DNA of 64,000 nucleotides from Dehalococcoidia bacterium (GTDB lineage: Bacteria > Chloroflexota > Dehalococcoidia > Bin125): assembly GCA_963663235.2 (NCBI GenBank), contig CAXXNO010000012.1, positions 407,333 through 471,332 of the forward strand, read 5' to 3'. A model generated the notes under the pieces. It saw only the letters and a list, made by a program, of their open reading frames with translations. It ran no database searches and had not been told where the DNA came from. Shown in pieces: positions 1 to 64,000 of this stretch (the stretch's first letter is position 1; every line of letters starts with the position of its first letter). The position numbers and the translations under genes were made by a program.

Positions 1-705
1 GTTCAACGCCCCCTCTACGTGGATTCGCAACTCCTCCATCCGACCCTGCACGGCCAGCGACGTCATCGAGACGATGCTGCGGTCCCGACGCGAGAGCTGC
101 GGTCGCGCCCACACCTCGCCGAGGAGGTAGTTGAGCGTCAGCGGCGCGAAGCGGCCGAACCGTTGGTCCAAGCCCTCCAGGTACGCGCTCTCCGCCTCCG
201 CGCCCGAGGCCAGGTCCCGCAGCGTGCGGGCCACGTCCAACCCGTCGCGACGGCGCTGCGCGTCGTCCTTGCGCTCGGCCGGCTCGTGCGCGGGCTGCTC
301 CTTGCCGCCGTCGAGCGCCTTGAACACCTCCTGCACCTCGCGGAACGAGCCGATGGCGCGGGGGAAGCCGGCATAGGCGCTGAGGTGGACCAGCACCTCC
401 TCCACTTCCTCGCGCGTCATGCCGTGGTTGAGCGCGCCGCGGGTGTGGACGCGGACCTCCATCGGCTGGCCGCCGAGCGTCACCAGCGCCGTGAGCACGA
501 CCATGCTGCGGTCCCGGCGCGAGAGGTCGGGCCGGGACCACAACTCGCCCATGGTGAAATCGCAGGCGAAGGTGCCGATAGCGCCCCAGGCGCGCTCGGT
601 GTTCTCCGCGCCGGCCTGCGCGTTGTCGACGCGTCCCGCGCGGAGCTTGGCCATGACGTCCAGGGCGGTGGCGCGTCGGTCGGCTTGGGTGGTGGGAGTA
701 GTCAT
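1..705 (-). CDS. Carboxymuconolactone decarboxylase (CMD/AhpD-like) family protein, tandem-domain, runs off window edge
   Basis: Own translation from ATG at 705 (SD AGAGGA): MTTPTTQADRR...LWSRPDLSRRDRSMVVL...HTRGALNHGMTREEVEEVLVHLSAYAGFPRA...VWARPQLSRRDRS; paralog of 1340-2155; absent from ORF track because its stop lies outside the window. Confidence 0.88.
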   Translation of the reverse strand, partial: MTTPTTQADRRATALDVMAKLRAGRVDNAQAGAENTERAWGAIGTFACDFTMGELWSRPDLSRRDRSMVVLTALVTLGGQPMEVRVHTRGALNHGMTREEVEEVLVHLSAYAGFPRAIGSFREVQEVFKALDGGKEQPAHEPAERKDDAQRRRDGLDVARTLRDLASGAEAESAYLEGLDQRFGRFAPLTLNYLLGEVWARPQLSRRDRSIVSMTSLAVQGRMEELRIHVEGALN

Positions 706-749
706 GGTCAGATCCTCTCTCGCAGTGGCGAAATCTATCTGAGCATCCC

Positions 750-1340
750 TTATGTGGCGGCTACCTGCTCGCCCATTCCCAGGAAGTTCCGCAGCAGGTC
801 GTGCCCCACCGAGGTCATGATGCTCTCGGGGTGGAACTGCACGCCCTCTAGGGCGTAGCGCACGTGCCGCAGCCCCATTAGGACGCCCGAGTCCGACCAG
901 GCCGTGGGCAGAATCTCCTTCGGCAGCGTGTCCGGGTCGACCGTCAGGCTGTGGTAGCGCGTGGCCTCGAACGGGTTGGACAGGCCCGCGTAGACGCTCT
1001 TGCCGTCGTGGCTGATCGGGCTGGTCTTGCCGTGCCTGATCTCGCCCGCCCCGACGATCTCCGCCCCGAACGCCGCCCCGATGCACTGGTGCCCCAGGCA
1101 GACGCCCAGGATCGGCGTGCGCCCGGCGAAGCGCCGCACCAGCTCGACGCTGATGCCTGCCTCCTTGGGCGTCTTGGGCCCGGGCGAAATGACGATCCGC
1201 TCCGGCGCCATCGACTCGACCTCATCCAGCGTGACTTGATCGTTGCGACGCACGGTCACATCGGCGCCCAGCTCTGCCAGGTACTGGTAGAGGTTGTAGG
1301 TGAAGGAGTCGTAATTATCGATGAGCAGAAGCCCGGCCAT
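750..1340 (-). CDS. trpG: Anthranilate synthase component II (glutamine amidotransferase)
   Basis: IDNYDSFTYNL, ISPGP, GVCLGHQ, TRYHSL, GVQFHPES motifs; downstream of trpE. Confidence 0.93.
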   Translation of the reverse strand: MAGLLLIDNYDSFTYNLYQYLAELGADVTVRRNDQVTLDEVESMAPERIVISPGPKTPKEAGISVELVRRFAGRTPILGVCLGHQCIGAAFGAEIVGAGEIRHGKTSPISHDGKSVYAGLSNPFEATRYHSLTVDPDTLPKEILPTAWSDSGVLMGLRHVRYALEGVQFHPESIMTSVGHDLLRNFLGMGEQVAAT

Positions 1341-2155
1341 CAGCCACCCTTGTCAATCTCGGCGAAGATCTCGCGCACCTTCTGGTACCCGGTGACGGCG
1401 GTCGGCCAGCCGGCGTAGGCCAGCAGGTGCACCATCACCTCTTCGATCTCCTCGCGGGTCAGGCCGTGGTTCAGCGCCCCGCGCACGTGGGTGGGGAACT
1501 GGCCCGTGCGGCCCAGGACGGTCAGCACCGACAGCGTGACCAGGCTGCGGTCCCGACGCGAGAGCTGCGGCCGCGCCCACACCTCACCGAAGAGGTACTG
1601 GATGGTGGGCTCCGCCAGCGGCCCCATCCGCTTCTCCATTTTCTCCGCGTCGGCTTCGGGGTCGGACCAGCCCATGAGCGTTTTCAGCACGTCGAGGCCG
1701 TCACGACGGCGCTCTTCGTCGCTCTTGCGCGCGGCCGGTTCGTGCGGCGGTAGCTCTCCGCCTTCGTACTCCGTGAGTCCCTTCTGCACGGTGCGGATGG
1801 CCGCGAGCGCGCGAGGGAAGCCAGCGTAGGCGCTCACGTGCGTGACGACCTCCTCCACTTGCTCGCGGGTGAGCCCGTGGTTGAGCGCGCCCTGCGTGTG
1901 TACCTTCAGCTCTTTGTCCGCTCCGATGGTGATCAACGCCGCGAGGACGATAAGGCTGCGGTCGCGACGGGGGAGCTGCGGTCGCGCCCAGATGTCCGCC
2001 AGCACGAAGTCGATGGTGAACGAGCCGGTTGCGCCCCAGAGATCTTCCGTGTGCTTGAGGCCGCCCTCCACGTCCTTGAGACGGTCGCCGCGCAGCTTGC
2101 GCAAGCCGTCCACGGCCAGCTGGCGTCGTTCAGCGTGAGTCAAACCGGTGGTCAT
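1340..2155 (-). CDS. Carboxymuconolactone decarboxylase family protein, two CMD domains
   Basis: Two copies of W(A)RPQLxRRDRSL...HxxGALNHGLTRExxEE...YAG(F/W)P; no CxxC; stop overlaps trpG start (TGATG). Confidence 0.9.
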   Translation of the reverse strand: MTTGLTHAERRQLAVDGLRKLRGDRLKDVEGGLKHTEDLWGATGSFTIDFVLADIWARPQLPRRDRSLIVLAALITIGADKELKVHTQGALNHGLTREQVEEVVTHVSAYAGFPRALAAIRTVQKGLTEYEGGELPPHEPAARKSDEERRRDGLDVLKTLMGWSDPEADAEKMEKRMGPLAEPTIQYLFGEVWARPQLSRRDRSLVTLSVLTVLGRTGQFPTHVRGALNHGLTREEIEEVMVHLLAYAGWPTAVTGYQKVREIFAEIDKGG

Positions 2156-2175
2156 CGTTCGTCCTCCCTCTGTCG

Positions 2176-3651
<1,476 letters not shown>

Positions 3652-3664
3652 CGCGTCCCCGTGG

Positions 3665-3705
3665 AAATGAAAACCGCGCCCAACCCACGAAGGGGCGGAG
3701 CGCGG
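3665..3705 (-). terminator. Intrinsic terminator of the T-box leader
   Basis: CCGCGC-TCCGCCCCTTCGTGGGTTGG-GCGCGG followed by TTTTCATTT on the minus strand. Confidence 0.8.
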
Positions 3706-3962
3706 CCGCGGTGCCACCCTTCTTTCCCTCCCAAAGGCGGAAGGACACTCATGGCAGGGACGGCGGTCAATCCCTTCGCAAGGGACGGAGCTCAATCCCC
3801 TCGGCCTTGATAACGGAGCCGTACCGGCTGCGCCTACTGCTCCCTGCGGAGGTTCGGGCAGCGACTCCCGGGCCCATTCCCCGCCCGCGCAACCGCCGGT
3901 CTCTCAGCTATGGCCGGCTCTCTGAAGGTTCGCTTGAGCGGGTACTCTTCCCGTTCACAGTC
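3665..3962 (-). promoter_or_regulatory. T-box riboswitch with tryptophan specifier (UGG)
   Basis: Minus strand: AGTA, AGAGAG and GCTGAGA stem I motifs; GAA-TGG-G specifier (3874-3876); CCGTTATC motif; T-box AAGGGTGGCACCGCGG (3706-3721); then GC hairpin with TTTTCATTT. Confidence 0.92.
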
Positions 3963-4031
3963 GATCGGCTATTCAATTGTCCATCGACGGTACGCGCGGG
4001 CGGAACAGCCTGTCAATCACGGCCGCAACGG

Positions 4032-4631
4032 TCAGACCTCCGGCAGCGATCGACGGGTGTCGGCGCGCTCCCGGCGCAGGATCGTCAACAGCTCCTCCAC
4101 TGCCACCTCCTCCTTTCCGTCGCGGTTCACGATCACGTAGTCAAACAGGCCGGCCTGGGCCATCTCCGCCGGGGCGGCGGCCAAGCGGCGTTGGAGCTCT
4201 ACCTCGGAGTCGACGTTGCGGCCGCGGATGCGACGCTCCAGCGTGCCGTGATCAGGCGCGGTGACGAAGACCAGCAGCGCACCGGGGACCCGCTCGCGGA
4301 GGGTACGGGCGCCCTGAAGGTCGGTGCGGGCGACGACGGTCCGCCCCGCGGTCAGCGCCGCCCGGACCGGAGCGCGGGGCACGCCGCTCCGGTGGCCGTA
4401 GACCTCGGCGTGTTCCAGGAACTCCCCGGCGGCGACCATCGCGTCGAACTGTGCGTCCGAGAGAAAGAGATGGTGGACGCCGTCCTGCTCGCCGGGGCGG
4501 GGCGGTCGGGTCTTGGCTGTGGCGACGCGGACGCTGTTGGGATCGCGCTCAAGCAGCGCCGTCAACAACGTGTCCTTGCCAACGCCGGAGGGACCGGAGA
4601 GCACCACGAAGAGCGGCCGCTCACTCCCCAT
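4032..4631 (-). CDS. gmk: Guanylate kinase
   Basis: LSGPSGVGKDT P-loop, TRPPRPGEQDG, EFLEHAEVYG, FDYVIVN. Confidence 0.93.
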   Translation of the reverse strand: MGSERPLFVVLSGPSGVGKDTLLTALLERDPNSVRVATAKTRPPRPGEQDGVHHLFLSDAQFDAMVAAGEFLEHAEVYGHRSGVPRAPVRAALTAGRTVVARTDLQGARTLRERVPGALLVFVTAPDHGTLERRIRGRNVDSEVELQRRLAAAPAEMAQAGLFDYVIVNRDGKEEVAVEELLTILRRERADTRRSLPEV

Positions 4632-4884
4632 CGTCGAGAGCGCGCTCGCCGGCGAGGCGGCGGGCGATGGTCTCCGGCGCGATCGCCGCCGGCACCACGT
4701 GACCGCTGTCCATCACCACCACGGCCTTGGTGCGGCGGCCACTGGTCAGATCGATAATGCGCCCCAAGCTCTTGCCCTCCTGAACGAGACGCTTCGTCGG
4801 CGCTGCGTCGGGCGCGGCCACCGCAACGATGTGGTTCACCGTCAAGACGTTCCCGAAGCCCACGGGCACCGACTCGGTCTGCAT
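4621..4884 (-). CDS. remA: DUF370 / RemA-family protein
   Basis: VGFGNV...IVAV...KRLVQE...IIDLTSGRRTKAVVVMDSGHVV..AIAPETIARR; conserved position upstream of gmk. Confidence 0.85.
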   Translation of the reverse strand: MQTESVPVGFGNVLTVNHIVAVAAPDAAPTKRLVQEGKSLGRIIDLTSGRRTKAVVVMDSGHVVPAAIAPETIARRLAGERALDDGE

Positions 4885-4907
4885 GACGCTCCGATCGCCC
4901 GCAAGGC

Positions 4908-6215
4908 TCAGGCCAGAGTGGCCGCACCGGCCAAGCTCTGGAAGTCCGACCAGAATGCCGCGTAGGAGACGTTCACCGCGTCTTCGCCGTGCAGCTCCGT
5001 CTCGCCCTCGGCGGCGAGAGCGGCAACGGCCAGGGCCATGGCCAGCCGGTGATCGCCCTGGGAGTCGACGCGCGCGCCCTGCAGCCGCTCTTTCCCTTCG
5101 ATGACCAGCCCGTCGGGTCGCTCCTCTATCCGGGCCCCCAGCGCCCGTAATCCCGCCGCCGTCGCGGCGATGCGATCGGATTCCTTGACTCGCAGCTCGG
5201 CGGCGTCGCGGATCTCAGTGATCCCGTCCGCGAGGGCCGCCGCCACCGCCAGCACCGGCAGCTCATCGATGGTGCGCGGGATCAACTCGCCGGCGATCGT
5301 CGTGCCCCGCAGCGACGCCGAGCGCACGGTGAGGTCGGCCACCGGCTCGCCGGCAACGGTGCGTTCGCCGGAGACCGCGATGTCGGCGCCCATCGCTCGC
5401 AGCACCTCAATCACGCCAGCGCGGGTCGGGTTGATCCCAACCGCCGGCAGCTCGATCTCCGACTCCGGTGTGATGCTGCCGGCCACCAGCCAGAACGCCG
5501 CCGCGCTGAGATCGCCGGGCACGTCCACGTCGACGGGACGGAGTGCATCGCCGGGCGGTTCGATGCGGACGGCTCGCCCGGTCCGCGTCAGCGCCACGCC
5601 CATCGCGCCGAGAAGGATTTCGGTGTGGTCGCGCGTGGGCACGGGCTCCGCGACCGTGCTGGGGCCGGACGCCGCCAGTGCCGCGAGGAGGACAGCGCTC
5701 TTAACCTGCGCGCTGGCCACCTCAAGGCCGCCCTGGAAGGGCCGCAAGGCGCCGCCGCGCACCGTGATGGGGGCGAGCGTGCGGCCGGCCCGCCCATCGA
5801 CACGGGCTCCCATCGACGCGAGCGGCTGCAGGACGCGATCCATGGGGCGGCGGCGCAGCGACGCGTCGCCGTCGAGGACGGTGAGGGCATCAAGGCCCGC
5901 CGCGACCCCGGCGACCAGGCGCATGGTGGTCCCGCTGTTGCCGCAATCGACAGGACCGGCAGCCTCGTGCAAGCGACGCCGGCCTGGACTGCGAACCAGC
6001 ACCGTCGCTCCGTCGTCCACTCGTTCGACTGAGACGCCGAGCGCAGTCATCGCGCCGATCGAGGCCAGAGTGTCAGCGGCGGCGGAGAAGCCTCGGACGC
6101 GGGCGTCACCGCGCGCGAGGCCGTTCAGGATTACGGCGCGATGAGAGATCGACTTGTCGCCGGGAACGCACAGCCTGCCGCGCAAGCGCGAGGCCGGCGA
6201 GAGGCGAACGGTCAT
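4908..6215 (-). CDS. aroA: 3-phosphoshikimate 1-carboxyvinyltransferase (EPSP synthase)
   Basis: PGDKSISHRA, GNSGTTMRL, SAQVKSA, RDHTE, ELRVKESDRI, DHRLAM. Confidence 0.96.
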   Translation of the reverse strand: MTVRLSPASRLRGRLCVPGDKSISHRAVILNGLARGDARVRGFSAAADTLASIGAMTALGVSVERVDDGATVLVRSPGRRRLHEAAGPVDCGNSGTTMRLVAGVAAGLDALTVLDGDASLRRRPMDRVLQPLASMGARVDGRAGRTLAPITVRGGALRPFQGGLEVASAQVKSAVLLAALAASGPSTVAEPVPTRDHTEILLGAMGVALTRTGRAVRIEPPGDALRPVDVDVPGDLSAAAFWLVAGSITPESEIELPAVGINPTRAGVIEVLRAMGADIAVSGERTVAGEPVADLTVRSASLRGTTIAGELIPRTIDELPVLAVAAALADGITEIRDAAELRVKESDRIAATAAGLRALGARIEERPDGLVIEGKERLQGARVDSQGDHRLAMALAVAALAAEGETELHGEDAVNVSYAAFWSDFQSLAGAATLA

Positions 6216-7180
6216 GCCGGCCCGCCCAAGCGTCGCAGCCGCTCGTATAGCCGCCCGCCGAACAGCATGCCGCCGACTTGTGATCCGACCGATGGCAACT
6301 CCGCCTGCTGACGATCCGCGTCGGACTCAGCGGACTCGAAGCTCCTTCGATCTCGCTGCGCGCCGGCGAACTCGCGCTCGATCTCCTCTCGCGGGCGGTC
6401 CAGGAGATCACGGAACCGCTGGAGCTCCGCGACGTAGCGGTCAATCCAGTACTGCACGTTCTCGCGATTGGTGACGGCGATGTCCGCGGCCATCCGCGGG
6501 TCGCCGGAGGCTAATCGTGTCAGGTCACGATAGGCCGGCCCCGAGATGCGGGCGAAGTCATCCCAGCCAGGGCTGCGACGCAGCAGCGTGAAGAGAGCGG
6601 TGGAGGCCGTCAGCGGCAAGTGGCTCACCGCCGCGACTAGACGGTCGTGCTCGTCGGCGTCGATGAAAAGCTCGCGCGCGCCAATACTCCGCACCAGACT
6701 GGATACCGAGTCCACGGCGGCACTTGAGGCGGTAGCCGCCGGCACCAGCGCATAGGGACGGTCGCGGAAGAGATCGGCGTCGGCATTGGCGATGCCCTGA
6801 TCGCTCTTGCCGGCCATCGGATGACCGCCCACATAGGAGACGGTCTCCGGCAGCAGCCGCTCGGCCCACTCCATCACCCGAGACTTGGTGGACGCGGTAT
6901 CTGTCACGGCCGCGCCGTGGGCCAGACGGCCCGCGATCCGCTGGAACACGCTCTCCATTGCGAGAGGAGGCACGGCAACAATCACAAGGGCCGCGCCCTG
7001 GACCGCAGACTCCGGCGACTCCACGGCCGTGTCCACGGCGCCCAGACGGCGGGCGTCTTGCATGACGTCCTGGTCCGTATCGAACCCGACGACTTCGAGA
7101 TCTTCACGACCCTGCGCCCTGATGGCGAGCCCAAGCGAGCCGCCGATCAGCCCCAAGCCGACGATCGTGATGCGGGCCAT
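6212..7180 (-). CDS. tyrA: Prephenate/arogenate dehydrogenase
   Basis: GLGLIGGS, TDTASTK, GGHPMAG, EHDRLVAAVSHLP, RDLTRLASGDP; 4-bp overlap with aroA. Confidence 0.93.
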   Translation of the reverse strand: MARITIVGLGLIGGSLGLAIRAQGREDLEVVGFDTDQDVMQDARRLGAVDTAVESPESAVQGAALVIVAVPPLAMESVFQRIAGRLAHGAAVTDTASTKSRVMEWAERLLPETVSYVGGHPMAGKSDQGIANADADLFRDRPYALVPAATASSAAVDSVSSLVRSIGARELFIDADEHDRLVAAVSHLPLTASTALFTLLRRSPGWDDFARISGPAYRDLTRLASGDPRMAADIAVTNRENVQYWIDRYVAELQRFRDLLDRPREEIEREFAGAQRDRRSFESAESDADRQQAELPSVGSQVGGMLFGGRLYERLRRLGGPA

Positions 7181-7329
7181 TGGCGCTCTTCCTCAAGGGA
7201 ACGACGCTACCACGACGGCGACACGCATGCGGAAGCGATCAAGCCAAGTGGTGCGGCTGCGAAGGAGTATAGCATCGGTCCAGCCGGGTCCCCGCGCGCT
7301 TCGCCCGCGTGCGCCGTCACGACGTCGGC

Positions 7330-7357
7330 TTGACCGACCCTTGAGCGATGCTAGAGT
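7330..7357 (+). promoter_or_regulatory. Putative sigma70-type promoter
   Basis: TTGACC-N16-TAGAGT with extended TG, in the divergent intergenic region. Confidence 0.4.
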
Positions 7358-7407
7358 CGACGGGCTCTCGAAAGAGGCGGGATCCGGCGGGGTTTACGCG
7401 GACGTCC

Positions 7408-8538
7408 ATGCGTCTGACCGTAACGCGAGCCCGGTCAATCGGTGCTGCGGGCCTGCTCACGGCAGCAGCCGTGAGCGCTGTGCTACTCGCGAGTCCTTGG
7501 GACGACCGCGGAGCACGGGCTGGGTCCACTGGGCCGGACCGCGGCGCGCTTCTGATTAGCGAGTTCCATCCCAACGCCAGCAACCTCTACTTGATCGATC
7601 CATCCGATCTGGCCTCGCGCACACCGTACTTGGACGTGCCCCATGCCACAGGCTGGGAGATCATCGGGGCGCTAGCTCCCGATGGCACGCGGTTCGCCTA
7701 CCTGGTCCTGCCCCCCGGCACATACGACCCGTCGACGCAGGCGCAGCTGGCGCTGCGCGACCACAACGGTCTGCGCGTCCTGGCGGATCGGCTGGATCTC
7801 GGGGGTGGGCTGGTCTGGAGTGCGGACGGCTCTGCTCTCTACGCTCGACGAACCGCTGCGGACGGGGTCCATCAGTCGCTGATTGAGGTTGACGCCGAGC
7901 ATGGAGAGACCCGGACCCGGTTCGAGGGCGGAGAGAGCCTCAGCCTCTACGCCGTGGGGCGACCGGCGGACGGGCCGCTCTACGTCGTCGTCATCGGGTC
8001 GAACGGCAGCAAACTCGTCGCGCTCGACGGCAGCGGCCGGCCGGCGCGCTCGCTCTCTCTCTCGAGCGGCGTCACCCGCGACTGGGCGCTGTCAGCGGAT
8101 GGGGCACACTTGGCCTTCACGGAGCAGCAGGGCCTGCAGCTCCACGTCCGTGTCGTCTCGCTTCGAGACGACACCCCCACCCTCTCGGTCGCGAGCGCCA
8201 TCGCCGCCGCACCGACGGCGGGGAGCGGCTCTGCCGCGCCGCTCTGGCATCCAGATGGATCGCTGAGCGTGGGGACCTTCGGCGCAAAGGACAGCTCGTC
8301 CGTCCTGCGGGTGCAGGCCGCGGGCGCAGCGGAGGTCGACGTGCGACCAGCGAGCGGCTTCGCGCTGCCCGTGGCCTGGTCCGCCGATGGTCGTCGCTTG
8401 GCGCTGCGGGCGTTCACGGGACGAGGGCCGGGCGATGTGGGTCAGGAGCGGGCGGCGCTCATCGGCCCAGACGGCCAGCTCCATACGATCGAGGGGGAGT
8501 TCATTCGCGTGCTGGGCTGGTGGTATGGCGGGGACTAG
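7408..8538 (+). CDS. Secreted TolB/PD40-like beta-propeller protein
   Basis: N-terminal hydrophobic signal; repeated (W/L)SxDG and PDG blade motifs. Confidence 0.7.
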   Translation: MRLTVTRARSIGAAGLLTAAAVSAVLLASPWDDRGARAGSTGPDRGALLISEFHPNASNLYLIDPSDLASRTPYLDVPHATGWEIIGALAPDGTRFAYLVLPPGTYDPSTQAQLALRDHNGLRVLADRLDLGGGLVWSADGSALYARRTAADGVHQSLIEVDAEHGETRTRFEGGESLSLYAVGRPADGPLYVVVIGSNGSKLVALDGSGRPARSLSLSSGVTRDWALSADGAHLAFTEQQGLQLHVRVVSLRDDTPTLSVASAIAAAPTAGSGSAAPLWHPDGSLSVGTFGAKDSSSVLRVQAAGAAEVDVRPASGFALPVAWSADGRRLALRAFTGRGPGDVGQERAALIGPDGQLHTIEGEFIRVLGWWYGGD

Positions 8539-9913
8539 GCGCGCGCTGCTTGTCTTCGCGCTGGCAGGGTTGCTCGGATCGCTCGCCGTGGCCGCGCTTC
8601 TATCCCCGGAGACGCACGGGCAGTCGCCCGCTTGCCCCTTCGGCGGCGGCCCGTCGTTCGACATCCATACGTACGAGGCGGCGCGTGACCGGCAAGTCTA
8701 CCTCCTGACGCAGCGCCTCTCCGCGGCGGACCAGCTCTTTCCCGGCCTCCCAACCTTCGCCTTGCCTCAGATCCTGACGGGCCAGGCGGACAACCGCACG
8801 CCACTACAGAACGGGACGATCCCGGCGGAGATCTTGCACGCGATCGGCTGGATCGAGAGCAACATGATCCAGGCAGCCCGCCACGTGCCCTTCGAAAGCA
8901 TCGGTGAGGCGCTGATCTCGCCCGACTGCGGTTACGGCATCATGCAAGTGACCTCGTACTTCAACCACGACGGTGGCGTCCCCTCTCGCGATGAGGGGCT
9001 GGTCGGCGCGCACTATGCGAACAACATCGCGGCCGGCGCGCAGATCCTGGTCGAGAAGTGGAACTCGGACTTCTTCCCGGTTGTCGGGCAGGGCAATCCC
9101 AACGTGATCGAATCCTGGTACTACGCCCTCTGGGGCTACAACGGTTGGTCGTTCCGGAACCACCCCGTCGGTGCAGAAGTGGACCCGTTCCGCGCTTTGC
9201 CGTTTTCCTGCGATGGGCCGCGCAACGGCTACGCCTACCAGGAATTGGTGCTGGGATGCATGCAGAACCCGCCCGGCGTTGACGATCTGCGTCTCTGGAA
9301 CGCCCGTCCGGTCCAACTTCCGAATCTCGCCGCCCTGGCCGTGCCGGGTGGGCCGCTGGATCCGGACGTCTACTTCGCGGGGTGGGATACGGTGTTCAGC
9401 GCGCCGTTCACCGGCGCCGATGCGAGTACCCCGTTCCGGGCCATGGCGATGCCCCTTCCCCCGGGCGCCACGCCGATCCCGCCCAACTCAATGAGCGTCC
9501 CGAGCGCCGCGACGGCCCGAGAACAAGTGCTGGGCGCCCCGGTGCTCGCGCTCGAGACCCGCGAGGTGCGCATCAGTGTCACCGACGACCGCATCGAGTT
9601 GGGGGCGATCACCATCAGCAACAGCGGCCAGGGATTGTTGGTCTATCGCGTGGTCGCGGACGTGCCTTGGATTGAGATCGACATTGTTGTAGGCGTCGCG
9701 GCGGGCGCCGACGTGCCGTTGCGAGATGGATTGCGGCGTAGCGCTACCATTACCGTGCGACCCGATGCGGAAGGGCTGGTGGCCGGCATTTACCACGGCA
9801 CAATCAGCATTGAAGCGCTGTTGCCGGACGGCGGCATCCGGATCGAGACAGTGAGCGTCGAGCTGGACAAGGAGGGCGTCCCTAGCTACGAGGCCGGGAC
9901 GCCCATCAGCTAG
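8525..9913 (+). CDS. Secreted lytic transglycosylase (SLT/lysozyme-like) domain protein with C-terminal Ig/BACON-like domain
   Basis: Signal peptide; AIGWIES, GYGIMQV, NIAAGAQIL, ALWGYNG motifs; C-terminal TISNSG...VPWIEI...YHGTISI. Confidence 0.72.
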   Translation: MAGTRRALLVFALAGLLGSLAVAALLSPETHGQSPACPFGGGPSFDIHTYEAARDRQVYLLTQRLSAADQLFPGLPTFALPQILTGQADNRTPLQNGTIPAEILHAIGWIESNMIQAARHVPFESIGEALISPDCGYGIMQVTSYFNHDGGVPSRDEGLVGAHYANNIAAGAQILVEKWNSDFFPVVGQGNPNVIESWYYALWGYNGWSFRNHPVGAEVDPFRALPFSCDGPRNGYAYQELVLGCMQNPPGVDDLRLWNARPVQLPNLAALAVPGGPLDPDVYFAGWDTVFSAPFTGADASTPFRAMAMPLPPGATPIPPNSMSVPSAATAREQVLGAPVLALETREVRISVTDDRIELGAITISNSGQGLLVYRVVADVPWIEIDIVVGVAAGADVPLRDGLRRSATITVRPDAEGLVAGIYHGTISIEALLPDGGIRIETVSVELDKEGVPSYEAGTPIS

Positions 9914-9938
9914 GCGCACTCCAGCGAGGAGTTCGGCG

Positions 9939-10427
9939 ATGATGGCAAACGGCGTCCGCGCGGTGCGGCGCAACCACGCCCTGGAGCACGCAACGGTGGC
10001 CGTCCTGCTGAGCCGGCGCGGTCCGGGGCTGCGGCTGATCGGGCGGGCGGCGCCGGACGGCTTCTACATCTTCGGAGGCCTGGCCGCGGACGAACTAGCC
10101 GATGCGGCGGCAGAGGCGCTGGCGCGTTTGCAACGCGGCGAGTCGGACCTCGCGGTGTCCCCGCTCTGCGGAACCAACCTCGCCGTGGCGGGACTCCTGG
10201 CCGGGCTAGCCTCGCTGTTGGTGCTGGGATCCGGGGACCGCTGGGAGCGGCTGCCGAGCGTCCTCACCAGCGCCTTGATGGCGGTGGTCGCGGCCCAGCC
10301 GCTAGGGCGCTCCGTCCAACGCCACGTGACGACGTCTGCCGATCTCCGGACTACACGAATCACCGGGGTCCGAGAGGGGGGCAGCGGCAGACGCCGCTAC
10401 CTGAAGATCGAAACCGCGTCGCGATAG
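9939..10427 (+). CDS. DUF6391-like membrane protein
   Basis: RRNHALEHAT...ALARLQRGE..LAVSPLCGTN...QRHVTT pattern recalled from Chloroflexota proteins. Confidence 0.65.
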   Translation: MMANGVRAVRRNHALEHATVAVLLSRRGPGLRLIGRAAPDGFYIFGGLAADELADAAAEALARLQRGESDLAVSPLCGTNLAVAGLLAGLASLLVLGSGDRWERLPSVLTSALMAVVAAQPLGRSVQRHVTTSADLRTTRITGVREGGSGRRRYLKIETASR

Positions 10428-10464
10428 ACTGACGGCAGACTGGCGGTGCGCGGACGGTACGTCA

Positions 10465-10541
10465 GCCCCCGTAGCTCAACCGGACAGAGCAGCGGCTTTC
10501 TAATCCGCAGGTTGCAGGTTCGAGTCCTGCCGGGGGCGCCA
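10465..10541 (+). tRNA. tRNA-Arg, anticodon TCT
   Basis: GCCCCCG acceptor pairs with CGGGGGC; D-arm TAGCTCAACCGGACAGAGC; loop TTTCTAA; GGTTCGAGTCC T-arm; encoded CCA. Confidence 0.95.
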
Positions 10542-10661
10542 TTTTCCCCATCTGGTGGAGGGCGGCGCAGTGAAGCCGCCCAGGGCCCATTCGGGCGGCG
10601 TGACAGCCACGTTGACAGCCAGGGGGGAGGGTCTGCGATCTTAGCAGGCGAGGTCACGCCG

Positions 10662-10856
10662 ATGCCTAACGCCTTCTCCGTCTGGCTGCGCGCCCAGCGC
10701 CAACGCCTCGGGCTCTCGCAACGCGCGATGGCCCAGACGCTCGGCATCCACCGTCGCACCTACGTCCGCTGGGAGGTCGAACGCACCGAACACGAACGCC
10801 TCGTCACCCTCGCCGTCAAGCAACTCGTCCAGGAACGCACGGCACCCCCGTCCTGA
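10662..10856 (+). CDS. Small XRE-family helix-turn-helix protein
   Basis: LRAQRQRLGLSQRAMAQTLGIHRRTYVRWE; SD GAGGT upstream of ATG 10662. Confidence 0.75.
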   Translation: MPNAFSVWLRAQRQRLGLSQRAMAQTLGIHRRTYVRWEVERTEHERLVTLAVKQLVQERTAPPS

Positions 10857-10915
10857 GCCACGAGCAAGGACACCGCCACGGCCACGCCGCCGGAGCGAAC
10901 GGAAGGAACGCAAGC

Positions 10916-12082
10916 ATGATCGACGTGCGACACATCGCGGCCGCGCCGGAAGACGTGGGAATCGACAGCGAGCGACTCGAGGCCGTTTTCACGCGCGCCA
11001 AGCGTGATGTCGACGAAGGGGTGCTGCCAAGCGCCCAGGTGGCTGTGGCCCGGCGAGGCAAACTGGCTGGCGTGCGGACGTTCGGCTCGGCGGTGCAGGG
11101 CGGCGTCGACCGGGCCGCCACCGACGCGACACTCTACTGCATCTACTCCGCGACGAAGGCTGTCATCGGCGTCGCGGTCTGGAAGCTCTTGGAGGACAAG
11201 CTGGTGCGCCTGGAGGAACGGGTGGCGGAGATCGTTCCTGAGTTCGGCACCAACGGGAAGGGCGATGTCACGGTGGAGCAGGTCATGCTGCACGGTGGCG
11301 GCTTTCCCACACCGCCGAATCCCGAGAGCAATTGGGGCGATCGCGCCGCGCTGCTGCAGGCCTTCGGTCGATGGGAGTTGAGCTGGGAGCCCGGCAGCAA
11401 GTTTGAATACCACCCTAGTTCCGCCCACTGGGTGCTGGCGGAGATCATTACCCGCCGTGCAGGCGTGGACTACCGAGAGTTCGTCCGCGACCAGATCACG
11501 GGACCGATCGGTGTGCGGGAGCTGTTCGTGGGGATGCCGGCTGAGATGAACGACCGTGTGGCCGACGTCCGCCATATGGGGACTCCCGAACCACCGCCGA
11601 GTGGCTGGGGCGAAGTGACGCCGGAGTGGATCCTGACGTTCAACCAGCCCCACGTCCGCGAGATCGGGGTTCCCGGCGCCGGCGGCATCACCGGCGCCGC
11701 CGAGCTGGCGCTGTTCTACCAACCGCTGATCAACGGCGGGCAGACGGCAGATGGAACGCGCATCCTCCAACCGGAAACGATCGCGCTGGCCACCGCAATC
11801 CGCACGACGGACCGGTACCTTGACCCCGCAACAGGCGCACCAGCGAACCGCGCCCTAGCCGTGGTGGTGGCTGGCGACGACGGCCAGGCCAACCTCCGCG
11901 GCTTCGGCCGTTCGGCTTCTGGCCGGACGTTCGGTCATCCCGGCGCGGGAGGCCAGATCGGGTGGGGCGACCCGGAGAGCGGGATCTCCGTGGGGTACTG
12001 CACGAACGGCTTCGTCGATGAAGTGACGCTGGGCCGTCGGACGACGGCCATCTCCAGTCTGGCGGCCGGTTGCGGCATCTAG
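10916..12082 (+). CDS. Serine hydrolase, beta-lactamase class C / EstB-like
   Basis: SxxK (YSATK), WEPG..FEYHP, FGHPGAGG. Confidence 0.9.
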   Translation: MIDVRHIAAAPEDVGIDSERLEAVFTRAKRDVDEGVLPSAQVAVARRGKLAGVRTFGSAVQGGVDRAATDATLYCIYSATKAVIGVAVWKLLEDKLVRLEERVAEIVPEFGTNGKGDVTVEQVMLHGGGFPTPPNPESNWGDRAALLQAFGRWELSWEPGSKFEYHPSSAHWVLAEIITRRAGVDYREFVRDQITGPIGVRELFVGMPAEMNDRVADVRHMGTPEPPPSGWGEVTPEWILTFNQPHVREIGVPGAGGITGAAELALFYQPLINGGQTADGTRILQPETIALATAIRTTDRYLDPATGAPANRALAVVVAGDDGQANLRGFGRSASGRTFGHPGAGGQIGWGDPESGISVGYCTNGFVDEVTLGRRTTAISSLAAGCGI

Positions 12083-12144
12083 GACGTAGCGGGTAGCGGG
12101 ATCAGCGACGGCGGCGATCAAGCACCGTCTCCGACCCTCGCGCC

Positions 12145-12640
12145 CTAATCGCTCTCGGGCAAGAACCCTGCCGGCCTGGGACACCGATACGGAACCTGCA
12201 TCGTCATCGTTCCCTGATAGCCGGGCACGACGATGGTCCTCGTCAGTTCCAGCGAGCGTTGCGGGTGGGTCTCTCCATTCAACGCTGTCCAGTCTTTGGC
12301 CACGGCGCTCTCAAAGGCGCAGTGGTACAGCACCGGAACCAGCCCGATTCCGCTCTCCACTCCGACGTCCGTCATCGAAGCGACCGCCTCAGGGTCCGCC
12401 ATCAGCAGGCGGAGATCCTCCACGAACCCACTCATGAACTCCGTTCCCTCGTCGTCGGGATTCGGGTCCGCCACATCGAAGTTGAAAAAGAGGTGGTCCT
12501 CCTCGACGAAGTCCTGGTCGGCCTTGGCCTGCGTGTCCGCGTCGGTCGCCGTGACAACGATGTGGACGTTGGGTAGCGCCGCAAGCACCTCCACGAAGGC
12601 GCCCGAATAGCACGACGCCATGAGCACCGCGCCCTCTGGG
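12145..12640 (-). pseudogene. N-terminally truncated clan CD (caspase/legumain-like) peptidase fragment
   Basis: SCYSGAF catalytic-Cys-like motif, IVVTATDA strand, C-terminal HPQ; no upstream His-Gly half or convincing start. Confidence 0.5.
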
Positions 12641-12726
12641 GACAGTCGAGCGCGGGTTGTGACGGTACCTGCCAAATGCTAGCGTCGCCGCCACCGGCAC
12701 CGCGATTCCGAGAAGGAAGTGCGCCC

Positions 12727-13224
12727 ATGCCGACCCTCGAGGAGCGCATCCAGCGACTCGATGACATTGAGGCGATCCGGCGTCTGAAGCTGGAATACGC
12801 CCGCCACATGTCCACTCCGCACCCCACAGACGGCCCATTCCCGTCCGAGGAGTTCCTGAACCTCTTCACGGACGACATCATCTGGGACGCGGAGAACATT
12901 GGGCGGCACGAAGGCAAAGTGGCGCTGAGGGAGTTCCTCACCAAGCTAGGCGGCTGGGTGGAGCTGGCCGTGCAGTACATGACCAACCACGCGATCGACA
13001 TCGCCCCCAGCGGTACAGAAGCGACGGGCCGCTGGCTCATCTGGGAACCGTCGATCAACGTGGGGCGGGCGCTGTTCAACGCCGCAACCTACAAAGATGA
13101 GTACAAGAAAGTCGACGGGCGCTGGCGGTTCCATCGCATTAATGTGCGCCTCCACTTCATGACGCCGTACGAATCCGGATGGGTCAAGGAGCCGTGGCGC
13201 GCGGAGAGCGAATTCGACGCCTAG
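12727..13224 (+). CDS. SnoaL-like / NTF2-family protein
   Basis: LEERIQRLDDIEAIRRLKLEYA...ATGRW...YKDEYKKVDGRWRF; SD GAAGGA. Confidence 0.88.
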   Translation: MPTLEERIQRLDDIEAIRRLKLEYARHMSTPHPTDGPFPSEEFLNLFTDDIIWDAENIGRHEGKVALREFLTKLGGWVELAVQYMTNHAIDIAPSGTEATGRWLIWEPSINVGRALFNAATYKDEYKKVDGRWRFHRINVRLHFMTPYESGWVKEPWRAESEFDA

Positions 13225-13304
13225 CCGTGCTGGTTGACGGCGCCACTCGCTAAAATCGGCCCATCGTATCGTCGAGGGGCCAGCCTGGGAGGAGTTCCAA
13301 CGCG

Positions 13305-15116
13305 ATGGCGCCCACGCAAGATCGCGACGCGACGACGGTCGATCCCATCACTATCGAGGTTCTGCGCAGCGCGTTCATCGCGATCTGCAACGAGATGGCC
13401 ATCACCGTGGCCAAGACGGCCTATTCCACACCGGTCAACGAAGGGCACGATTTCGCCACCGGCCTGTATGACCGTCACGGGATGCTGATCGCCCAAGGAG
13501 AATTCGACTTGCCGGCGTTCGTGGGGCTCACGCATCTCACCGTCCCGGAGATCATCCGCGCGATCGGGTTGGAGAACATGGCGCCCGGCGACGTTTACAT
13601 GATCAACGACCCCTACGTCGCCACGACCCACTGCAATGACATCCACTTCGTGCGGCCGATCTTCTCCGGCGACCAGCGGGTGGGGTTCGCCACCTCCACC
13701 GCGCACTGGTCGGACGTGGGCGGCGTGGCGCCCGGATCGCTGAACACCGCGGCCCGCTCCGCCTACGAGGAGGGGATCCGCATCCCGGGGATCACGCTCT
13801 ACAAGCGCGGAGTCATCAACCAGGACGTCGTTTCGCTGCTGCTTGTCAACATGCGGCAGTCTTGGGAACGTCTGGGTGACCTCAACGCGCAGGTCGCCGC
13901 GATCAAGTTGGGCGACCAGCGGCTGCAGGCGCTCATCGACAAGCACGGAATGGATGCCGTGCTGACGACCATGGAGGAGATCCAGAACCATTCCGAGCGG
14001 ATCGCGCGCGCCGCCTTCGCCAGCCTGCCCGACGGGAGCTACAGGGCGGAGGACCGCGTCGATCAAGATATGTACACCGGCGAGGTGAAGACGATTCGCC
14101 TCAATCTCACGATCAAAGGCGATCACGCGATCTTCGACCTCACTGAGAGCGACGGCCCCGCCGAATCCGCCATCAACGCGACCATCGCCGGCGTCACGTC
14201 GGGAATCTTCATCGCCATGGCCTCCATCCTGCCCCCGATGCCGATGAACGCCGGCGTCATGCGCGCCATCGAGATCAAGGCGCGGCGCGGCTCCATCGTC
14301 TGGGCGCAGCCGCCGATGCCGGTCTCCGTGATGACCATCACGAGCATGGATTGCGTCATAGGGTCCGCGACCCTGGCCCTGGGACAAGCGCTGCCCGAGC
14401 GCGCAGTAGGAGTAGCCGCCAGCATCCTCAACTCAACCTACGCCGGCGACGACCTGCGGCCGGCGTTCACCGCGCCGTTCATCAACTACACGTGGGCGTT
14501 CGGTGGCATGGGTGGCGCAAAGGACCACGATGGGCCCAACGCCATAGCGCCGCCGTTTGGTGCGAGCGGCAGCACAATCCCTGCCGAGCTGCAGGAGCGC
14601 CGGTACCCGGTCCTGTACCGCCGCTGCAATCTGCTCGCCGACTCAGGCGGGCCCGGAAAATCGCGGGGCGGCCTTGCCTTGAACACCATCATGGAGTTCC
14701 CGTTCTCCGACGTTGCGGCGGGCGGTCTCTCCACACTGGGGAACCGAGAGCGCTTCGGCCCCGCCGGGGCTTTCGGCGGCAGTCCCGGCAACCCGGCCCG
14801 TCTGGCGCTCAACGACGGGACCGAAAACGAGCAACATCTCGGCACAACCTCAACCAATGTCCCCGTCCAGCGAGGCGACCTGCTCACCTTCAGGACAAAC
14901 GGGGGAGGCGGCTACGGTGAACCGTTGGAGCGATCGCCGGAGCGTGTGCTGGAGGACATCAAGGACGACTACGAAACGCCCGCCGGGGCGCGCGAGCAGT
15001 ACGGCGTGGTGATCCGGACGATCGACAGGCGCACGCTACAGTACGAGGTCGACGAACGGGAAACGACGGAACTCCGGCAATCGATGCGGGCGAGCAAGAC
15101 GCAGCGCCCGGCGTAG
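13305..15116 (+). CDS. Hydantoinase B / 5-oxoprolinase family protein (copy 1)
   Basis: DPITIEV, EM...KTAYS, NDPY...HCND, HWSDVGG, EEGIRIP, DSGGPGKSRGG, GGGGYG. Confidence 0.92.
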   Translation: MAPTQDRDATTVDPITIEVLRSAFIAICNEMAITVAKTAYSTPVNEGHDFATGLYDRHGMLIAQGEFDLPAFVGLTHLTVPEIIRAIGLENMAPGDVYMINDPYVATTHCNDIHFVRPIFSGDQRVGFATSTAHWSDVGGVAPGSLNTAARSAYEEGIRIPGITLYKRGVINQDVVSLLLVNMRQSWERLGDLNAQVAAIKLGDQRLQALIDKHGMDAVLTTMEEIQNHSERIARAAFASLPDGSYRAEDRVDQDMYTGEVKTIRLNLTIKGDHAIFDLTESDGPAESAINATIAGVTSGIFIAMASILPPMPMNAGVMRAIEIKARRGSIVWAQPPMPVSVMTITSMDCVIGSATLALGQALPERAVGVAASILNSTYAGDDLRPAFTAPFINYTWAFGGMGGAKDHDGPNAIAPPFGASGSTIPAELQERRYPVLYRRCNLLADSGGPGKSRGGLALNTIMEFPFSDVAAGGLSTLGNRERFGPAGAFGGSPGNPARLALNDGTENEQHLGTTSTNVPVQRGDLLTFRTNGGGGYGEPLERSPERVLEDIKDDYETPAGAREQYGVVIRTIDRRTLQYEVDERETTELRQSMRASKTQRPA

Positions 15117-15133
15117 AAGGGGGAGCAACGGCA

Positions 15134-16927
15134 ATGGCAGCGAAACAGCCGCCGGCGGCGACGACGACACTCGATCCCATCACGTTCGAGGTGCTGCGCA
15201 GCGCCTTCGCAGCCATCTGCAACGAGATGGCCTTGGTGGTAGCGAAGACCGCCTACTCCACTCCCGTCAACGAGGGCCACGACATGGCTACGGGGCTCTA
15301 CGACCGCAACGGGAAACTGTTCACCCACGGCGAAGCGGACATGCCGGTGTTTGTCGGGCTGGGACTGCTGACGGTCCCCGAGGTGATCCGCGCTATCGGC
15401 CTGGAGAACATGGAGCCCGAGGACATCTACATCATCAACGACCCATACGTCGCCAGCACGCACAACAATGACATACATATCATGAAGCCGATCTTCCACG
15501 AGGGGCATTTGGTGGCGTTCGCCTCCTCCACGGCGCACTGGTCCGATGTCGGCGGCACCGCCCCCGGCTCACTCAACCCGCGGGCGCGCTCGCACTTCGA
15601 AGAGGGGGTGCGCATCCCGGCGCTCAAGCTCTTCAAGCGGGGCGTGCTGGACAGAGACATTGTGGCCATTCTGCTCGCCAACATGCGGCAGTCCTGGGAG
15701 CGTCTGGGTGATCTGCACGCGCAGGCCGCGGCGATCAAAGCCGGCGACAAGCGGATCCAGGGACTCATCGCCAAGTACGGGCTGGATGCCGTCCTTGCGG
15801 CCATGGACGAGATCCAGAACTACTCGGAGCGCCTCGCGCGCGCGTCCTTTGCACGGCTCCCCGATGGGACGTACGAGGTGGAAGAGAAGGTCGACCAGGA
15901 TGTGTGGACAGGCGAGCCTGTCACCGTTCGACTTAAACTGACGATCGACGGGGACCACGCCGTCTTCGACCTCACCGACAGCGACGGTGCGACCGAATCC
16001 GCGATCAACTGCACCATCGCCGGCACGACCTCCGGCGTCTACATCGGCATCGGCTCCATCCTGCCCCCGATGCCGATGAACGCCGGCGTCATGCGCGCGA
16101 TCGAGATCAAGGCCAAGCGGGGCTCCGTGGTATGGGCGCAGCCGCCCGTCGGGGTGTCGTGCATGGCCATCACCACGCTGGATATGGTGCTCGGCACGGG
16201 GATGCTGGCCTTGGGACAGGCGCTGCCCGAGCGTGCCGTCGGGCTGGCGAGCGCCATCCTGAACACCTGCTACGCCGGTCACGACAGCCGCCCGGAGTTC
16301 GACGCACCCTTCATCAACTACACCTGGGGCTTCGGCGGCATGGGAGGCGCGAAGACACACGACGGCTCGAACTACGTCTCGGCCCCGTATTCGGCGGTGG
16401 CCACGAATATCCCCTGTGAGTTGCAGGAGCGGCGGTATCCCGTTCTCTACCGGAGGGCGAACTACACCCAGGACTCCGGCGGGATCGGGGTCTGGCGCGG
16501 CGGGGTCGGTATGAACATCCAGATGGAGTTCCCCTACGGGGGCGGGACGCTGTCCAACATCGGCAACCGGGAGCGCTTCGGTCCCACCGGCATCTTCGGC
16601 GGCAGCCCCGGCGGCCGCGCGCGCCTAATCTTGGGCGAGGGGACCGAGAACGAGCAGGTTCTGGGGACGTTCGCCGTCAACCATCCCGTCAACAAAGGCG
16701 ATCGTCTGACGTTCGTCACCAATGGCGGGGGCGGGTACGGCAATCCAATGCAGCGGCCCGCGGCGCGGGTGCTGGAAGACGTCAAGGACGAGTACGTCTC
16801 CATCGCCCGAGCGCGGGAGGACTACGGCGTGGCGATCCGGGAGATCGACCGGCGCACCCTCCAGTACGAGGTGGATGAAGAAGCCACCGCGAAACTGCGC
16901 GCCTCAGCGGGGACCACTCAGCGCTAA
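15134..16927 (+). CDS. Hydantoinase B / 5-oxoprolinase family protein (copy 2)
   Basis: Same motifs (HNND, HWSDVGG, GGGGYG); close paralog of copy 1. Confidence 0.92.
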   Translation: MAAKQPPAATTTLDPITFEVLRSAFAAICNEMALVVAKTAYSTPVNEGHDMATGLYDRNGKLFTHGEADMPVFVGLGLLTVPEVIRAIGLENMEPEDIYIINDPYVASTHNNDIHIMKPIFHEGHLVAFASSTAHWSDVGGTAPGSLNPRARSHFEEGVRIPALKLFKRGVLDRDIVAILLANMRQSWERLGDLHAQAAAIKAGDKRIQGLIAKYGLDAVLAAMDEIQNYSERLARASFARLPDGTYEVEEKVDQDVWTGEPVTVRLKLTIDGDHAVFDLTDSDGATESAINCTIAGTTSGVYIGIGSILPPMPMNAGVMRAIEIKAKRGSVVWAQPPVGVSCMAITTLDMVLGTGMLALGQALPERAVGLASAILNTCYAGHDSRPEFDAPFINYTWGFGGMGGAKTHDGSNYVSAPYSAVATNIPCELQERRYPVLYRRANYTQDSGGIGVWRGGVGMNIQMEFPYGGGTLSNIGNRERFGPTGIFGGSPGGRARLILGEGTENEQVLGTFAVNHPVNKGDRLTFVTNGGGGYGNPMQRPAARVLEDVKDEYVSIARAREDYGVAIREIDRRTLQYEVDEEATAKLRASAGTTQR

Positions 16928-16951
16928 AAGACGCCGTCCGTCTCAGGCGGG

Positions 16952-17945
16952 TCACCCGATCAGTTGCACCGCGTCCAGGAACGCCTTCTTCGTCTCGCGC
17001 TCGGTCATCGGCATGGGGTAGATGATCGGGTGCTCCAGCCCGCCGGCCCGGTACTCCTCGATGCGAGCGCGGCACTCGTCCACGTCCCCGATGATCGCCA
17101 CGGAGTCCGCCAGTTCGTCGGAGAGGAGCCGGGCAGCGCCTTCACGGTTGCCGTCTTGCCAAGCCCGAGCCGCCAGGCTCGCCTCCTCGAAGCCGGACTC
17201 CAGCATCAAGTGCTCGTAGCGGGTGAACGAGCCCACGTACCAGGCCATGTGCTCTTTCACCATCTTCCGGCCGGCCTCTTTATCCTTCGTCACCACGGTC
17301 AGCAGGTAGCTGCCGATCTCCACCTCCGAGGGGTCGCGGCCGGCGTCGATCGCGCCCTGCCGAATCCACTGCGCCAGTTGCGCCGAGCGTTCGGCGGTGA
17401 GCTGCGTCGCCACAGCGCCGTCTGCGATGGCGCCGGTGCGCGCCGCGCTCTTCGGGAACATGGGCGGGAACCAGATCGGGATGCGGTTACGATAGAACTT
17501 GACCCAGGGCTTGTAGTCGAGCGAGTAGATGCGGCCGCGATAGGACACCTCCCCATCGCGGATCAGCGCCCGGATGATCTCCGTGTGCTCCACCATGCGC
17601 TGGGTGGCGTCCTTGAATTCCAGCCCGTTCTCCTTCTCCACGATTGAGCGGTGCCCTTGGCCGATGCCGAGGATCAGCCGTCCCTGAGGAGATCGTGTCC
17701 AGCGACGCGGCGGCCATCGCCAGGGTGGTGGGGGCGCGGTTGAAGACCACGACCACGCCCGTGCCCAACCGGATCCGCTCCGTCACCACGGCGCAGGCTG
17801 CCAGCACGGCGAAGGGATCGCCGGACTTGTAGTCGGACATCCAGAGGGAATCGAAGCCGGCCTCATCGGCGATACGCGCGCACTCCTGGGTCTCCTCGAT
17901 CTGGAGCGAGTCAGTGTCGGGGAACTTGATGCCGAGGCGGGCCAT
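16952..17945 (-). CDS. LLM-class flavin/F420-dependent oxidoreductase, split by a one-base insertion at about 17683
   Basis: ORF 17487-17945 (GFDSLW, TERIRLGTGV) joins ORF 16952-17641; removing one G from TCA-GGG-A restores ISSGRLILGIGQGH. Confidence 0.85.
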
Positions 17946-18048
17946 CGCTCACCACCGTCCTCTCGTCGGGGCGTGGGGTATCGCCGCGTAGGGTACGGCC
18001 TGCAGCGCTGCGATGACATCCCCAAGGAGCACAAAATGGACGCGCACG

Positions 18049-18078
18049 TTGACAGCGCCGGAATCCGGCGGCTAGCCT
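18049..18078 (+). promoter_or_regulatory. Putative sigma70-type promoter of the amidase operon
   Basis: TTGACA-N18-TAGCCT. Confidence 0.45.
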
Positions 18079-18132
18079 CCTGCCGACTTCCCGGCAGCCC
18101 TCGTTGACAGCACACCGAAGTGGAGCGACGCC

Positions 18133-18345
18133 ATGGAATCACGGGAGATCATCAAGGCCAAGCTGGCCGAATGGGGCATCGTCCCCAGCGAGGATGACCT
18201 GCAGGAGTTAGAGCCCGCGTATGAGGCCCTGATTCGCTGGCAGAGCGTCCTGGAGGACATGCTGCGGATCAAGTCGCTCGGCAATGACATGGAGATGCCG
18301 CTGAGCGAACCCGCGCTGATCCACGACATCGAAAGGTACCGTTAG
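18133..18345 (+). CDS. Small amidase partner protein (AtzG/GatC-like)
   Basis: 70 aa helical protein ending in EPALIH, 2 bp upstream of the amidase start; SD GGAG. Confidence 0.6.
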   Translation: MESREIIKAKLAEWGIVPSEDDLQELEPAYEALIRWQSVLEDMLRIKSLGNDMEMPLSEPALIHDIERYR

Positions 18346-18347
18346 CC

Positions 18348-19754
18348 ATGGCTCCCTCTGCGCAAGAACGGGCATTTTCGTCGATCGAGGACCTGTCCGG
18401 TCGCATCCGCTCCAAGGAGGTCTCACCCGTCGAGGTGGCGGAGCTGATGCTCGCCCGCATCGACGAGCTCAATCCCAAGATCCACGCCTTCTACACCGTC
18501 TTCCATGACGCGGTGCTGTCCGACGCCCGCCGCGCCGAGGAGGAGGTCGGGCGCGGCCAGTACCGCGGGCCGCTGCACGGCATCCCCATCGGTATCAAGG
18601 ACATCTACGAGAGCGGGCGCACAACCGGCGGCTCCAAGACGCTCCAGCACTACGTAGCGGATGAGGACTGCGTGGCGGTGAGCCGGCTGAAGGAGGCGGG
18701 GGCGCTGATTCTGGGGAAGACCGCCACGTACGAGTTCGCCTACGGCATCCAGAGCCTGAAGTCGCCCGTCCCTCCGGTGCGCAGCGCCTGGGACCTGAGC
18801 CGCGAGGCGGGCGGCTCCAGCAGCGGCTCGGCGGGGGCCATCGCGGCCGGCATGGCCTATGCCGGCATGGGGTCGTGCACCGGCGGCTCCATCCGCTGGC
18901 CCGCCCAGTGCTGCCTGCTTGTGGGGCTGAAGGCCACGTATGGCCGCGTGAGCCGGCGCGGCATCTTCCCGCTGGCCTGGAGCCTGGACCATGCGGGGCC
19001 GCTGGCCCGGACGGTGAAGGACTCGGCCTACATGTTGCAGGGCTGCGCCGGCTGGGACCCGCTGGACCCGGCCTCGGCGCGAGTACCGGTTCCCGACTTC
19101 ACCTCCAAGATGGATCGCGACATCCAGGGGATGAAGATCGGGCTCATGACCAGCATCTACGGCAAGTGCGACCCCAAGGTGCTGGCGCCGTACAACGAAG
19201 CGCTGCGCAAATTCGAAAGTCTGGGCGCCCAACTCATCGAACTGCCGGAGCTGCTCACGCTGGAGCAGATGGAGGCGATCGGCATGCCCCTTATCTGGGC
19301 CGACGCCGCCGCCGTCCACTACAAGAACGTGCGCAAGCGTGGCGACGACTACAACCCCAACACCCGGCAGTTCCTGCAATGGGGCATGCTGATCGGCAGC
19401 ACCTACTATCTGCTGGCGAATCAGGCGCGGGCTCAGGCGCGCGACGACCTGATCGAGGCGATGACCAAGAAGGTGGACGTCTTGGTCCTTCCCACGGCGG
19501 GATTCCCGGGACCGCCGCCGGTCGCCGAGGAGTCGCCCGGCCTGAATTTCATCGGCGCGGGTTTCGAGATCTATACGCCCGTGTTCAACTTCACCGGGCT
19601 GCCCGCGGTCCAGGTGCCCTGCGGGTTCGACAGTGACGGCCTCCCGGTGGGCTTGCAGGTCGCGGCCAAGCCGTTCGACGAGGAGACCATGTTCCAGGTC
19701 GCCCGCGCCTATGAGCAGGCCTCCGAGTGGCACACGATGCACGCCGACATCTGA
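18348..19754 (+). CDS. Amidase-signature family amidase
   Basis: GPLHGIPIGIKD, GKT..YEFA, GGSSSGS, GSCTGGSIRWPA, GLKATYGRVS, GLPVGLQV. Confidence 0.93.
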   Translation: MAPSAQERAFSSIEDLSGRIRSKEVSPVEVAELMLARIDELNPKIHAFYTVFHDAVLSDARRAEEEVGRGQYRGPLHGIPIGIKDIYESGRTTGGSKTLQHYVADEDCVAVSRLKEAGALILGKTATYEFAYGIQSLKSPVPPVRSAWDLSREAGGSSSGSAGAIAAGMAYAGMGSCTGGSIRWPAQCCLLVGLKATYGRVSRRGIFPLAWSLDHAGPLARTVKDSAYMLQGCAGWDPLDPASARVPVPDFTSKMDRDIQGMKIGLMTSIYGKCDPKVLAPYNEALRKFESLGAQLIELPELLTLEQMEAIGMPLIWADAAAVHYKNVRKRGDDYNPNTRQFLQWGMLIGSTYYLLANQARAQARDDLIEAMTKKVDVLVLPTAGFPGPPPVAEESPGLNFIGAGFEIYTPVFNFTGLPAVQVPCGFDSDGLPVGLQVAAKPFDEETMFQVARAYEQASEWHTMHADI

Positions 19755-20112
19755 GATCGGGCGTCAGATCGGGCCGCCGCCGCGCCGATGACGCCAGGCC
19801 TGCGACCAAGAGGACGTATGGCAGGCCGCGCGCCATGCAGGCAGCTGCCGGCTTGGGAGCGTCGAGCGCCGCTGAGCGAGGCCAGCCGCGTCACCACAGC
19901 CCCGAAGGGTCCGGACGGAGTGGTCACCGGCAGCGGCCGCAGCAGTGCCGCTAAGACGATGATCGTGTCGTAGCAGTGCGTGGTCGGCTCGTACGTGCGC
20001 CGTGGCGCCGGCACTCCTTGACCACCAACTCGATGGTGAAGGCCACTCTGGCTACCTGCCGCCGGATCCGCCTGGTAGTATGCTGCGGTCTGTCTACCCG
20101 GAAGGACTGCTT

Positions 20113-21189
20113 ATGCAAGTAGGCACGAACCTCATCTTTCAGAACCCCTTCAACCAGCTGGCGGACCTGGACCTGTACCAGGGCGAGATGCTCTTGGCGG
20201 ACCTGGCGGAGCCACTGGGCTTCGACTCGGTCTGGGGGGTGGAGCACCACTTCACCGATTACACGCTCTGCCCGGACGTCGTGCAGTGGCTGACCTGGGT
20301 CGCCGCGCGCACGGAGCGGATTCAGGTCGGCTCGATGGTGGTGGTGCTGCCGTGGCACGATCCGATTCGCGTGGCCGAGGAAGTGGCCATGCTCGACAAC
20401 CTCTGCAACGGGCGCTACCTCTTCGGCATCGGGCGTGGCCTGGGCCGCGTCGAGTTCGACGGGTTCCGCGTGTCGATGGATGAGACCCGCGAGCGCTTCG
20501 TCGAGAGCGCCGAGATGATTATCAAGGGACTGGAGCAGGGCTACATCGAACATGAGGGGAAGCACTACCAGCAGCCGCGGCGGGATCTCCGTCCCGCGCC
20601 CTTCAAGTCGTTCAAGGGGCGCACCTTCGCGGCGGCGATCTCCCCGGAGACCATGCACATCCTGGCCCGGCTGGGGGTTGGCATGCTGCTCCTTCCGCAG
20701 AAGCCGTGGGACGCCATTCGGGAGGACCTCGCCAACTACCGGACGGCGTACCGGGTGGCCCAAGAGGCCGACGCGCCGCCGCCGGTCGTCGCCACGTTCA
20801 CCTACTGTGACGAGAACCCGGACCGCGCCGAGGAGATGTCCCAACGCTACGTTGCCACCTACTACGACTCCATGCTGCGCCACTACGAGCTACAGGCGGA
20901 GCACTTCGGCCAAGCGAAGGGATACGAATACTACAAAGATATGGGCAAGGCCGTTACGAAGTACGGGACCGAGCGCACCGGAAACTTCTTCCAAGATCTC
21001 CAGGTGTGGGGCACGCCCGAGCAGTGTCTGGAGAAGATCCGCTTCATCATGGACACCACCGGCGGTGACCATTTCGTGGCGACGTTCTCGTTCGGCGGGA
21101 TTCCGCACAAGGACGCCGAACGGAGCATGCGGCTCTTCGCCAAGGAGGTCCTGCCCGCACTCAAGCAAATTTCCGTCACGGCCGCGTAG
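20113..21189 (+). CDS. LLM-class flavin-dependent monooxygenase (paralog 1)
   Basis: GFDSVWGVEHHF, LPWHDPIRVAE, GIGRG, SMRLFAKEV; start at ATG 20113 with SD AAGGA. Confidence 0.92.
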   Translation: MQVGTNLIFQNPFNQLADLDLYQGEMLLADLAEPLGFDSVWGVEHHFTDYTLCPDVVQWLTWVAARTERIQVGSMVVVLPWHDPIRVAEEVAMLDNLCNGRYLFGIGRGLGRVEFDGFRVSMDETRERFVESAEMIIKGLEQGYIEHEGKHYQQPRRDLRPAPFKSFKGRTFAAAISPETMHILARLGVGMLLLPQKPWDAIREDLANYRTAYRVAQEADAPPPVVATFTYCDENPDRAEEMSQRYVATYYDSMLRHYELQAEHFGQAKGYEYYKDMGKAVTKYGTERTGNFFQDLQVWGTPEQCLEKIRFIMDTTGGDHFVATFSFGGIPHKDAERSMRLFAKEVLPALKQISVTAA

Positions 21190-21251
21190 TTCCGGCAGTG
21201 TCGTCCGGATCCGCGAGCATCCGGCCGGCGGCGATCGCTAGGAGGATTGCA

Positions 21252-22331
21252 ATGAAAGTCGGCATCAACCTTCTCCTTTCCAATCCCGGGGACAAAGTCT
21301 CGGACCAGCAGTTGTGGCGGGATCATCTGCACCTCGCCAGCCTGGTGGAGCCGCTGGGCTACGATTCCGTCTGGGGCGTCGAGCATCACTTCACCGACTA
21401 CATCATCTCCCCGGACATCCTCCAGTTCTTGACCTGGGTGGCCGCCCGAACTGAACGGGTGGAGTTGGGGACGCAGGTCGTGGTGCTGCCCTGGCACGAC
21501 CCGTTGCGCGTCGCGGAGCAGATCGCGCTGCTGGACACCATTTCCGACGGGCGCTACATCTTCGGCTTCGGCCGGGGGGCGGCGCGGGTGGAATTCTCCG
21601 GCTTTCGCGTGCCGATGGAGGAAGCCCGTGGGCGCTTTGTTGAAGGCGCCGACATGATCATGAAGGGCTTCGAGACCGGCTACTGCGAGTACGACGGCGA
21701 ATACATCAAGCAGCCTCGTACGCCCATCCGCCCCACCCCGTTTAAGTCGCTCAAGGGCCGGAGCTATGCGGCGGCGATCTCACCAGAGACGATGGGGATC
21801 ATCGCCAGGCTCGGCGTGGGGATGCTGATCAACCCGCAGAAGCCGTGGGACACGATCCTGAAGGAGCTGGAAGACTATCGCAGCACCTTCCGTGAGGTGC
21901 AGGGGGTCGAAGCGCCGCCGCCGATCGCCGCCGTCTTCGGCTACTGCGATTCAGACGCCGAGCGGGCGGAAGCCGTCACCGATAAATACATGGGCGACTA
22001 CTACCAGTCCGCCCTCCGCCACTACGAATTCACCGGCGAGCATTTCAGCTCAATCAAGGGTTACGAGTTCTACGCAAAGATGTCTCACATCATGAACAAG
22101 GTCGGGGGCGAGGGCGCGTCGGACTTCTTCCGCAACCTGCAGCCCTGGGGCACGCCGGACCAGTGCATCGAGAAGATCATCGATACACAAAATAAGATCG
22201 GCTTCGACCACCTCACGTTGAACTTCGCCTTCGCCCACCTGCCGGTGGAGGACGCGGAGCGCAGCATGCGGCTCTTCGCCCAGGAGGTGCTACCGGTGAT
22301 CAAGAAGATCGAGGTCGCCGCCCCGGCCTAG
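21252..22331 (+). CDS. LLM-class flavin-dependent monooxygenase (paralog 2)
   Basis: Same motifs; SD GGAGG before ATG 21252. Confidence 0.92.
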   Translation: MKVGINLLLSNPGDKVSDQQLWRDHLHLASLVEPLGYDSVWGVEHHFTDYIISPDILQFLTWVAARTERVELGTQVVVLPWHDPLRVAEQIALLDTISDGRYIFGFGRGAARVEFSGFRVPMEEARGRFVEGADMIMKGFETGYCEYDGEYIKQPRTPIRPTPFKSLKGRSYAAAISPETMGIIARLGVGMLINPQKPWDTILKELEDYRSTFREVQGVEAPPPIAAVFGYCDSDAERAEAVTDKYMGDYYQSALRHYEFTGEHFSSIKGYEFYAKMSHIMNKVGGEGASDFFRNLQPWGTPDQCIEKIIDTQNKIGFDHLTLNFAFAHLPVEDAERSMRLFAQEVLPVIKKIEVAAPA

Positions 22332-22368
22332 CGCACGCGCCAAGGCCGCTGATCCACTCTGTCTGCCT

Positions 22369-22397
22369 CCCGAGCGCGCCCTCTGGGCGCGCTCGGG
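22369..22397 (+). terminator. Perfect 13-bp hairpin between LLM paralogs 2 and 3
   Basis: CCCGAGCGCGCCC-TCT-GGGCGCGCTCGGG; no U-tract. Confidence 0.5.
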
Positions 22398-22494
22398 GCG
22401 ATCCCGTCCGTCCTAGGATCCAGCCAGGCGACCGCGGGTGCGCGCCGATCCGCTAGAATACCGAGAATCGCGCAACAACCAGTGGAGGGCATCG

Positions 22495-23574
22495 ATGAAG
22501 GTCGGACTGAATCTCGTCTTTTCCAACCCCGTTGACTACAAATCGGACCTAGATCTCTGGCAGGAGCACCTCCAACACGCCGACCTGGCCGAGCCGCTCG
22601 GCTTCGACTCGGTCTGGGGTGTGGAGCATCACTTCACCGATTACATCATCTGTCCGGACGTCCTTCAGTACCTGACCTGGGTCGCCGCGCGCACCGAGAA
22701 GATTCAAGTGGGCTCGCAGGTTGTCGTGCTGCCCTGGCACGACCCGCTGCGCGTCGCCGAGCAGGTCGCGCTCTTGGACACTATGTCCAACGGCCGCTTC
22801 ATCTTCGGCATAGGGCGAGGCGCCGCGCGGGTGGAGTTCAACGGCTTCCGCGTCCCGATGGAGCAGACCCGCGGCATGTTTGTTGAGAGCGCCGAGATGA
22901 TCCTCCAGGGACTGGAGACCGGCTACTGCGAGTACGACGGGGAATACATCAAACAGCCGCGCGTCCCGATTCGTCCCGCGCCTTTCAAGTCATTCAAGGG
23001 CCGGACCTACGCCGCCGCCATCTCGCCCGAGACGATGGGCATCGTCGCTCGGCTCGGGGTGGGGATGCTGATCAACCCCCAGAAACCGTGGGACCTGGTC
23101 GACAAGGAACTGAACGAATACCGCACCACCTTCCGCGAGATCCACGGGGAGGCGGCGCCGCCCCCGGTCGTCGAGATCTTCAGCTACTGCGACGCGAACG
23201 CTGAGCGTGCCAAGGCGATGATCGCGAAACACCTGGCCGACTTCTACCGCACGATCCTCCGACACTACGAGTTTGCCGGCGATCACTTCTCCTCGATCAA
23301 GGGCTACGAGTTCTACGGCAAGATGTCGAAGATCTTGCAAAAGTCCGGCGACGAGGGCGCAATCAAGTTCTTCCTTGACCTGCAGCCGTCGGGCACGCCC
23401 GACGAGTGCATCGAGCAGATCCTCGAGATCCGAGAGAAGATTGGGTTCGACCACATCAACGTGACCTTCGCCTTCGCCGAGATGCCGATGGACGAGGCCG
23501 AAAAGAGCATGCGGCTCTTTGCCTCGGAGGTCATGCCGGTGCTCCAGAAGACCGAGGTGGCCACGCCCGCCTGA
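22495..23574 (+). CDS. LLM-class flavin-dependent monooxygenase (paralog 3)
   Basis: Same motifs; SD GGAGG before ATG 22495. Confidence 0.92.
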   Translation: MKVGLNLVFSNPVDYKSDLDLWQEHLQHADLAEPLGFDSVWGVEHHFTDYIICPDVLQYLTWVAARTEKIQVGSQVVVLPWHDPLRVAEQVALLDTMSNGRFIFGIGRGAARVEFNGFRVPMEQTRGMFVESAEMILQGLETGYCEYDGEYIKQPRVPIRPAPFKSFKGRTYAAAISPETMGIVARLGVGMLINPQKPWDLVDKELNEYRTTFREIHGEAAPPPVVEIFSYCDANAERAKAMIAKHLADFYRTILRHYEFAGDHFSSIKGYEFYGKMSKILQKSGDEGAIKFFLDLQPSGTPDECIEQILEIREKIGFDHINVTFAFAEMPMDEAEKSMRLFASEVMPVLQKTEVATPA

Positions 23575-23639
23575 GGCACATCGCGCGCGGGACGACCGTG
23601 CAGCCCGGGCGGTGCGCATCGCCCGGGCCGCGCGCTGTC

Positions 23640-23912
23640 TCAGGCCGCTTCCTGGTTCCGGCCAGCCAAAAGCATCCCTCCGGCCAGCGCCAGGGGGATG
23701 CCGCCGATCCGCCCGTACTCCCAGACGAAAAGAATCGATGCTCCCAGCCCGATGGCGACCATCAGCGCCGACGCGAGGAGAGGCGCGCGGCGGACAGAGA
23801 CGCTCGCCGCGAAGCCCAACGGCCAGACGAGCGCCGTGTCGGCCCAGGACCAGCCCGCATAGTCCATGCCGTCGGCTGCGTTGACCGCCATCACCCCGAG
23901 GACCACGGCCAA
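23640..23912 (-). CDS. Small membrane protein, start uncertain
   Basis: Several hydrophobic segments; fills the gap between convergent genes; no clear SD. Confidence 0.4.
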   Translation of the reverse strand: MAVVLGVMAVNAADGMDYAGWSWADTALVWPLGFAASVSVRRAPLLASALMVAIGLGASILFVWEYGRIGGIPLALAGGMLLAGRNQEAA

Positions 23913-23981
23913 CCCCGTTGCCGAGGCCAGCGCCCCGACCCAAGACCCGGCACGCCGTCCCGAGCGATCATCGTCGCTTCC

Positions 23982-24776
23982 TCACGGCGCGGGTGCGGTG
24001 CCGTGACCGGCGAAGTCTGTGATCACGTCCGCCAGCCCCTCGGGTACTTCCCAAGGGATGAAGTGGCCAACCCGGTAGAAAACATGCAGGGCGGAGTTCG
24101 GGATGCGCGCGGCGTCAGCCAAGTTGTCGTTGCGTAGGAAGTCGCGGTCGCCAACGACGACCATCGTCGGTGCGGTGATCTCGCCCAAGCGCGCCGCAAT
24201 GTGCATTCGCTCCATGGTCTGCCAGGATTCCTCCAGGTGTCCCTCGGAGCAGCCAACCGCGTCCTCCACGTAGATTTTGAACAGCTCCTCCCGGGGCGGC
24301 CGAGTCCACAGCGTCTTGGCCGTCTCCCGGTACAGGGACGGATTCGCGCGCGCCTCCCGCATGCCGCGCAGGAACTCATCCGACCAGTCCGCGCCCTCCC
24401 AGCCGTCGGCCGGGGCGGGCGCGATCAGAATGAGGCTGCGCAGCCGCTGAGGGTGACGGAGCGCGAGCTGCATCCCGGTCATGCCTCCCATGGACGTGCC
24501 GGCGTAGTGAAACGTCTCCACGCCAAGGCCCGACATCGCCGCGGCGATGTCGTCGGCGTACTGAACCGGATCATAGCCAGAATCCGGCCGATCGCTTTCG
24601 CCCGCCCCGCGGAGGTCGAAGGCGAAGACGCGGAACCGATCGAGCGGCAGGTTTGCTATGACGTCGCACCAGACGCGATGCGAACTCTGGTAGCCGTGGA
24701 CCAGCACCAACGGCTCAGGTCCGTCGCCCACTTCCTGGTAGTGCAACTGGATCTCGTTCGCCTGGACCCGTGGCAT
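23982..24776 (-). CDS. Alpha/beta hydrolase
   Basis: LVHG, FDLRGAGES, GTSMGG nucleophile elbow, GH near the C-terminus; SD GGAGGT. Confidence 0.92.
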   Translation of the reverse strand: MPRVQANEIQLHYQEVGDGPEPLVLVHGYQSSHRVWCDVIANLPLDRFRVFAFDLRGAGESDRPDSGYDPVQYADDIAAAMSGLGVETFHYAGTSMGGMTGMQLALRHPQRLRSLILIAPAPADGWEGADWSDEFLRGMREARANPSLYRETAKTLWTRPPREELFKIYVEDAVGCSEGHLEESWQTMERMHIAARLGEITAPTMVVVGDRDFLRNDNLADAARIPNSALHVFYRVGHFIPWEVPEGLADVITDFAGHGTAPAP

Positions 24777-24860
24777 AGTCACCTCCGTTCAGCGCATCGG
24801 TGTGCGGCTAGCCCAGGGCAGGATAGCGCCGCCAGGCCCCCGCCCACGTAGGATCGCTCG

Positions 24861-25628
24861 GTGAGCCGGATTGACAACTCCTGGTATGACGGACTCCACG
24901 ATGCCTGGTGGGACCCCGGCGGGCCCGTCCGCGCCCTGCATGAAGTAAACCCTGTGAGCCTCGACTACTTCCTGGGCGTTCTCGGCGACCTGCGCGGCCG
25001 ACGCGTGCTGGATCTCGGCTGCGGAGGCGGTCTGATGACTGAGACGTACGCGCGCGCCGGGGCCATCGCCGTGGGATTGGATCTCTCGCTGCCGTCGCTG
25101 CGGGCGGCGCGGCGCCATGCGCGAACCGCGCCAGACGGCACGCCTCGATACGTCGGAGCGCGGGCGGAGTCGCTCCCGTTCGGCGATGCCACGTTCGACG
25201 TCGTTTGCACCGCCGACAGCCTGGAGCACGTGGACGACCTGCCCACCGTCCTGGATGAATCCAGCCGTGTCTTGCGGCCGGGCGGCCTCTTCATCTTCGA
25301 CACGATTAACCGGACATGGCGATCGCGGGTCATGATGATCTGGGCCGCACAGCACGTGCTACGATTCGCGCCTCAGCGAACGCACGTATTCGAACGCTTC
25401 ATCCGGCCGAAGGAGCTGCGCGCCTCCCTGAACGCGCGTGGGCTTGGCTGGCGGGAGTTGCGCGGGTTGAGCCTGCGCCGGCACCCGGCCATCGCCGCCT
25501 GGCTCTACGTGACCAGCGGACGCCTGGGCGGGTTCACCCTCAGCAAGGATACGCGTGTCTCCTACGTCGGCTATGCCCGCAAGGATCCGGCGGGGCGGGG
25601 CGGCGCTTCCGGGTCCGCATCGACTTGA
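24861..25628 (+). CDS. UbiG-like SAM-dependent O-methyltransferase
   Basis: WWDP..LHEVNP, VLDLGCGGG, LEHV, LRPGGLFIFDTINRT, FIRPKEL. Confidence 0.85.
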   Translation: MSRIDNSWYDGLHDAWWDPGGPVRALHEVNPVSLDYFLGVLGDLRGRRVLDLGCGGGLMTETYARAGAIAVGLDLSLPSLRAARRHARTAPDGTPRYVGARAESLPFGDATFDVVCTADSLEHVDDLPTVLDESSRVLRPGGLFIFDTINRTWRSRVMMIWAAQHVLRFAPQRTHVFERFIRPKELRASLNARGLGWRELRGLSLRRHPAIAAWLYVTSGRLGGFTLSKDTRVSYVGYARKDPAGRGGASGSAST

Positions 25629-25647
25629 ACCACGCTAGACTGGCGCC

Positions 25648-25965
25648 GTGACCGAAGTCCGCGACATCGCGCTCATCGCCGGGTTCATTGCGCTGACATT
25701 GTTGGCGCTTATGGCGCTGGCCGCCGTCACGATCGCGGGTTATATCACGTTCCGCATCGTGCGGGGGCTCCGGCGCCTTCACGATGGGCGACTGGAGCCA
25801 GCCGTCGAGCGGCTCAGCGCCAGGCTGCGCGAGCGCGGCGAACAGGGGCCGATGTCGGCCGCAGAGGTGGCCGGGCAGCTCTTCCGTAGCGTCCGGCTGC
25901 TGCGCGCCGTCCGCCGGCGGAAACGGAAACGGCGCCGTGCGCGATTCGCCTTCCTGCGGGCGTAG
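25648..25965 (+). CDS. Small membrane protein with basic tail
   Basis: Long N-terminal hydrophobic segment; fits between co-oriented genes; TAGACT 6 nt upstream of GTG. Confidence 0.6.
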   Translation: MTEVRDIALIAGFIALTLLALMALAAVTIAGYITFRIVRGLRRLHDGRLEPAVERLSARLRERGEQGPMSAAEVAGQLFRSVRLLRAVRRRKRKRRRARFAFLRA

Positions 25966-26004
25966 GCCGCTGATGCGTGGCCGCCACTCGCCGACGGCAT
26001 CGCT

Positions 26005-27087
26005 GTGAAGGCCGCGATCCTCCACGAGCCGAAGCAGCCTCTCACGATCGAGCAGATTTCGATCCGCGATCCACAGCCGAACGAGGTCCTGGTCCGCACG
26101 GTCGTGAGCGGCGTGTGCCACACGGACCTCCATATGGCGGACGGCAAATGGAGCGTCAGCACACCCGTCGTGCTGGGACATGAGGCCACCGGCGTTGTGG
26201 AAGAGGTCGGCTCGGCGGTGCGCTACGTTCGCCCCGGCGACCGCGTTCTGATCTCCGGGATGCCGTTCTGCGGTCGCTGCACCTTCTGCCTTTCCGGCCG
26301 GCCCTTCCTCTGTCGCGACGCGGCGATCCGGGCTCAGAGCGCAGATCGGTTGAACTGGAACGGAACGCCGGTCACGCAATACTCCTTCGTGTCCTCCTTT
26401 GCCGAGTACATGCTCACGAACGAGACGGGCCTCGTGAAACTGCCGGACGCCATGCCGATGGTCGAAGCCACCCTGATCGGCTGTGGGGTGATGACCGGGG
26501 TGGGAGCGGCGCTCTACACGGCGGCAGTGCCGGGTGGCGCGGTAACCGCCGTCCTGGGCTGCGGTGGTGTGGGGCTCAGCATCGTGCAGGGGTGCCGCAT
26601 TGCCGGGGCAAGCCGGATCGTCGCGATCGATCTAGTCGACCACCGACTCGCCCTGGCGCAGCAGTTTGGAGCCACCGACGTCATCAACGCCCGGAACGCC
26701 GATCCCGTACAGGCGGCCAAAGCGCTCACGGGCGATGGCGTGGAATTCGCCTTCGAGGCGATCGGGGATGTCCAGGCGGCGCGTCAGGCGTTCGACATGG
26801 TGCAGCGTGGCGGGACGGCGGTGATCGTCGGCGGCATGCCGCACGGCGCCGAGATCCGTCTGCCAGGGCTAGATTTCCTCTGGGAGGCGAAGCGGGTCAT
26901 CGGTTGCCTGTACGGCAGCACCCGCTTCCGCGAGCACATGCCCAAGCTGATGGCGCTCTACCTCCAGGGCCGGCTCAGACTGAGCGAGATGATCAGCGAG
27001 CGCTACACGTTGGAGCAGATCAATGACGCCTTCCGCGCAATGGAACAGGGCACCGTGATCCGCCCCATCATCGAGTTCGATTCCTAG
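26005..27087 (+). CDS. Zn-dependent alcohol dehydrogenase (class III-like)
   Basis: GVCHTD, GHE, CGRCTFC...C, IGCGVMTG, GCGGVG. Confidence 0.93.
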   Translation: MKAAILHEPKQPLTIEQISIRDPQPNEVLVRTVVSGVCHTDLHMADGKWSVSTPVVLGHEATGVVEEVGSAVRYVRPGDRVLISGMPFCGRCTFCLSGRPFLCRDAAIRAQSADRLNWNGTPVTQYSFVSSFAEYMLTNETGLVKLPDAMPMVEATLIGCGVMTGVGAALYTAAVPGGAVTAVLGCGGVGLSIVQGCRIAGASRIVAIDLVDHRLALAQQFGATDVINARNADPVQAAKALTGDGVEFAFEAIGDVQAARQAFDMVQRGGTAVIVGGMPHGAEIRLPGLDFLWEAKRVIGCLYGSTRFREHMPKLMALYLQGRLRLSEMISERYTLEQINDAFRAMEQGTVIRPIIEFDS

Positions 27088-27177
27088 CCCGCCGGTGGCC
27101 CCGAACGCCGCCGGACGATACGCTAGTGCGCGCTCGCGGTCGTCCTGCGCCGCCAGGCGAGCGGGGGTCTATGCCCA

Positions 27178-28068
27178 ATGCCCAAGATTCTGATTCCCCT
27201 CGACAGCTCAGCGACATCCACCGGCACGCTTGCCGGCGCGCGCGCGATCATGGGCCAGCGGCCGTGGACCGTGCGCCTGCTCTACGCCGGCGCAGACCCC
27301 GAAGGGCTGGAGCGCGCCCATCTGGAGAGCGTGGCGGACGGGATGCGGGCTGAAGGGCATTTCCCCGCGGTCGTAATGACGGGGGGCAACAATTCCGCCA
27401 AGACGATCGTGCGCGCAAGCGTTGCGCCCAAGATGGACGTGGTCGTTCTCCCACATGAGGCGCGCGCCGAGGCCGACAGCTGGCTCACCGCCGCCGTCGC
27501 GCTGGAGGTGGCGGAGCAGGTGCAGTTCTGTCCGGTCCTGTTAATGCAGCGGTCTCCAGCCAACGACGGCTGGCAAGACTACGCCGTGCGACAGATCCTC
27601 GTGCCGCTGGACGGGTCCACGACGGCGGAACTGGGTGTCGACGTCGCGCTGGGGCTATCTGAGCGCCTGGGCGCCCGGATCACCGTCGTGGTTGCCGTGT
27701 CCCCGGAGCCAAGCGGTGCGGCGCCGGCATCCCCATCACCGGACGGTGAGAACGCTGAGCCGGCGCTTCGGGACGAAGCGGATGCGCAGAGCTATCTTGA
27801 CGGCCTGACGGAGCGCCATCGTGACCGCATCCGCTTCGGCCGCGTCGTCGCGGACGGCGTCGCCGAGGAGGCCATCATCTCGACGGCGACAGCGCAGCGC
27901 GCCGATCTGATCGCCATGACCACGCACGGCACGCGCGGCACGGTTCGCACCGGGCTCGGTCTTGTCGCGCGGGCAGTAGCCCGCGCATCAAGCGTGCCGG
28001 TGATGCTGGTCCGCCCGACCGGCGCCGAGGCGCGCTTCGGTTCGGTCGCTTTGCTGCGCGGACGCTAG
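27178..28068 (+). CDS. Universal stress protein, two Usp domains
   Basis: KILIPLD, QILVPLDGS, DLIAMTTHG, VPVMLVR. Confidence 0.85.
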   Translation: MPKILIPLDSSATSTGTLAGARAIMGQRPWTVRLLYAGADPEGLERAHLESVADGMRAEGHFPAVVMTGGNNSAKTIVRASVAPKMDVVVLPHEARAEADSWLTAAVALEVAEQVQFCPVLLMQRSPANDGWQDYAVRQILVPLDGSTTAELGVDVALGLSERLGARITVVVAVSPEPSGAAPASPSPDGENAEPALRDEADAQSYLDGLTERHRDRIRFGRVVADGVAEEAIISTATAQRADLIAMTTHGTRGTVRTGLGLVARAVARASSVPVMLVRPTGAEARFGSVALLRGR

Positions 28069-28086
28069 CTAGCGCTGGGGCAGCCG

Positions 28087-28716
28087 CTAGCTCTTGCCCA
28101 CAGTCGTCTTGGCGACGACCTTCACGCCCTGAATCGTGCCCTCGACCGATCGGCGAACGCGCACAGCCGCCGCATCGCTCACCTCACCGGCAGCCTCAAT
28201 CGCGCCGGTCGCCGCGGCGGCCGCGGCCTCTTCCACGCTGAGCCCCGTCTTCTTCGCCACCTCAATGGCGCCTTCGACCGCACCAACGGCGGCGGTGGTG
28301 ATGTCCGCCCCGATCGCGGCGGTCTCCGTCACTGCGCCGCGGCTTGTCTTGCCGATGGCGTCGATCGTCTCGGTCCCGACCTGTGCGGAGCCCTGCACGG
28401 CGCCGATCACGGCGCCCTTGGCCGCATTGCCCACGGAGCTTCCCACCTGTGTCGCTGCGTCCACGGTCGTCGTCAAGGTATTGGCCGTGGTCTGCGCGGC
28501 TTGACCCCCGACATCCCCGACGGCGTCGATGGCGCCTTTCACCGCTCCCACGGCCACGCCACCGGCGGCGGCGCCGGTTTCGCCCGCCGCTTCGACCGTC
28601 TTCTGCACCGTTGACGCGACCGTATCCACAGTCGCTTGCGTGATCTCCCCGGTCCCTTTGATCACGCCGATGATGCTGCCCTTGACCCGCCGGCCGATCT
28701 CACGTTCGTCTACCAT
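28087..28716 (-). CDS. Ala/Gly/Thr/Val-rich helical repeat hypothetical protein
   Basis: Repeated GAVxGA(I/V)xA units; SD AAGGAAG before ATG 28716. Confidence 0.75.
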   Translation of the reverse strand: MVDEREIGRRVKGSIIGVIKGTGEITQATVDTVASTVQKTVEAAGETGAAAGGVAVGAVKGAIDAVGDVGGQAAQTTANTLTTTVDAATQVGSSVGNAAKGAVIGAVQGSAQVGTETIDAIGKTSRGAVTETAAIGADITTAAVGAVEGAIEVAKKTGLSVEEAAAAAATGAIEAAGEVSDAAAVRVRRSVEGTIQGVKVVAKTTVGKS

Positions 28717-28875
28717 CCCACTTCCTTTCACTGAAACAGGGCCCCGTCGGTTGCGCCACACCGGCCGGGGGAAAACAGACCTAAAAATCGCCCGAGCCGG
28801 GCGAGGACGCTCAAAGAGGCTAGCACAGAGGCCTCAGCCGAGCATCCTGTCTCACACGGAAGTGGGCCTCGGGCG

Positions 28876-29176
28876 CTACGTGACGCCGACGATACGGCCG
28901 CCCGTCAGGATTCGCAAGTCAGAGGGGCGGAGACGAAAGACCGCGGGCGGCGTGCCGGCGGGCCGCCCAGATCTCGTCGTACCGGAGCAGATCCTCATCG
29001 ATGAGTACCTGCATGGGCTCGCGATGGCCGACCGGCGGCACCCCGCAGCCGAGGGCCGCCGCCGCTTCCGTCGCGGTGCGCGTGGTGGCGGGCAGCTCCC
29101 GCACCGACAGCGTCATGCCGCGGGCCGCGATCGCCTCTTGCACGCGGCGGGCGCTATTACTCAGCGGCTCAGCCAT
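28876..29176 (-). pseudogene. YbaK/EbsC aminoacyl-tRNA deacylase remnant
   Basis: TRTATEAAAALGC fused directly to GVPPVGH (central part missing), then IDEDLL..DEIWAA; frameshift at about 28961 before AGTP.AVF. Confidence 0.75.
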
Positions 29177-30086
29177 TGGCGCCCTCCTCCCCAGAGCCGC
29201 CGCGCCGCACCTCCACGCTGCCGAGCGACTCGAACACCCGCACCAATGCCTGTGTGCCCTCGTCGCCGGCGCCCTCCGCGTCAAGCGAGAGGAATAGCTG
29301 ATGCGCCAGAGCCGTTCCGGGCAACGGGAGCCCCAGTGCGTCCGCCGCAGCCAGGGCGAGACGCAGATCCTTCTGCTGGAGCTTGACCGTGAATCCCGGG
29401 GCGAAATCGCGGTCGAGTACACGCGGTGCGAGGTTGCTTAGCATCCACGAGCCCGCCGCCCCGGAACTCACGGCTTCCAGCATCTTCGCCGGGTCGACTC
29501 CGGACTTCTGTGCCAGCACCAAGCATTCACTCATCGCCAAGAGGTGAATCGCGCCGGCCACCTGATTGCACAGCTTGACGGACTGTCCCGCCCCGACCGG
29601 GCCGACGTGCACGATCGTCTTGCCCATCGCCTCAAGAATCGGGCGGCAGCGCTCCACCACGGCCGCCTCGCCGCCGACCATGATCGCTAGGGTGCCGGTT
29701 TTGGCGCCGCCTTCGCCGCCAGACACCGGCGCGTCCAGCACCGCCACGCCCCTCTCTGCGAGGCGATTCGCCAGGCGGCGCGTCACCGCAGGGCTGATGG
29801 TGCTCATGTCGATGAACACGTCTCCAGCCCCAAGTCCCTCGGCGGCGGGGTCCGGCCCAAACAGCACCTGCTCAACGTCCGGAGAGTCGGTCACCATCGT
29901 GATGAGCACATCGCTGGCTTCGGCGACGGCGCACGGCCCGGCGGCCGCAAGGGCCCCGGCGTCGACGGCTGCATCGACGCCCGGGCGGCTGCGGTTCCAG
30001 ACGGCTACCTGGTAGCCGGCGCGCAGCAAGTTCGCCGCCATCGGCCGACCCATGATGCCAAGGCCTATGAAGCCGATCCGCTCCAT
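29169..30086 (-). CDS. Beta-hydroxyacid dehydrogenase (2-hydroxy-3-oxopropionate reductase / MmsB family)
   Basis: GFIGLGIMG, DMSTISP, LDAPVSGG, KLCNQ, KDLRLA. Confidence 0.92.
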   Translation of the reverse strand: MERIGFIGLGIMGRPMAANLLRAGYQVAVWNRSRPGVDAAVDAGALAAAGPCAVAEASDVLITMVTDSPDVEQVLFGPDPAAEGLGAGDVFIDMSTISPAVTRRLANRLAERGVAVLDAPVSGGEGGAKTGTLAIMVGGEAAVVERCRPILEAMGKTIVHVGPVGAGQSVKLCNQVAGAIHLLAMSECLVLAQKSGVDPAKMLEAVSSGAAGSWMLSNLAPRVLDRDFAPGFTVKLQQKDLRLALAAADALGLPLPGTALAHQLFLSLDAEGAGDEGTQALVRVFESLGSVEVRRGGSGEEGANG

Positions 30087-30228
30087 CCATACCCCCCCAC
30101 ATCCGGCCCGTAGAGGACTACGATGGCCGCGAATCGATCGCGTGGCAAGGCGCCATCCCAACCCAGCGTCCAGGCGCAAGAATGGAGTGCGGCCGCGACG
30201 AGCGGTAGCCGATGAGAGAAAGCGAATC

Positions 30229-30456
30229 GTGACGAATCTGCCGACAGATCCGACGGAAGCGCCGACGCGCGGCGAGCGATTCCGCGACGAACTCAAGAAC
30301 ATTCCCAAAGCCATCTGGTTCTTGATCTCGCTGGTGCTCTACGGCGTTGGGCTCGCACTTTCGGTCGCAGGGCGGGCGCTGATCACGCTGAGCAGATGGG
30401 GTCCAGACGAGACCGCTGCGGCCGCGCCGTATACCTCACCCGAGTCCGAGCGCTGA
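30229..30456 (+). CDS. Small single-span membrane protein
   Basis: GTG start after GAGAGAAAG; hydrophobic AIWFLISLVLYGVGLALSVAG segment. Confidence 0.45.
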   Translation: MTNLPTDPTEAPTRGERFRDELKNIPKAIWFLISLVLYGVGLALSVAGRALITLSRWGPDETAAAAPYTSPESER

Positions 30457-30584
30457 GTCGGGCTACGCTGACTTCTGCCTGTAACCACTATGTAAAATAC
30501 GCCGGGCGAGAGCAGGGCGGAAAGCCCGCGTCCGCACGAGCGGCTCCAGATGGTCTATAGTTAGGTCTCGTTGAACAATTGAAT

Positions 30585-30715
30585 AGCGAATGGGCCGAAT
30601 CCCTCTACCCAGAGGGAGCGGGGGACCCGATTTTCGGGGTGAATGGGGCGAAAACGCCCCTAGGCGCACTCCTTCGCGCCGAACCCGACAGCTAACCTCG
30701 TAGGCGACTGAAGGG
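30585..30715 (+). promoter_or_regulatory. c-di-AMP riboswitch (ydaO-yuaA family)
   Basis: GCCGAATCC...GGGGGACCC..TTTTCGGGGTGAAT...GAACCCGACAGCTAACCTCGTAGGCG matches the conserved ydaO blocks; TATAGT -10-like box at 30556. Confidence 0.88.
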
Positions 30716-30732
30716 GAATTCGGATCTTCAGT

Positions 30733-30763
30733 TGCCGACCCTACCCAGCGCGTCGGCATTTTT
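30733..30763 (+). terminator. Intrinsic terminator (riboswitch expression platform)
   Basis: TGCCGAC...GTCGGCA followed by TTTTT. Confidence 0.75.
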
Positions 30764-30880
30764 ATGTCCGTGCCCGGTAGCGGTGGGCCCATCCAACAAC
30801 GCGGGAATCCGTCGGCTGCTCTCGCAGCGGTCGGCGGCCCAAAAAGGGACAGGGCTCTCGCTCTCCCTGTCCGCCTCCTG

Positions 30881-30913
30881 ACCAACCCGGGTGCGCTTTG
30901 CACCCGGGTTGGT
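30881..30913. terminator. Perfect 14-bp inverted repeat abutting the SRPBCC stop codon
   Basis: ACCAACCCGGGTGC-GCTTT-GCACCCGGGTTGGT. Confidence 0.6.
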
Positions 30914-31399
30914 TCATTTCCGAGGCTCCTTCGCCGCCAGCGTCTCGGCCCGGCGCGCCCAGGCTTCGATCTGGCGCTGGCCCGTCGCGCGCAAGCGAAC
31001 GATCCGGAACACGGCGCGGGCGAGCAGCATGACGAGTGCGGGCCCGGTAAATGTATACGCGTCGTGAAGCTCGCAGCCAGCCGCCACCGGACGCACGATC
31101 CAGGAGTGGCGGCCGGTCACGAAGAGGTAGCGCGCCTCCCACGTGAGACGCTCACCTTCGATCCGGTCCAGAATCGTAAGCCGGAAGCGTGGGACGAACG
31201 GGCCCCGCCGAACCCGCTCCTCCCAGAGAGAACCTGGGACTGCGCCGCCACCCTGTTCGTCTGCCGACGGACGATCCAACCGTCGCACCGAGACGACATG
31301 GGGGTACCACTCCGGCCAGCGTGGCAGATCCATGAGTACGGCCCACGCCGCTGGCGCCGGAGCGTAGCAGGAAGTCACGTGTCGAATGTCGATTCGCAT
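30914..31399 (-). CDS. SRPBCC / polyketide cyclase-like protein
   Basis: APAPAAWAVLMDLPRWPEWYPHV...RLTWE...FTGP; SD GGAG. Confidence 0.8.
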   Translation of the reverse strand: MRIDIRHVTSCYAPAPAAWAVLMDLPRWPEWYPHVVSVRRLDRPSADEQGGGAVPGSLWEERVRRGPFVPRFRLTILDRIEGERLTWEARYLFVTGRHSWIVRPVAAGCELHDAYTFTGPALVMLLARAVFRIVRLRATGQRQIEAWARRAETLAAKEPRK

Positions 31400-31491
31400 C
31401 GGCGCTCCACGCGACGATAGGACCATCGCCGGTCGATGCAAGCGAATACACGCCAATAGACGCATCGACGGCTCCGGCTCATACTCCGCCC

Positions 31492-32334
31492 ATGCGACCC
31501 GATCCCCTCGCCGCGTTCCCGGCGCGTTCCGCATCCGCAGTGCCCGCCGTGACCGGCGCACAAATGCGCGAGGTCGATCGGCTGGCGATGCAGGACGCGG
31601 GCCTCTCTCTGCCACAGATGATGGAGAGCGCGGGGCGCGCGTTGGCGTCGCTGGTTCGCCACTATCTCATCGACGCCTCCACGACCGCGGAGAGCAACGT
31701 GGCCGGCGACACCGCCGACTCGGGCGCTGCCCCGCCAGCCGGGCCCGTCTTGGTCCTCGCTGGCAGAGGAGGCAATGGCGGCGGCGCTCTGGCGGCAGCG
31801 CGTCACCTGCGCAACTGGGGCTATGCGGTCCAAATCACGCTCAGCGCGCCGCCGGGCAACCTGGACGAAGCCGCGGCCGGCCAACTGCACATCCTGCATA
31901 AGGACGGGTTGCGCGCCCTCTGGCCTGCCTCACCGGAATTTGACGATCGCTTCCCCCGAGAGCTGGAGACCGCCGCCGTGGTGGTGGACGGCCTGGTGGG
32001 CTACAGCCTGCGCGGATCGTTGGAGGGCGATGTCGCCCTCCTGGTGGAGGCGGTGCTCGACCGCGCGCCGCCCGTCGTGACGTCCCTGGACATCCCCAGC
32101 GGCTTCGACGCGACCACCGGCGCCGTCTCAGCCACGGGCATCGTGGCGACGGCCACACTCACCCTGGCGCTGCCCAAGTCGGGCCTGTTCAAAAGCGACG
32201 CCAGCGCGGCCGGCGGTGAACTCCTGCTGGCCGATATCGGCATCCCGAATTACATCTACGAGCGCCTGGGGATCGAGGGAGTGCGGGGTATCTTCGCCGA
32301 GGGACCGATTGTGCGGCTGCACTGGACCTACTAG
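31492..32334 (+). CDS. nnrE: NAD(P)H-hydrate epimerase (stand-alone YjeF_N)
   Basis: QMREVD, MMESAG, GNGGG, VVDGLVG, SLDIPSG, LADIGIP. Confidence 0.85.
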   Translation: MRPDPLAAFPARSASAVPAVTGAQMREVDRLAMQDAGLSLPQMMESAGRALASLVRHYLIDASTTAESNVAGDTADSGAAPPAGPVLVLAGRGGNGGGALAAARHLRNWGYAVQITLSAPPGNLDEAAAGQLHILHKDGLRALWPASPEFDDRFPRELETAAVVVDGLVGYSLRGSLEGDVALLVEAVLDRAPPVVTSLDIPSGFDATTGAVSATGIVATATLTLALPKSGLFKSDASAAGGELLLADIGIPNYIYERLGIEGVRGIFAEGPIVRLHWTY

Positions 32335-32346
32335 CGCGACTATCGA

Positions 32347-33093
32347 TCAGCGCGTCCTCGCACCCTTGCGGCGCGGCGGTTCGACCCAGCACACGATCTG
32401 CGCCTCGCGAGCACCGCTGTCGGCGCGGACGGCGTGGCAGCGCCGACGCATGGGACAGCGAGTGCAGTCGGGGTTGCGGGCCGTGCAGATTTGCGCCCCG
32501 AAGTCCATCAACCCCTGATTGATGCTCCATCCGTCGCCGCGTGGCAGGATAGCGGCGGCCAGAGCCCACAGCCGCCGGCGACGCCGGGCGGCGGGCTCGC
32601 CGTCCGGCAACGCCCCAGCGAACCAGCGCTCCAGCACGCGCGCCACGTTCGTATCGAGGATTGGCGACGGCACGCCGTAGGCGAAGGTCATCACCGCCCC
32701 CGCCGTGTAGCGCCCCACACCTGGGAGTGCCATGAGTTCATCATTCGTGGCCGGCAGCTCTCCGGCGCGATACGCAACCGTCGAGTCGGCGATGCGTTTG
32801 ATCCATGTCCCCCGCACCTTGTAGCCAAGCGGGTCCGTGATCGCCTTGACGTCATGCAGCGGCGCCTCCGCAACGTGATGGATCGTGGGAAAGCGATCCA
32901 GGAACTCTTGGTAGACCTCCGTGACTCGCGGGACTTGCGTCTGGTGGAGCATGATCTCGGAGACGAGGATGCGGTATGGGTCGCGGGTATGTCGCCAGGG
33001 CAGATCGCGGCCGTGGGCACGAAACCAGCGCCGCAGATTGCCACGGTAGTAGCGCAGCCGGACCGGATCGATGCGTGCCTCCAACGGTCGCAC
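32347..33093 (-). CDS. mutY: A/G-specific adenine glycosylase, MutY-like, catalytic domain only
   Basis: RDLPWR..DPY.ILVSEIMLHQT, LPGVGRYTA HhH, DTNVARV, CTARNPDCTRCPMRRRC Fe-S motif; 248 aa. Confidence 0.8.
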   Translation of the reverse strand: MRPLEARIDPVRLRYYRGNLRRWFRAHGRDLPWRHTRDPYRILVSEIMLHQTQVPRVTEVYQEFLDRFPTIHHVAEAPLHDVKAITDPLGYKVRGTWIKRIADSTVAYRAGELPATNDELMALPGVGRYTAGAVMTFAYGVPSPILDTNVARVLERWFAGALPDGEPAARRRRRLWALAAAILPRGDGWSINQGLMDFGAQICTARNPDCTRCPMRRRCHAVRADSGAREAQIVCWVEPPRRKGARTR

Positions 33094-33316
33094 CTCCGGT
33101 GGGGATCCTAGCCACGGTCAAGGCCTTGCCGCCATCGAGCGCCGGCGTGGCAGCCCCCTCGGCGTAGGGCGGCAAGGGCGCCGCGATCGGCCGCGGCGAG
33201 ATCGCTCCCCTCGCCGAACGGGGCGATCCCCTAGACTTTTCGCGCATGACCGTCCGCCCGCCGCTCACAGTCTGTGAACGACGCCCGCCGGCGCCGGCCG
33301 GCCGACGGCGGGAGCG

Positions 33317-34378
33317 ATGATCTGGATCGCCGTCGCGCTGGCAGCCGCCGCTGTCTGGGCGCTCTCCAGCACGCTGCTCGCCTCGCAGACAAAACAAGTT
33401 GACACGATCTCTATCAGCGCCCTGCGGGCGTTCTGGGCAATCCCATTCTTCGTGGCTGCGCTGTTCGCCTTCGGGGCCCAGAGCGATATCGCCAAGATGA
33501 GCCTCGGCGACATCCTGCAAATCTTCGGCCAAGGTGTGGTGGGCCCCACATTGGGTGACACGCTCTACGTCGCCGCGATCGCCATGCTGGGGATGACGCG
33601 GGCGTTCACTACCGTCATGGGGCTGTATGGCCTGATGGCCTACGTTTGGGCGGCGATCTTCCTGGGCGAGTCGGTCTCCTGGGAGGTCGCGGCTGGATCA
33701 GTCTTGGTGATCACGGGCGTGTACCTGGTGGCGCTTTACGGCCGGCCGCGAGGCACCACGGCCCCCGAGCCGACCCGCCGTTGGGCGTGGGCTCGCCGGC
33801 GCAAGCCGTCCAGCATCGCGGGGGGCAGCGGCGCCGAAAAGGGGCGCATAGCGGCGCGCTCCACGCACGCGGCTCCATCAGAGTCCCGCAGTCCTCCGCC
33901 TCCTCAGCGCGATGCGATTCCTCTGCCGTGGGGCGGCTCGCTCCGGCCGCGCGTCGGCCTGGGCATCGCGGCGGCGCTCTTGGTCGGCCTGCTCTGGTCG
34001 GGATCGTCCGTGTGGCTGCGCAGCATCTCCGACGGGGTCGATGCGTCGGCGGTGGGGATGGTGCGCGTGCCGTTCATCGCGATGATCTTGCTCGGTGCGT
34101 CATGGTTCGTCCGCGGCTCCACGCTTCGGCGGAACAGGATCTCGCTGCGCAGCCACTGGGTCTTAGCGCTGTCCGGCATCATCGGCACCGGCCTCACGAC
34201 GCTCTTGTTCATCCTAGCCATACAAGAGATCGGCGCGGGCCAGACCGTCGTCTTGTTCTCCACATCACCACTGTTTGCGCTGCCGATGGGATTCTTCTTC
34301 CTGCGGGAGAAGATCACCATCTGGGTGGTCGTGGGCACAGTCGTCGCCGTGGCCGGCATCATTCTGCTGGCCGCCTAG
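33317..34378 (+). CDS. DMT/EamA-family transporter
   Basis: Two EamA halves (IFLGE; FFFLREKI) with a long hydrophilic linker. Confidence 0.88.
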   Translation: MIWIAVALAAAAVWALSSTLLASQTKQVDTISISALRAFWAIPFFVAALFAFGAQSDIAKMSLGDILQIFGQGVVGPTLGDTLYVAAIAMLGMTRAFTTVMGLYGLMAYVWAAIFLGESVSWEVAAGSVLVITGVYLVALYGRPRGTTAPEPTRRWAWARRRKPSSIAGGSGAEKGRIAARSTHAAPSESRSPPPPQRDAIPLPWGGSLRPRVGLGIAAALLVGLLWSGSSVWLRSISDGVDASAVGMVRVPFIAMILLGASWFVRGSTLRRNRISLRSHWVLALSGIIGTGLTTLLFILAIQEIGAGQTVVLFSTSPLFALPMGFFFLREKITIWVVVGTVVAVAGIILLAA

Positions 34379-34524
34379 CCACCAGAAGCGCGGGGGCGTC
34401 CCCTGCATCTGATCACGGGCACTCAACCGGCGACTCGCTTGCCGAGCGGAGACCTGCGCGCCGATGAAGCCCACGCTACCCCCGATCGGGGTACGCACGC
34501 ATGGCCCCGCTTCCCCGTTTCGGC

Positions 34525-35487
34525 TCAGGCGCCGATCGTGATACCGAGCAACGCGGCTCTCACGCCACAAAGAGCCACGAGTGTAAGCAAGAGACGGTCT
34601 CGCATGAACACGCCGACCGGATCGCCCCCACCACCACGGCGCAAAATCTGGAGATAACGCGCGAGGCCAAACGCCATGAACGGCGGAATCGCGTAGAGCA
34701 CCCCTCCGACCGGAGCACCCTCATCACCAGACCACTGCACGGTCAGCGCGGTCCAAGCAGCGAGCGCACCGATCGCCCCCATCAGCACGAGGAGATCCAG
34801 CGCGCGCGGGCGATAGCATCGAAGGACGCCGCGATGTGCAACGGCCTGAGAGCCGAGCGTCATCAGTTCCGCCCGTCGCTTCCCTGCGACCAGCACGAGG
34901 GCCGCCAGGAGCACGCTGAGATCCAGCCACAGCGGGATCTCCACCCCGCCCGCCTCAGCGCCGGCGCGCAGGCGGAACGCGAAGCCCACGGCCACAATCC
35001 CTAGCTCCAGGTAGGGCACACGTTTCAGGCCAAGTGAGTAGACGAGGGCGATGGCCGCATAGCCGGTGGCCAGAGTCCCGACGGTGTGGTCCAGTGCGAA
35101 CGCCAAGGGCAGCGCGAGTGTCAACAGGACGGCCGCCACCACGAGAGCCAAAAGCGGCGAGAGGCGGCGCGAAGCAATAGGCCGTTGCCGCTTGACGGGA
35201 TGCACGCGATCGCCGGGAGCATCGATGACGTCGTTCACCAGATACAGCGCGCCGGCGACCAACGAGAACAGGCCGGCGGCGGCGGCCACGTGTAGCACCG
35301 GTCGAGTCCAGGTGCCCGGGTCGAACAGGGACCAGGCAACGCCGAGTGTCAAAACCGATGGCACAAAGAGCAGCACATTCTTCAGCCACTGGGAGGGACG
35401 CAGGGCCCGCACCAGCGGGCGTCCCATGTCCGCGCGCAGGGAGACGCTCGGACGCTCGACAATCCTGGCGCTCTCGTAGGAGGTCAT
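34525..35487 (-). CDS. Decaprenyl-phosphate phosphoribosyltransferase-like UbiA-family protein
   Basis: LRPSQWLKN, YLVNDVID..DRVHPVKRQRPIAS, YSLGLK, GFAFR, KRRAE, typical of the DPPR-synthase subfamily. Confidence 0.85.
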   Translation of the reverse strand: MTSYESARIVERPSVSLRADMGRPLVRALRPSQWLKNVLLFVPSVLTLGVAWSLFDPGTWTRPVLHVAAAAGLFSLVAGALYLVNDVIDAPGDRVHPVKRQRPIASRRLSPLLALVVAAVLLTLALPLAFALDHTVGTLATGYAAIALVYSLGLKRVPYLELGIVAVGFAFRLRAGAEAGGVEIPLWLDLSVLLAALVLVAGKRRAELMTLGSQAVAHRGVLRCYRPRALDLLVLMGAIGALAAWTALTVQWSGDEGAPVGGVLYAIPPFMAFGLARYLQILRRGGGGDPVGVFMRDRLLLTLVALCGVRAALLGITIGA

Positions 35488-37160
35488 TGCTCCGGAGGCC
35501 CGCGCTTGAGCCGGAACAGCTTCCAGTCTGGGCCCGTCCCCGGGAAGTCCAGCACCTTCACGGCGCGCCCGTTCAATTCCGGATAGATGTTCGGGTTCGC
35601 CTGGTGGATGGCATTGAATTCATCGGCGCCGACAGGATTTGGGAGCAATACCCAGTCCGCGAACTCCCACGGCTCCTCTACGGCATCCGCATAACCGGAG
35701 TGCGTGTAGTCAAAGACTGTGTCGCCCTCAAGACCGTAGCGAACTGCGAAGCCCGATCCAACGTAGTCCAGTAACACCCGCTCTCCGTCAGGGACCAATT
35801 GCTCGATCGTCTCCCCCACGGCCTTCCCTTCGGCCAGCGCGCGATCCGGTACCCGTTCACCTCGGAGCGCATCCCAGACGGTGGCCTCGACCTCCGTACG
35901 TCCGGACTCGCCCAGCGTGATCGCCCCGATCAGAGCGCCGAAGGCCAAAAGGACCAAGAGCATGCCCGCAGCCACAGGTCGAACGACATGCTGCCAGCGG
36001 TTCGGCCGCGGGAAGGCGATGAAGATGTACAGCATGGCGGGAAACGAGAGCGGAATCACCAGCGTGTACGGCCGAATCACCTCAACGCCGAACCCAGCGG
36101 CGAGCAGGACCGCTTGGGTGGCCGGCACCGTGATCACCAGGAGGCCCAAGCCCGCCCCCATGACCGAACGTCGCAAGATCCCGACGCCCAGCGCCCCGAG
36201 GCCAGCGATGATGGCGGTCGGGAACGCGATCATGGTGAGCCAGGAGGCCAGGCGGATGCCGCCGATGGCGCCCAAGGCGTCTTTCTCCGGCGCCAGCGTC
36301 AGCAGACCTTGGTCGCCATAGAGGAACCACAGCCCGTGGTCCTTGATCAGCCAACTCGCGACGATCCACAGCAGCATCGGGTAGAGCGCCGCCGCCAGAA
36401 ACGCGAGAACGACACCAAACCCTCGCGACGCACGAGTGAAATCGTCCGGCCAGCGAGGGGCCGGCTCCTGCCACACGGACCGGATCAACACCAGCGCCGC
36501 GGCCACCAGGGCTACGATCATCAGTTCATAGCGAGTAACGGTGGCAAGACCCAGCCAGATGCCGGCGAACACGACATCAGAGAGCTGACCGTCCCGGTTG
36601 TACTTCAGCAGACGATAGGCACCTCCGGCGAGGAACGCATAGGCGATCGGTTCACTCACGCTCACCATGGCCATCGCGACGACAACCGGGTTGAGGATGA
36701 AGAGCGCGGTGAACGCGATCCGCATTTGCCAGCCGAAGCCCAGCAGTGCGCAGGAACGCCAAATATGGAATGAGGCTAGCGCCATGAACACCGACGAGAC
36801 GATGCCAACGGCATAGAAGCTGGTGAAGAGCGGCTTGATCGCCGCGAACGGAATGAGAACGAGAGTGGGGATGGGCGGCAGGAGGAACCCAATGGACGCG
36901 AGCCGGCGCTCTTCACCGTGCGTGACGAGGTGTGCGCTCAGCAAACGGATTACCGAGTCGTCGCCGCGCAGTTCGCGATCGAAGATCAACCAGGCGGACA
37001 GCGAGAGAAACAGGATCAGGACCAGGGCCGGGATGACCCAGGCCTCATTCCGCGCGATCCACGTATCACGGCTGCCGACGGCGGCGCGCCAGCGAGCCTC
37101 TGGCAACACGCGAGGGAGCGGGCGAGGCGGCGCTGAGCCGAGGCGACGCTCCACGCTCAT
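35484..37160 (-). CDS. GT-C fold membrane glycosyltransferase (family 39-like)
   Basis: GD..R loop, IGFLLPPIP, LNP, SEP, TRYE; many TM helices and a C-terminal extracytoplasmic domain. Confidence 0.75.
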   Translation of the reverse strand: MSVERRLGSAPPRPLPRVLPEARWRAAVGSRDTWIARNEAWVIPALVLILFLSLSAWLIFDRELRGDDSVIRLLSAHLVTHGEERRLASIGFLLPPIPTLVLIPFAAIKPLFTSFYAVGIVSSVFMALASFHIWRSCALLGFGWQMRIAFTALFILNPVVVAMAMVSVSEPIAYAFLAGGAYRLLKYNRDGQLSDVVFAGIWLGLATVTRYELMIVALVAAALVLIRSVWQEPAPRWPDDFTRASRGFGVVLAFLAAALYPMLLWIVASWLIKDHGLWFLYGDQGLLTLAPEKDALGAIGGIRLASWLTMIAFPTAIIAGLGALGVGILRRSVMGAGLGLLVITVPATQAVLLAAGFGVEVIRPYTLVIPLSFPAMLYIFIAFPRPNRWQHVVRPVAAGMLLVLLAFGALIGAITLGESGRTEVEATVWDALRGERVPDRALAEGKAVGETIEQLVPDGERVLLDYVGSGFAVRYGLEGDTVFDYTHSGYADAVEEPWEFADWVLLPNPVGADEFNAIHQANPNIYPELNGRAVKVLDFPGTGPDWKLFRLKRGPPEQ

Positions 37161-37236
37161 GGCTGGCGCACCGGTAGCGCATTATCGCGATGGGATTGGA
37201 GGCCCGCCCAGAGCGGCAGGCCGGGCCGCAGCGACC

Positions 37237-37461
37237 TCAGGCGACCTCGGAACCCCTTGGAGGTATCGACGACGGTCGCGGCCGGCCGCGATGGAGCCAG
37301 TATCGCTTCCGATCGGTGCGCACGACGAGAAGCGTGATGAGGCCGATCGGACCCCAGATGCCGCCAAGGAGTGCGCCGACGATCGGCGAATCGCCCAGCC
37401 GCCAAGCCAGCAACAGGCCCATTACAGCGGATACTAGCGGGATCACAACAACGAACAGCAT
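37237..37461 (-). CDS. Small two-TM membrane protein
   Basis: MLFVVVIPLVSAVMGLLLAW...GALLGGIWGPIGLITLL; SD GAGGG. Confidence 0.55.
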   Translation of the reverse strand: MLFVVVIPLVSAVMGLLLAWRLGDSPIVGALLGGIWGPIGLITLLVVRTDRKRYWLHRGRPRPSSIPPRGSEVA

Positions 37462-37550
37462 GGCGTCCCTCGCGTCCTGGGATAAGCATTCTATTCCATT
37501 CCATCTGGCCGGCCAATCGCTCGCTCCGAACGAGCAGCGCCGCGTATCCC

Positions 37551-37918
37551 TTACGCGGCGGACGCATTGCGGGTCAGCAGGGCCACCCCCCCGGCGATGA
37601 TTGCGATTGCCAGCCAGCGGGTCGGCGGCACCCGCTCGCCCAGGGCCCAGGCGGACAGGATGACGACCGCGACGTAACCCAGGGCCAGCATCGGATAAGC
37701 CACGTTGAGGGGAGCCCCGATAGCACCCAGAGCCACAAGACGAGCGAGAGGCCGTACGCCGCAAGGCCGCCCCAGATCATCGGCGCTGTCAGCGCATCCA
37801 CGACCACATCCATGGGGGCGCGTCCATCGCCATCACCGACGCCCTGTTTGAAGGCCAGTTGCCCGGCCACGCCCAGCCCAATCGATCCGAACAGCGGTAG
37901 CAACCATGCCAACATCAC
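37551..37918 (-). CDS. SMR/ArnEF-like lipid-linked sugar flippase, split by a one-base deletion at about 37710
   Basis: GQLAFKQG...WLWVLSGLP joins LNVAYPMLALGYV...LGE when one C is added to a C4 run. Confidence 0.78.
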
Positions 37919-39705
37919 ACACCCCCTGCGCGATCCAGCTCCGAGGCAAGCGCGCCTGCCACTTCCGAGCGGCCGTCTGACGGCACATCGTCCGCGTCGG
38001 ACGGCCCGATGACGCGGAACAGCCGATGCTGGGAGCCGCTCTCCGGGAAGTCGGCCACCAACTCCACGAAGCCTTCACTCCCCTCGTAAAGGTCGGGATA
38101 GATGCGATAGATCAAGTTGCGGTCCGGCTCATTGATCTTGGACGCGCCCACCAGGATGTAGGTCACGCCACTGCTGTAAGGCCGGTGCACGAGATCGTCG
38201 TAATCGCGGTCCGTATTGATCACCACCCGATCGCGGTGTTCGATGTCGAACAGCAACAGAATCGTCTGGGTGGCGTCCACAAGGAGCAGATCGTCCGGCT
38301 GGAGAACGTCGTTGATGAGACCGGCCACGGGAGCGTTGTCGTCCCGCCAAGAGACCGCGGATTTGCTGAACAGCCCGTTGCTCGGCTGGCCATCCGTGTA
38401 GAGGCCGTTGTCCGCCATGGAGAACGCAATGGTTGCGGCTGAACCGATTACCACCGCACCGAGCCCGGCGGCGCTGAGCCATTGCTGCCGCGCGTGCGAT
38501 CGCGCTGTCCAGACCAGGTAGGCCAGCACCACGAGCCCGAGTGGAGTCGCATGGTTCCAGTTGCGGAGATAAGGCGGAAGCGTCCCTGTGTAGGTCTGGG
38601 CCGCCTGCGCGACCGGCACAGACAAGCTGAGTGCGAGCAGCGCAAGCGCCATGCGGTCATGCCGCGCCACCACCCGCCAGACAAGGAAGGGCACCGCGAT
38701 AAGGAACGGCGCCGCGGCCTGCAGCATCTTCAGGCTTGCCTGCGTGATCGTGCCGAAGACCGAGCCCTGCGCGGCGAAGAAGTCATTAATCGGACCCACG
38801 ATGCGCGCCACATCCAAGGCGTTCGCCGTCGAATAGGCGGAGTTCAGGTAGAAGAAGGGGTCACCCTGGATCTGGTAGTTCAGCCATGTCCACAGCGCGA
38901 CGGCCCACAGCAGCGGGGCCGTCAACGTGACCAAGGAAGCGGCGATAAAGGGCGAGCCCTCGCGGGGCGCGCTGCGGAAATGCACCAGCAGGGCCAGCAC
39001 CGCCGCGAACGCGACCGTCTCGTAGCGCGCCAGAAACGCGAACGCGAGCGACACGCCCGCCACGATGAGCGTGGAGTGGCTCCCTTCGCGCTCCCAGCGC
39101 AGCACTTGGTACAGCGCGAGGAGCACGAAGAAGATCCCCATCACCTGCGTCATGCCGTTGGCGGAGTACAGCCAGATCAGAGGGTTCAGGCTCCAAGCCA
39201 GGAGCCACGCCACCTGCCAGCCGCTGGACAGACCCCAATGGGCCAGCACGCGGCGCATCACCACGAGGGTACCGGCGCCGAAGATCACCGAGACCACGGG
39301 TCCCGCGTACAGGGTGAGCCCAATGGGTGTGAGGATGGGGAGCAGGGCCAGCCTGAGCAGTGTTGGCAGAGGAGGCCAAACGAAGCCGATCGCCCCCAGA
39401 TGGGGATCGCGGCTGCTGAGCACGCTGACGGCATCGAACGTGCGCGTGAGGGAATCGCCGGGCTGCCTCTCCCAGATCTCGACGACAAGCACGGCGAGAG
39501 CCAAGTACGCGGCTAGGGCAACGATGAAGATCCCGACGTCCCCGCGCACGAGCGCCAGCAGACCCGGCCGATCGGCGTCCCCCGAGGCGACGGCCTGAGC
39601 GCCCCGTGCGGCGCGCGTGTACGTGGTCGATTGGACGGCGGCCCGGATCCCTGCCCGAGTGGACGTCACCGAGAGCGCCGGCAGCGGTAGCGGCCTGCGG
39701 TTCAC
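37915..39705 (-). CDS. GT-C fold membrane glycosyltransferase (family 39-like)
   Basis: GDSLTR, SRDPHLGAIGFVWPPLP, LNP...NGM, ARYE; paralogous to 35484-37160. Confidence 0.78.
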   Translation of the reverse strand: MNRRPLPLPALSVTSTRAGIRAAVQSTTYTRAARGAQAVASGDADRPGLLALVRGDVGIFIVALAAYLALAVLVVEIWERQPGDSLTRTFDAVSVLSSRDPHLGAIGFVWPPLPTLLRLALLPILTPIGLTLYAGPVVSVIFGAGTLVVMRRVLAHWGLSSGWQVAWLLAWSLNPLIWLYSANGMTQVMGIFFVLLALYQVLRWEREGSHSTLIVAGVSLAFAFLARYETVAFAAVLALLVHFRSAPREGSPFIAASLVTLTAPLLWAVALWTWLNYQIQGDPFFYLNSAYSTANALDVARIVGPINDFFAAQGSVFGTITQASLKMLQAAAPFLIAVPFLVWRVVARHDRMALALLALSLSVPVAQAAQTYTGTLPPYLRNWNHATPLGLVVLAYLVWTARSHARQQWLSAAGLGAVVIGSAATIAFSMADNGLYTDGQPSNGLFSKSAVSWRDDNAPVAGLINDVLQPDDLLLVDATQTILLLFDIEHRDRVVINTDRDYDDLVHRPYSSGVTYILVGASKINEPDRNLIYRIYPDLYEGSEGFVELVADFPESGSQHRLFRVIGPSDADDVPSDGRSEVAGALASELDRAGGV

Positions 39706-39850
39706 GCTGTCGCGCTCCCCTCATGCACGCGCACGACACCAGACCACCCGGCCCTGATCGCTACCGACGCGCGGCCCCCGCCCGGACACTTGAGCGGAGC
39801 CGACTGCACTACGTTCCGAAGTCTCGTCATGCGACGCACCAACAACGTCC

Positions 39851-40723
39851 CTACTGCGACAACAGCGCCCGGCTCGCAACGCGCATCTGAGACCGCCGGG
39901 CGAATTCCAAGGCCTGCTCGGCCTCGTTGATCAGATCGCCCACGGACACGGCATCTTCCGGAAACTCCGCCAAGCCGATGCGCACGCTGATGGCGAGATC
40001 CTGCTGGAGTCGCTCCACCAACCGCTCGGCGAGAATGCTGGCACCTGCGGACGGCGTCTCCGGGAGGATCAAGGCGAAGGCGGAGGGCGTGTGCTGGATC
40101 ACCTTGTCGGTGGTGCGCAGGATCCCGATCATCACCTCCACGACGCCGCGCAGCACGCGGTTCGCCTCGTCCGGGCCGCGATCCGACACGATCTGCGTCC
40201 AGTTCTCGATCCCCATCAGCATCAACGACAGCGAGTGATGGTAACGCCGAGAGCGCTCGTTCTCTTCGGTCAGCAGTTGCTGGCCGAAGCGGGGCTCCAG
40301 CGCGCCGGTGACAATATCGAAGCGGCTCAATTCACGGATTGCCTGACTCCGCGTGGCCAACTCACCGCGGACGTTCGCGCCGGCTGCGTGATAAGCCCGG
40401 GCCAAGAGCCACGCGCCCACCAGGGTCACAGCCATCACCGCGGCCGGCAGGATGCCGTCGTCCTGGAGGTCCAGGGCGGCCTGATTATCCGCGCGCGCGA
40501 TCATCACGATCGCGAAGGCCACAGCCGCGATCACGGCCGCAATCTCTACCGCGAACAAGACCGGGTGCGTCAGCACGGCGATCACGGCCACTGCCAGGAT
40601 GGCGACACCGAGCACCGCGAACTCGTCCTCATCAGTAACGAGCACCAGCACGCCAGCGCCGACAATTACCCACGCCGCCAAGCAGGCGGCCCAAAACTGT
40701 AAGAGCAGGGTGTACTTAATCAT
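39851..40723 (-). CDS. 4-TM protein with degenerate GGDEF domain (putative c-di-GMP receptor)
   Basis: DIVTG, ERSRRY..LSL, RTTD (RxxD I-site), active-site position reads TPSAF instead of GGDEF, ILPET, GLAEFP; start overlaps the upstream stop. Confidence 0.8.
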   Translation of the reverse strand: MIKYTLLLQFWAACLAAWVIVGAGVLVLVTDEDEFAVLGVAILAVAVIAVLTHPVLFAVEIAAVIAAVAFAIVMIARADNQAALDLQDDGILPAAVMAVTLVGAWLLARAYHAAGANVRGELATRSQAIRELSRFDIVTGALEPRFGQQLLTEENERSRRYHHSLSLMLMGIENWTQIVSDRGPDEANRVLRGVVEVMIGILRTTDKVIQHTPSAFALILPETPSAGASILAERLVERLQQDLAISVRIGLAEFPEDAVSVGDLINEAEQALEFARRSQMRVASRALLSQ

Positions 40724-42944
40724 GTTCCAGTTCCTCGCTGGAGCGATCCACGCGCCACAAGTGCAGCCCGAGTAACGCCAGGCCGAAGACACCCAGCGCC
40801 GCGACCACGGCCGCTATCACCTTGTCGTCAAAGTCCAGGCCGCCGTCGTCGTCGCCTTCGCGGTCGACGTCTGTGATATTGGCCGTGAGCGCCTCCGTGA
40901 TCTCGGCGGCGGTGCGGGGAAACGTTTCGACCTTGTCGCGGGCGGTCACCACCGTGAGGGGCCCACTGGCCTCCAGGCGGCCGAGGGCCCGTCTCCCCCA
41001 GAAGAGGCCGTCTCGGGACGTGCCTGTGACGACCAGAAGCGATTTCTCGGTGTTCCAGGGTGAGGGGGCGACCATCAGCACGCCCAGTTCCGCCTCCGGA
41101 TCGATCCCGCGATCAAGCAGGACCTCGGTGCGCAAGATCCGGTCGGTCCCATTGACGAACTGGAGCGGCAGGCTGGCGCCCGCCTCGTTGATCAAGCCGA
41201 GGGCGCTGGGCCGCCCCACCAGGATTACATGGTGCCCCGCAAGGAGCGCGTCCGTGACTTCATCTTCCGGCACCACACGCAGCGAGAAGGGGTCCAGCCC
41301 CGAGTACGCGCCGAGGTCAAAGACCAAGCCGAACAACTCCTCGGGCTGCATCCCGGACGGCACGACCACCAAGGTCCCGCTGGGGTCACCGAACGCGTCC
41401 ATGAACGGCCACGGATAGAAGGTGAGATCGTGCAGGGGGATGACGTCCGTGCCCGGGAGGCGGATCCGGCTTTCGGGATGAATCTCCAGCCAGGCGCGTT
41501 CTTCCGCGAGTGGATCGTCCAGGCAAGTGTTGAAGGGCCCTTCCGGCTGGTCCAGGATATATAGGCCGGTGGCGAGGGTCAGTTCGTTCACACCCGGACG
41601 GATCGCCTCCGCCGGGATCGTGATGGGAATGGAGATCCGCTCGAAGCGGCCGTCGAAGCGGAGCGGAATGGTCTCCAGGTTCACGCCGTTCAGGATGATG
41701 AGCAGATTGGAGGGCTCCGGGTCCAGCTCACGCGAGAGGGAGACGATCAACTCCAGCTCGCCATCGCCGGTGGGCGCGGGCGCCAAGAACTGGATCGTGG
41801 CGAGGGCACCGCTGATGCCCCGCAGCTGGATGCCGAAGGGCGCCTGCAGGTCGGCGAAGGCGAACTGCACACCCCCGTCAAACGGTTGCCCGCGGACCGT
41901 CGCGCCGAGTGCGTCGCGGACGATGGCGAACTCGCCGGCCAGCGTATCCATCCCTTCGCTGCCGGAGACCGCCTGAGCCGCCCTGCTCAGCCCGACGGGG
42001 CCGTCGCCAGAGACGATCAAGGCGCCGTGCTTATCGCTGAACGGACTCACGGTCTCTTGCAGGAAGCCCACGCTCGGACCGGTGACGGTGGCGCCGGTGG
42101 ACGATACGTCGCCACTCACCACAAGCGGATTCCGCCCCGTGGTGCCGACACTGATGATCGACGCATCGGCGGTGGCTGCCGACGACGGTACGCCGATGTC
42201 GAACCGCACCGGCACAAAGAACGCAGCGCCCGGGCCTACGATCTGTCCGAGGCCACCCACGATTGAGGCCGCGGCCGAGAGCTCTGCGCTGTTCGGATTC
42301 GCCGGCAGCAGCACGTGCGTGTCGGTCTTGAAGGGGAAGGGAAGGCGCAGATATGGCTCGGGATAGTTCGCAAGGTTCGGCACGAAGATCGGGCGCGTGT
42401 CGTCAGGCACGTACTCGTAGTGCAGCAGCGTGGGACTTTCGATGAGCGTCCAGAGCGCCGGGTTCTCCGCGTCGTCGCAGAAATCCGTGAGGCGCATGAG
42501 GAAACTCAATCCGATCCGGTTGAACAGCGGATCCAGGAGGCGGGCCGGTAGGTCCACCGTGATCGTCGTGGATTCGATGTTGATCTCGTCGAGCCGCACG
42601 GATGTCAGAGAGGAATCGTTCAGCAACACCGTCATGGTGGAGAGATCCGGGCGCAAGAGCGGCGAGTGGCTGAACGTCAGTTGCAAGAAATGACCAGACG
42701 GCTCCAGCACCCAGCCATCCGGACCGGGGAAGAAGATCTCCACGGTGGCGATGATCCCTCGCGCGACGACGTCTCTGATCTGCAAGTCAATCAAGGTGAC
42801 GTCTTGTGGCGGTGGATCGTCGGCGTGCAGTGACCGCACGCTCACGGCGGTCGCGCTCACAGCGACGGCCAGTAGCGCCACCGCAAGCAAAATCCTGCTG
42901 GACACCCGTCGCCAGACTTTGTGATTATTCGGTGCGTGCACCAC
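40716..42944 (-). CDS. BcsB-like polysaccharide synthase partner subunit
   Basis: Signal peptide; twofold repeat (FSHSPLL..DLSTMTVLLN / SNLLIILNG; LANYPEPY / LTFYPWPF; SPF / SPWN); C-terminal TM anchor; SD AGGAGG. Confidence 0.8.
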   Translation of the reverse strand: MVHAPNNHKVWRRVSSRILLAVALLAVAVSATAVSVRSLHADDPPPQDVTLIDLQIRDVVARGIIATVEIFFPGPDGWVLEPSGHFLQLTFSHSPLLRPDLSTMTVLLNDSSLTSVRLDEINIESTTITVDLPARLLDPLFNRIGLSFLMRLTDFCDDAENPALWTLIESPTLLHYEYVPDDTRPIFVPNLANYPEPYLRLPFPFKTDTHVLLPANPNSAELSAAASIVGGLGQIVGPGAAFFVPVRFDIGVPSSAATADASIISVGTTGRNPLVVSGDVSSTGATVTGPSVGFLQETVSPFSDKHGALIVSGDGPVGLSRAAQAVSGSEGMDTLAGEFAIVRDALGATVRGQPFDGGVQFAFADLQAPFGIQLRGISGALATIQFLAPAPTGDGELELIVSLSRELDPEPSNLLIILNGVNLETIPLRFDGRFERISIPITIPAEAIRPGVNELTLATGLYILDQPEGPFNTCLDDPLAEERAWLEIHPESRIRLPGTDVIPLHDLTFYPWPFMDAFGDPSGTLVVVPSGMQPEELFGLVFDLGAYSGLDPFSLRVVPEDEVTDALLAGHHVILVGRPSALGLINEAGASLPLQFVNGTDRILRTEVLLDRGIDPEAELGVLMVAPSPWNTEKSLLVVTGTSRDGLFWGRRALGRLEASGPLTVVTARDKVETFPRTAAEITEALTANITDVDREGDDDGGLDFDDKVIAAVVAALGVFGLALLGLHLWRVDRSSEELEHD

Positions 42945-42952
42945 GTCCCCTC

Positions 42953-44266
42953 CTATGCAACCGCCAGGGCAACCGCGAGCGTCCCGCTCCCGGTCACCGC
43001 CAGCGCCATTCCGATCGATGCAACGACTGCTGGCCGCGACCTGAACGGCAGCTGGCGATCGCCGCTCAGTGCACTCAGCGCCAGCAACACGACTACCAGG
43101 GCCGCCATCAGCGGCCCGATCAGTTGTCCCACGAAGGGCGTGGCCGTGATGCCAACCAGGGTCAGCAATCCAACCGCGAGTATGGCGAGTCCCACGAGAC
43201 CGGCGCCCGCTCCCGGATGTCCGCGACGGGCAGCCCACACGATCAGCGTCAGCAAGGGAAGGCCCGCCACGACGGCCGGCGCCGCGACCGCGATCTTCTC
43301 AGCGAACGACCAACCACCGATCGTGTTGCCCAGATCGGCGAAGGCGCCGCCGAACGCGCTCCACCAGACGCTCTGCGAACCGATGGCGAGCAGCGGGTCG
43401 CGGCCGCTCACCAGGTCGGCGAGCGCAACCACCCGGGTCCAAAGCACCGCCACAGCCGCGAAGACGACCGGCACGAGGTAGGCCGAGAGAACCGCCTCCA
43501 CGGCAGCGCTCCGTTGGATCCCGTCGCGGTCGTCCGCGGGCGTCGTCAGCCGGCGCAGTGTGCGTGCTCGCATGAAGAGCACGGCCAGGATCGCCAACGC
43601 CACGGGCACGACCGCATACCACATCATCAGCGTGAGCCCCACGAAGAACCCGGCGGTGACCACCGGCCCCGCTTCTCGCGATGGCGCCCAGCGCCAGAGC
43701 GCCGGTACCACGGCGATTGCGAGCAGGACCAGCGCGACCGTGGCGGATCCCGCTCCGGCCGTGAGCAGCACCAGTGGATTCACGAAGAACGCCGCCCAGA
43801 TCAGCCAGCGCAGGGGACGGCTCAGACTGAGCGACCGCAGCAGCGCCAACAGCATGGCCGACGCGATGGCCAGTACGAACGCGGCGGCAATCGGATCGGC
43901 AAGGCTGTGGCGGTCGATGGTATCTACCGCGGCGAAGGGAGCCCGCAGCAAGGCCCAGACGGGAGCCCAGGTCTGCGCCGCCCAGGTGTCGGCCTGGTAA
44001 TCCAGCGCGAGCGCGCGCCAGGATACGAGCGCGTCCTGCCACGCAGCCGGCAAGGGGCTGTGCCCCGGAAACGCCAAGAGCAACGCGGCCAGCAAGACGA
44101 GTGCGGGCGCCAACACCAGAGCCACCCAGATCTCACCGTGGGGCAGGACGACGGCCGCGCGCGGCCGCTCGATCATGCGGGCGGCCAACGCCGCCGGGCT
44201 CTGCGAGACCGGGGTGAGCGTGGGCGGCGCCATTTGCGGCTCAGCGCTGGAGACGAAGGTCGACAT
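42953..44266 (-). CDS. Multi-pass membrane protein, distantly GT-C-like
   Basis: About 11 hydrophobic segments; FVNPLVL motif shared with the two GT-C genes. Confidence 0.6.
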   Translation of the reverse strand: MSTFVSSAEPQMAPPTLTPVSQSPAALAARMIERPRAAVVLPHGEIWVALVLAPALVLLAALLLAFPGHSPLPAAWQDALVSWRALALDYQADTWAAQTWAPVWALLRAPFAAVDTIDRHSLADPIAAAFVLAIASAMLLALLRSLSLSRPLRWLIWAAFFVNPLVLLTAGAGSATVALVLLAIAVVPALWRWAPSREAGPVVTAGFFVGLTLMMWYAVVPVALAILAVLFMRARTLRRLTTPADDRDGIQRSAAVEAVLSAYLVPVVFAAVAVLWTRVVALADLVSGRDPLLAIGSQSVWWSAFGGAFADLGNTIGGWSFAEKIAVAAPAVVAGLPLLTLIVWAARRGHPGAGAGLVGLAILAVGLLTLVGITATPFVGQLIGPLMAALVVVLLALSALSGDRQLPFRSRPAVVASIGMALAVTGSGTLAVALAVA

Positions 44267-44275
44267 GTACGTGCC

Positions 44276-46898
44276 CTACCGTCTCTCTGTACCCACGGAC
44301 ACGACAACTTCGCCTCGGAAGAGGCCGTGCTCGGTCTTCTCCCAATAGAACGGCCGGAAGATCAGTTGGTATGCCGCCTTCCAGGCCGCCACGCTCATCA
44401 AGATCCAGTACAAGGGACTGATCAGGCCCCACTTCACCAGGCCGTAGTAGCGGCGCCGAAGGGCTCCGGCCATGGCGACATAGGCGAAGGCGAAATTACC
44501 GAAGTAGAGGGTCACGGCTCCCATGAAGAAGATGGGCGTGGGAAAGAGATCATTGATGAAGTCGGGTCGGAAGACCAGCCAGATCACCGTGATCGTCCAG
44601 AAGATCGGATTGGCCAGGAAGCCGAAAATCGTTCCCGCCATGATCATCTGGAACGAGAAGAAGCCGTACGTGCCGAGTTCGCGCCACAGCTTGATCGGCC
44701 GACGCATATGCACCAACCACGTCTGCATGTAGCCCTTCACCCAGCGGGAACGCTGGCGGATCCAGTTGCCCACGGCGGAGTTGGCTTCCTCGAAGGTCGT
44801 GGAGTCGATTACCGCGGTGTTCCAGCCGCGCTTGAAGATCCGCAGTCCCACGTCCGCGTCCTCCGTGACGTTGAAGGGGTCCCAGCCACCGACCTCGCGG
44901 AGCCGATCGGTCTTGAAGTGATTCGATGTGCCGCCGAGGGGAATCGGCGCGCCCGTTCCGTCCAGCCCCGGCATCAGCAGGTCAAACCACATGGAGTACT
45001 CGCTGGTGAACCAGCGCGTGAGGATATTCTGGTTGCGATTGAAGTAGTTCAGTTTGGCCTGCAGGCACACGTACTCATCCGGCAACTTCCGGAACGCCAC
45101 CACGGCCTTCCGTAGCTGGTCGATCTCGGGCACGTCTTCGGCGTCGTAGATGACCAGATACTCCCCGCGGGCGTGGAGCAGACCGTAGTTACAGGCCTTC
45201 GGCTTCCCTTTCGGATCGCCCTGCGGCACGATCAGCATCTCCATGTGCGGCGGAAGGCGGAGGCGGCGCACGGCCTCTACGGTCTCCGCGTCGTCCTCTT
45301 CCAGGATCACCTTGATGTCCAGTTTGCTCCGCGGATAATCGAGCGAGTTCAGCGCAGAGACGACCAGCGGCACGATCTGCGGTTCTCGATACATCGGGAC
45401 CAGCACGGTATAGATGGGGAGCGAGGCGTCTCCGAGTTCGGCGAGCTCTTCCTTGCTCGTTGGGACCTCGAACTCGTGTCCCAATGCTCGATAGATGAGG
45501 TAGAACTTGTACGACGAGAACGCCGTGTAGAAGGCAGCGGCGGCGCCGAACAACACCTGCAGCGTGATCTTCCAGTCCAGCAGCAGTCCCAGCACCACCA
45601 GCGCCCCGATACCCGCTGCCCAGAGCAACTGCCTCTTCGTGAATACGGTGGACGCCGAGTCTTCGGGGAAGCGGACCAGGAGCTCCGTGGCCGCCCGCTC
45701 CACGTACTCCGCCCGATAGATCCGCTCAAGGACCTGTTCAATCGCCTCCTCGGAAGCCCACACCGGCTGCACCGGCTGTCCGACCTCGCGCCGGATGGTC
45801 TCCAGCGCCGCGGTATTCAGTGGATCGGACATGGCCACCGTGATCCCGCTGTCGGTGACGAAGATCGGAATCGCCAGGTAACGACGCGCCGTGGCTTCGC
45901 TCAGGCGTCGCACGACCTGTTCCTCGGGTTCCATCTCGGCAAGGTCGAAGAAAGGGACCTCGTGCTGCTCGGCGAGAAAGGAAGCCAGTTGCTCGGCCGT
46001 GATGTAGCGCAGCTCGCGCAGCGCCTGCCCGAGGCGCACGCCAGTCGCGCGGCTCAGGCGCAAAGCATGCTGCAGTTCGGTGCGCGAGATGATTCCCGCC
46101 AAGCGCAGATGCTCTCCCAGCGAAAACTGTCCGTTGACGCGTTTGGTCGCAGCGCGCACTTCACCGCGCGGCGCAGCGACGACCGTGATCGGCGAGGACA
46201 GGGCCTCTTGCACTGCAGCCCTCGCCGCCTCGTCCGTGGGGTCGGCGAACGCGACGGTCAGCCGTCCATCCCGCTCCTCGTATGAGATGGCCACGTGTTG
46301 CTCGGCGATGGGCCGTGGCAGATGATAGGCAGCGGCCGGGTCCACCGGATCGACTGTGATGGTCTGGATGCTGCGCACGCCGACGGCGTCCACGACCTCC
46401 CGAGCCTCCTCGCGCAAATCGAGTGAGACGAGCGGGACGCCGGCCACCTGTGCCATTTCAGCCGCGACATCAGCCGGCATGAGCGTCGACGCGGCGAGCA
46501 CTGCCTCGTCGCCCGGAAGGCGCTCGTCCACCACTAGATGCCAAGCGCGGACGCGGTCCGCCGGCGAGAGTTTGCCCGCCTGAACGAGCCGGTCGGTCAG
46601 CAGATGCACTGAGGACGGCACCTCACCGCGGTCCACGCCGCGGGAGGCCGCCGCCATGGCGAATTCCCCGGGTGGCGCCACCGCCGCGAGCACTGGCCGC
46701 CCGATGCGATCGCTCAGCGCTCGCACGCGCTCCGGCGCGGGGTCCGTGAAGGCGATCGTGACAACGCCATCATCCCACCGCAGAGGGCAGGCCTGGAACT
46801 CCGCCACGTCAGCTTCGGAGAGGTGGCGGAGAACGGTGCGGTCGGGCAGCCAGCGCAGCGGCGACACATTCGGCAGCCCGTAGCTAATCGCCCGGGCT
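44276..46898 (-). CDS. Processive GT2 polysaccharide synthase with tandem N-terminal MshEN/T2SSE_N domains, 5' end cut by IS
   Basis: VLVPMYRE, KPKACN, YDAED, TED, QRSRW, WEKTEHG; MshEN motif SLGEHLRLAGII...RLGQALRELRYITAEQLASFLAEQ; three AFxDP/AMSDP repeats; ORF-track start lies inside the IS. Confidence 0.88.
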
Positions 46899-46965
46899 TG
46901 ACCTGCCCCCCCAGAACCGGTCCAGATCCTGTGCGAGGATTCGGGCCGGTGCGAAGGGAGTCGGC

Positions 46966-47244
46966 ATGGCACGCAAGCGGTACGCGGCCGAGGAGATCAT
47001 CGGCCACCTGCGGGAGGCGGAGGGGGTGCTCGCGCCGGGGGAATCGGTCGCGCCGGTCGCGCGCCGCCTCGGCGTGGCCGAGCCAACGTATTACCGCTGG
47101 CGGCGGGAGGACGGGGGGCTGCGGGTCGACCAGGCCAAGCGGCTGAAAGAACGGGAGCGCGAGAACAGTCGGCTGAAGCGGGTGGTGGCCGATCAGGCGC
47201 GGGACAACGCGATGGTGCGGGACGTCGCAGCGGGAAACTTCTGA
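46966..47244 (+). CDS. IS3 transposase OrfA (HTH)
   Basis: MARKRY..EEII..LRE...TYYRWR...ENSRLKRVVAD. Confidence 0.88.
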   Translation: MARKRYAAEEIIGHLREAEGVLAPGESVAPVARRLGVAEPTYYRWRREDGGLRVDQAKRLKERERENSRLKRVVADQARDNAMVRDVAAGNF

Positions 47245-48083
47245 GCCCGGCCAAGCGGCGCCGGGCGACATCCTACCGCACGGACCCGTACGCGGTGGCG
47301 GAGCGGCGGGCCTGCCCGGTCACCGGCCAGGCGCGGGCGACCCAGCGCGACGTGCCCCGGCCGTCCCCGGATGCGCCGGCGCTGATCGCGCGCAGCGTCG
47401 CGCTGGCCACCCGCTGCGGCCGCTACGGCTCCCGTCGCATCCCGGCCCGGCTGCGCCAGGCGGGCTGGCGGGTGAACCCCAAGCGGGTCGAGCGGCGCTG
47501 GCGTCAGGAAGGCTGGCGGGTCCCCGGGAAGCACCCCCAACGGGGCCGCCGCTGGCTCGCGGCCGGCTCGCGGGTGCGGCGGCGGGCCGAGCGGCCGTCC
47601 CACGTCTGGTCCGACGCCTTCGTCTTCGACCGCACCGCCGAGGGGCGCCCGGTGCGGATCCTCGCCATCGTGGATGAGGACCACCCGCGAGGGCCTGCGT
47701 CTCGACGTCGCCCGCCGACGGCGCCGCGACGTCGAGGCCTGGCGCGGTTGGCCCAGCTGTTCGTCGAGCGCGGGCCGCCGACGTTTCTGCGGTCCGCCAA
47801 CGGCCCGGCGTTCACCGCCACCGCGGTGCGGGACTGGCTGCACCGGGTCGGGGGCACGACCCGCTTCATCGAACCGGGCAGGCCTTGGGCGAACGGCTCT
47901 GGGGAATCGTTCAACGGCAAGCTGCGCGACGCGTGCCTCAATCGCGAGCGCTTCGACACCCTGCTGGAAGCCCAGATCCTCATCAAGGGCTGGCGGCGGG
48001 AGGACAACCCGATCCGCCCCCACCGTGCCCTCGGCTCCCGCCCCCCGCCCCGGAAACGCAGCAACCCCGGAAACGTCCCATGA
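47241..48083 (+). pseudogene. IS3 transposase OrfB, catalytically dead
   Basis: rve core recognisable (ESFNGKLRD, RPH) but DDE aspartate positions read Ala (WSDAF, RSANGPAF); local frame disruption at about 47680-47740. Confidence 0.85.
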
Positions 48084-48141
48084 CGCGCGTCCCGGCGATC
48101 GGACGAACTTAACGACTGGTACAACGATCGGGGGCAGGTCA

Positions 48142-48462
48142 CTTCAGTAGGTAGCTCTTGGCGCCGGCGCGCAGCGCCTCGAAGACGTAGCGGTCTTCGT
48201 CATAGTTCGAGAGGATGATCACCTCCGTGGCGGGGAACTCCGTACGAATACGACGGGTGGCCTCCACGCCGTCCATCCCACTCATGCGCACGTCCATGAG
48301 GACGACATTCGGGCGGAGGGCCTGTACTTTCTCGAGGGCCTGCTGGCCGTCCCCGGCCTCCCCCACGACTTCAAGATCAGGCGAGAGTGCGGTCATCTTG
48401 CGCAAGCCCTCGCGAATCACCGGGTGGTCGTCGACGATGAGGAGCGAGATGCGAGCCATCAT
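48142..48462 (-). pseudogene. NarL-type response regulator truncated by IS
   Basis: LIVDDHPVIREG, VLMDVRM, GAKSYLLK then a stop supplied by the IS end; last helix and HTH missing. Confidence 0.88.
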
Positions 48463-49980
48463 TCGACCTCCGGTCTCGGAATCGCCACTTCAATAATCGT
48501 CCCTACGTTGGGCTGGCTCACTATCGCCGCGCGTCCGTGCATGCGCGCGGCGCGCTCCCGCATGCCGGCCAGGCCGAAATGGTGTGAGGAGGCGGCTCCC
48601 GTGAGCGCCTCGTCGACCGGAAAGCCGACGCCGTTATCCTCCACGCTCACGGCGATGAAGTCTTCCGCAAACTCGACGGCGGTGCACACGGCCGAGGCGC
48701 GCGCATGCTTGTTCACGTTGAGCAATGCCTCCCGCGCGATCAGGAACAAGCCCTGCTGGATTGATTCCGGCAGCTGGACCGGCTCGCCCTCCACCACGAA
48801 GTCAAGTTGCAGGCCGTTGGTTCGGGCGAAATCCTCCGCATAGTCGCGCAGCGCCTCGCTCAGTCCAAGATCGCCGACGTTGGCCAGCCGCAGATCAAAG
48901 ATGAGACTGCGGAGCTGACTGATCACCCGTCTGACCTCATCCCGGACGTTCTGGATCGAGAGCGCGGCCCCGCGAGAATCCTGCTCCAGAACTCGCAGAG
49001 CCAGCTCGCTCTCAATCACGGCGCTGGTCAGCTGCTGGACCGGGCCGTCATGGAGCTCACCGGCCAAGCGTCGCGATTCGGCAGCTTGCAGTGTCTGCAA
49101 GTCGATACACCGATCTGCGTTGACGTCACTTCCCGTCAGCCGCTCGGCGAGCGTTCCCGCGGCCTCAGTATCGACGGTGTCGAAGGGCCGCTCCATCGGA
49201 TCGAAGAAGGCGAGGACACCGGCCTCGCCGTACGTGGCGGCGAGGGGGACAGCGAGCAGATCCACCACGCCGGCGCTCTGGAGGCGATCGCGTGCCGGAT
49301 AATCGTCCGTAATGAGCGGTCGCCGTTGAAGGGCAACAGGCGAGTGAGAGACTCGCGGGCGGCGACGCGAGCGGGCTCGGAGTCCTCGCCGGGCCACTCC
49401 ACGTAGCGGCACGCGCCCGTGGCGGTGGGGATCAGCGCGGTGACGCGAGACGCCCGCAGGAGCCGTCCGACGAGGCTGAGATCCCAGCCGCTCACGGTGG
49501 CCTCGCCCGAGGTCGGCGCCCAACGACCACCGACGTCCGCCACCACGACGATGTCCCCCGCGAGAGCGTCCACGGCTTCTGCCACCGACGCGGCCATCCT
49601 CAGGCGGGCCAGCACAGGGCCGAGGGTCGTGGCGAGACCCTGGAGCAAGCGAGCGCGCCCCTCCATGCGGTCCTGCGGCCCGCCGATCATGACCAGTTCG
49701 CCGAACGGCTCCTCCATGGGGAGCACCTGCCGCAGCACGAGGCGGATGGATCCGGACTTATCGGGCCAGACACGCATCGACGCGCCGTTCACCGACGCAT
49801 CCGCCCGGAGCTGGGCGACGGCCTCATACCACTCGCTGGGGAAGGGCCGATCCGGGTCATCGTACAGCCGGTCGTCCCCAGGACCAGCCCCCCCACGTCG
49901 CAGGCCGTGAGCGAGCGCGCAGCGCGCACGACGCCGGATAAGAAGGGACGCAACTCCGGCGTGGAAAAGTCTACTGGCAT
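48459..49980 (-). CDS. HisKA_3 (NarX-type) sensor histidine kinase with GAF-like region, split by two frameshifts
   Basis: ESRRLAGELHDGPVQ, REALLNVNKHA, DNGVGF, FGLAGMRERA; three ORFs join by adding one base at 49876-49879 and one at 49331-49333. Confidence 0.8.
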
Positions 49981-50190
49981 CGCTTTGGGCAGTCCTACGC
50001 CACGCTTTCCGACAATAGTCTGTCAGACCTTTATAGGATGTTCGGATTCGCGGGTTGCGTCAACGGCGACTCTGGCGGCCTCACGAGGGTGGACGACCCC
50101 GGGGCCCGACTTGGCCCACCGGATGCACCCGTCTAGACTATCGCCCGTCGTGCCTCCGGACTTCCCCGTAGCGCCGCCGTCGGACCGCCA

Positions 50191-51222
50191 GTGAGCCCGG
50201 CACTGATCCTATCCGGCGGTTCGGCCACGCGGCTGCGTCCCCTGACCGAGGAAGTCCCCAAGGCGCTGTTGCCACTCGGCCCTTCCTGCGTGCTTGAACT
50301 GCAACTGCGGTGGTTGCGGCAGTCTGGGGTTCAGGAGATCACGATCGCAGCGGGCCCGGCCACCGCGGCCATCCAGGAGCGCTTCGGCGGCGGGGAGCAG
50401 CTGGCCGTAGCGATCGGGTATCTTCCAGAGCCGGAGCCGCTTGGCTCGGGCGGCGTCCTTCGCGCCGCGGCGCGTTGCTGGCACGAACCGTTCTGGGTGC
50501 TCAACGGGGACGTGGTCATTGATCTCGACCTGGAAGGCATGGCGCAGCGCCACGCGGCGAGCGGCGCCTGGGCATCGATCGCGTTGGTCGAGGTAGCAGA
50601 CGTGAGCGGGTTCGGGGTCGTGGACGTAGGCCCGGATGACGACATTCGCCGCTTCGTCGAGAAGCCGACTCGCGAGGAGGCGCCATCTCGCCTGGTCAAT
50701 GCAGGTGTCTGGCGCTTTCACCCGGAGGCGGTGTCCCTGCTTCCGCCGCGAGGGTTCGCCTCCGTCGAGTACGATCTGTTTCCGGCCATCCGCGCCGCCA
50801 GCCAGCGTCTGCAAGGGTTCCGAGCCGGCAACTACTGGGTGGACATGGGCACGCCGGAGCGCTACCGGCGTGTCGCGCTGGATCTGGTTGCCGGGCGTTT
50901 ACCGATGGCGAGCGGGGAGCCTGCGCCGGCCGGCGGCCGGTTCATCGGCCCCACGGCGCGCATTGACCGAGCGGCCAGACTAGAGGCACCCTGCCTCGTT
51001 GGGAACGAAAGCATCGTGGCGGCGGGGGCGACCGTGGTAGGGTCTGTCCTCTGGGACGCCGTTCGAGTGGGTGAGGGAACGCGGATCGAGGGATCGATCA
51101 TCGCCAGCGAGGCCCAGATCGGAGCGGGCCTGCACCTACGGGAGGTCGTGGTAGGCCGTCGGGCCAGGGTGACACGGAATCCGGAGCCGGGCGCCCGGAT
51201 CCCGACGGACGGCCAGGCCTGA
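50191..51222 (+). CDS. NDP-sugar pyrophosphorylase (mannose-1-phosphate guanylyltransferase-like)
   Basis: LSGGSATRLRPLT..PKAL, EPLGSGG, NGD, FVEKP, YWVDMGTP, hexapeptide tail. Confidence 0.88.
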   Translation: MSPALILSGGSATRLRPLTEEVPKALLPLGPSCVLELQLRWLRQSGVQEITIAAGPATAAIQERFGGGEQLAVAIGYLPEPEPLGSGGVLRAAARCWHEPFWVLNGDVVIDLDLEGMAQRHAASGAWASIALVEVADVSGFGVVDVGPDDDIRRFVEKPTREEAPSRLVNAGVWRFHPEAVSLLPPRGFASVEYDLFPAIRAASQRLQGFRAGNYWVDMGTPERYRRVALDLVAGRLPMASGEPAPAGGRFIGPTARIDRAARLEAPCLVGNESIVAAGATVVGSVLWDAVRVGEGTRIEGSIIASEAQIGAGLHLREVVVGRRARVTRNPEPGARIPTDGQA

Positions 51223-51257
51223 TTGACGAGAGCACGACAGGCGGGGAGGATGCCGTT

Positions 51258-51704
51258 ATGCCGCTGAGTCGCACCGAAGCCGCCTATGCACAGCTGTTTC
51301 GCACTCATACGGCGCTCGATCGTGCGCACGAGCGCTGGCTGACAAGCGCGGGCAGCAATGGCGCGCGCTACGCGATTCTCGCCGCGCTGGCCCTGAGCGG
51401 TAAGGCCGTGACCCCATCAACGATCTCCGCAATCACGGGCCGGAGCCCCAACGCGATCTCGCCGTTGCTCAATGGGCTGCAGCAAGACGGGCTGATCCGG
51501 CGGACGGCGAACCCAAGCGATCGACGATCCCACTATGTGCAACTCACCGCCGCGGGGCGCCGCGTGGCTCAACGGCTGCGCAAGGAAGAGGCGGCTTTCG
51601 TCCGGTCCGCGTTTGGCGGCCGGGCGGCGCGCGAACTCGACACCCTTACCAATGTACTCAGCGTGCTGGAGGAGCAGGCGGCGTCCATCCAGCGCGATCG
51701 CTAA
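51258..51704 (+). CDS. MarR-family transcriptional regulator
   Basis: LQQDGLIRRTANPSDRRSHYVQLTAAG. Confidence 0.88.
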   Translation: MPLSRTEAAYAQLFRTHTALDRAHERWLTSAGSNGARYAILAALALSGKAVTPSTISAITGRSPNAISPLLNGLQQDGLIRRTANPSDRRSHYVQLTAAGRRVAQRLRKEEAAFVRSAFGGRAARELDTLTNVLSVLEEQAASIQRDR

Positions 51705-51718
51705 GCGGACGCACCGAA

Positions 51719-52897
51719 TCACCCCTCCAAGGGTGAGCCAATGCGGTAGACCACCCCACGCACCTGATCGGCGACGAACACCGTCGCCATCGGGCCGCTC
51801 GCGACATCCGAGGCCTCGGCGAAGCCCGACGCGAAATCGCGCAGGATGAGACTGCCGTCGGGCAGCAGCCGAGCGAACCGGACGTGCGCGCCCTCCGCCG
51901 GGCCATCGCCGTGGGCGAAGGCGATGTAGAAACCTCCGCTGAGCTTGGGAGGGACGAGATCCGATTCGAACCAAGCGATGCCACGGGCACCAGCATCCCG
52001 GCCGAGGTCCAGTGCGGACGCGCCGGAGACGGATGCACGCTGGGGCCCAGGTTCCTGCGCGCAATCCGGCCGACCATCCGCCGTGCCGAACGCGACGCGG
52101 GTGAGTCGCTCAGAGGTGACACAGGGGGAATCGAAGCCACGATCGGTGGCCCAGAGCGCGCCGTCCGGCGAGAAGGCCAGACCGTGCGGATCGTGCAGGC
52201 CCGACGCATAGCTCTCCAGTTGCGGACTGTCAGGGTGCAGCGTCAGGATCGAGACAGAGAGCGGGTTGTTCTCGGCACACGGCCCGTCGCACGGCGAGAC
52301 GATGGTTATGTAGACTCGACCGTCCGGTCCGAGCGCGATCCTGTTGCTCGCGTGTTGACCGACGAACAAGTCGCGAACGAGCGGCGCAACGGTATCCGCG
52401 CGACCGTCGCCGTCGCGATCCCGAGCGACGCTGACGTGGCCGCGCCCGCCGAGATACACCAACCGGTCCGAGGCCACCGCGATGCTGTGTAACCCCGCGT
52501 CCACCTCAGCGAAGAGGATGCCCTCCTCTGCCCGGCCATCCCCATCAGCATCGAGGAAGGTCCAGACACGCCCGCCTGTTTCGGCGACGAAGAGACGGCC
52601 ATCCGGGCTGAAGGCGAGCGCGATGGGCTCCTCCAGCGCGTCCGCCCATTGGACCGCCGCGAAGCCGGGCGGCAACTCGAACTCCGCCGCCACTTGGGGG
52701 ACGGCTGCGGACGGGGTCGTTCGGAGCGGGTCGGTGGCGGGGATATCGATCGAGGCGGCGGGTAGGGCAGGGCGAGGCGCGTCGTCACTGTCCTGCGATG
52801 AAACGAAGGAGCAGGCGCCCAGAAGCACCGGGATCGCAACCGTGGCGGCCGCGAGAGCCAGCGATCGGCGCAGGAAGTCAAGGCTCTGAGCCAGCAT
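51719..52897 (-). CDS. PQQ-dependent glucose/sorbosone dehydrogenase-like beta-propeller lipoprotein
   Basis: Lipobox LLGAC; LPPGF, LAFSPDGRL, DxDGDGRA repeats, ASGLHDPHGLAFSPDG. Confidence 0.78.
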   Translation of the reverse strand: MLAQSLDFLRRSLALAAATVAIPVLLGACSFVSSQDSDDAPRPALPAASIDIPATDPLRTTPSAAVPQVAAEFELPPGFAAVQWADALEEPIALAFSPDGRLFVAETGGRVWTFLDADGDGRAEEGILFAEVDAGLHSIAVASDRLVYLGGRGHVSVARDRDGDGRADTVAPLVRDLFVGQHASNRIALGPDGRVYITIVSPCDGPCAENNPLSVSILTLHPDSPQLESYASGLHDPHGLAFSPDGALWATDRGFDSPCVTSERLTRVAFGTADGRPDCAQEPGPQRASVSGASALDLGRDAGARGIAWFESDLVPPKLSGGFYIAFAHGDGPAEGAHVRFARLLPDGSLILRDFASGFAEASDVASGPMATVFVADQVRGVVYRIGSPLEG

Positions 52898-53158
52898 GAC
52901 CCATTTATCCCCGCGCCGCAATGGTCCCGACGCGCCAGCATCGGCGGGCGGCGGGGGCGTCCGTAGCCTTCCTGCGTCCGGATGGTGAAGGAACCGTAGG
53001 GGGGCGCAGGCGTTTTCTAGTGGGACGCGGCGGACGCCGCCGCGGCAGGTGTGGTCTTGCCCGCTCCGCGAGAGTCGGTAGGCTGGAAGATGGTCGGTGA
53101 CATGACGTCAGTCCGAGCGGCGCGCGGCATGCTGGTGGGGTAATGGGACTGGGTGCGA

Positions 53159-54283
53159 ATGCCTAACTGGCGCGACGCGTGGCGCCGATGGGGCGCTGAA
53201 CGGCTCTGGATCTTCGCCACGGCGGGCGGCGCCGTGGCAATTTTCTTCGTGACGTTCGCCGTTGTCAGCACGCTGCAAGGGGACAGCGACTCCGCTGCCG
53301 CCCCCAGCGTGGCCGCGCCGCCCAGGCTCACCGCCTCGGAGACGGTGAGCGCCGCCCCAACTGAGCGTGACGATTCGCGGACCCGCCCCACTGAGCCGTT
53401 GGCCGAGACGCGCGAGACCGAGGTGCAAGAGCGGCCCCGTGTGCCGCTCCCCGCGTTCGACGAATCACTGTTGATCGTCGGCAATGACGGGCACCACGGC
53501 GCAATCCTCGGCGGCCCGGGGATCGTCAGCAGCAGCACGGCGGACAGGCGCACCCCCTGGCAGTTGCTGATTCCGTCGGCGCGGATCAAGGCCGCGATTG
53601 TCGCGGTCGGGCTCACGGCGACGGGCGCGTTCGGCGCGCCGGACAACCCGTATGTGATCGGATGGTGGGAGGACGGACCGAAGCCGGGCGAGCGCGGCAA
53701 CGTGCTCCTGGACGGCCACCGCGATTTCACGGACATCGACGATTTCCGGGGAACCGGGGTTTGCTGGTACCTGCCGGACACGGGGCCCGGCGACTACATG
53801 ATCATCCGCGACAACGAGGCAAGGGTGCATCACCTGTACACGGTGACAGAGACCGCATCGATCGAGTGGAATGCGCCGGATGGAGTGGAGTATCTAGCGC
53901 CGACGCCGATCGCGACTCTCACCCTGGTCACCTGTGAAGGCTCTTTTGATCTCGACGCGCACAACTACTCGAACCGCCGCATCATCGTGGCGGAGTTGAC
54001 GGAGTCCATCCCGTTCGTCGAGTCCGGCTTTGAAGGTGACGACGGCGTCTATGCCGGATTCGGCGGGTCGGCGCTGCTCGCGCCCGAGGAGAGCGATGCG
54101 GATGGCGAGGGCGAAGGCGAGGGCGAGGGCAACGAAAACGGAGAGCCAACCGACGCCGACGAGTCCGGCGACGCTGTCGGCTCCGGTGAATCCGGCGACA
54201 CGGCGGAGCCCGACCAGCCGAGCGACGCCGACCAGCCGACCGATCCGGATGACCCGGGCGACGCCAACGGCCCCGTTGAATAG
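53159..54283 (+). CDS. Class F sortase with long acidic C-terminal tail
   Basis: N-terminal TM; GWW..GPKPGERGNVLLDGHRD, LTLVTC, NRR (His-Cys-Arg). Confidence 0.85.
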   Translation: MPNWRDAWRRWGAERLWIFATAGGAVAIFFVTFAVVSTLQGDSDSAAAPSVAAPPRLTASETVSAAPTERDDSRTRPTEPLAETRETEVQERPRVPLPAFDESLLIVGNDGHHGAILGGPGIVSSSTADRRTPWQLLIPSARIKAAIVAVGLTATGAFGAPDNPYVIGWWEDGPKPGERGNVLLDGHRDFTDIDDFRGTGVCWYLPDTGPGDYMIIRDNEARVHHLYTVTETASIEWNAPDGVEYLAPTPIATLTLVTCEGSFDLDAHNYSNRRIIVAELTESIPFVESGFEGDDGVYAGFGGSALLAPEESDADGEGEGEGEGNENGEPTDADESGDAVGSGESGDTAEPDQPSDADQPTDPDDPGDANGPVE

Positions 54284-55151
54284 TCAGGCACGGCGAGATC
54301 CCGGGTCGCGGCAGGGACAGCGCCGTCCGACCACCGGCATTTTTCTCCATCTAGGCGCCGCCTGTGCGGCGGTCGCGGTCTTCCTTGCGTCGTACGTCGT
54401 GGTCGGCGACATCACCGGCGGAGATGGGGGCGGAGGCAGCCGCGCGACCGTCGGCGGGCTCAGCAGCGCGCTCGTGGAGCGGGGTGAGAGCGCCGCCGTC
54501 CGGCCGGGGGAGGCCATCGACCTGCCGCTGTTCGATCCGGCGGAACTGACGCTGGGTGGGAGCGGCGAGGCAGGCGCGATCTTGGCCGGGCCGGGCGTCG
54601 TGCCGAGCGTGGACCACCGGACCGCGTACGTCATCCAGATCCCGACGGCGCGCATGCAGGCCGCGATCGTCGGGCTCGGTCTGGCGCCGGACGGCGCCCT
54701 GGGAGCGCCGGACAACCCCGACGTGGTGGGGTGGTGGGCGGACGGCGTGAAGCCCGGCCAGTTGGGCAACGTGCTGCTGGACGGGCATGTCGATTACACG
54801 GACGTGGCGGAGCAGGTGGGACTGGGAGTCGCCTGGGCGCTCCGCGAGGTGCAGGTCGGCGACCCGATCCTGATCCGCGATCACGAGCGCGAACAGACGT
54901 ACCTCTACCGTGTCACGGAGACGGTCCTGGTGGGCGCGACGAGCGCCGACGGATTACGCTACCTGAAGCCGACGGTGGGGCCCATGCTCACCTTCGTCAC
55001 CTGCGAAGGCTTGTTTGACCGGGCCGCGTTCGCGTACGCGGAGCGCCGCGTGGTGCGGGCGGTCCTGGAAACCACCGTCCCGTTCGCCGAGGCGGCGCCG
55101 ACCAGCCTCAGCGCCGCTCCGAGCGCGCGCCCAGGCACGGCTGGCGTCTGA
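54276..55151 (+). CDS. Class F sortase (paralog 2)
   Basis: GWW..GVKPGQLGNVLLDGHVD, LTFVTC, ERR; probable TTG start overlapping the upstream stop. Confidence 0.85.
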   Translation: MNSQARRDPGSRQGQRRPTTGIFLHLGAACAAVAVFLASYVVVGDITGGDGGGGSRATVGGLSSALVERGESAAVRPGEAIDLPLFDPAELTLGGSGEAGAILAGPGVVPSVDHRTAYVIQIPTARMQAAIVGLGLAPDGALGAPDNPDVVGWWADGVKPGQLGNVLLDGHVDYTDVAEQVGLGVAWALREVQVGDPILIRDHEREQTYLYRVTETVLVGATSADGLRYLKPTVGPMLTFVTCEGLFDRAAFAYAERRVVRAVLETTVPFAEAAPTSLSAAPSARPGTAGV

Positions 55152-55226
55152 AGCCGCCAGCGGGGATATTCCGCGCGTCCCACGGCTTCCGCCACACCGG
55201 CGGCCAAGCAGAGAGGGAGGATCGGA

Positions 55227-57167
55227 ATGGCGCAGCGAAGGCGCTCCAATTGGTGGTTCGTTCTGGTGGCGGGACTCCTAACTCTCGTCGCGGCCGCGCT
55301 GGTGACACTGAGCCTCAGCAGCAGCGGCAGCGGGCAAGAGCAGACCGTGACGCGGGCCCCGACGCAGCACCGCCCTCTTCCGCCGCAAACGGTGGGCTAC
55401 GGCAGCACCGGTCTGGATGCCGCGCAACTGAGCGAGCTATCCCGACTGGAAGTCCCGACGCTGGACGAAGACATGTGGGAGCCGGCCGCGATCTTCAACG
55501 ACGGGGCTGAATCGACCACCTTCGAGATCGCGTTCGAGGGCGGCATCTTCGACTCCGCCTATATCTCGACGGAAGGGGTCCTGGATCCTGACACCGGCCT
55601 CGACCCCATTCTGGATCAGGTCGCGGCCGACGTGGGCAGCCCGTTGATCCAGATCTTTGACGACGGCAGCAACGGCGACCGGGTGGCCGGAGACGGCATC
55701 TACAGCCGAGGGGGCATCACCGCATCCGGCACGCCGCAGCACGCCGCGGGCACACACCAGCGAGTCCAGATCTTCGTGGCCTTCCTGGAGCAAGTCGGGG
55801 GCGGATCCCAGTGGGGCTGGATCGGCCGCATGCCGTGGGGCAGCGGAGTCGTGGACACGAGCCAGCGGAGGTCGGCGCCGACGACGCAGCTCAGCGCGGC
55901 CCAGGCCGGCCCCACCATCAGCGCGATATCGCACGCGATTTTCGTGGAAGACGACGGCACGTTCCTCCCGACCCACCCGACGGTGGACAGCGACGCCGTG
56001 ACGTTGACGTGCCGCGCGTGCGAGGTTCTCATCGACCGCTTCGGCGACGTGTTCGACTTCGTCCAGATCTCGTTCGTCGGCTTCATTCAGGACACACCAG
56101 CCTGCGAGTGCCAAGCGTTCCACCGTCAGGAGCGTAACGACGTGAGCGGCATTGGCCTCGATATCTTCGACAACAACCTTGGACCCAGTGTCTTCGACGA
56201 CGGCAGGCCGTTCAACACGTTCTCGGACGGGTTCCTGCGGGGCGTCATCTTCAACAAGCAGCTCGATGCCTCCCCGCTGGCGCACGAGATCATGCACCAG
56301 TGGGTGTTATGGCTTCCGGAACAGCTGGGCTTGGCAGACGGCACCTTCCACTACAGCGAGTTCAACGACGTCAACGGCATCATGGACATCGAGATCTTAG
56401 ATGCGAACAACGAGCCGGCGGATTTCGTGTCGAACGGCGACGGGAGTTTCCGGGTAGTGGCGCGGGCGGGCGAGTACAACCCGACGTTCGCGCCGATGTC
56501 GCTGTACCTGGCGGGGCTGCTCTCGCCGGCCGAGGTCGCGGCGACGAACCTCCTGGTGGGCTCCGTGGACCTCAGCAACCCGGAGCAGGTGATTCCCAGC
56601 GGCGGCATCCAGGTAGTGACCATCGACGACGTCACCGCGATCGAGGGGCCGCGGACGCCCTCCGTCGCTTCCTCCCCGAAGAGCTTCACGGTCGGCACGA
56701 TCGTGTTCAGCGCGGGGCCGATCACGGAGGCCGAGCGCACCTTCGTGACGCTGGCGTTGCGGCACTTTGAGGGAAACAGCGCGTACGACGGGTTCGGCTC
56801 GCCGACCTTCAATGCGGCGACCGGGGGGCGTGGCAGCGTCCAGACCGCGCTTCCCGGCCTGGTCATCGAAGAGCCGCCGGAGGAGGAGCCCGTCGAAGAG
56901 GAACCCGTGAAGGAGGAGCCTGTTGAGGAGGAGCCGGACGGCGGGGAGATCCTCGCGCTGAACGCGGGCGGGCAGTTCCTGTTCTGGCAGTTCGGGCCGG
57001 CCAACGCGGCGGACGTGTTCGGCGGGCTGAAGATCGCCTGGCTGTTCAATCCGGCCACGAGTTCCTGGATCGCGTTCAACCCGATCCTCGGTAGCGTGAA
57101 CTTCCCGCTGGTGAACGGAGCCGTGTTGTGGCTGGTGGCGAACAGCGCCATCGATATTGAGGTCTGA
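55227..57167 (+). CDS. Secreted zinc metallopeptidase-like protein
   Basis: N-terminal signal/TM; FDDGSNGDRVAGDGIYS motif; HEIMH (HExxH); EEEP linker; short aromatic C-terminal domain; SD GGAGG. Confidence 0.75.
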   Translation: MAQRRRSNWWFVLVAGLLTLVAAALVTLSLSSSGSGQEQTVTRAPTQHRPLPPQTVGYGSTGLDAAQLSELSRLEVPTLDEDMWEPAAIFNDGAESTTFEIAFEGGIFDSAYISTEGVLDPDTGLDPILDQVAADVGSPLIQIFDDGSNGDRVAGDGIYSRGGITASGTPQHAAGTHQRVQIFVAFLEQVGGGSQWGWIGRMPWGSGVVDTSQRRSAPTTQLSAAQAGPTISAISHAIFVEDDGTFLPTHPTVDSDAVTLTCRACEVLIDRFGDVFDFVQISFVGFIQDTPACECQAFHRQERNDVSGIGLDIFDNNLGPSVFDDGRPFNTFSDGFLRGVIFNKQLDASPLAHEIMHQWVLWLPEQLGLADGTFHYSEFNDVNGIMDIEILDANNEPADFVSNGDGSFRVVARAGEYNPTFAPMSLYLAGLLSPAEVAATNLLVGSVDLSNPEQVIPSGGIQVVTIDDVTAIEGPRTPSVASSPKSFTVGTIVFSAGPITEAERTFVTLALRHFEGNSAYDGFGSPTFNAATGGRGSVQTALPGLVIEEPPEEEPVEEEPVKEEPVEEEPDGGEILALNAGGQFLFWQFGPANAADVFGGLKIAWLFNPATSSWIAFNPILGSVNFPLVNGAVLWLVANSAIDIEV

Positions 57168-57225
57168 CCCAAGCGCTACGCGGCATCGCGTCCACCGTGA
57201 TCGAGATTCCAATGGAGGGCGGCGG

Positions 57226-58358
57226 CTACTCCGCGAACACCGCCGTCGCGACGTCCGGCAGGCTGGCCCAGGTTAAACGACCGTCATCGACGTAGGGCGC
57301 CACCGCGGCGAAGAGATCGCGCGCGAACCCCTCCGCCGGAACCGAGCCGACGCTCCAGGCGTAGACGAGCGCCCCCACGCGGGCCGGATCATGCAAGGCC
57401 AGATATTCCTCGATATCCACGCGCACTTGGGCGATGTCGTCGGCGTCGCCGACGCAGCCAGCGCCGCCAGAGCGTCCTTCCCCGATGCAATCCACCGCCC
57501 CGCCAGACTGCCCCACGATGAGCAGCAGGCCGTCCTCCGCGTCGCCGCGGATGAAGTCGGCGCTGGACGCCGCGTAGAAGGGATGAACGCGAAGGGCATC
57601 GGGCAGCGGGAGCGGCCCGTGACACTCGGCCGGGGAGGGGCAGCCGGAGATGTCCACCCCCTCCGGCACGTACTGCTCGTCGAGCGAGGTCAAGCAGTAC
57701 TCGACCGCGCCGGCCACGGAGCGGAACCCGGCGGCCAGCGCCGCTTCCACCCAGGGCCCGCGGGAGCAGATGCCGGAGACATGGGTGGTCTCCAGTCCCA
57801 AGTCCGCCAGCCCGGTGCGCATCCGGACCAAGTCGGACCGCAGTCTCTGTAAGGACGGCGATCCTCGACCGCCGACGTCCGCGTGAATGGCGACGCCTTG
57901 GCCCATTCCCAGCAGCGTCGCCACGATATCAACGTCGTAGAGGTTGCTCGCCTCGATGAACGTGCGATCGAGCTCAAATGTCAGCACGGCACCCGCCGCC
58001 ACAGCGTCCGCCGCCAGATCCAGCACGATGTCGCGGTGCCGCTCGTAGAGCGGGCGTTGCTCCACTTCTTGGGTGTAGCCCTCCACGTGGATCGAGATGC
58101 CGAAAAGAGCGGGCGCGGGTCGGCCTGCTGCACGTCTACCTCGTCTGGACTGCCCTGGGTGGCGCTCGGGCGTGACTGCGCATCACCGGAGTCGGCCTGC
58201 TGCACGTCTACCTCGTCTAGACTGCCCTGGGTGGCGCTGGCGCTCGGGCGTGACTGCGGATCACCGGAGGTGGTGGGCGCGTCCGCTCCCCCGTCGTCGC
58301 TACAAGCGTCGACCACGAGAACTCCGGCGACAGCGAGCAGCAACGGCGTCAAGCGCAC
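57226..58358 (-). CDS. Putative lipoprotein, possibly deacetylase-like barrel, split by a one-base deletion at about 58105
   Basis: GTG 58358 with SD GGAGG; LLLAVAGVLVVDAC; adding one T to a T4 run joins it to FGISIHVEG and ORF 57226-58086. Confidence 0.65.
58119..58268. repeat. Tandem in-frame duplication (72 and 78 bp units)
   Basis: Two near-identical copies encoding SGD(P/A)QSRPSA(SA)TQGS(L/P)DEVDVQQAD. Confidence 0.9.
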
Positions 58359-58399
58359 GGGCGCCCCTCCGGAACGTGTGCGGGCCAGCGATGTGGCGG

Positions 58400-58645
58400 C
58401 TAGCCTTCGACGATGTCGCCGGGCAGGGGATCGACGCGTACGCCGCGCTCCTCCGCCCAGCGGAGGCTGCGCTCGATCTCGTCCGCTTCGCCGTCGATCT
58501 CCAGGATGACCCAGCCGAAGTCGTGCTCTACGTCCGCCATGCGGATGTTGGTGACGATACGGAACTCGTGGCCCATGTTGTAAATGAGTGGCTCCTTCAC
58601 GGCATCCCCCGCAAACGTGAGCCGGACGCGCTTTGACGCGATCAT
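58400..58645 (-). CDS. NIL domain protein
   Basis: KRVRLTF...EPLIY...VTNIRMADV...GWVILEIDG...GDIVEG. Confidence 0.85.
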   Translation of the reverse strand: MIASKRVRLTFAGDAVKEPLIYNMGHEFRIVTNIRMADVEHDFGWVILEIDGEADEIERSLRWAEERGVRVDPLPGDIVEG

Positions 58646-58669
58646 CGGAGTCCCCCGCGCTCGACTGTC

Positions 58670-59905
58670 CTAGGTCGCTCCGGTTGCGGCGAAGGCGGCC
58701 TCGAAGGCGTCGAGGTTGGCCTCCACTCGAATGGGCGTGGGCACGTGACCGGAGATTGCTTCCACGGTCTTGAGGCCGCCGCCCGTGATGAAGGCGACCG
58801 TGGAGCGGTCTGGGTCGAGCAGGCCCTGCGCCAAGGCGTTGCGCAGCCCCGCGACGGTGACGCCCCCAGCGGTCTCGGCGAAGACCCCCTCGCACTCCGC
58901 GAGCAGCTTGATCGCCTCGATGATATCGCCGTCCGTGGCGGACACGGCGCCGCCGCCGGTCTCGTCCATGGTCTTGAGCGCGTAGTAGCCATCGGCCGGA
59001 TTGCCGATGGCGAGACTCTTGGCGATGGTGTTGGGCTTGACCGGGCGGATGGTGGTGGTGCCGTCGGCCCAAGCCGTCGTGATGGGCGAGCAACCGGCGG
59101 CCTGCGCGCCGATCATCTTCAGCGGCGCGTCATCCACCAAGCCAAGATCGACGAACTCCCTGATCCCTTTGTGGATCTTGACGAAGAGCGCCCCGCTCGC
59201 CATCGGCACCACGCATTGCTCCGGGACCCGCCAGCCCAACTGCTCCACCACCTCATAGCCCAAAGTGCGGCTGCCCTCTGTGTAGTAGGGCCGCACGTTG
59301 ATGTTAACGAAGGCCCAACGGCGATTGTCCGCCAGCTCCGAACAGAGGCGGTTGACATCGTCATAGGAGCCGTTGACGGCCACAATCGTCGGACCGTAGA
59401 CGGCGGAACCGACCACTTTGCCCATCTCAAGATCCTGGGGGATGAACACGACCGCGCGCATCCCCACGCGAGCCGCGTGCGCGGCCACGGCGTTGGCAAG
59501 ATTGCCGGTGGAGGCGCAGGCGAGGGTATGGAAGTTGAATTGCCGCGCGCGGCTGATGGCGACGGCGACGACCCGGTCCTTGAACGACCAAGTGGGGTTG
59601 ACGGTGTCGTTCTTGATCCACAGTTCGCGCATACCGAGGCTCCGGGCCAGGTTGTCGGCGCGCAAGAGCGGCGAGAAACCGACGCCGAGGTCCACGAGGA
59701 ACTCCGGATCGACGGGCAAGAGATCGATGTAGCGCCAGATGGACTTGGGGCCGCGCTCGATGGACTGGCGGGTGACGCGGCCGCGCATGGCGTCGTAGTC
59801 GTAGGTGACCTCTAAGGGGCCGAAGCAGAAATCGCAGGCGTTGCGAGGCTCCAGGGGGACCTCGTTGCCGCACTCGCGACAGTGCAAAGCGGTAGCGTAG
59901 GTCAT
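58670..59905 (-). CDS. thrC: Threonine synthase (PLP, N-terminal Zn ribbon)
   Basis: CREC...CDFCFGPL, NPTWSFKDR, ASTGNLA, KSLAIGNP, ETAGG, TGGGLK. Confidence 0.88.
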   Translation of the reverse strand: MTYATALHCRECGNEVPLEPRNACDFCFGPLEVTYDYDAMRGRVTRQSIERGPKSIWRYIDLLPVDPEFLVDLGVGFSPLLRADNLARSLGMRELWIKNDTVNPTWSFKDRVVAVAISRARQFNFHTLACASTGNLANAVAAHAARVGMRAVVFIPQDLEMGKVVGSAVYGPTIVAVNGSYDDVNRLCSELADNRRWAFVNINVRPYYTEGSRTLGYEVVEQLGWRVPEQCVVPMASGALFVKIHKGIREFVDLGLVDDAPLKMIGAQAAGCSPITTAWADGTTTIRPVKPNTIAKSLAIGNPADGYYALKTMDETGGGAVSATDGDIIEAIKLLAECEGVFAETAGGVTVAGLRNALAQGLLDPDRSTVAFITGGGLKTVEAISGHVPTPIRVEANLDAFEAAFAATGAT

Positions 59906-60119
59906 CAACGGAACTTTCTGTGGAGGCGACCGGCGGCTGCCGGATCAGGGAACGGCCGGAAAACGGCTACGGGCCCTTCCGCGGAAGGGCCCCAGGCATC
60001 GCCATGAGGACGATCGCGCAGCGCGATTGCATAACGTCCCCGAGCGTGCCACGCAGCCGCCAGTCCTGTCAATCTTCGAAAAGGGAGGCAGGGCAAGAGC
60101 GGAGAGAGCGTGTGGAATC

Positions 60120-60416
60120 CTAGATCGTAATGCGCTCCTGGGCCAGGCCGTCCATGGCGAGCACCGTGCCGACACCCATGCACTGGAGTCCGAACTCCAG
60201 GGCGGCCTGGAGAAGGGGGTCCGGGATGGCGGACCGTGGATCCGCCGCCAGAGCGGACTCGAGGAACATCTGGCTGAGGAGCACCTCCCAGATCTCCGCC
60301 TCCGTGGCGGCCTCTAGGCGCAGCTTCTCGATCTGCGTCGCATACTTATCCGCCAGCTCGTTGTGGCGATCCACTCGCTGCTGCACCGCGCGCAACGTGA
60401 TCTCGCGCTCTTCCAC
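60120..60416 (-). CDS. Small hypothetical protein
   Basis: GTG 60416; 98 aa helical sequence VEEREITL...ERITI, the C-terminal part of a longer spurious ORF. Confidence 0.55.
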   Translation of the reverse strand: MEEREITLRAVQQRVDRHNELADKYATQIEKLRLEAATEAEIWEVLLSQMFLESALAADPRSAIPDPLLQAALEFGLQCMGVGTVLAMDGLAQERITI

Positions 60417-60556
60417 TTTGGCACCCCCAGATCCGTGACGGCCCGCGCCCGGAGCACGATGGCGGGTCGCGTCTAATGAATCGACGCGAGGGCGCGCCTT
60501 CGCATGGGGGTTTCCCCGAGCGCGGAGGCGGAACGCACGCCAAATTGGGCGGCATA

Positions 60557-62605
60557 TCAGCGCGGGAAGGCCGCGGGCACGCCGCCATCGACGGTCAGCG
60601 TGCAGCCCGTGATCTTGGCGGCGGCATCCGAGATGAGAAAGGCGACCGCGTCCGCCACATCCTCCGGGCTGATGGGCAGGCCCAGCAGGTTGCGCTTGGC
60701 ATAGAACGCCTCGAGCGCATCTTCCGAGACGCCGTGGGCTTGCGCGCGACCCCGACGCACCTCCGGCGACCACAGGCGTGAGCCGCCGAAGACGGCGTCC
60801 GGGTTGACCATGTTCACGCGGATGCCGGCATCGCCGCTTTCGAGGGCGAGCACCTTGGCGAGTTGCGTCTCGGCCGCCTTGGCGGCGCTGTAGGCGCCGA
60901 AGTCGCCGCCGGGGGCGAAGGCGTTCTTGGAGGAGATGAAGACGACGCTCCCACCACGTCCCTGCCGGCGGAGGAGGCGCGCGGCGGCGCGCGCCGCGAG
61001 GAAGTGGCCTCTGGCGTTCACGGCGAAGCTGCGCTCCCAATCGGCCAGCGAGAGCGCGTCGATGCGAGAGACCACCGCGACCCCGGCGTTGGAGACGAGG
61101 ATATCCAGGCCGCCGTACTCCACCGCGAGAGCGGTCAGGCCTTCCTGGACCGAGCGCTCCTCGGTGACGTCCATAGCGATGGCCATGGCGGCGCGGGGGT
61201 GGGGCGCGCGATCCGAGATGGCGGCCGCGACCGCCTGCGCGCCCTCGGCATCGACATCGGCCACACCGACAACGGCACCGTCGCCGGCGAGCCGCTCCGC
61301 GATGGCGCGGCCGATGCCGCCGGCCGCGCCGGTGACGAGCGCGATCTTGCCCTGGAGCGGCCGCGGCGGGGGCGCAAGCGTCAGCTTGTAGAGTTCCAGC
61401 GGCCAGTACTCGACGTCGAACAGGTCCGGCTCGGCGACGGGACGGTAATCGCCGACGGCGGTGGCATTGGCTTGCACCACGATGGTCCGGCGATAGACGT
61501 CTTGGGCGATGCGAGCGTCCTTCGTGCCGCGCGCGGCGGAGAACGCGCCCAGTCCGGGTACCAGGATGACGCGCGGATATGGATCCAGGCGGGGCGTGTC
61601 GGGAGCCGCGTAGCGGTCCACGTACTCCTCATAGCGCTGCGCGTAGAGGGCGACGGCATCGCGCACGTGTTGGTCAAGGGCGTCGGCGTCGGCGTCGGCG
61701 TGCGGGGGAAGGTCCACGAAGGCGGGCCAGCCCTTGGTGCGCAAGGCGTGATCGGGCGTCGCGGGGCCGCGCTGGGTCACCGTCGCCGCGAGCGGATCGG
61801 CGAGGAAGGCGAGCATCTCAGGCGAGCCGTCGTGGTCGATCACGACAGGGAAAGGGATGGCGCCGCGAATGGCGACGGCCGCGCGGGCGACGCGCTCGGG
61901 GTCGGGGGATGGTGGGGCCACCGCGGCGAAGTGTCGCGCGTCGGCGCGCGCCTCGGCGATGAACTGCTCCGCCTCCGTCACGAGGGCGATGGTGCGCTCG
62001 TAGGACGCGCGGGCGTCGTCGTCGAAGGTGAGGAGGCCGTGGTTGACGAAGGCCACGCCCTGGGCGGAGGGGTCCGCCTCCCAGGCCTGCGCCACCGCGC
62101 GCGAGAGGGCGAAGCCGGGCCGGACCCAAGGAACCACCGCCAAGCGATTGCCGAACAGGCGCCGAAGCGTGGCGGGTCCGTCGGGCTGATTGGTGAGGGC
62201 CACGATGGCATCGGCGTGGGTGTGATCGACAAAGCGGTGGGGTAGGAAGCCGTGCAGCAGCGTCTCGATGGAGGGGCGGGGGTCATCGGGATCGAAGAGG
62301 GCATGAGCGAGGTAGGCGACCATCTCGTCGTCGGACATCGAGGGCACATCGCGGAGGCGGCGGACATCGGCGAGGCGGACGCCGGCGAAGTGGCGGCGCT
62401 CGATGGTCTTGAGGTCGGAGCCGCTGCCTTTGACGCGGAGGACATCCACCCGATCGCCGCGGTAGTCGGTCTGGGTGAGTTTGACGGAGGTATTGCCGCC
62501 GCCCCAGAGAACGAGCGATTCCTCAGCGCCGATGAGACGGGAGGTGTAGACGCGGAGATCGAGGAGGTCGGTGGGGGCGTCGGCGTGGGACCAGCGGGAG
62601 CGCAT
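60557..62605 (-). CDS. Bifunctional rhamnulose-1-phosphate aldolase / short-chain dehydrogenase (RhaEW/YuxG-like)
   Basis: GGGNTSVK, KGSGSDL, SIETLLH, HTH, TPDH, EYWPLE; SDR TGAAGGIG, YSAAK, VNPDAV. Confidence 0.92.
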   Translation of the reverse strand: MRSRWSHADAPTDLLDLRVYTSRLIGAEESLVLWGGGNTSVKLTQTDYRGDRVDVLRVKGSGSDLKTIERRHFAGVRLADVRRLRDVPSMSDDEMVAYLAHALFDPDDPRPSIETLLHGFLPHRFVDHTHADAIVALTNQPDGPATLRRLFGNRLAVVPWVRPGFALSRAVAQAWEADPSAQGVAFVNHGLLTFDDDARASYERTIALVTEAEQFIAEARADARHFAAVAPPSPDPERVARAAVAIRGAIPFPVVIDHDGSPEMLAFLADPLAATVTQRGPATPDHALRTKGWPAFVDLPPHADADADALDQHVRDAVALYAQRYEEYVDRYAAPDTPRLDPYPRVILVPGLGAFSAARGTKDARIAQDVYRRTIVVQANATAVGDYRPVAEPDLFDVEYWPLELYKLTLAPPPRPLQGKIALVTGAAGGIGRAIAERLAGDGAVVGVADVDAEGAQAVAAAISDRAPHPRAAMAIAMDVTEERSVQEGLTALAVEYGGLDILVSNAGVAVVSRIDALSLADWERSFAVNARGHFLAARAAARLLRRQGRGGSVVFISSKNAFAPGGDFGAYSAAKAAETQLAKVLALESGDAGIRVNMVNPDAVFGGSRLWSPEVRRGRAQAHGVSEDALEAFYAKRNLLGLPISPEDVADAVAFLISDAAAKITGCTLTVDGGVPAAFPR

Positions 62606-62654
62606 GGGCGCATGGTAGCGAGCGCGCCGCGGCGCGGCGCACGGCGGCATCGAG

Positions 62655-63232
62655 CGGTGGCGCCTGCTGATCGTTGACGATGCCTTCGAGTTGCTGGGCC
62701 TGCCGCTCGCCGACGGGTGAGTTGCGGGGCACTTTTCTGTCACCCCCTTCGCGCCGCTCACCAGATGGGAAGGCGGCCAGCCGTGCGCCGCCAGCGGCCA
62801 GGGGGCGACAGAAAGGGACGCCGGTCGAGCGGGCCTGGACAGGCCTCGGTCAGGCCGGCGGCAGGCGGCGGCCAGGGGTCGGACAGGCGGGGTGGCGGCG
62901 CGGGGGGCAGTGGGGGCCGATGGTTGCTGGGATGGGGGAAGCAGACAGCGGCGCACGCATCCACAGGGAAGTGCGAAACGCCGCATCCCCCGCATCTCGC
63001 CGCGGCGGCCGCCGCCGCACGGCTACACCGAGAGCCTCTACGCGACCCGCCAGTCGATTGAGCGGTGCTTCTCTCGGTTGAAGGGCCATTGGACGCCGAT
63101 ACCCATTGTCGGCGCGGGCTGCGGAGAGTGCGGCTGCATGTGCTGATGTCGGTGCTGGCCCTGCAAGCGGGGGCGGTGGTGGCCCTCGACCGGGGTGAGA
63201 ACGTGCGTGCCTGCACCCGCAAGGTGGCCTGA
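62655..63232 (+). mobile_element. Highly degenerate DDE transposase remnant (IS4/IS5-like)
   Basis: LYATRQSIERCFSRLKG, then in another frame HCRRGLRRVRLHVLMSVL...VRACTRKVA*; upstream part fragmented. Confidence 0.6.
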
Positions 63233-63276
63233 CTCATTCCCGCTCCAGATGACTGAGCGGGCGTAGGAGGAGCTCA

Positions 63277-63539
63277 TCACGAACGAGGCTCCCCTTCATC
63301 CTCCGTCGCAGGGTCAGCCTCAAACGCAACCTCGCGCGCTCCCCCCGAAGGAACCTGCACGGGATTGACTCCGATGCGGATCAGGCCGCTCCACGCCTTG
63401 CAGCACCGCAATTTGACAGTGAGAGGGATTCGGTCGCCTTTCTTCTTTCGCACGTCAGGGAACCGCAACCCGGTAGTCCGTTGGGGGGTATATGAAGAGC
63501 CTCCATCGGCCTTCAGGTCAGTAATCTGAATGATGCTGC
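63277..63539 (-). pseudogene. 3' fragment of an unknown lower-GC gene interrupted by IS
   Basis: Open frame from the IS junction to TGA 63277; visibly more AT-rich than its neighbours. Confidence 0.4.
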
Positions 63540-64000
63540 TGACCTGCCCCCCCAGAACCGGTCCAGATCCTGTGCGAGGATTCGGGCCGGTGCGAAGGGA
63601 GTCGGCATGGCACGCAAGCGGTACGCGGCCGAGGAGATCATCGGCCACCTGCGGGAGGCGGAGGGGGTGCTCGCGCCGGGGGAATCGGTCGCGCCGGTCG
63701 CGCGCCGCCTCGGCGTGGCCGAGCCAACGTATTACCGCTGGCGGCGGGAGGACGGGGGGCTGCGGGTCGACCCGGCCAAGCGGCTGAAAGAACGGGAGCG
63801 CGAGAACAGTCGGCTGAAGCGGGTGGTGGCCGATCAGGCGCGGGCCAACGCGATGGTGCGGGACGTCGCAGCGGGAAACTTCTGAGCCCGGCCAAGCGGC
63901 GCCGGGCGACATCCTACCGCACGGACCCGTACGCGGTGTCGGAGCGGCGGGCCGGCCCGGTCACCGGCCAGGCGCGGGCGACCCAGCGCGACGTGCCCCG
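63540..64000 (+). mobile_element. Second copy of the IS3-family element (partial, window edge)
   Basis: Same IRL TGACCTGCCCCC; matches 46899-47359 apart from 4 substitutions; orfA at 63607-63885. Confidence 0.95.

Follow-up and report, generated by a model that had tools for sequence, protein, structure and literature searches.

Fungal repeat-induced point mutation (RIP) introduces C>T transitions in a dinucleotide context, lowers the GC content and strikes identical repeats first. In diversity-generating retroelements (DGRs), reverse transcription lets any base take the place of A within a short variable repeat, and only one strand is affected. Non-autonomous elements, whether MITEs or dead full-length copies, are mobilised in trans by the transposase of a relative. 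Elements of the IS3 family have a length of about 1.2-1.5 kb and terminal inverted repeats of the form 5'-TG...CA-3'.

The element described here lies in the window, which is the whole stretch of 64,000 nucleotides that was analysed, and its copies can be set beside each of these systems. As in RIP, one-directional point mutations are confined to repeated or mobile DNA, shift its composition and destroy its genes, but here C:G replaces A:T, a transversion by which the GC content goes up, identical active copies are untouched, and no enzyme or sexual cycle is visible. Adenine-directed mutagenesis is shared with DGRs, except that A is changed to C only, that T>G is just as frequent on that strand, and that the whole element is affected. 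The conserved ends, the lack of a working transposase and the apparent multiplication via the transposase of a relative are those of non-autonomous elements; unlike many of these, the copies are full-length and were inactivated by directional hypermutation and not by deletion.

The closest resemblance in spectrum is to the signature of MutT deficiency and oxidised dGTP which, in the available text of PMC12318082, includes incorporation of oxidised dGTP mediated by Pol IV. Both have near-exclusive A:T>C:G changes on both strands without a longer motif, a preference for G/C neighbours with avoidance of A/T, and Asp/Glu to Ala and Val to Gly replacements. The signature is genome-wide in the mutator strain of that source, as far as its accessible part describes, whereas in the present genome IS copies are enriched in it about 30-fold over other duplicated DNA. 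The neighbour rule given there is 5' G and/or 3' C, while here 3' G is at least equal to 3' C and 5' T is favoured. IS-specific low-fidelity synthesis also exists: the IS-excision enhancer IEE, a host-encoded PrimPol-helicase with error-prone polymerase activity, acts only on copy-out-paste-in IS families and only with the transposase, according to the accessible part of a preprint (bioRxiv 10.1101/2023.06.07.543989). IEE differs in promoting excision, and the same part describes no point-mutation signature.

The element was delimited by blastn against its own genome and by Pfam domains, and occupies 46899-48141 on the plus strand (1243 bp, 74.2% GC). Its left terminal inverted repeat, TGACCTGCCCCC (46899-46910, plus strand, 12 nt), is complementary at 12/12 positions to the right terminal inverted repeat, GGGGGCAGGTCA (48130-48141, plus strand, 12 nt, 100%). 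The orfA gene (46966-47244, plus strand, 92 codons) encodes the helix-turn-helix N-terminal part of a transposase (HTH_Tnp_1, E 8.5e-18, 64.8 bits), and the orfB region matches rve_3 (9.4e-20) and also HTH_21 and rve in Pfam. The heptamer G GGA AAC (47232-47238, plus strand) lies just 5' of the orfA stop, at the point from which orfB is open in the -1 frame, and is identical in 25/26 aligned sequences covering these positions. In form it corresponds to programmed -1 frameshift sites, which makes it a putative slippery site. Length, TG...CA ends and orfA with a -1-frame orfB and heptamer were found as in the IS3 family, whereas the catalytic triad is incomplete and target-site duplications are missing. 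The element is a member of the IS3 family by descent, and it is inactive.

The stop codon of a truncated response-regulator gene on the minus strand is formed by the final three bases of the right inverted repeat. The receiver domain of this gene (48139-48462, minus strand, 107 codons, Response_reg E 2.5e-28) is cut off by the IS insertion and has no visible A:T>C:G hits; its small length and probably recent origin make it unsuitable as a neutral control.

The alignment confirms that both catalytic Asp codons of the DDE triad are lost, with GCC instead of GAC at 47617-47619 and again at 47796-47798 (plus strand), while the catalytic Glu codon GAA is kept at 47904-47906 (plus strand). Neighbouring codons are also changed: 47614-47616 is GAC in the window copy and TAC (Tyr) in relatives, 47808-47810 is GCG replacing GAG (Glu), and around the catalytic Glu there are GAG>GCG (47889-47891), TAT>TCT (47898-47900) and GTG>GGG (47901-47903). 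The original prediction had compared the element with IS3/IS407 consensus residues, and actual sequences agree with these. The low-GC copies, the copies in G003, copy G005a and all outgroups carry TAC GAC (WSYDF), GAC AAC..GAG TTC (SDNGPEF), GAG AAC (PWEN) and GAC GAG (RDEC), where the window copy has GAC GCC, GCC AAC..GCG TTC, GCG AAC and GAC GCG. Here G000 is the genome holding the window and G003 and G005 are genomes of two other genera. The replacements YGYRRIT>YGSRRIP, VNHKR>VNPKR, EYN>EDN and EYGG>EDGG are likewise present against the low-GC copy, but of three proposed Q>P replacements in OrfA only one is.

That no stop codons had arisen is true of the 262-codon ORF but not of orfB as a whole, the frame of which is broken at about 47679-47682 and restored at about 47734-47737. 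The break consists of T>G plus a one-base insertion that shifts the orfB frame in the alignment, GAGTA-CAC > GAGGACCAC (47679-47682, plus strand). The insertion is present in 11/12 high-GC copies, both low-GC copies and G003a, b, d and e, and missing in high-GC copy C10_3697, G003c, G005a, G005b, G003f and the outgroups; short-read contigs without one base at 47681 also occur. The restoring two-base insertion (47734-47737, plus strand) is private to the window copy and, judged from the gap columns of the alignment, brings the ORF back into frame 19 codons downstream. Read contigs that leave out two bases at 47734/47736 occur in all four runs, and most read contigs are without the insertion. 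This insertion may be an assembly error because the G000 assembly has indel errors: rpoB and rpoC are frameshifted in that assembly only, and rpoB of G003 is in one frame.

Substitutions were polarised with ancestral states taken from a plain tree and from agreement of sister and outgroup sequences. Compared with the state shared by its nearest relatives, copies G003a and G003b, the window copy is changed at 54 of 1228 sites, and 46 of these changes are A:T>C:G, which bears out the proposed one-directional excess in an IS3 element. The remainder comprises 1 A:T>T:A, 2 G:C>A:T and 5 C:G>A:T changes, with 0 A:T>G:C and 0 C:G<>G:C. On the G000 stem, since the split from the G003 copies, 36/37 fixed changes are A:T>C:G; the reverse class C:G>A:T accounts for 1/37 and there are no transitions. 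Six ordinary lineages pooled have 34/476 A:T>C:G (Fisher p=1e-34 against the stem), and in 6/6 of these A:T>G:C is at least as frequent as A:T>C:G, for example 11 vs 2 and 32 vs 10. Polymorphisms among the G000 copies are of the same kind (45/61 A:T>C:G). Spectrum and direction show an almost pure A:T>C:G hypermutation of the lineage, before and during its spread.

The word saturated was, however, too strong for this element, in which 46/351 A/T sites (13%) are hit in the window copy. At least one G000 copy is hit at 67/333 ancestral A/T sites (20%), as A>C at 35 and T>G at 32, and 67/71 changes at the 333 sites are A>C or T>G against 3/71 A:T>G:C. The hits are equal on both strands (A 51/179, T 51/154), and the proposed MutT-deficiency (8-oxo-dGTP) spectrum agrees with the published one in the accessible part of PMC12318082. 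They are spread over about 1.1 kb of the element without spatial clustering, either overall (p=0.95) or among hits with a common copy pattern (p=0.3-0.4), and in the first 100 alignment columns 0/28 A/T sites are hit in any G000 copy. A 3' G or C and a 5' T are favoured and a 3' T is avoided. The suggested check of sequence context gave no recognition or methylation motif at -6 to +6 beyond these nearest neighbours. T>G mutations are reportedly seen after G-runs, but such a mechanism was rejected here, since C is not enriched at positions +1 to +3 of the hits when these are read in A-orientation.

The claim that nearly all deviations are A>C or T>G needs qualification where the low-GC copy is the reference: of the raw differences to it, about half are C<>G and transitions at third codon positions, an ordinary synonymous-type divergence much of which falls on the low-GC branch. 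These ordinary third-position differences would suit an IS subfamily that diverged normally in a higher-GC donor and was then imported, and the IS is horizontally mobile: copies in G000 and G003 are 95% identical, rpoBC of the same genomes about 75%. The indel errors of the G000 assembly could likewise suggest a sequencing or assembly artefact. Import and artefact are both very improbable. Among differences from the low-GC copy, 35/44 at second and 17/37 at first codon positions are A>C or T>G, and catalytic and conserved residues are destroyed, which is not functional divergence. The hits are polymorphic among copies within G000 and within G003, and the better-assembled G003, with rpoB in one frame, carries the signature too. 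Short reads support the sequence as well, since read contigs from two studies span both element junctions with 0 differences and have both alleles inside the element, with C and A at 47617 and two alleles also at 47899 and 47902. The summed contig depth of 300-2800 over the IS against about 10 in the flanks is not readable as copy number.

A blastn search of G000 against itself identified 12 full-length high-GC copies with 74-75% GC and 5 fragments at contig ends, in a genome of 68% GC. The GC content of the family has risen to this level from about 69-71%. The genome also contains two sister copies of low GC, which keep the canonical codons. The 12 high-GC copies have precise ends and unrelated flanks, and both catalytic Asp codons are lost (GCC) in 12/12, leaving Glu alone of the triad. 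This shows spread after catalytic death, and the element must have spread with transposase made elsewhere. A relative on contig C14 with an open 403-codon orfB frame is a possible source of it. Target-site duplications of 3-5 bp are found at 0/12 high-GC copies and 0/4 identical G003 copies; a duplication (gactc) occurs only at the two low-GC copies, both within one duplicated segment. Standard transposition itself is therefore something that we infer.

Exchange between the copies is plausible because the copies are mosaic and incompatible with a tree: 44 sites have 33 patterns, whereas 12 copies allow no more than 21 splits. Together with the rise in GC this could suggest GC-biased gene conversion, in which G/C alleles are favoured at mismatches. 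Such a bias cannot prefer transversions over transitions, and the near absence of A:T>G:C (0/37 on the stem, 3/71 at A/T sites) already speaks against it. Copy G005b and single IS6 copies are also hit, with no closer partner copies seen. Gene conversion as the cause is scarcely credible.

When the remaining duplicated DNA of the genome is taken for comparison, the hits are restricted to IS copies. Pairs of IS copies have 4.87% A:T<>C:G differences per A/T site and non-IS duplicated DNA 0.16%. The two sets are clock-matched by differences of other types (0.23% per site in IS pairs, 0.17% in non-IS duplications), so at matched background divergence the IS value is about 30 times higher. Dividing A:T<>C:G per A/T site by the per-site value for all other differences gives 21.3 for pairs of IS copies and 0.95, 0.63 and 0.51 for three identity classes of non-IS duplications, the youngest being highest. 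Among variable sites the share of A:T<>C:G is 45/61 in the IS and 21/88 in the youngest non-IS duplications (Fisher p=1.9e-9). These control duplications are largely coding and so not strictly neutral, and several touch contig ends and might be strain variants or assembly redundancy and not paralogs. In rpoB and rpoC there is no directional flood, with 34 A:T>C:G against 25 C:G>A:T among 324 G000-specific changes. The clock-matched excess and the rpoB/rpoC spectrum support restriction to mobile-element copies, and disfavour a uniform genome-wide bias acting on all neutral DNA, which the original prediction had offered as one of two readings.

Several other controls were set aside. The non-mobile pseudogenes, a YbaK-like fragment (28919-29422) and the response regulator, are too short and have no close intact references, and pseudogene finding by frameshifts is unsafe given the indel errors of the assembly. 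Two repeat families of about 1.75 kb with mild asymmetry are uninformative because they are intact hydantoinase-B paralogs. A scan for GC outliers as further hypermutated regions was also uninformative because about 200 ordinary regions reach at least 73.5% GC.

A chronic or episodic host-wide mutator of the MutT-deficient type might give the same picture if selection purges functional DNA and only dead IS copies keep the hits. In its favour is the spectrum, which is that of strains without mutT in the accessible part of PMC12318082. The search for mutT gave no MutT equivalog above cut-off in 5/5 genomes, the best Nudix match in G000 scoring 34.6 bits against a cut-off of 97.9, but only 3/14 control genomes pass the same cut-off. 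The signature is seen only in dead lineages while intact IS spectra are ordinary, and dead single IS6 copies, which need not have moved, are hit as well. The youngest non-IS duplications are slightly raised (21/88, ratio 0.95 against 0.5-0.6 in older ones), and G000-specific changes in rpoBC lean slightly towards A:T>C:G (34 vs 25). On the other hand, the clock-matched excess in IS copies is about 30-fold. As a rough estimate, if about 2,000-2,600 of 13,065 control A/T sites were neutral, at least about 100 A:T<>C:G differences would be expected at the rate of the IS, where 21 are seen. Older duplications (93-99.4% identity) are at a baseline of 0.51-0.63 and keep no footprint of a past episode, and separate episodes would have to be assumed for each of G000, G003 and G005 and for the organism behind run X1. 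With 36 changes against 1, the stem is far from the equilibrium of base composition, and such a process cannot have run genome-wide for long. A host-wide mutator is unlikely, though it is a serious contender.

Three genera and two IS families bear the signature, which occurs independently in G003 and G005. For example, 49/128 of the changes particular to G005b are A:T>C:G, copies G003a and G003b differ by 12 A:T<>C:G and 1 other difference, and in the contigs of a third study (run X1) 59/69 differing places are A:T<>C:G. A composite in G003 has 3 differences, all A:T<>C:G, all in its dead part and clustered. Two dead IS6 copies, single and with no sign of movement after death, have a weaker signature (16-25 A:T>C:G vs 5-12 reverse). 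Copies of the same IS clade in unrelated genomes are without it, their 82 differences including 51 transitions and 16 A:T<>C:G; the signature is thus specific to the host and not to the IS clade. Intact IS lineages have ordinary spectra: the 75% group of G003 has four identical copies with 0 substitutions, and the main IS6 copies (n=6) have 4 variable sites. The frameshifted low-GC copies in G000, which may be recent arrivals, have 2/80 A:T>C:G hits among their own changes. IS6 copies of G003 and G005 (74-83% identity) were too diverged for a clean spectrum.

The second reading of the original prediction was a dedicated defence that recognises and mutates repeated or mobile DNA, a bacterial analogue of RIP using A:T>C:G. 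Its part concerning targets agrees with the data, in that the hits are restricted to IS copies, include a second and unrelated family (IS6), and occur in one host family only, the same IS clade being unaffected elsewhere. The destruction of catalytic residues also fits, and independent lineages are recurrently hit at the same sites (24 observed vs 11.9 expected, p=4e-5). The machinery is what fails to appear: apart from the nearest-neighbour preference no recognition motif is present, no candidate gene was found, and to our knowledge no enzyme converts A:T to C:G directly. Repeat sensing should strike identical multi-copy active elements first, but these (four in G003, six of IS6) are untouched and intact lineages are ordinary. 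The hit element reached at least 12 copies and was therefore not silenced. A precedent was sought in the literature and none was found, which is an absence of precedent and not an impossibility. A dedicated defence is quite improbable. A broader formulation, in which a process of the host family, whether defence or by-product of transposition intermediates, marks IS copies for in-place A:T>C:G hypermutation that kills transposases and spares the chromosome, is doubtful but possible.

One type of change in dead IS copies, absent from other duplicated DNA, suggests that in this host group a mutagenic process affects copies of mobile elements and nothing else. The explanation favoured, tentatively and with a chance somewhat short of even, is that IS copies undergo additional DNA synthesis of low fidelity, tied to the IS and using oxidised dGTP. 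Insertion of oxidised dGTP (8-oxo-dGTP) opposite template A would give A:T>C:G, and this spectrum would be a mark of DNA synthesis and not of damage to a resting template. C:G>A:T, the class expected from template 8-oxoG, is nearly absent (1/37). In a host lineage in which no canonical MutT is seen, the IS copies would receive extra rounds of low-fidelity synthesis and the rest of the chromosome would not. The likeliest sources would be re-synthesis of donor or product strands in copy-out or replicative transposition attempts, and repair synthesis during exchanges between the many copies. The synthesis would be performed by a polymerase that discriminates poorly against oxidised dGTP. DinB-like and ImuB-like genes are encoded, and a DnaE2-like gene adjoins an IS copy, while a PrimPol/IEE-type enzyme (AEP domain) was not found in G000, G003 or G005. 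The window element is a catalytically dead, non-autonomous element with working ends, brought to at least 12 copies by transposase made elsewhere, and the ends may be clean because copies with hit ends drop out. Asp/Glu to Ala and Val to Gly outcomes resemble data on mutT and Pol IV with oxidised dGTP in the accessible part of PMC12318082. The agent, its link to IS-specific synthesis and the polymerase are what we infer. The simplest form of this explanation, with mutagenesis at each transposition, is hard to reconcile with the unmutated, active-looking families (4 G003 copies and 6 IS6 copies). Dead single IS6 copies without sign of movement after death and low-GC copies that are nearly unhit count against IS-linked synthesis.

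Bacterial mutation is generally AT-biased, and the element is a rare documented case of strongly GC-ward bacterial mutation. A literature search, supplements aside, turned up no earlier account of bacterial A:T>C:G hypermutation limited to IS copies. If a process marking IS copies in place is true, it would be the first point-mutation system in prokaryotes restricted to repeats or mobile elements, and its effect would be to increase GC locally. Should the hits indeed be restricted to IS copies, there is a local mutation regime, tied to mobile DNA, hundreds of times more biased than the background, and a new route of transposon inactivation that also creates non-autonomous full-length elements. 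The copies would be a natural read-out of the incorporation of oxidised nucleotides and a handle on which polymerase copies IS elements in copy-out or replicative transposition. Even a host-wide mutator seen only in dead DNA would still bear on the upkeep of high-GC genomes.

The IS3-family element at 46899-48141 in the window is 1243 bp long, with perfect 12-nt terminal inverted repeats, an orfA at 46966-47244 matching HTH_Tnp_1 (E 8.5e-18) and an orfB region with matches to rve_3, HTH_21 and rve in a Pfam-type domain search. The heptamer G GGA AAC stands just ahead of the orfA stop, and the orfB frame is open at -1. The GC content is 74.2%, compared with 68% for the source genome (G000), which comprises 2.75 Mb in 14 contigs. 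The element interrupts a response-regulator gene, whose stop codon comes from the IS end. At the junctions, 46899 and 48141, the flanks are unrelated genes, the truncated response regulator and the N-terminal end of a glycosyltransferase-type ORF of 898 codons, which suggests IS-mediated rearrangement or deletion after insertion.

Blastn against G000 gives 12 full-length copies including the window copy (the high-GC class), mutually 97-99% alike and with 73.7-74.9% GC, five further fragments at contig ends, two sister copies of 69% GC with 84-85% identity to the window element (the low-GC pair), and a relative on contig C14 with 74% identity. Target-site duplications were absent from all 12 high-GC copies and from four identical copies (L020, L021, L022 and L016) in G003, a genome of another genus in the same family; only the low-GC pair has one (gactc). 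Either the clade makes none or inter-copy recombination has reshuffled the flanks.

The original prediction measured the element against an IS3/IS407 consensus (WSYDF, SDNGPEF, PWEN, RDEC, YGYRRIT, VNHKR, EYN and EYGG), and exactly these codons are present in the low-GC copies, with the deviants in the high-GC copies. From the low-GC to the high-GC consensus there are 179 substitutions: 59 A:T>C:G, 4 C:G>A:T, 53 C:G<>G:C, 33 A:T>G:C, 26 G:C>A:T and 4 A:T<>T:A. The 81 third-position differences are of ordinary type, with 38 C<>G, 37 transitions and just 5 that are A>C or T>G. At second positions A>C or T>G account for 35 of the 44 differences, and at first positions for 17 of the 37. This split by codon position points to a coding-blind directional transversion process on top of ordinary synonymous-type divergence.

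A search of 41 genomes found close copies in two further genera of the host family (genomes G003 and G005). The G003 copies, with 71% GC, share 95.3% identity with the high-GC class and 88.5% with the low-GC class, and are intermediates between them. A plain maximum-likelihood tree is a ladder of outgroups, a G003 group of 75% identity, G003f, G005b, G005a and then the low-GC pair, which lies beside a clade made up of G003 copies and a cluster of G003c with the 12 G000 copies. When a change was credited to a lineage only where its sister and an outgroup concur, 36 of the 37 changes on the G000 high-GC stem since the split from G003a/b were A:T>C:G (21 T>G and 15 A>C; the remaining one C>A, no transitions), compared with 2 of 4 in G003a/b over the same interval. 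The proportion is 2/80 in the low-GC pair, 11/73 in G005a, 3/14 in G003f, 10/185 in the G003 75% group, 5/54 in the C14 relative and 3/70 in G010o. The one-directional excess that had been proposed is thus borne out (Fisher p=1e-34 against six ordinary lineages pooled), and G005b, in a different genome, has independently gained 49 such changes among 128. Compared at 1228 sites with the state common to G003a and G003b, the window copy has 54 differences, 46 of them A:T>C:G and none A:T>G:C. GC-biased gene conversion fails to explain the pattern, given the lack of A:T>G:C changes.

With the low-GC copies used for polarisation, 45 of the 61 polymorphisms within the G000 set of 12 are A:T>C:G changes (hits), and at 24 of these 45 sites a minority of copies still keeps the original A or T; the process went on while the element spread. 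Of the 23 changes fixed in 12/12 copies, 12 are T>G, 9 are A>C and 2 are of other types; both of the catalytic Asp codons that had been reported lost are among them. With both codons lost in every copy, the element must have multiplied after the death of its transposase, using one supplied in trans. The C14 relative is a candidate source because its ends are nearly identical to those of the high-GC copies and its orfB frame is open for 403 codons.

One Tyr codon was struck in two ways, TAC>GAC in some sub-lineages and TAC>TCC in others. The 44 polymorphic hit sites show 33 copy patterns, more than the maximum of 21 splits for a tree of 12 copies, which indicates recurrent hits at favoured sites, exchange of segments between copies, or both. 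G005b and the G000 copies have 24 hit sites in common compared with 11.9 expected (p=4e-5). A T>G with a one-base insertion that frameshifts orfB (alignment columns 798-800, window ~47679-47682) is common to the low-GC pair, G003a/b/d/e and 11 of the 12 G000 copies, and absent from the G000 copy C10_3697 and from G003c despite high-GC-type neighbouring sites; this distribution is compatible with no simple tree.

At 333 ancestral A/T sites in the G000 copies there are 35 A>C, 32 T>G, 2 T>C, 1 A>G and 1 A>T. The strands are hit equally (A 51/179, T 51/154), and hits show no spatial clustering along the element. None of the 28 A/T sites within the first 100 alignment columns is hit. When every hit is oriented to read as A, the preferred 3' neighbours are G (43% of sites hit) and C (30%), T (9%) is avoided there, and a 5' T is favoured (61%). 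Beyond these nearest neighbours no position from -6 to +6 clearly stands out, so that a recognition motif, for example of the adenine-methylation kind suggested for checking, was not found. A dedicated defence analogous to fungal RIP, the other possibility raised in the original prediction, is improbable, no gene, motif or literature precedent having been found for it.

Public-run contigs from two studies cross both junctions, from unique flanks of 10-14 kb into the IS, and show 0 differences there, so the junctions withstand the short-read check. Inside the element these contigs carry alternatives to the window copy at 48-53 places, of which G>T makes up 20-22 and C>A 11-13; both alleles are thus present in short-read data. 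In runs X19, X20 and X24, summed contig depth over 46862-48170 is 100-2800 in the IS and ~4-20 in the flanks, values not readable as copy number. At sites fixed in 12/12 assembled copies, for example 47617, the un-hit letter carries most depth, suggesting that, beyond the assembled copies, the samples contain a large number of less mutated ones, from the same or other organisms. In G000, rpoB and rpoC (G000:C4:535112-543056) are each split over several frames (rpoB open frames of 922, 199, 473 and 123 aa), whereas four relatives have single frames. This indicates indel errors in the assembly, so that frameshifts private to single G000 copies are weightless and substitutions keep their weight. 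The codon-position data, the within-genome polymorphism and the read support all contradict a reading as ordinary divergence or artefact.

As a control, other duplicated G000 DNA (1 kb or longer, 90% identity or higher, IS masked) was compared, the clock being the per-site frequency of every difference other than A:T<>C:G. A:T<>C:G makes up 187 of 1062 control differences, and 21 of 88 in the youngest class (at least 99.4%). The 66 IS copy pairs have 0.23% other differences per site and 4.87% A:T<>C:G per A/T site (ratio 21.3), compared with 0.17% and 0.16% (0.95) for non-IS duplications of at least 99.4%, 1.76% and 1.11% (0.63) for 97-99.4%, and 4.11% and 2.11% (0.51) for 93-97%. At matched background divergence the excess in IS copies is ~30-fold over control DNA that is mostly coding and not strictly neutral, several pairs reaching contig ends. 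G000-specific changes in rpoB and rpoC comprise 34 A:T>C:G and 25 C:G>A:T of 324. A host-wide mutator state, visible in dead DNA only, is the less probable reading, though it deserves some weight. Elsewhere in the window, a short minus-strand ORF at 28919-29422, by eye like a YbaK/aminoacyl-tRNA editing domain with a garbled middle, may be a non-mobile pseudogene. Two tandem hydantoinase-B/oxoprolinase genes (13305-15116 and 15134-16927) have ~32 further loci in the genome, forming two sets of 17 members each with 65-77% identity, an expansion very large for 2.75 Mb.

The same transposase clade is widespread, with 63-78% amino-acid identity across many phyla. Copy pairs from seven multi-copy unrelated genomes, non-independent within a genome, and one pair from two Acidobacteriota assemblies show 51 transitions, 16 A:T<>C:G, 11 C:G<>G:C and 4 A:T<>T:A. 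Inside the host family the A:T>C:G signature recurs. G003a and G003b differ by 12 A:T<>C:G and 1 other difference, and when contigs from a third study (X1) are compared with the window copy, 59 of the 69 mismatched places are A:T<>C:G, running in both directions. G003 also has two copies of a 2,061-bp composite; the 3 differences between them are all A:T<>C:G and fall in its dead 827-bp part, with 0 in the intact 1,241-bp IS part. In this composite (L016/L017) an intact 75%-group IS sits inside a truncated high-GC-type copy, and its two sites have unrelated flanks, as if it had moved as a unit. G005a and G005b lie head to tail, 4 bp apart (L019, G005:C1:578532-581016).

A second affected family is IS6 (DDE_Tnp_IS240), whose dead copies at G000:C12:39900-40612 and G000:C11:33150-33990 have 16-25 A:T>C:G and 5-12 reverse changes and ~70-71% GC compared with 66%; other members have 0-10 and 3-25. 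The intact form is 955 bp with a 272-aa DDE_Tnp_IS240 transposase, in 6-7 near-identical copies in G000. Among the genomes searched, both of these IS families turned up only in G000, G003 and G005. As rpoBC is only ~75% identical between these genera, the elements must be exchanged horizontally.

A:T>C:G is the sole class raised by mutT loss in Pseudomonas aeruginosa (617-fold), and Pol IV inserting oxidised guanine prefers G/C-flanked sites, avoids A/T-flanked ones and turns Glu/Asp codons into Ala/Gly (PMC12318082). The proposed mutT-deficiency type of spectrum holds, since oxidised dGTP placed opposite template A yields A:T>C:G and hardly any C:G>A:T. The signature would therefore be a record of DNA synthesis, and its concentration in IS copies suggests that synthesis there is additional or less discriminating. 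Host synthesis across the element is needed for copy-out-paste-in (IS3) as well as for replicative cointegrate formation (IS6).

No MutT equivalog scored above cut-off in G000, a weak sign given that only 3 of 14 control genomes pass the same cut-off. Genes for a DinB-type polymerase and for Fpg are present in the genome, and a MutY-like glycosylase of ~256 aa (window 32419-33045, minus strand) matches model positions 3-212 of 277 with 205.7 bits against a cut-off of 286.5, without the C-terminal third. A 9.3-kb segment occurring twice with 99.6% identity (G000:C12:54203-63477 and G000:C9:139299-148579) carries genes for a tyrosine recombinase, for an ImuB-like Y-family protein (IMS + IMS_C) and for a DnaE2-type Pol III alpha of 1085 aa, an error-prone polymerase cassette on an apparent mobile island. 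Its C12 copy directly adjoins the IS copy at C12:52953-54202. IEE, an error-prone PrimPol-helicase, is described as a host polymerase acting only on such elements (bioRxiv 10.1101/2023.06.07.543989); a domain search found no IEE-type PrimPol domain in G000, G003 or G005.

In the literature covered, main texts largely from outside subscription journals, no description of A:T>C:G hypermutation restricted to IS copies turned up for bacteria. The favoured explanation is IS-linked low-fidelity DNA synthesis, which would draw on an oxidised dGTP pool. Transposition as such leaves no hits, as is seen from four identical copies in the active G003 group and from six IS6 copies that are nearly identical, and this disfavours the simplest form, with each transposition mutagenic. 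Repeated, abortive or recombination-linked synthesis would be required, or else synthesis that over time affects resident copies whose ends still work.
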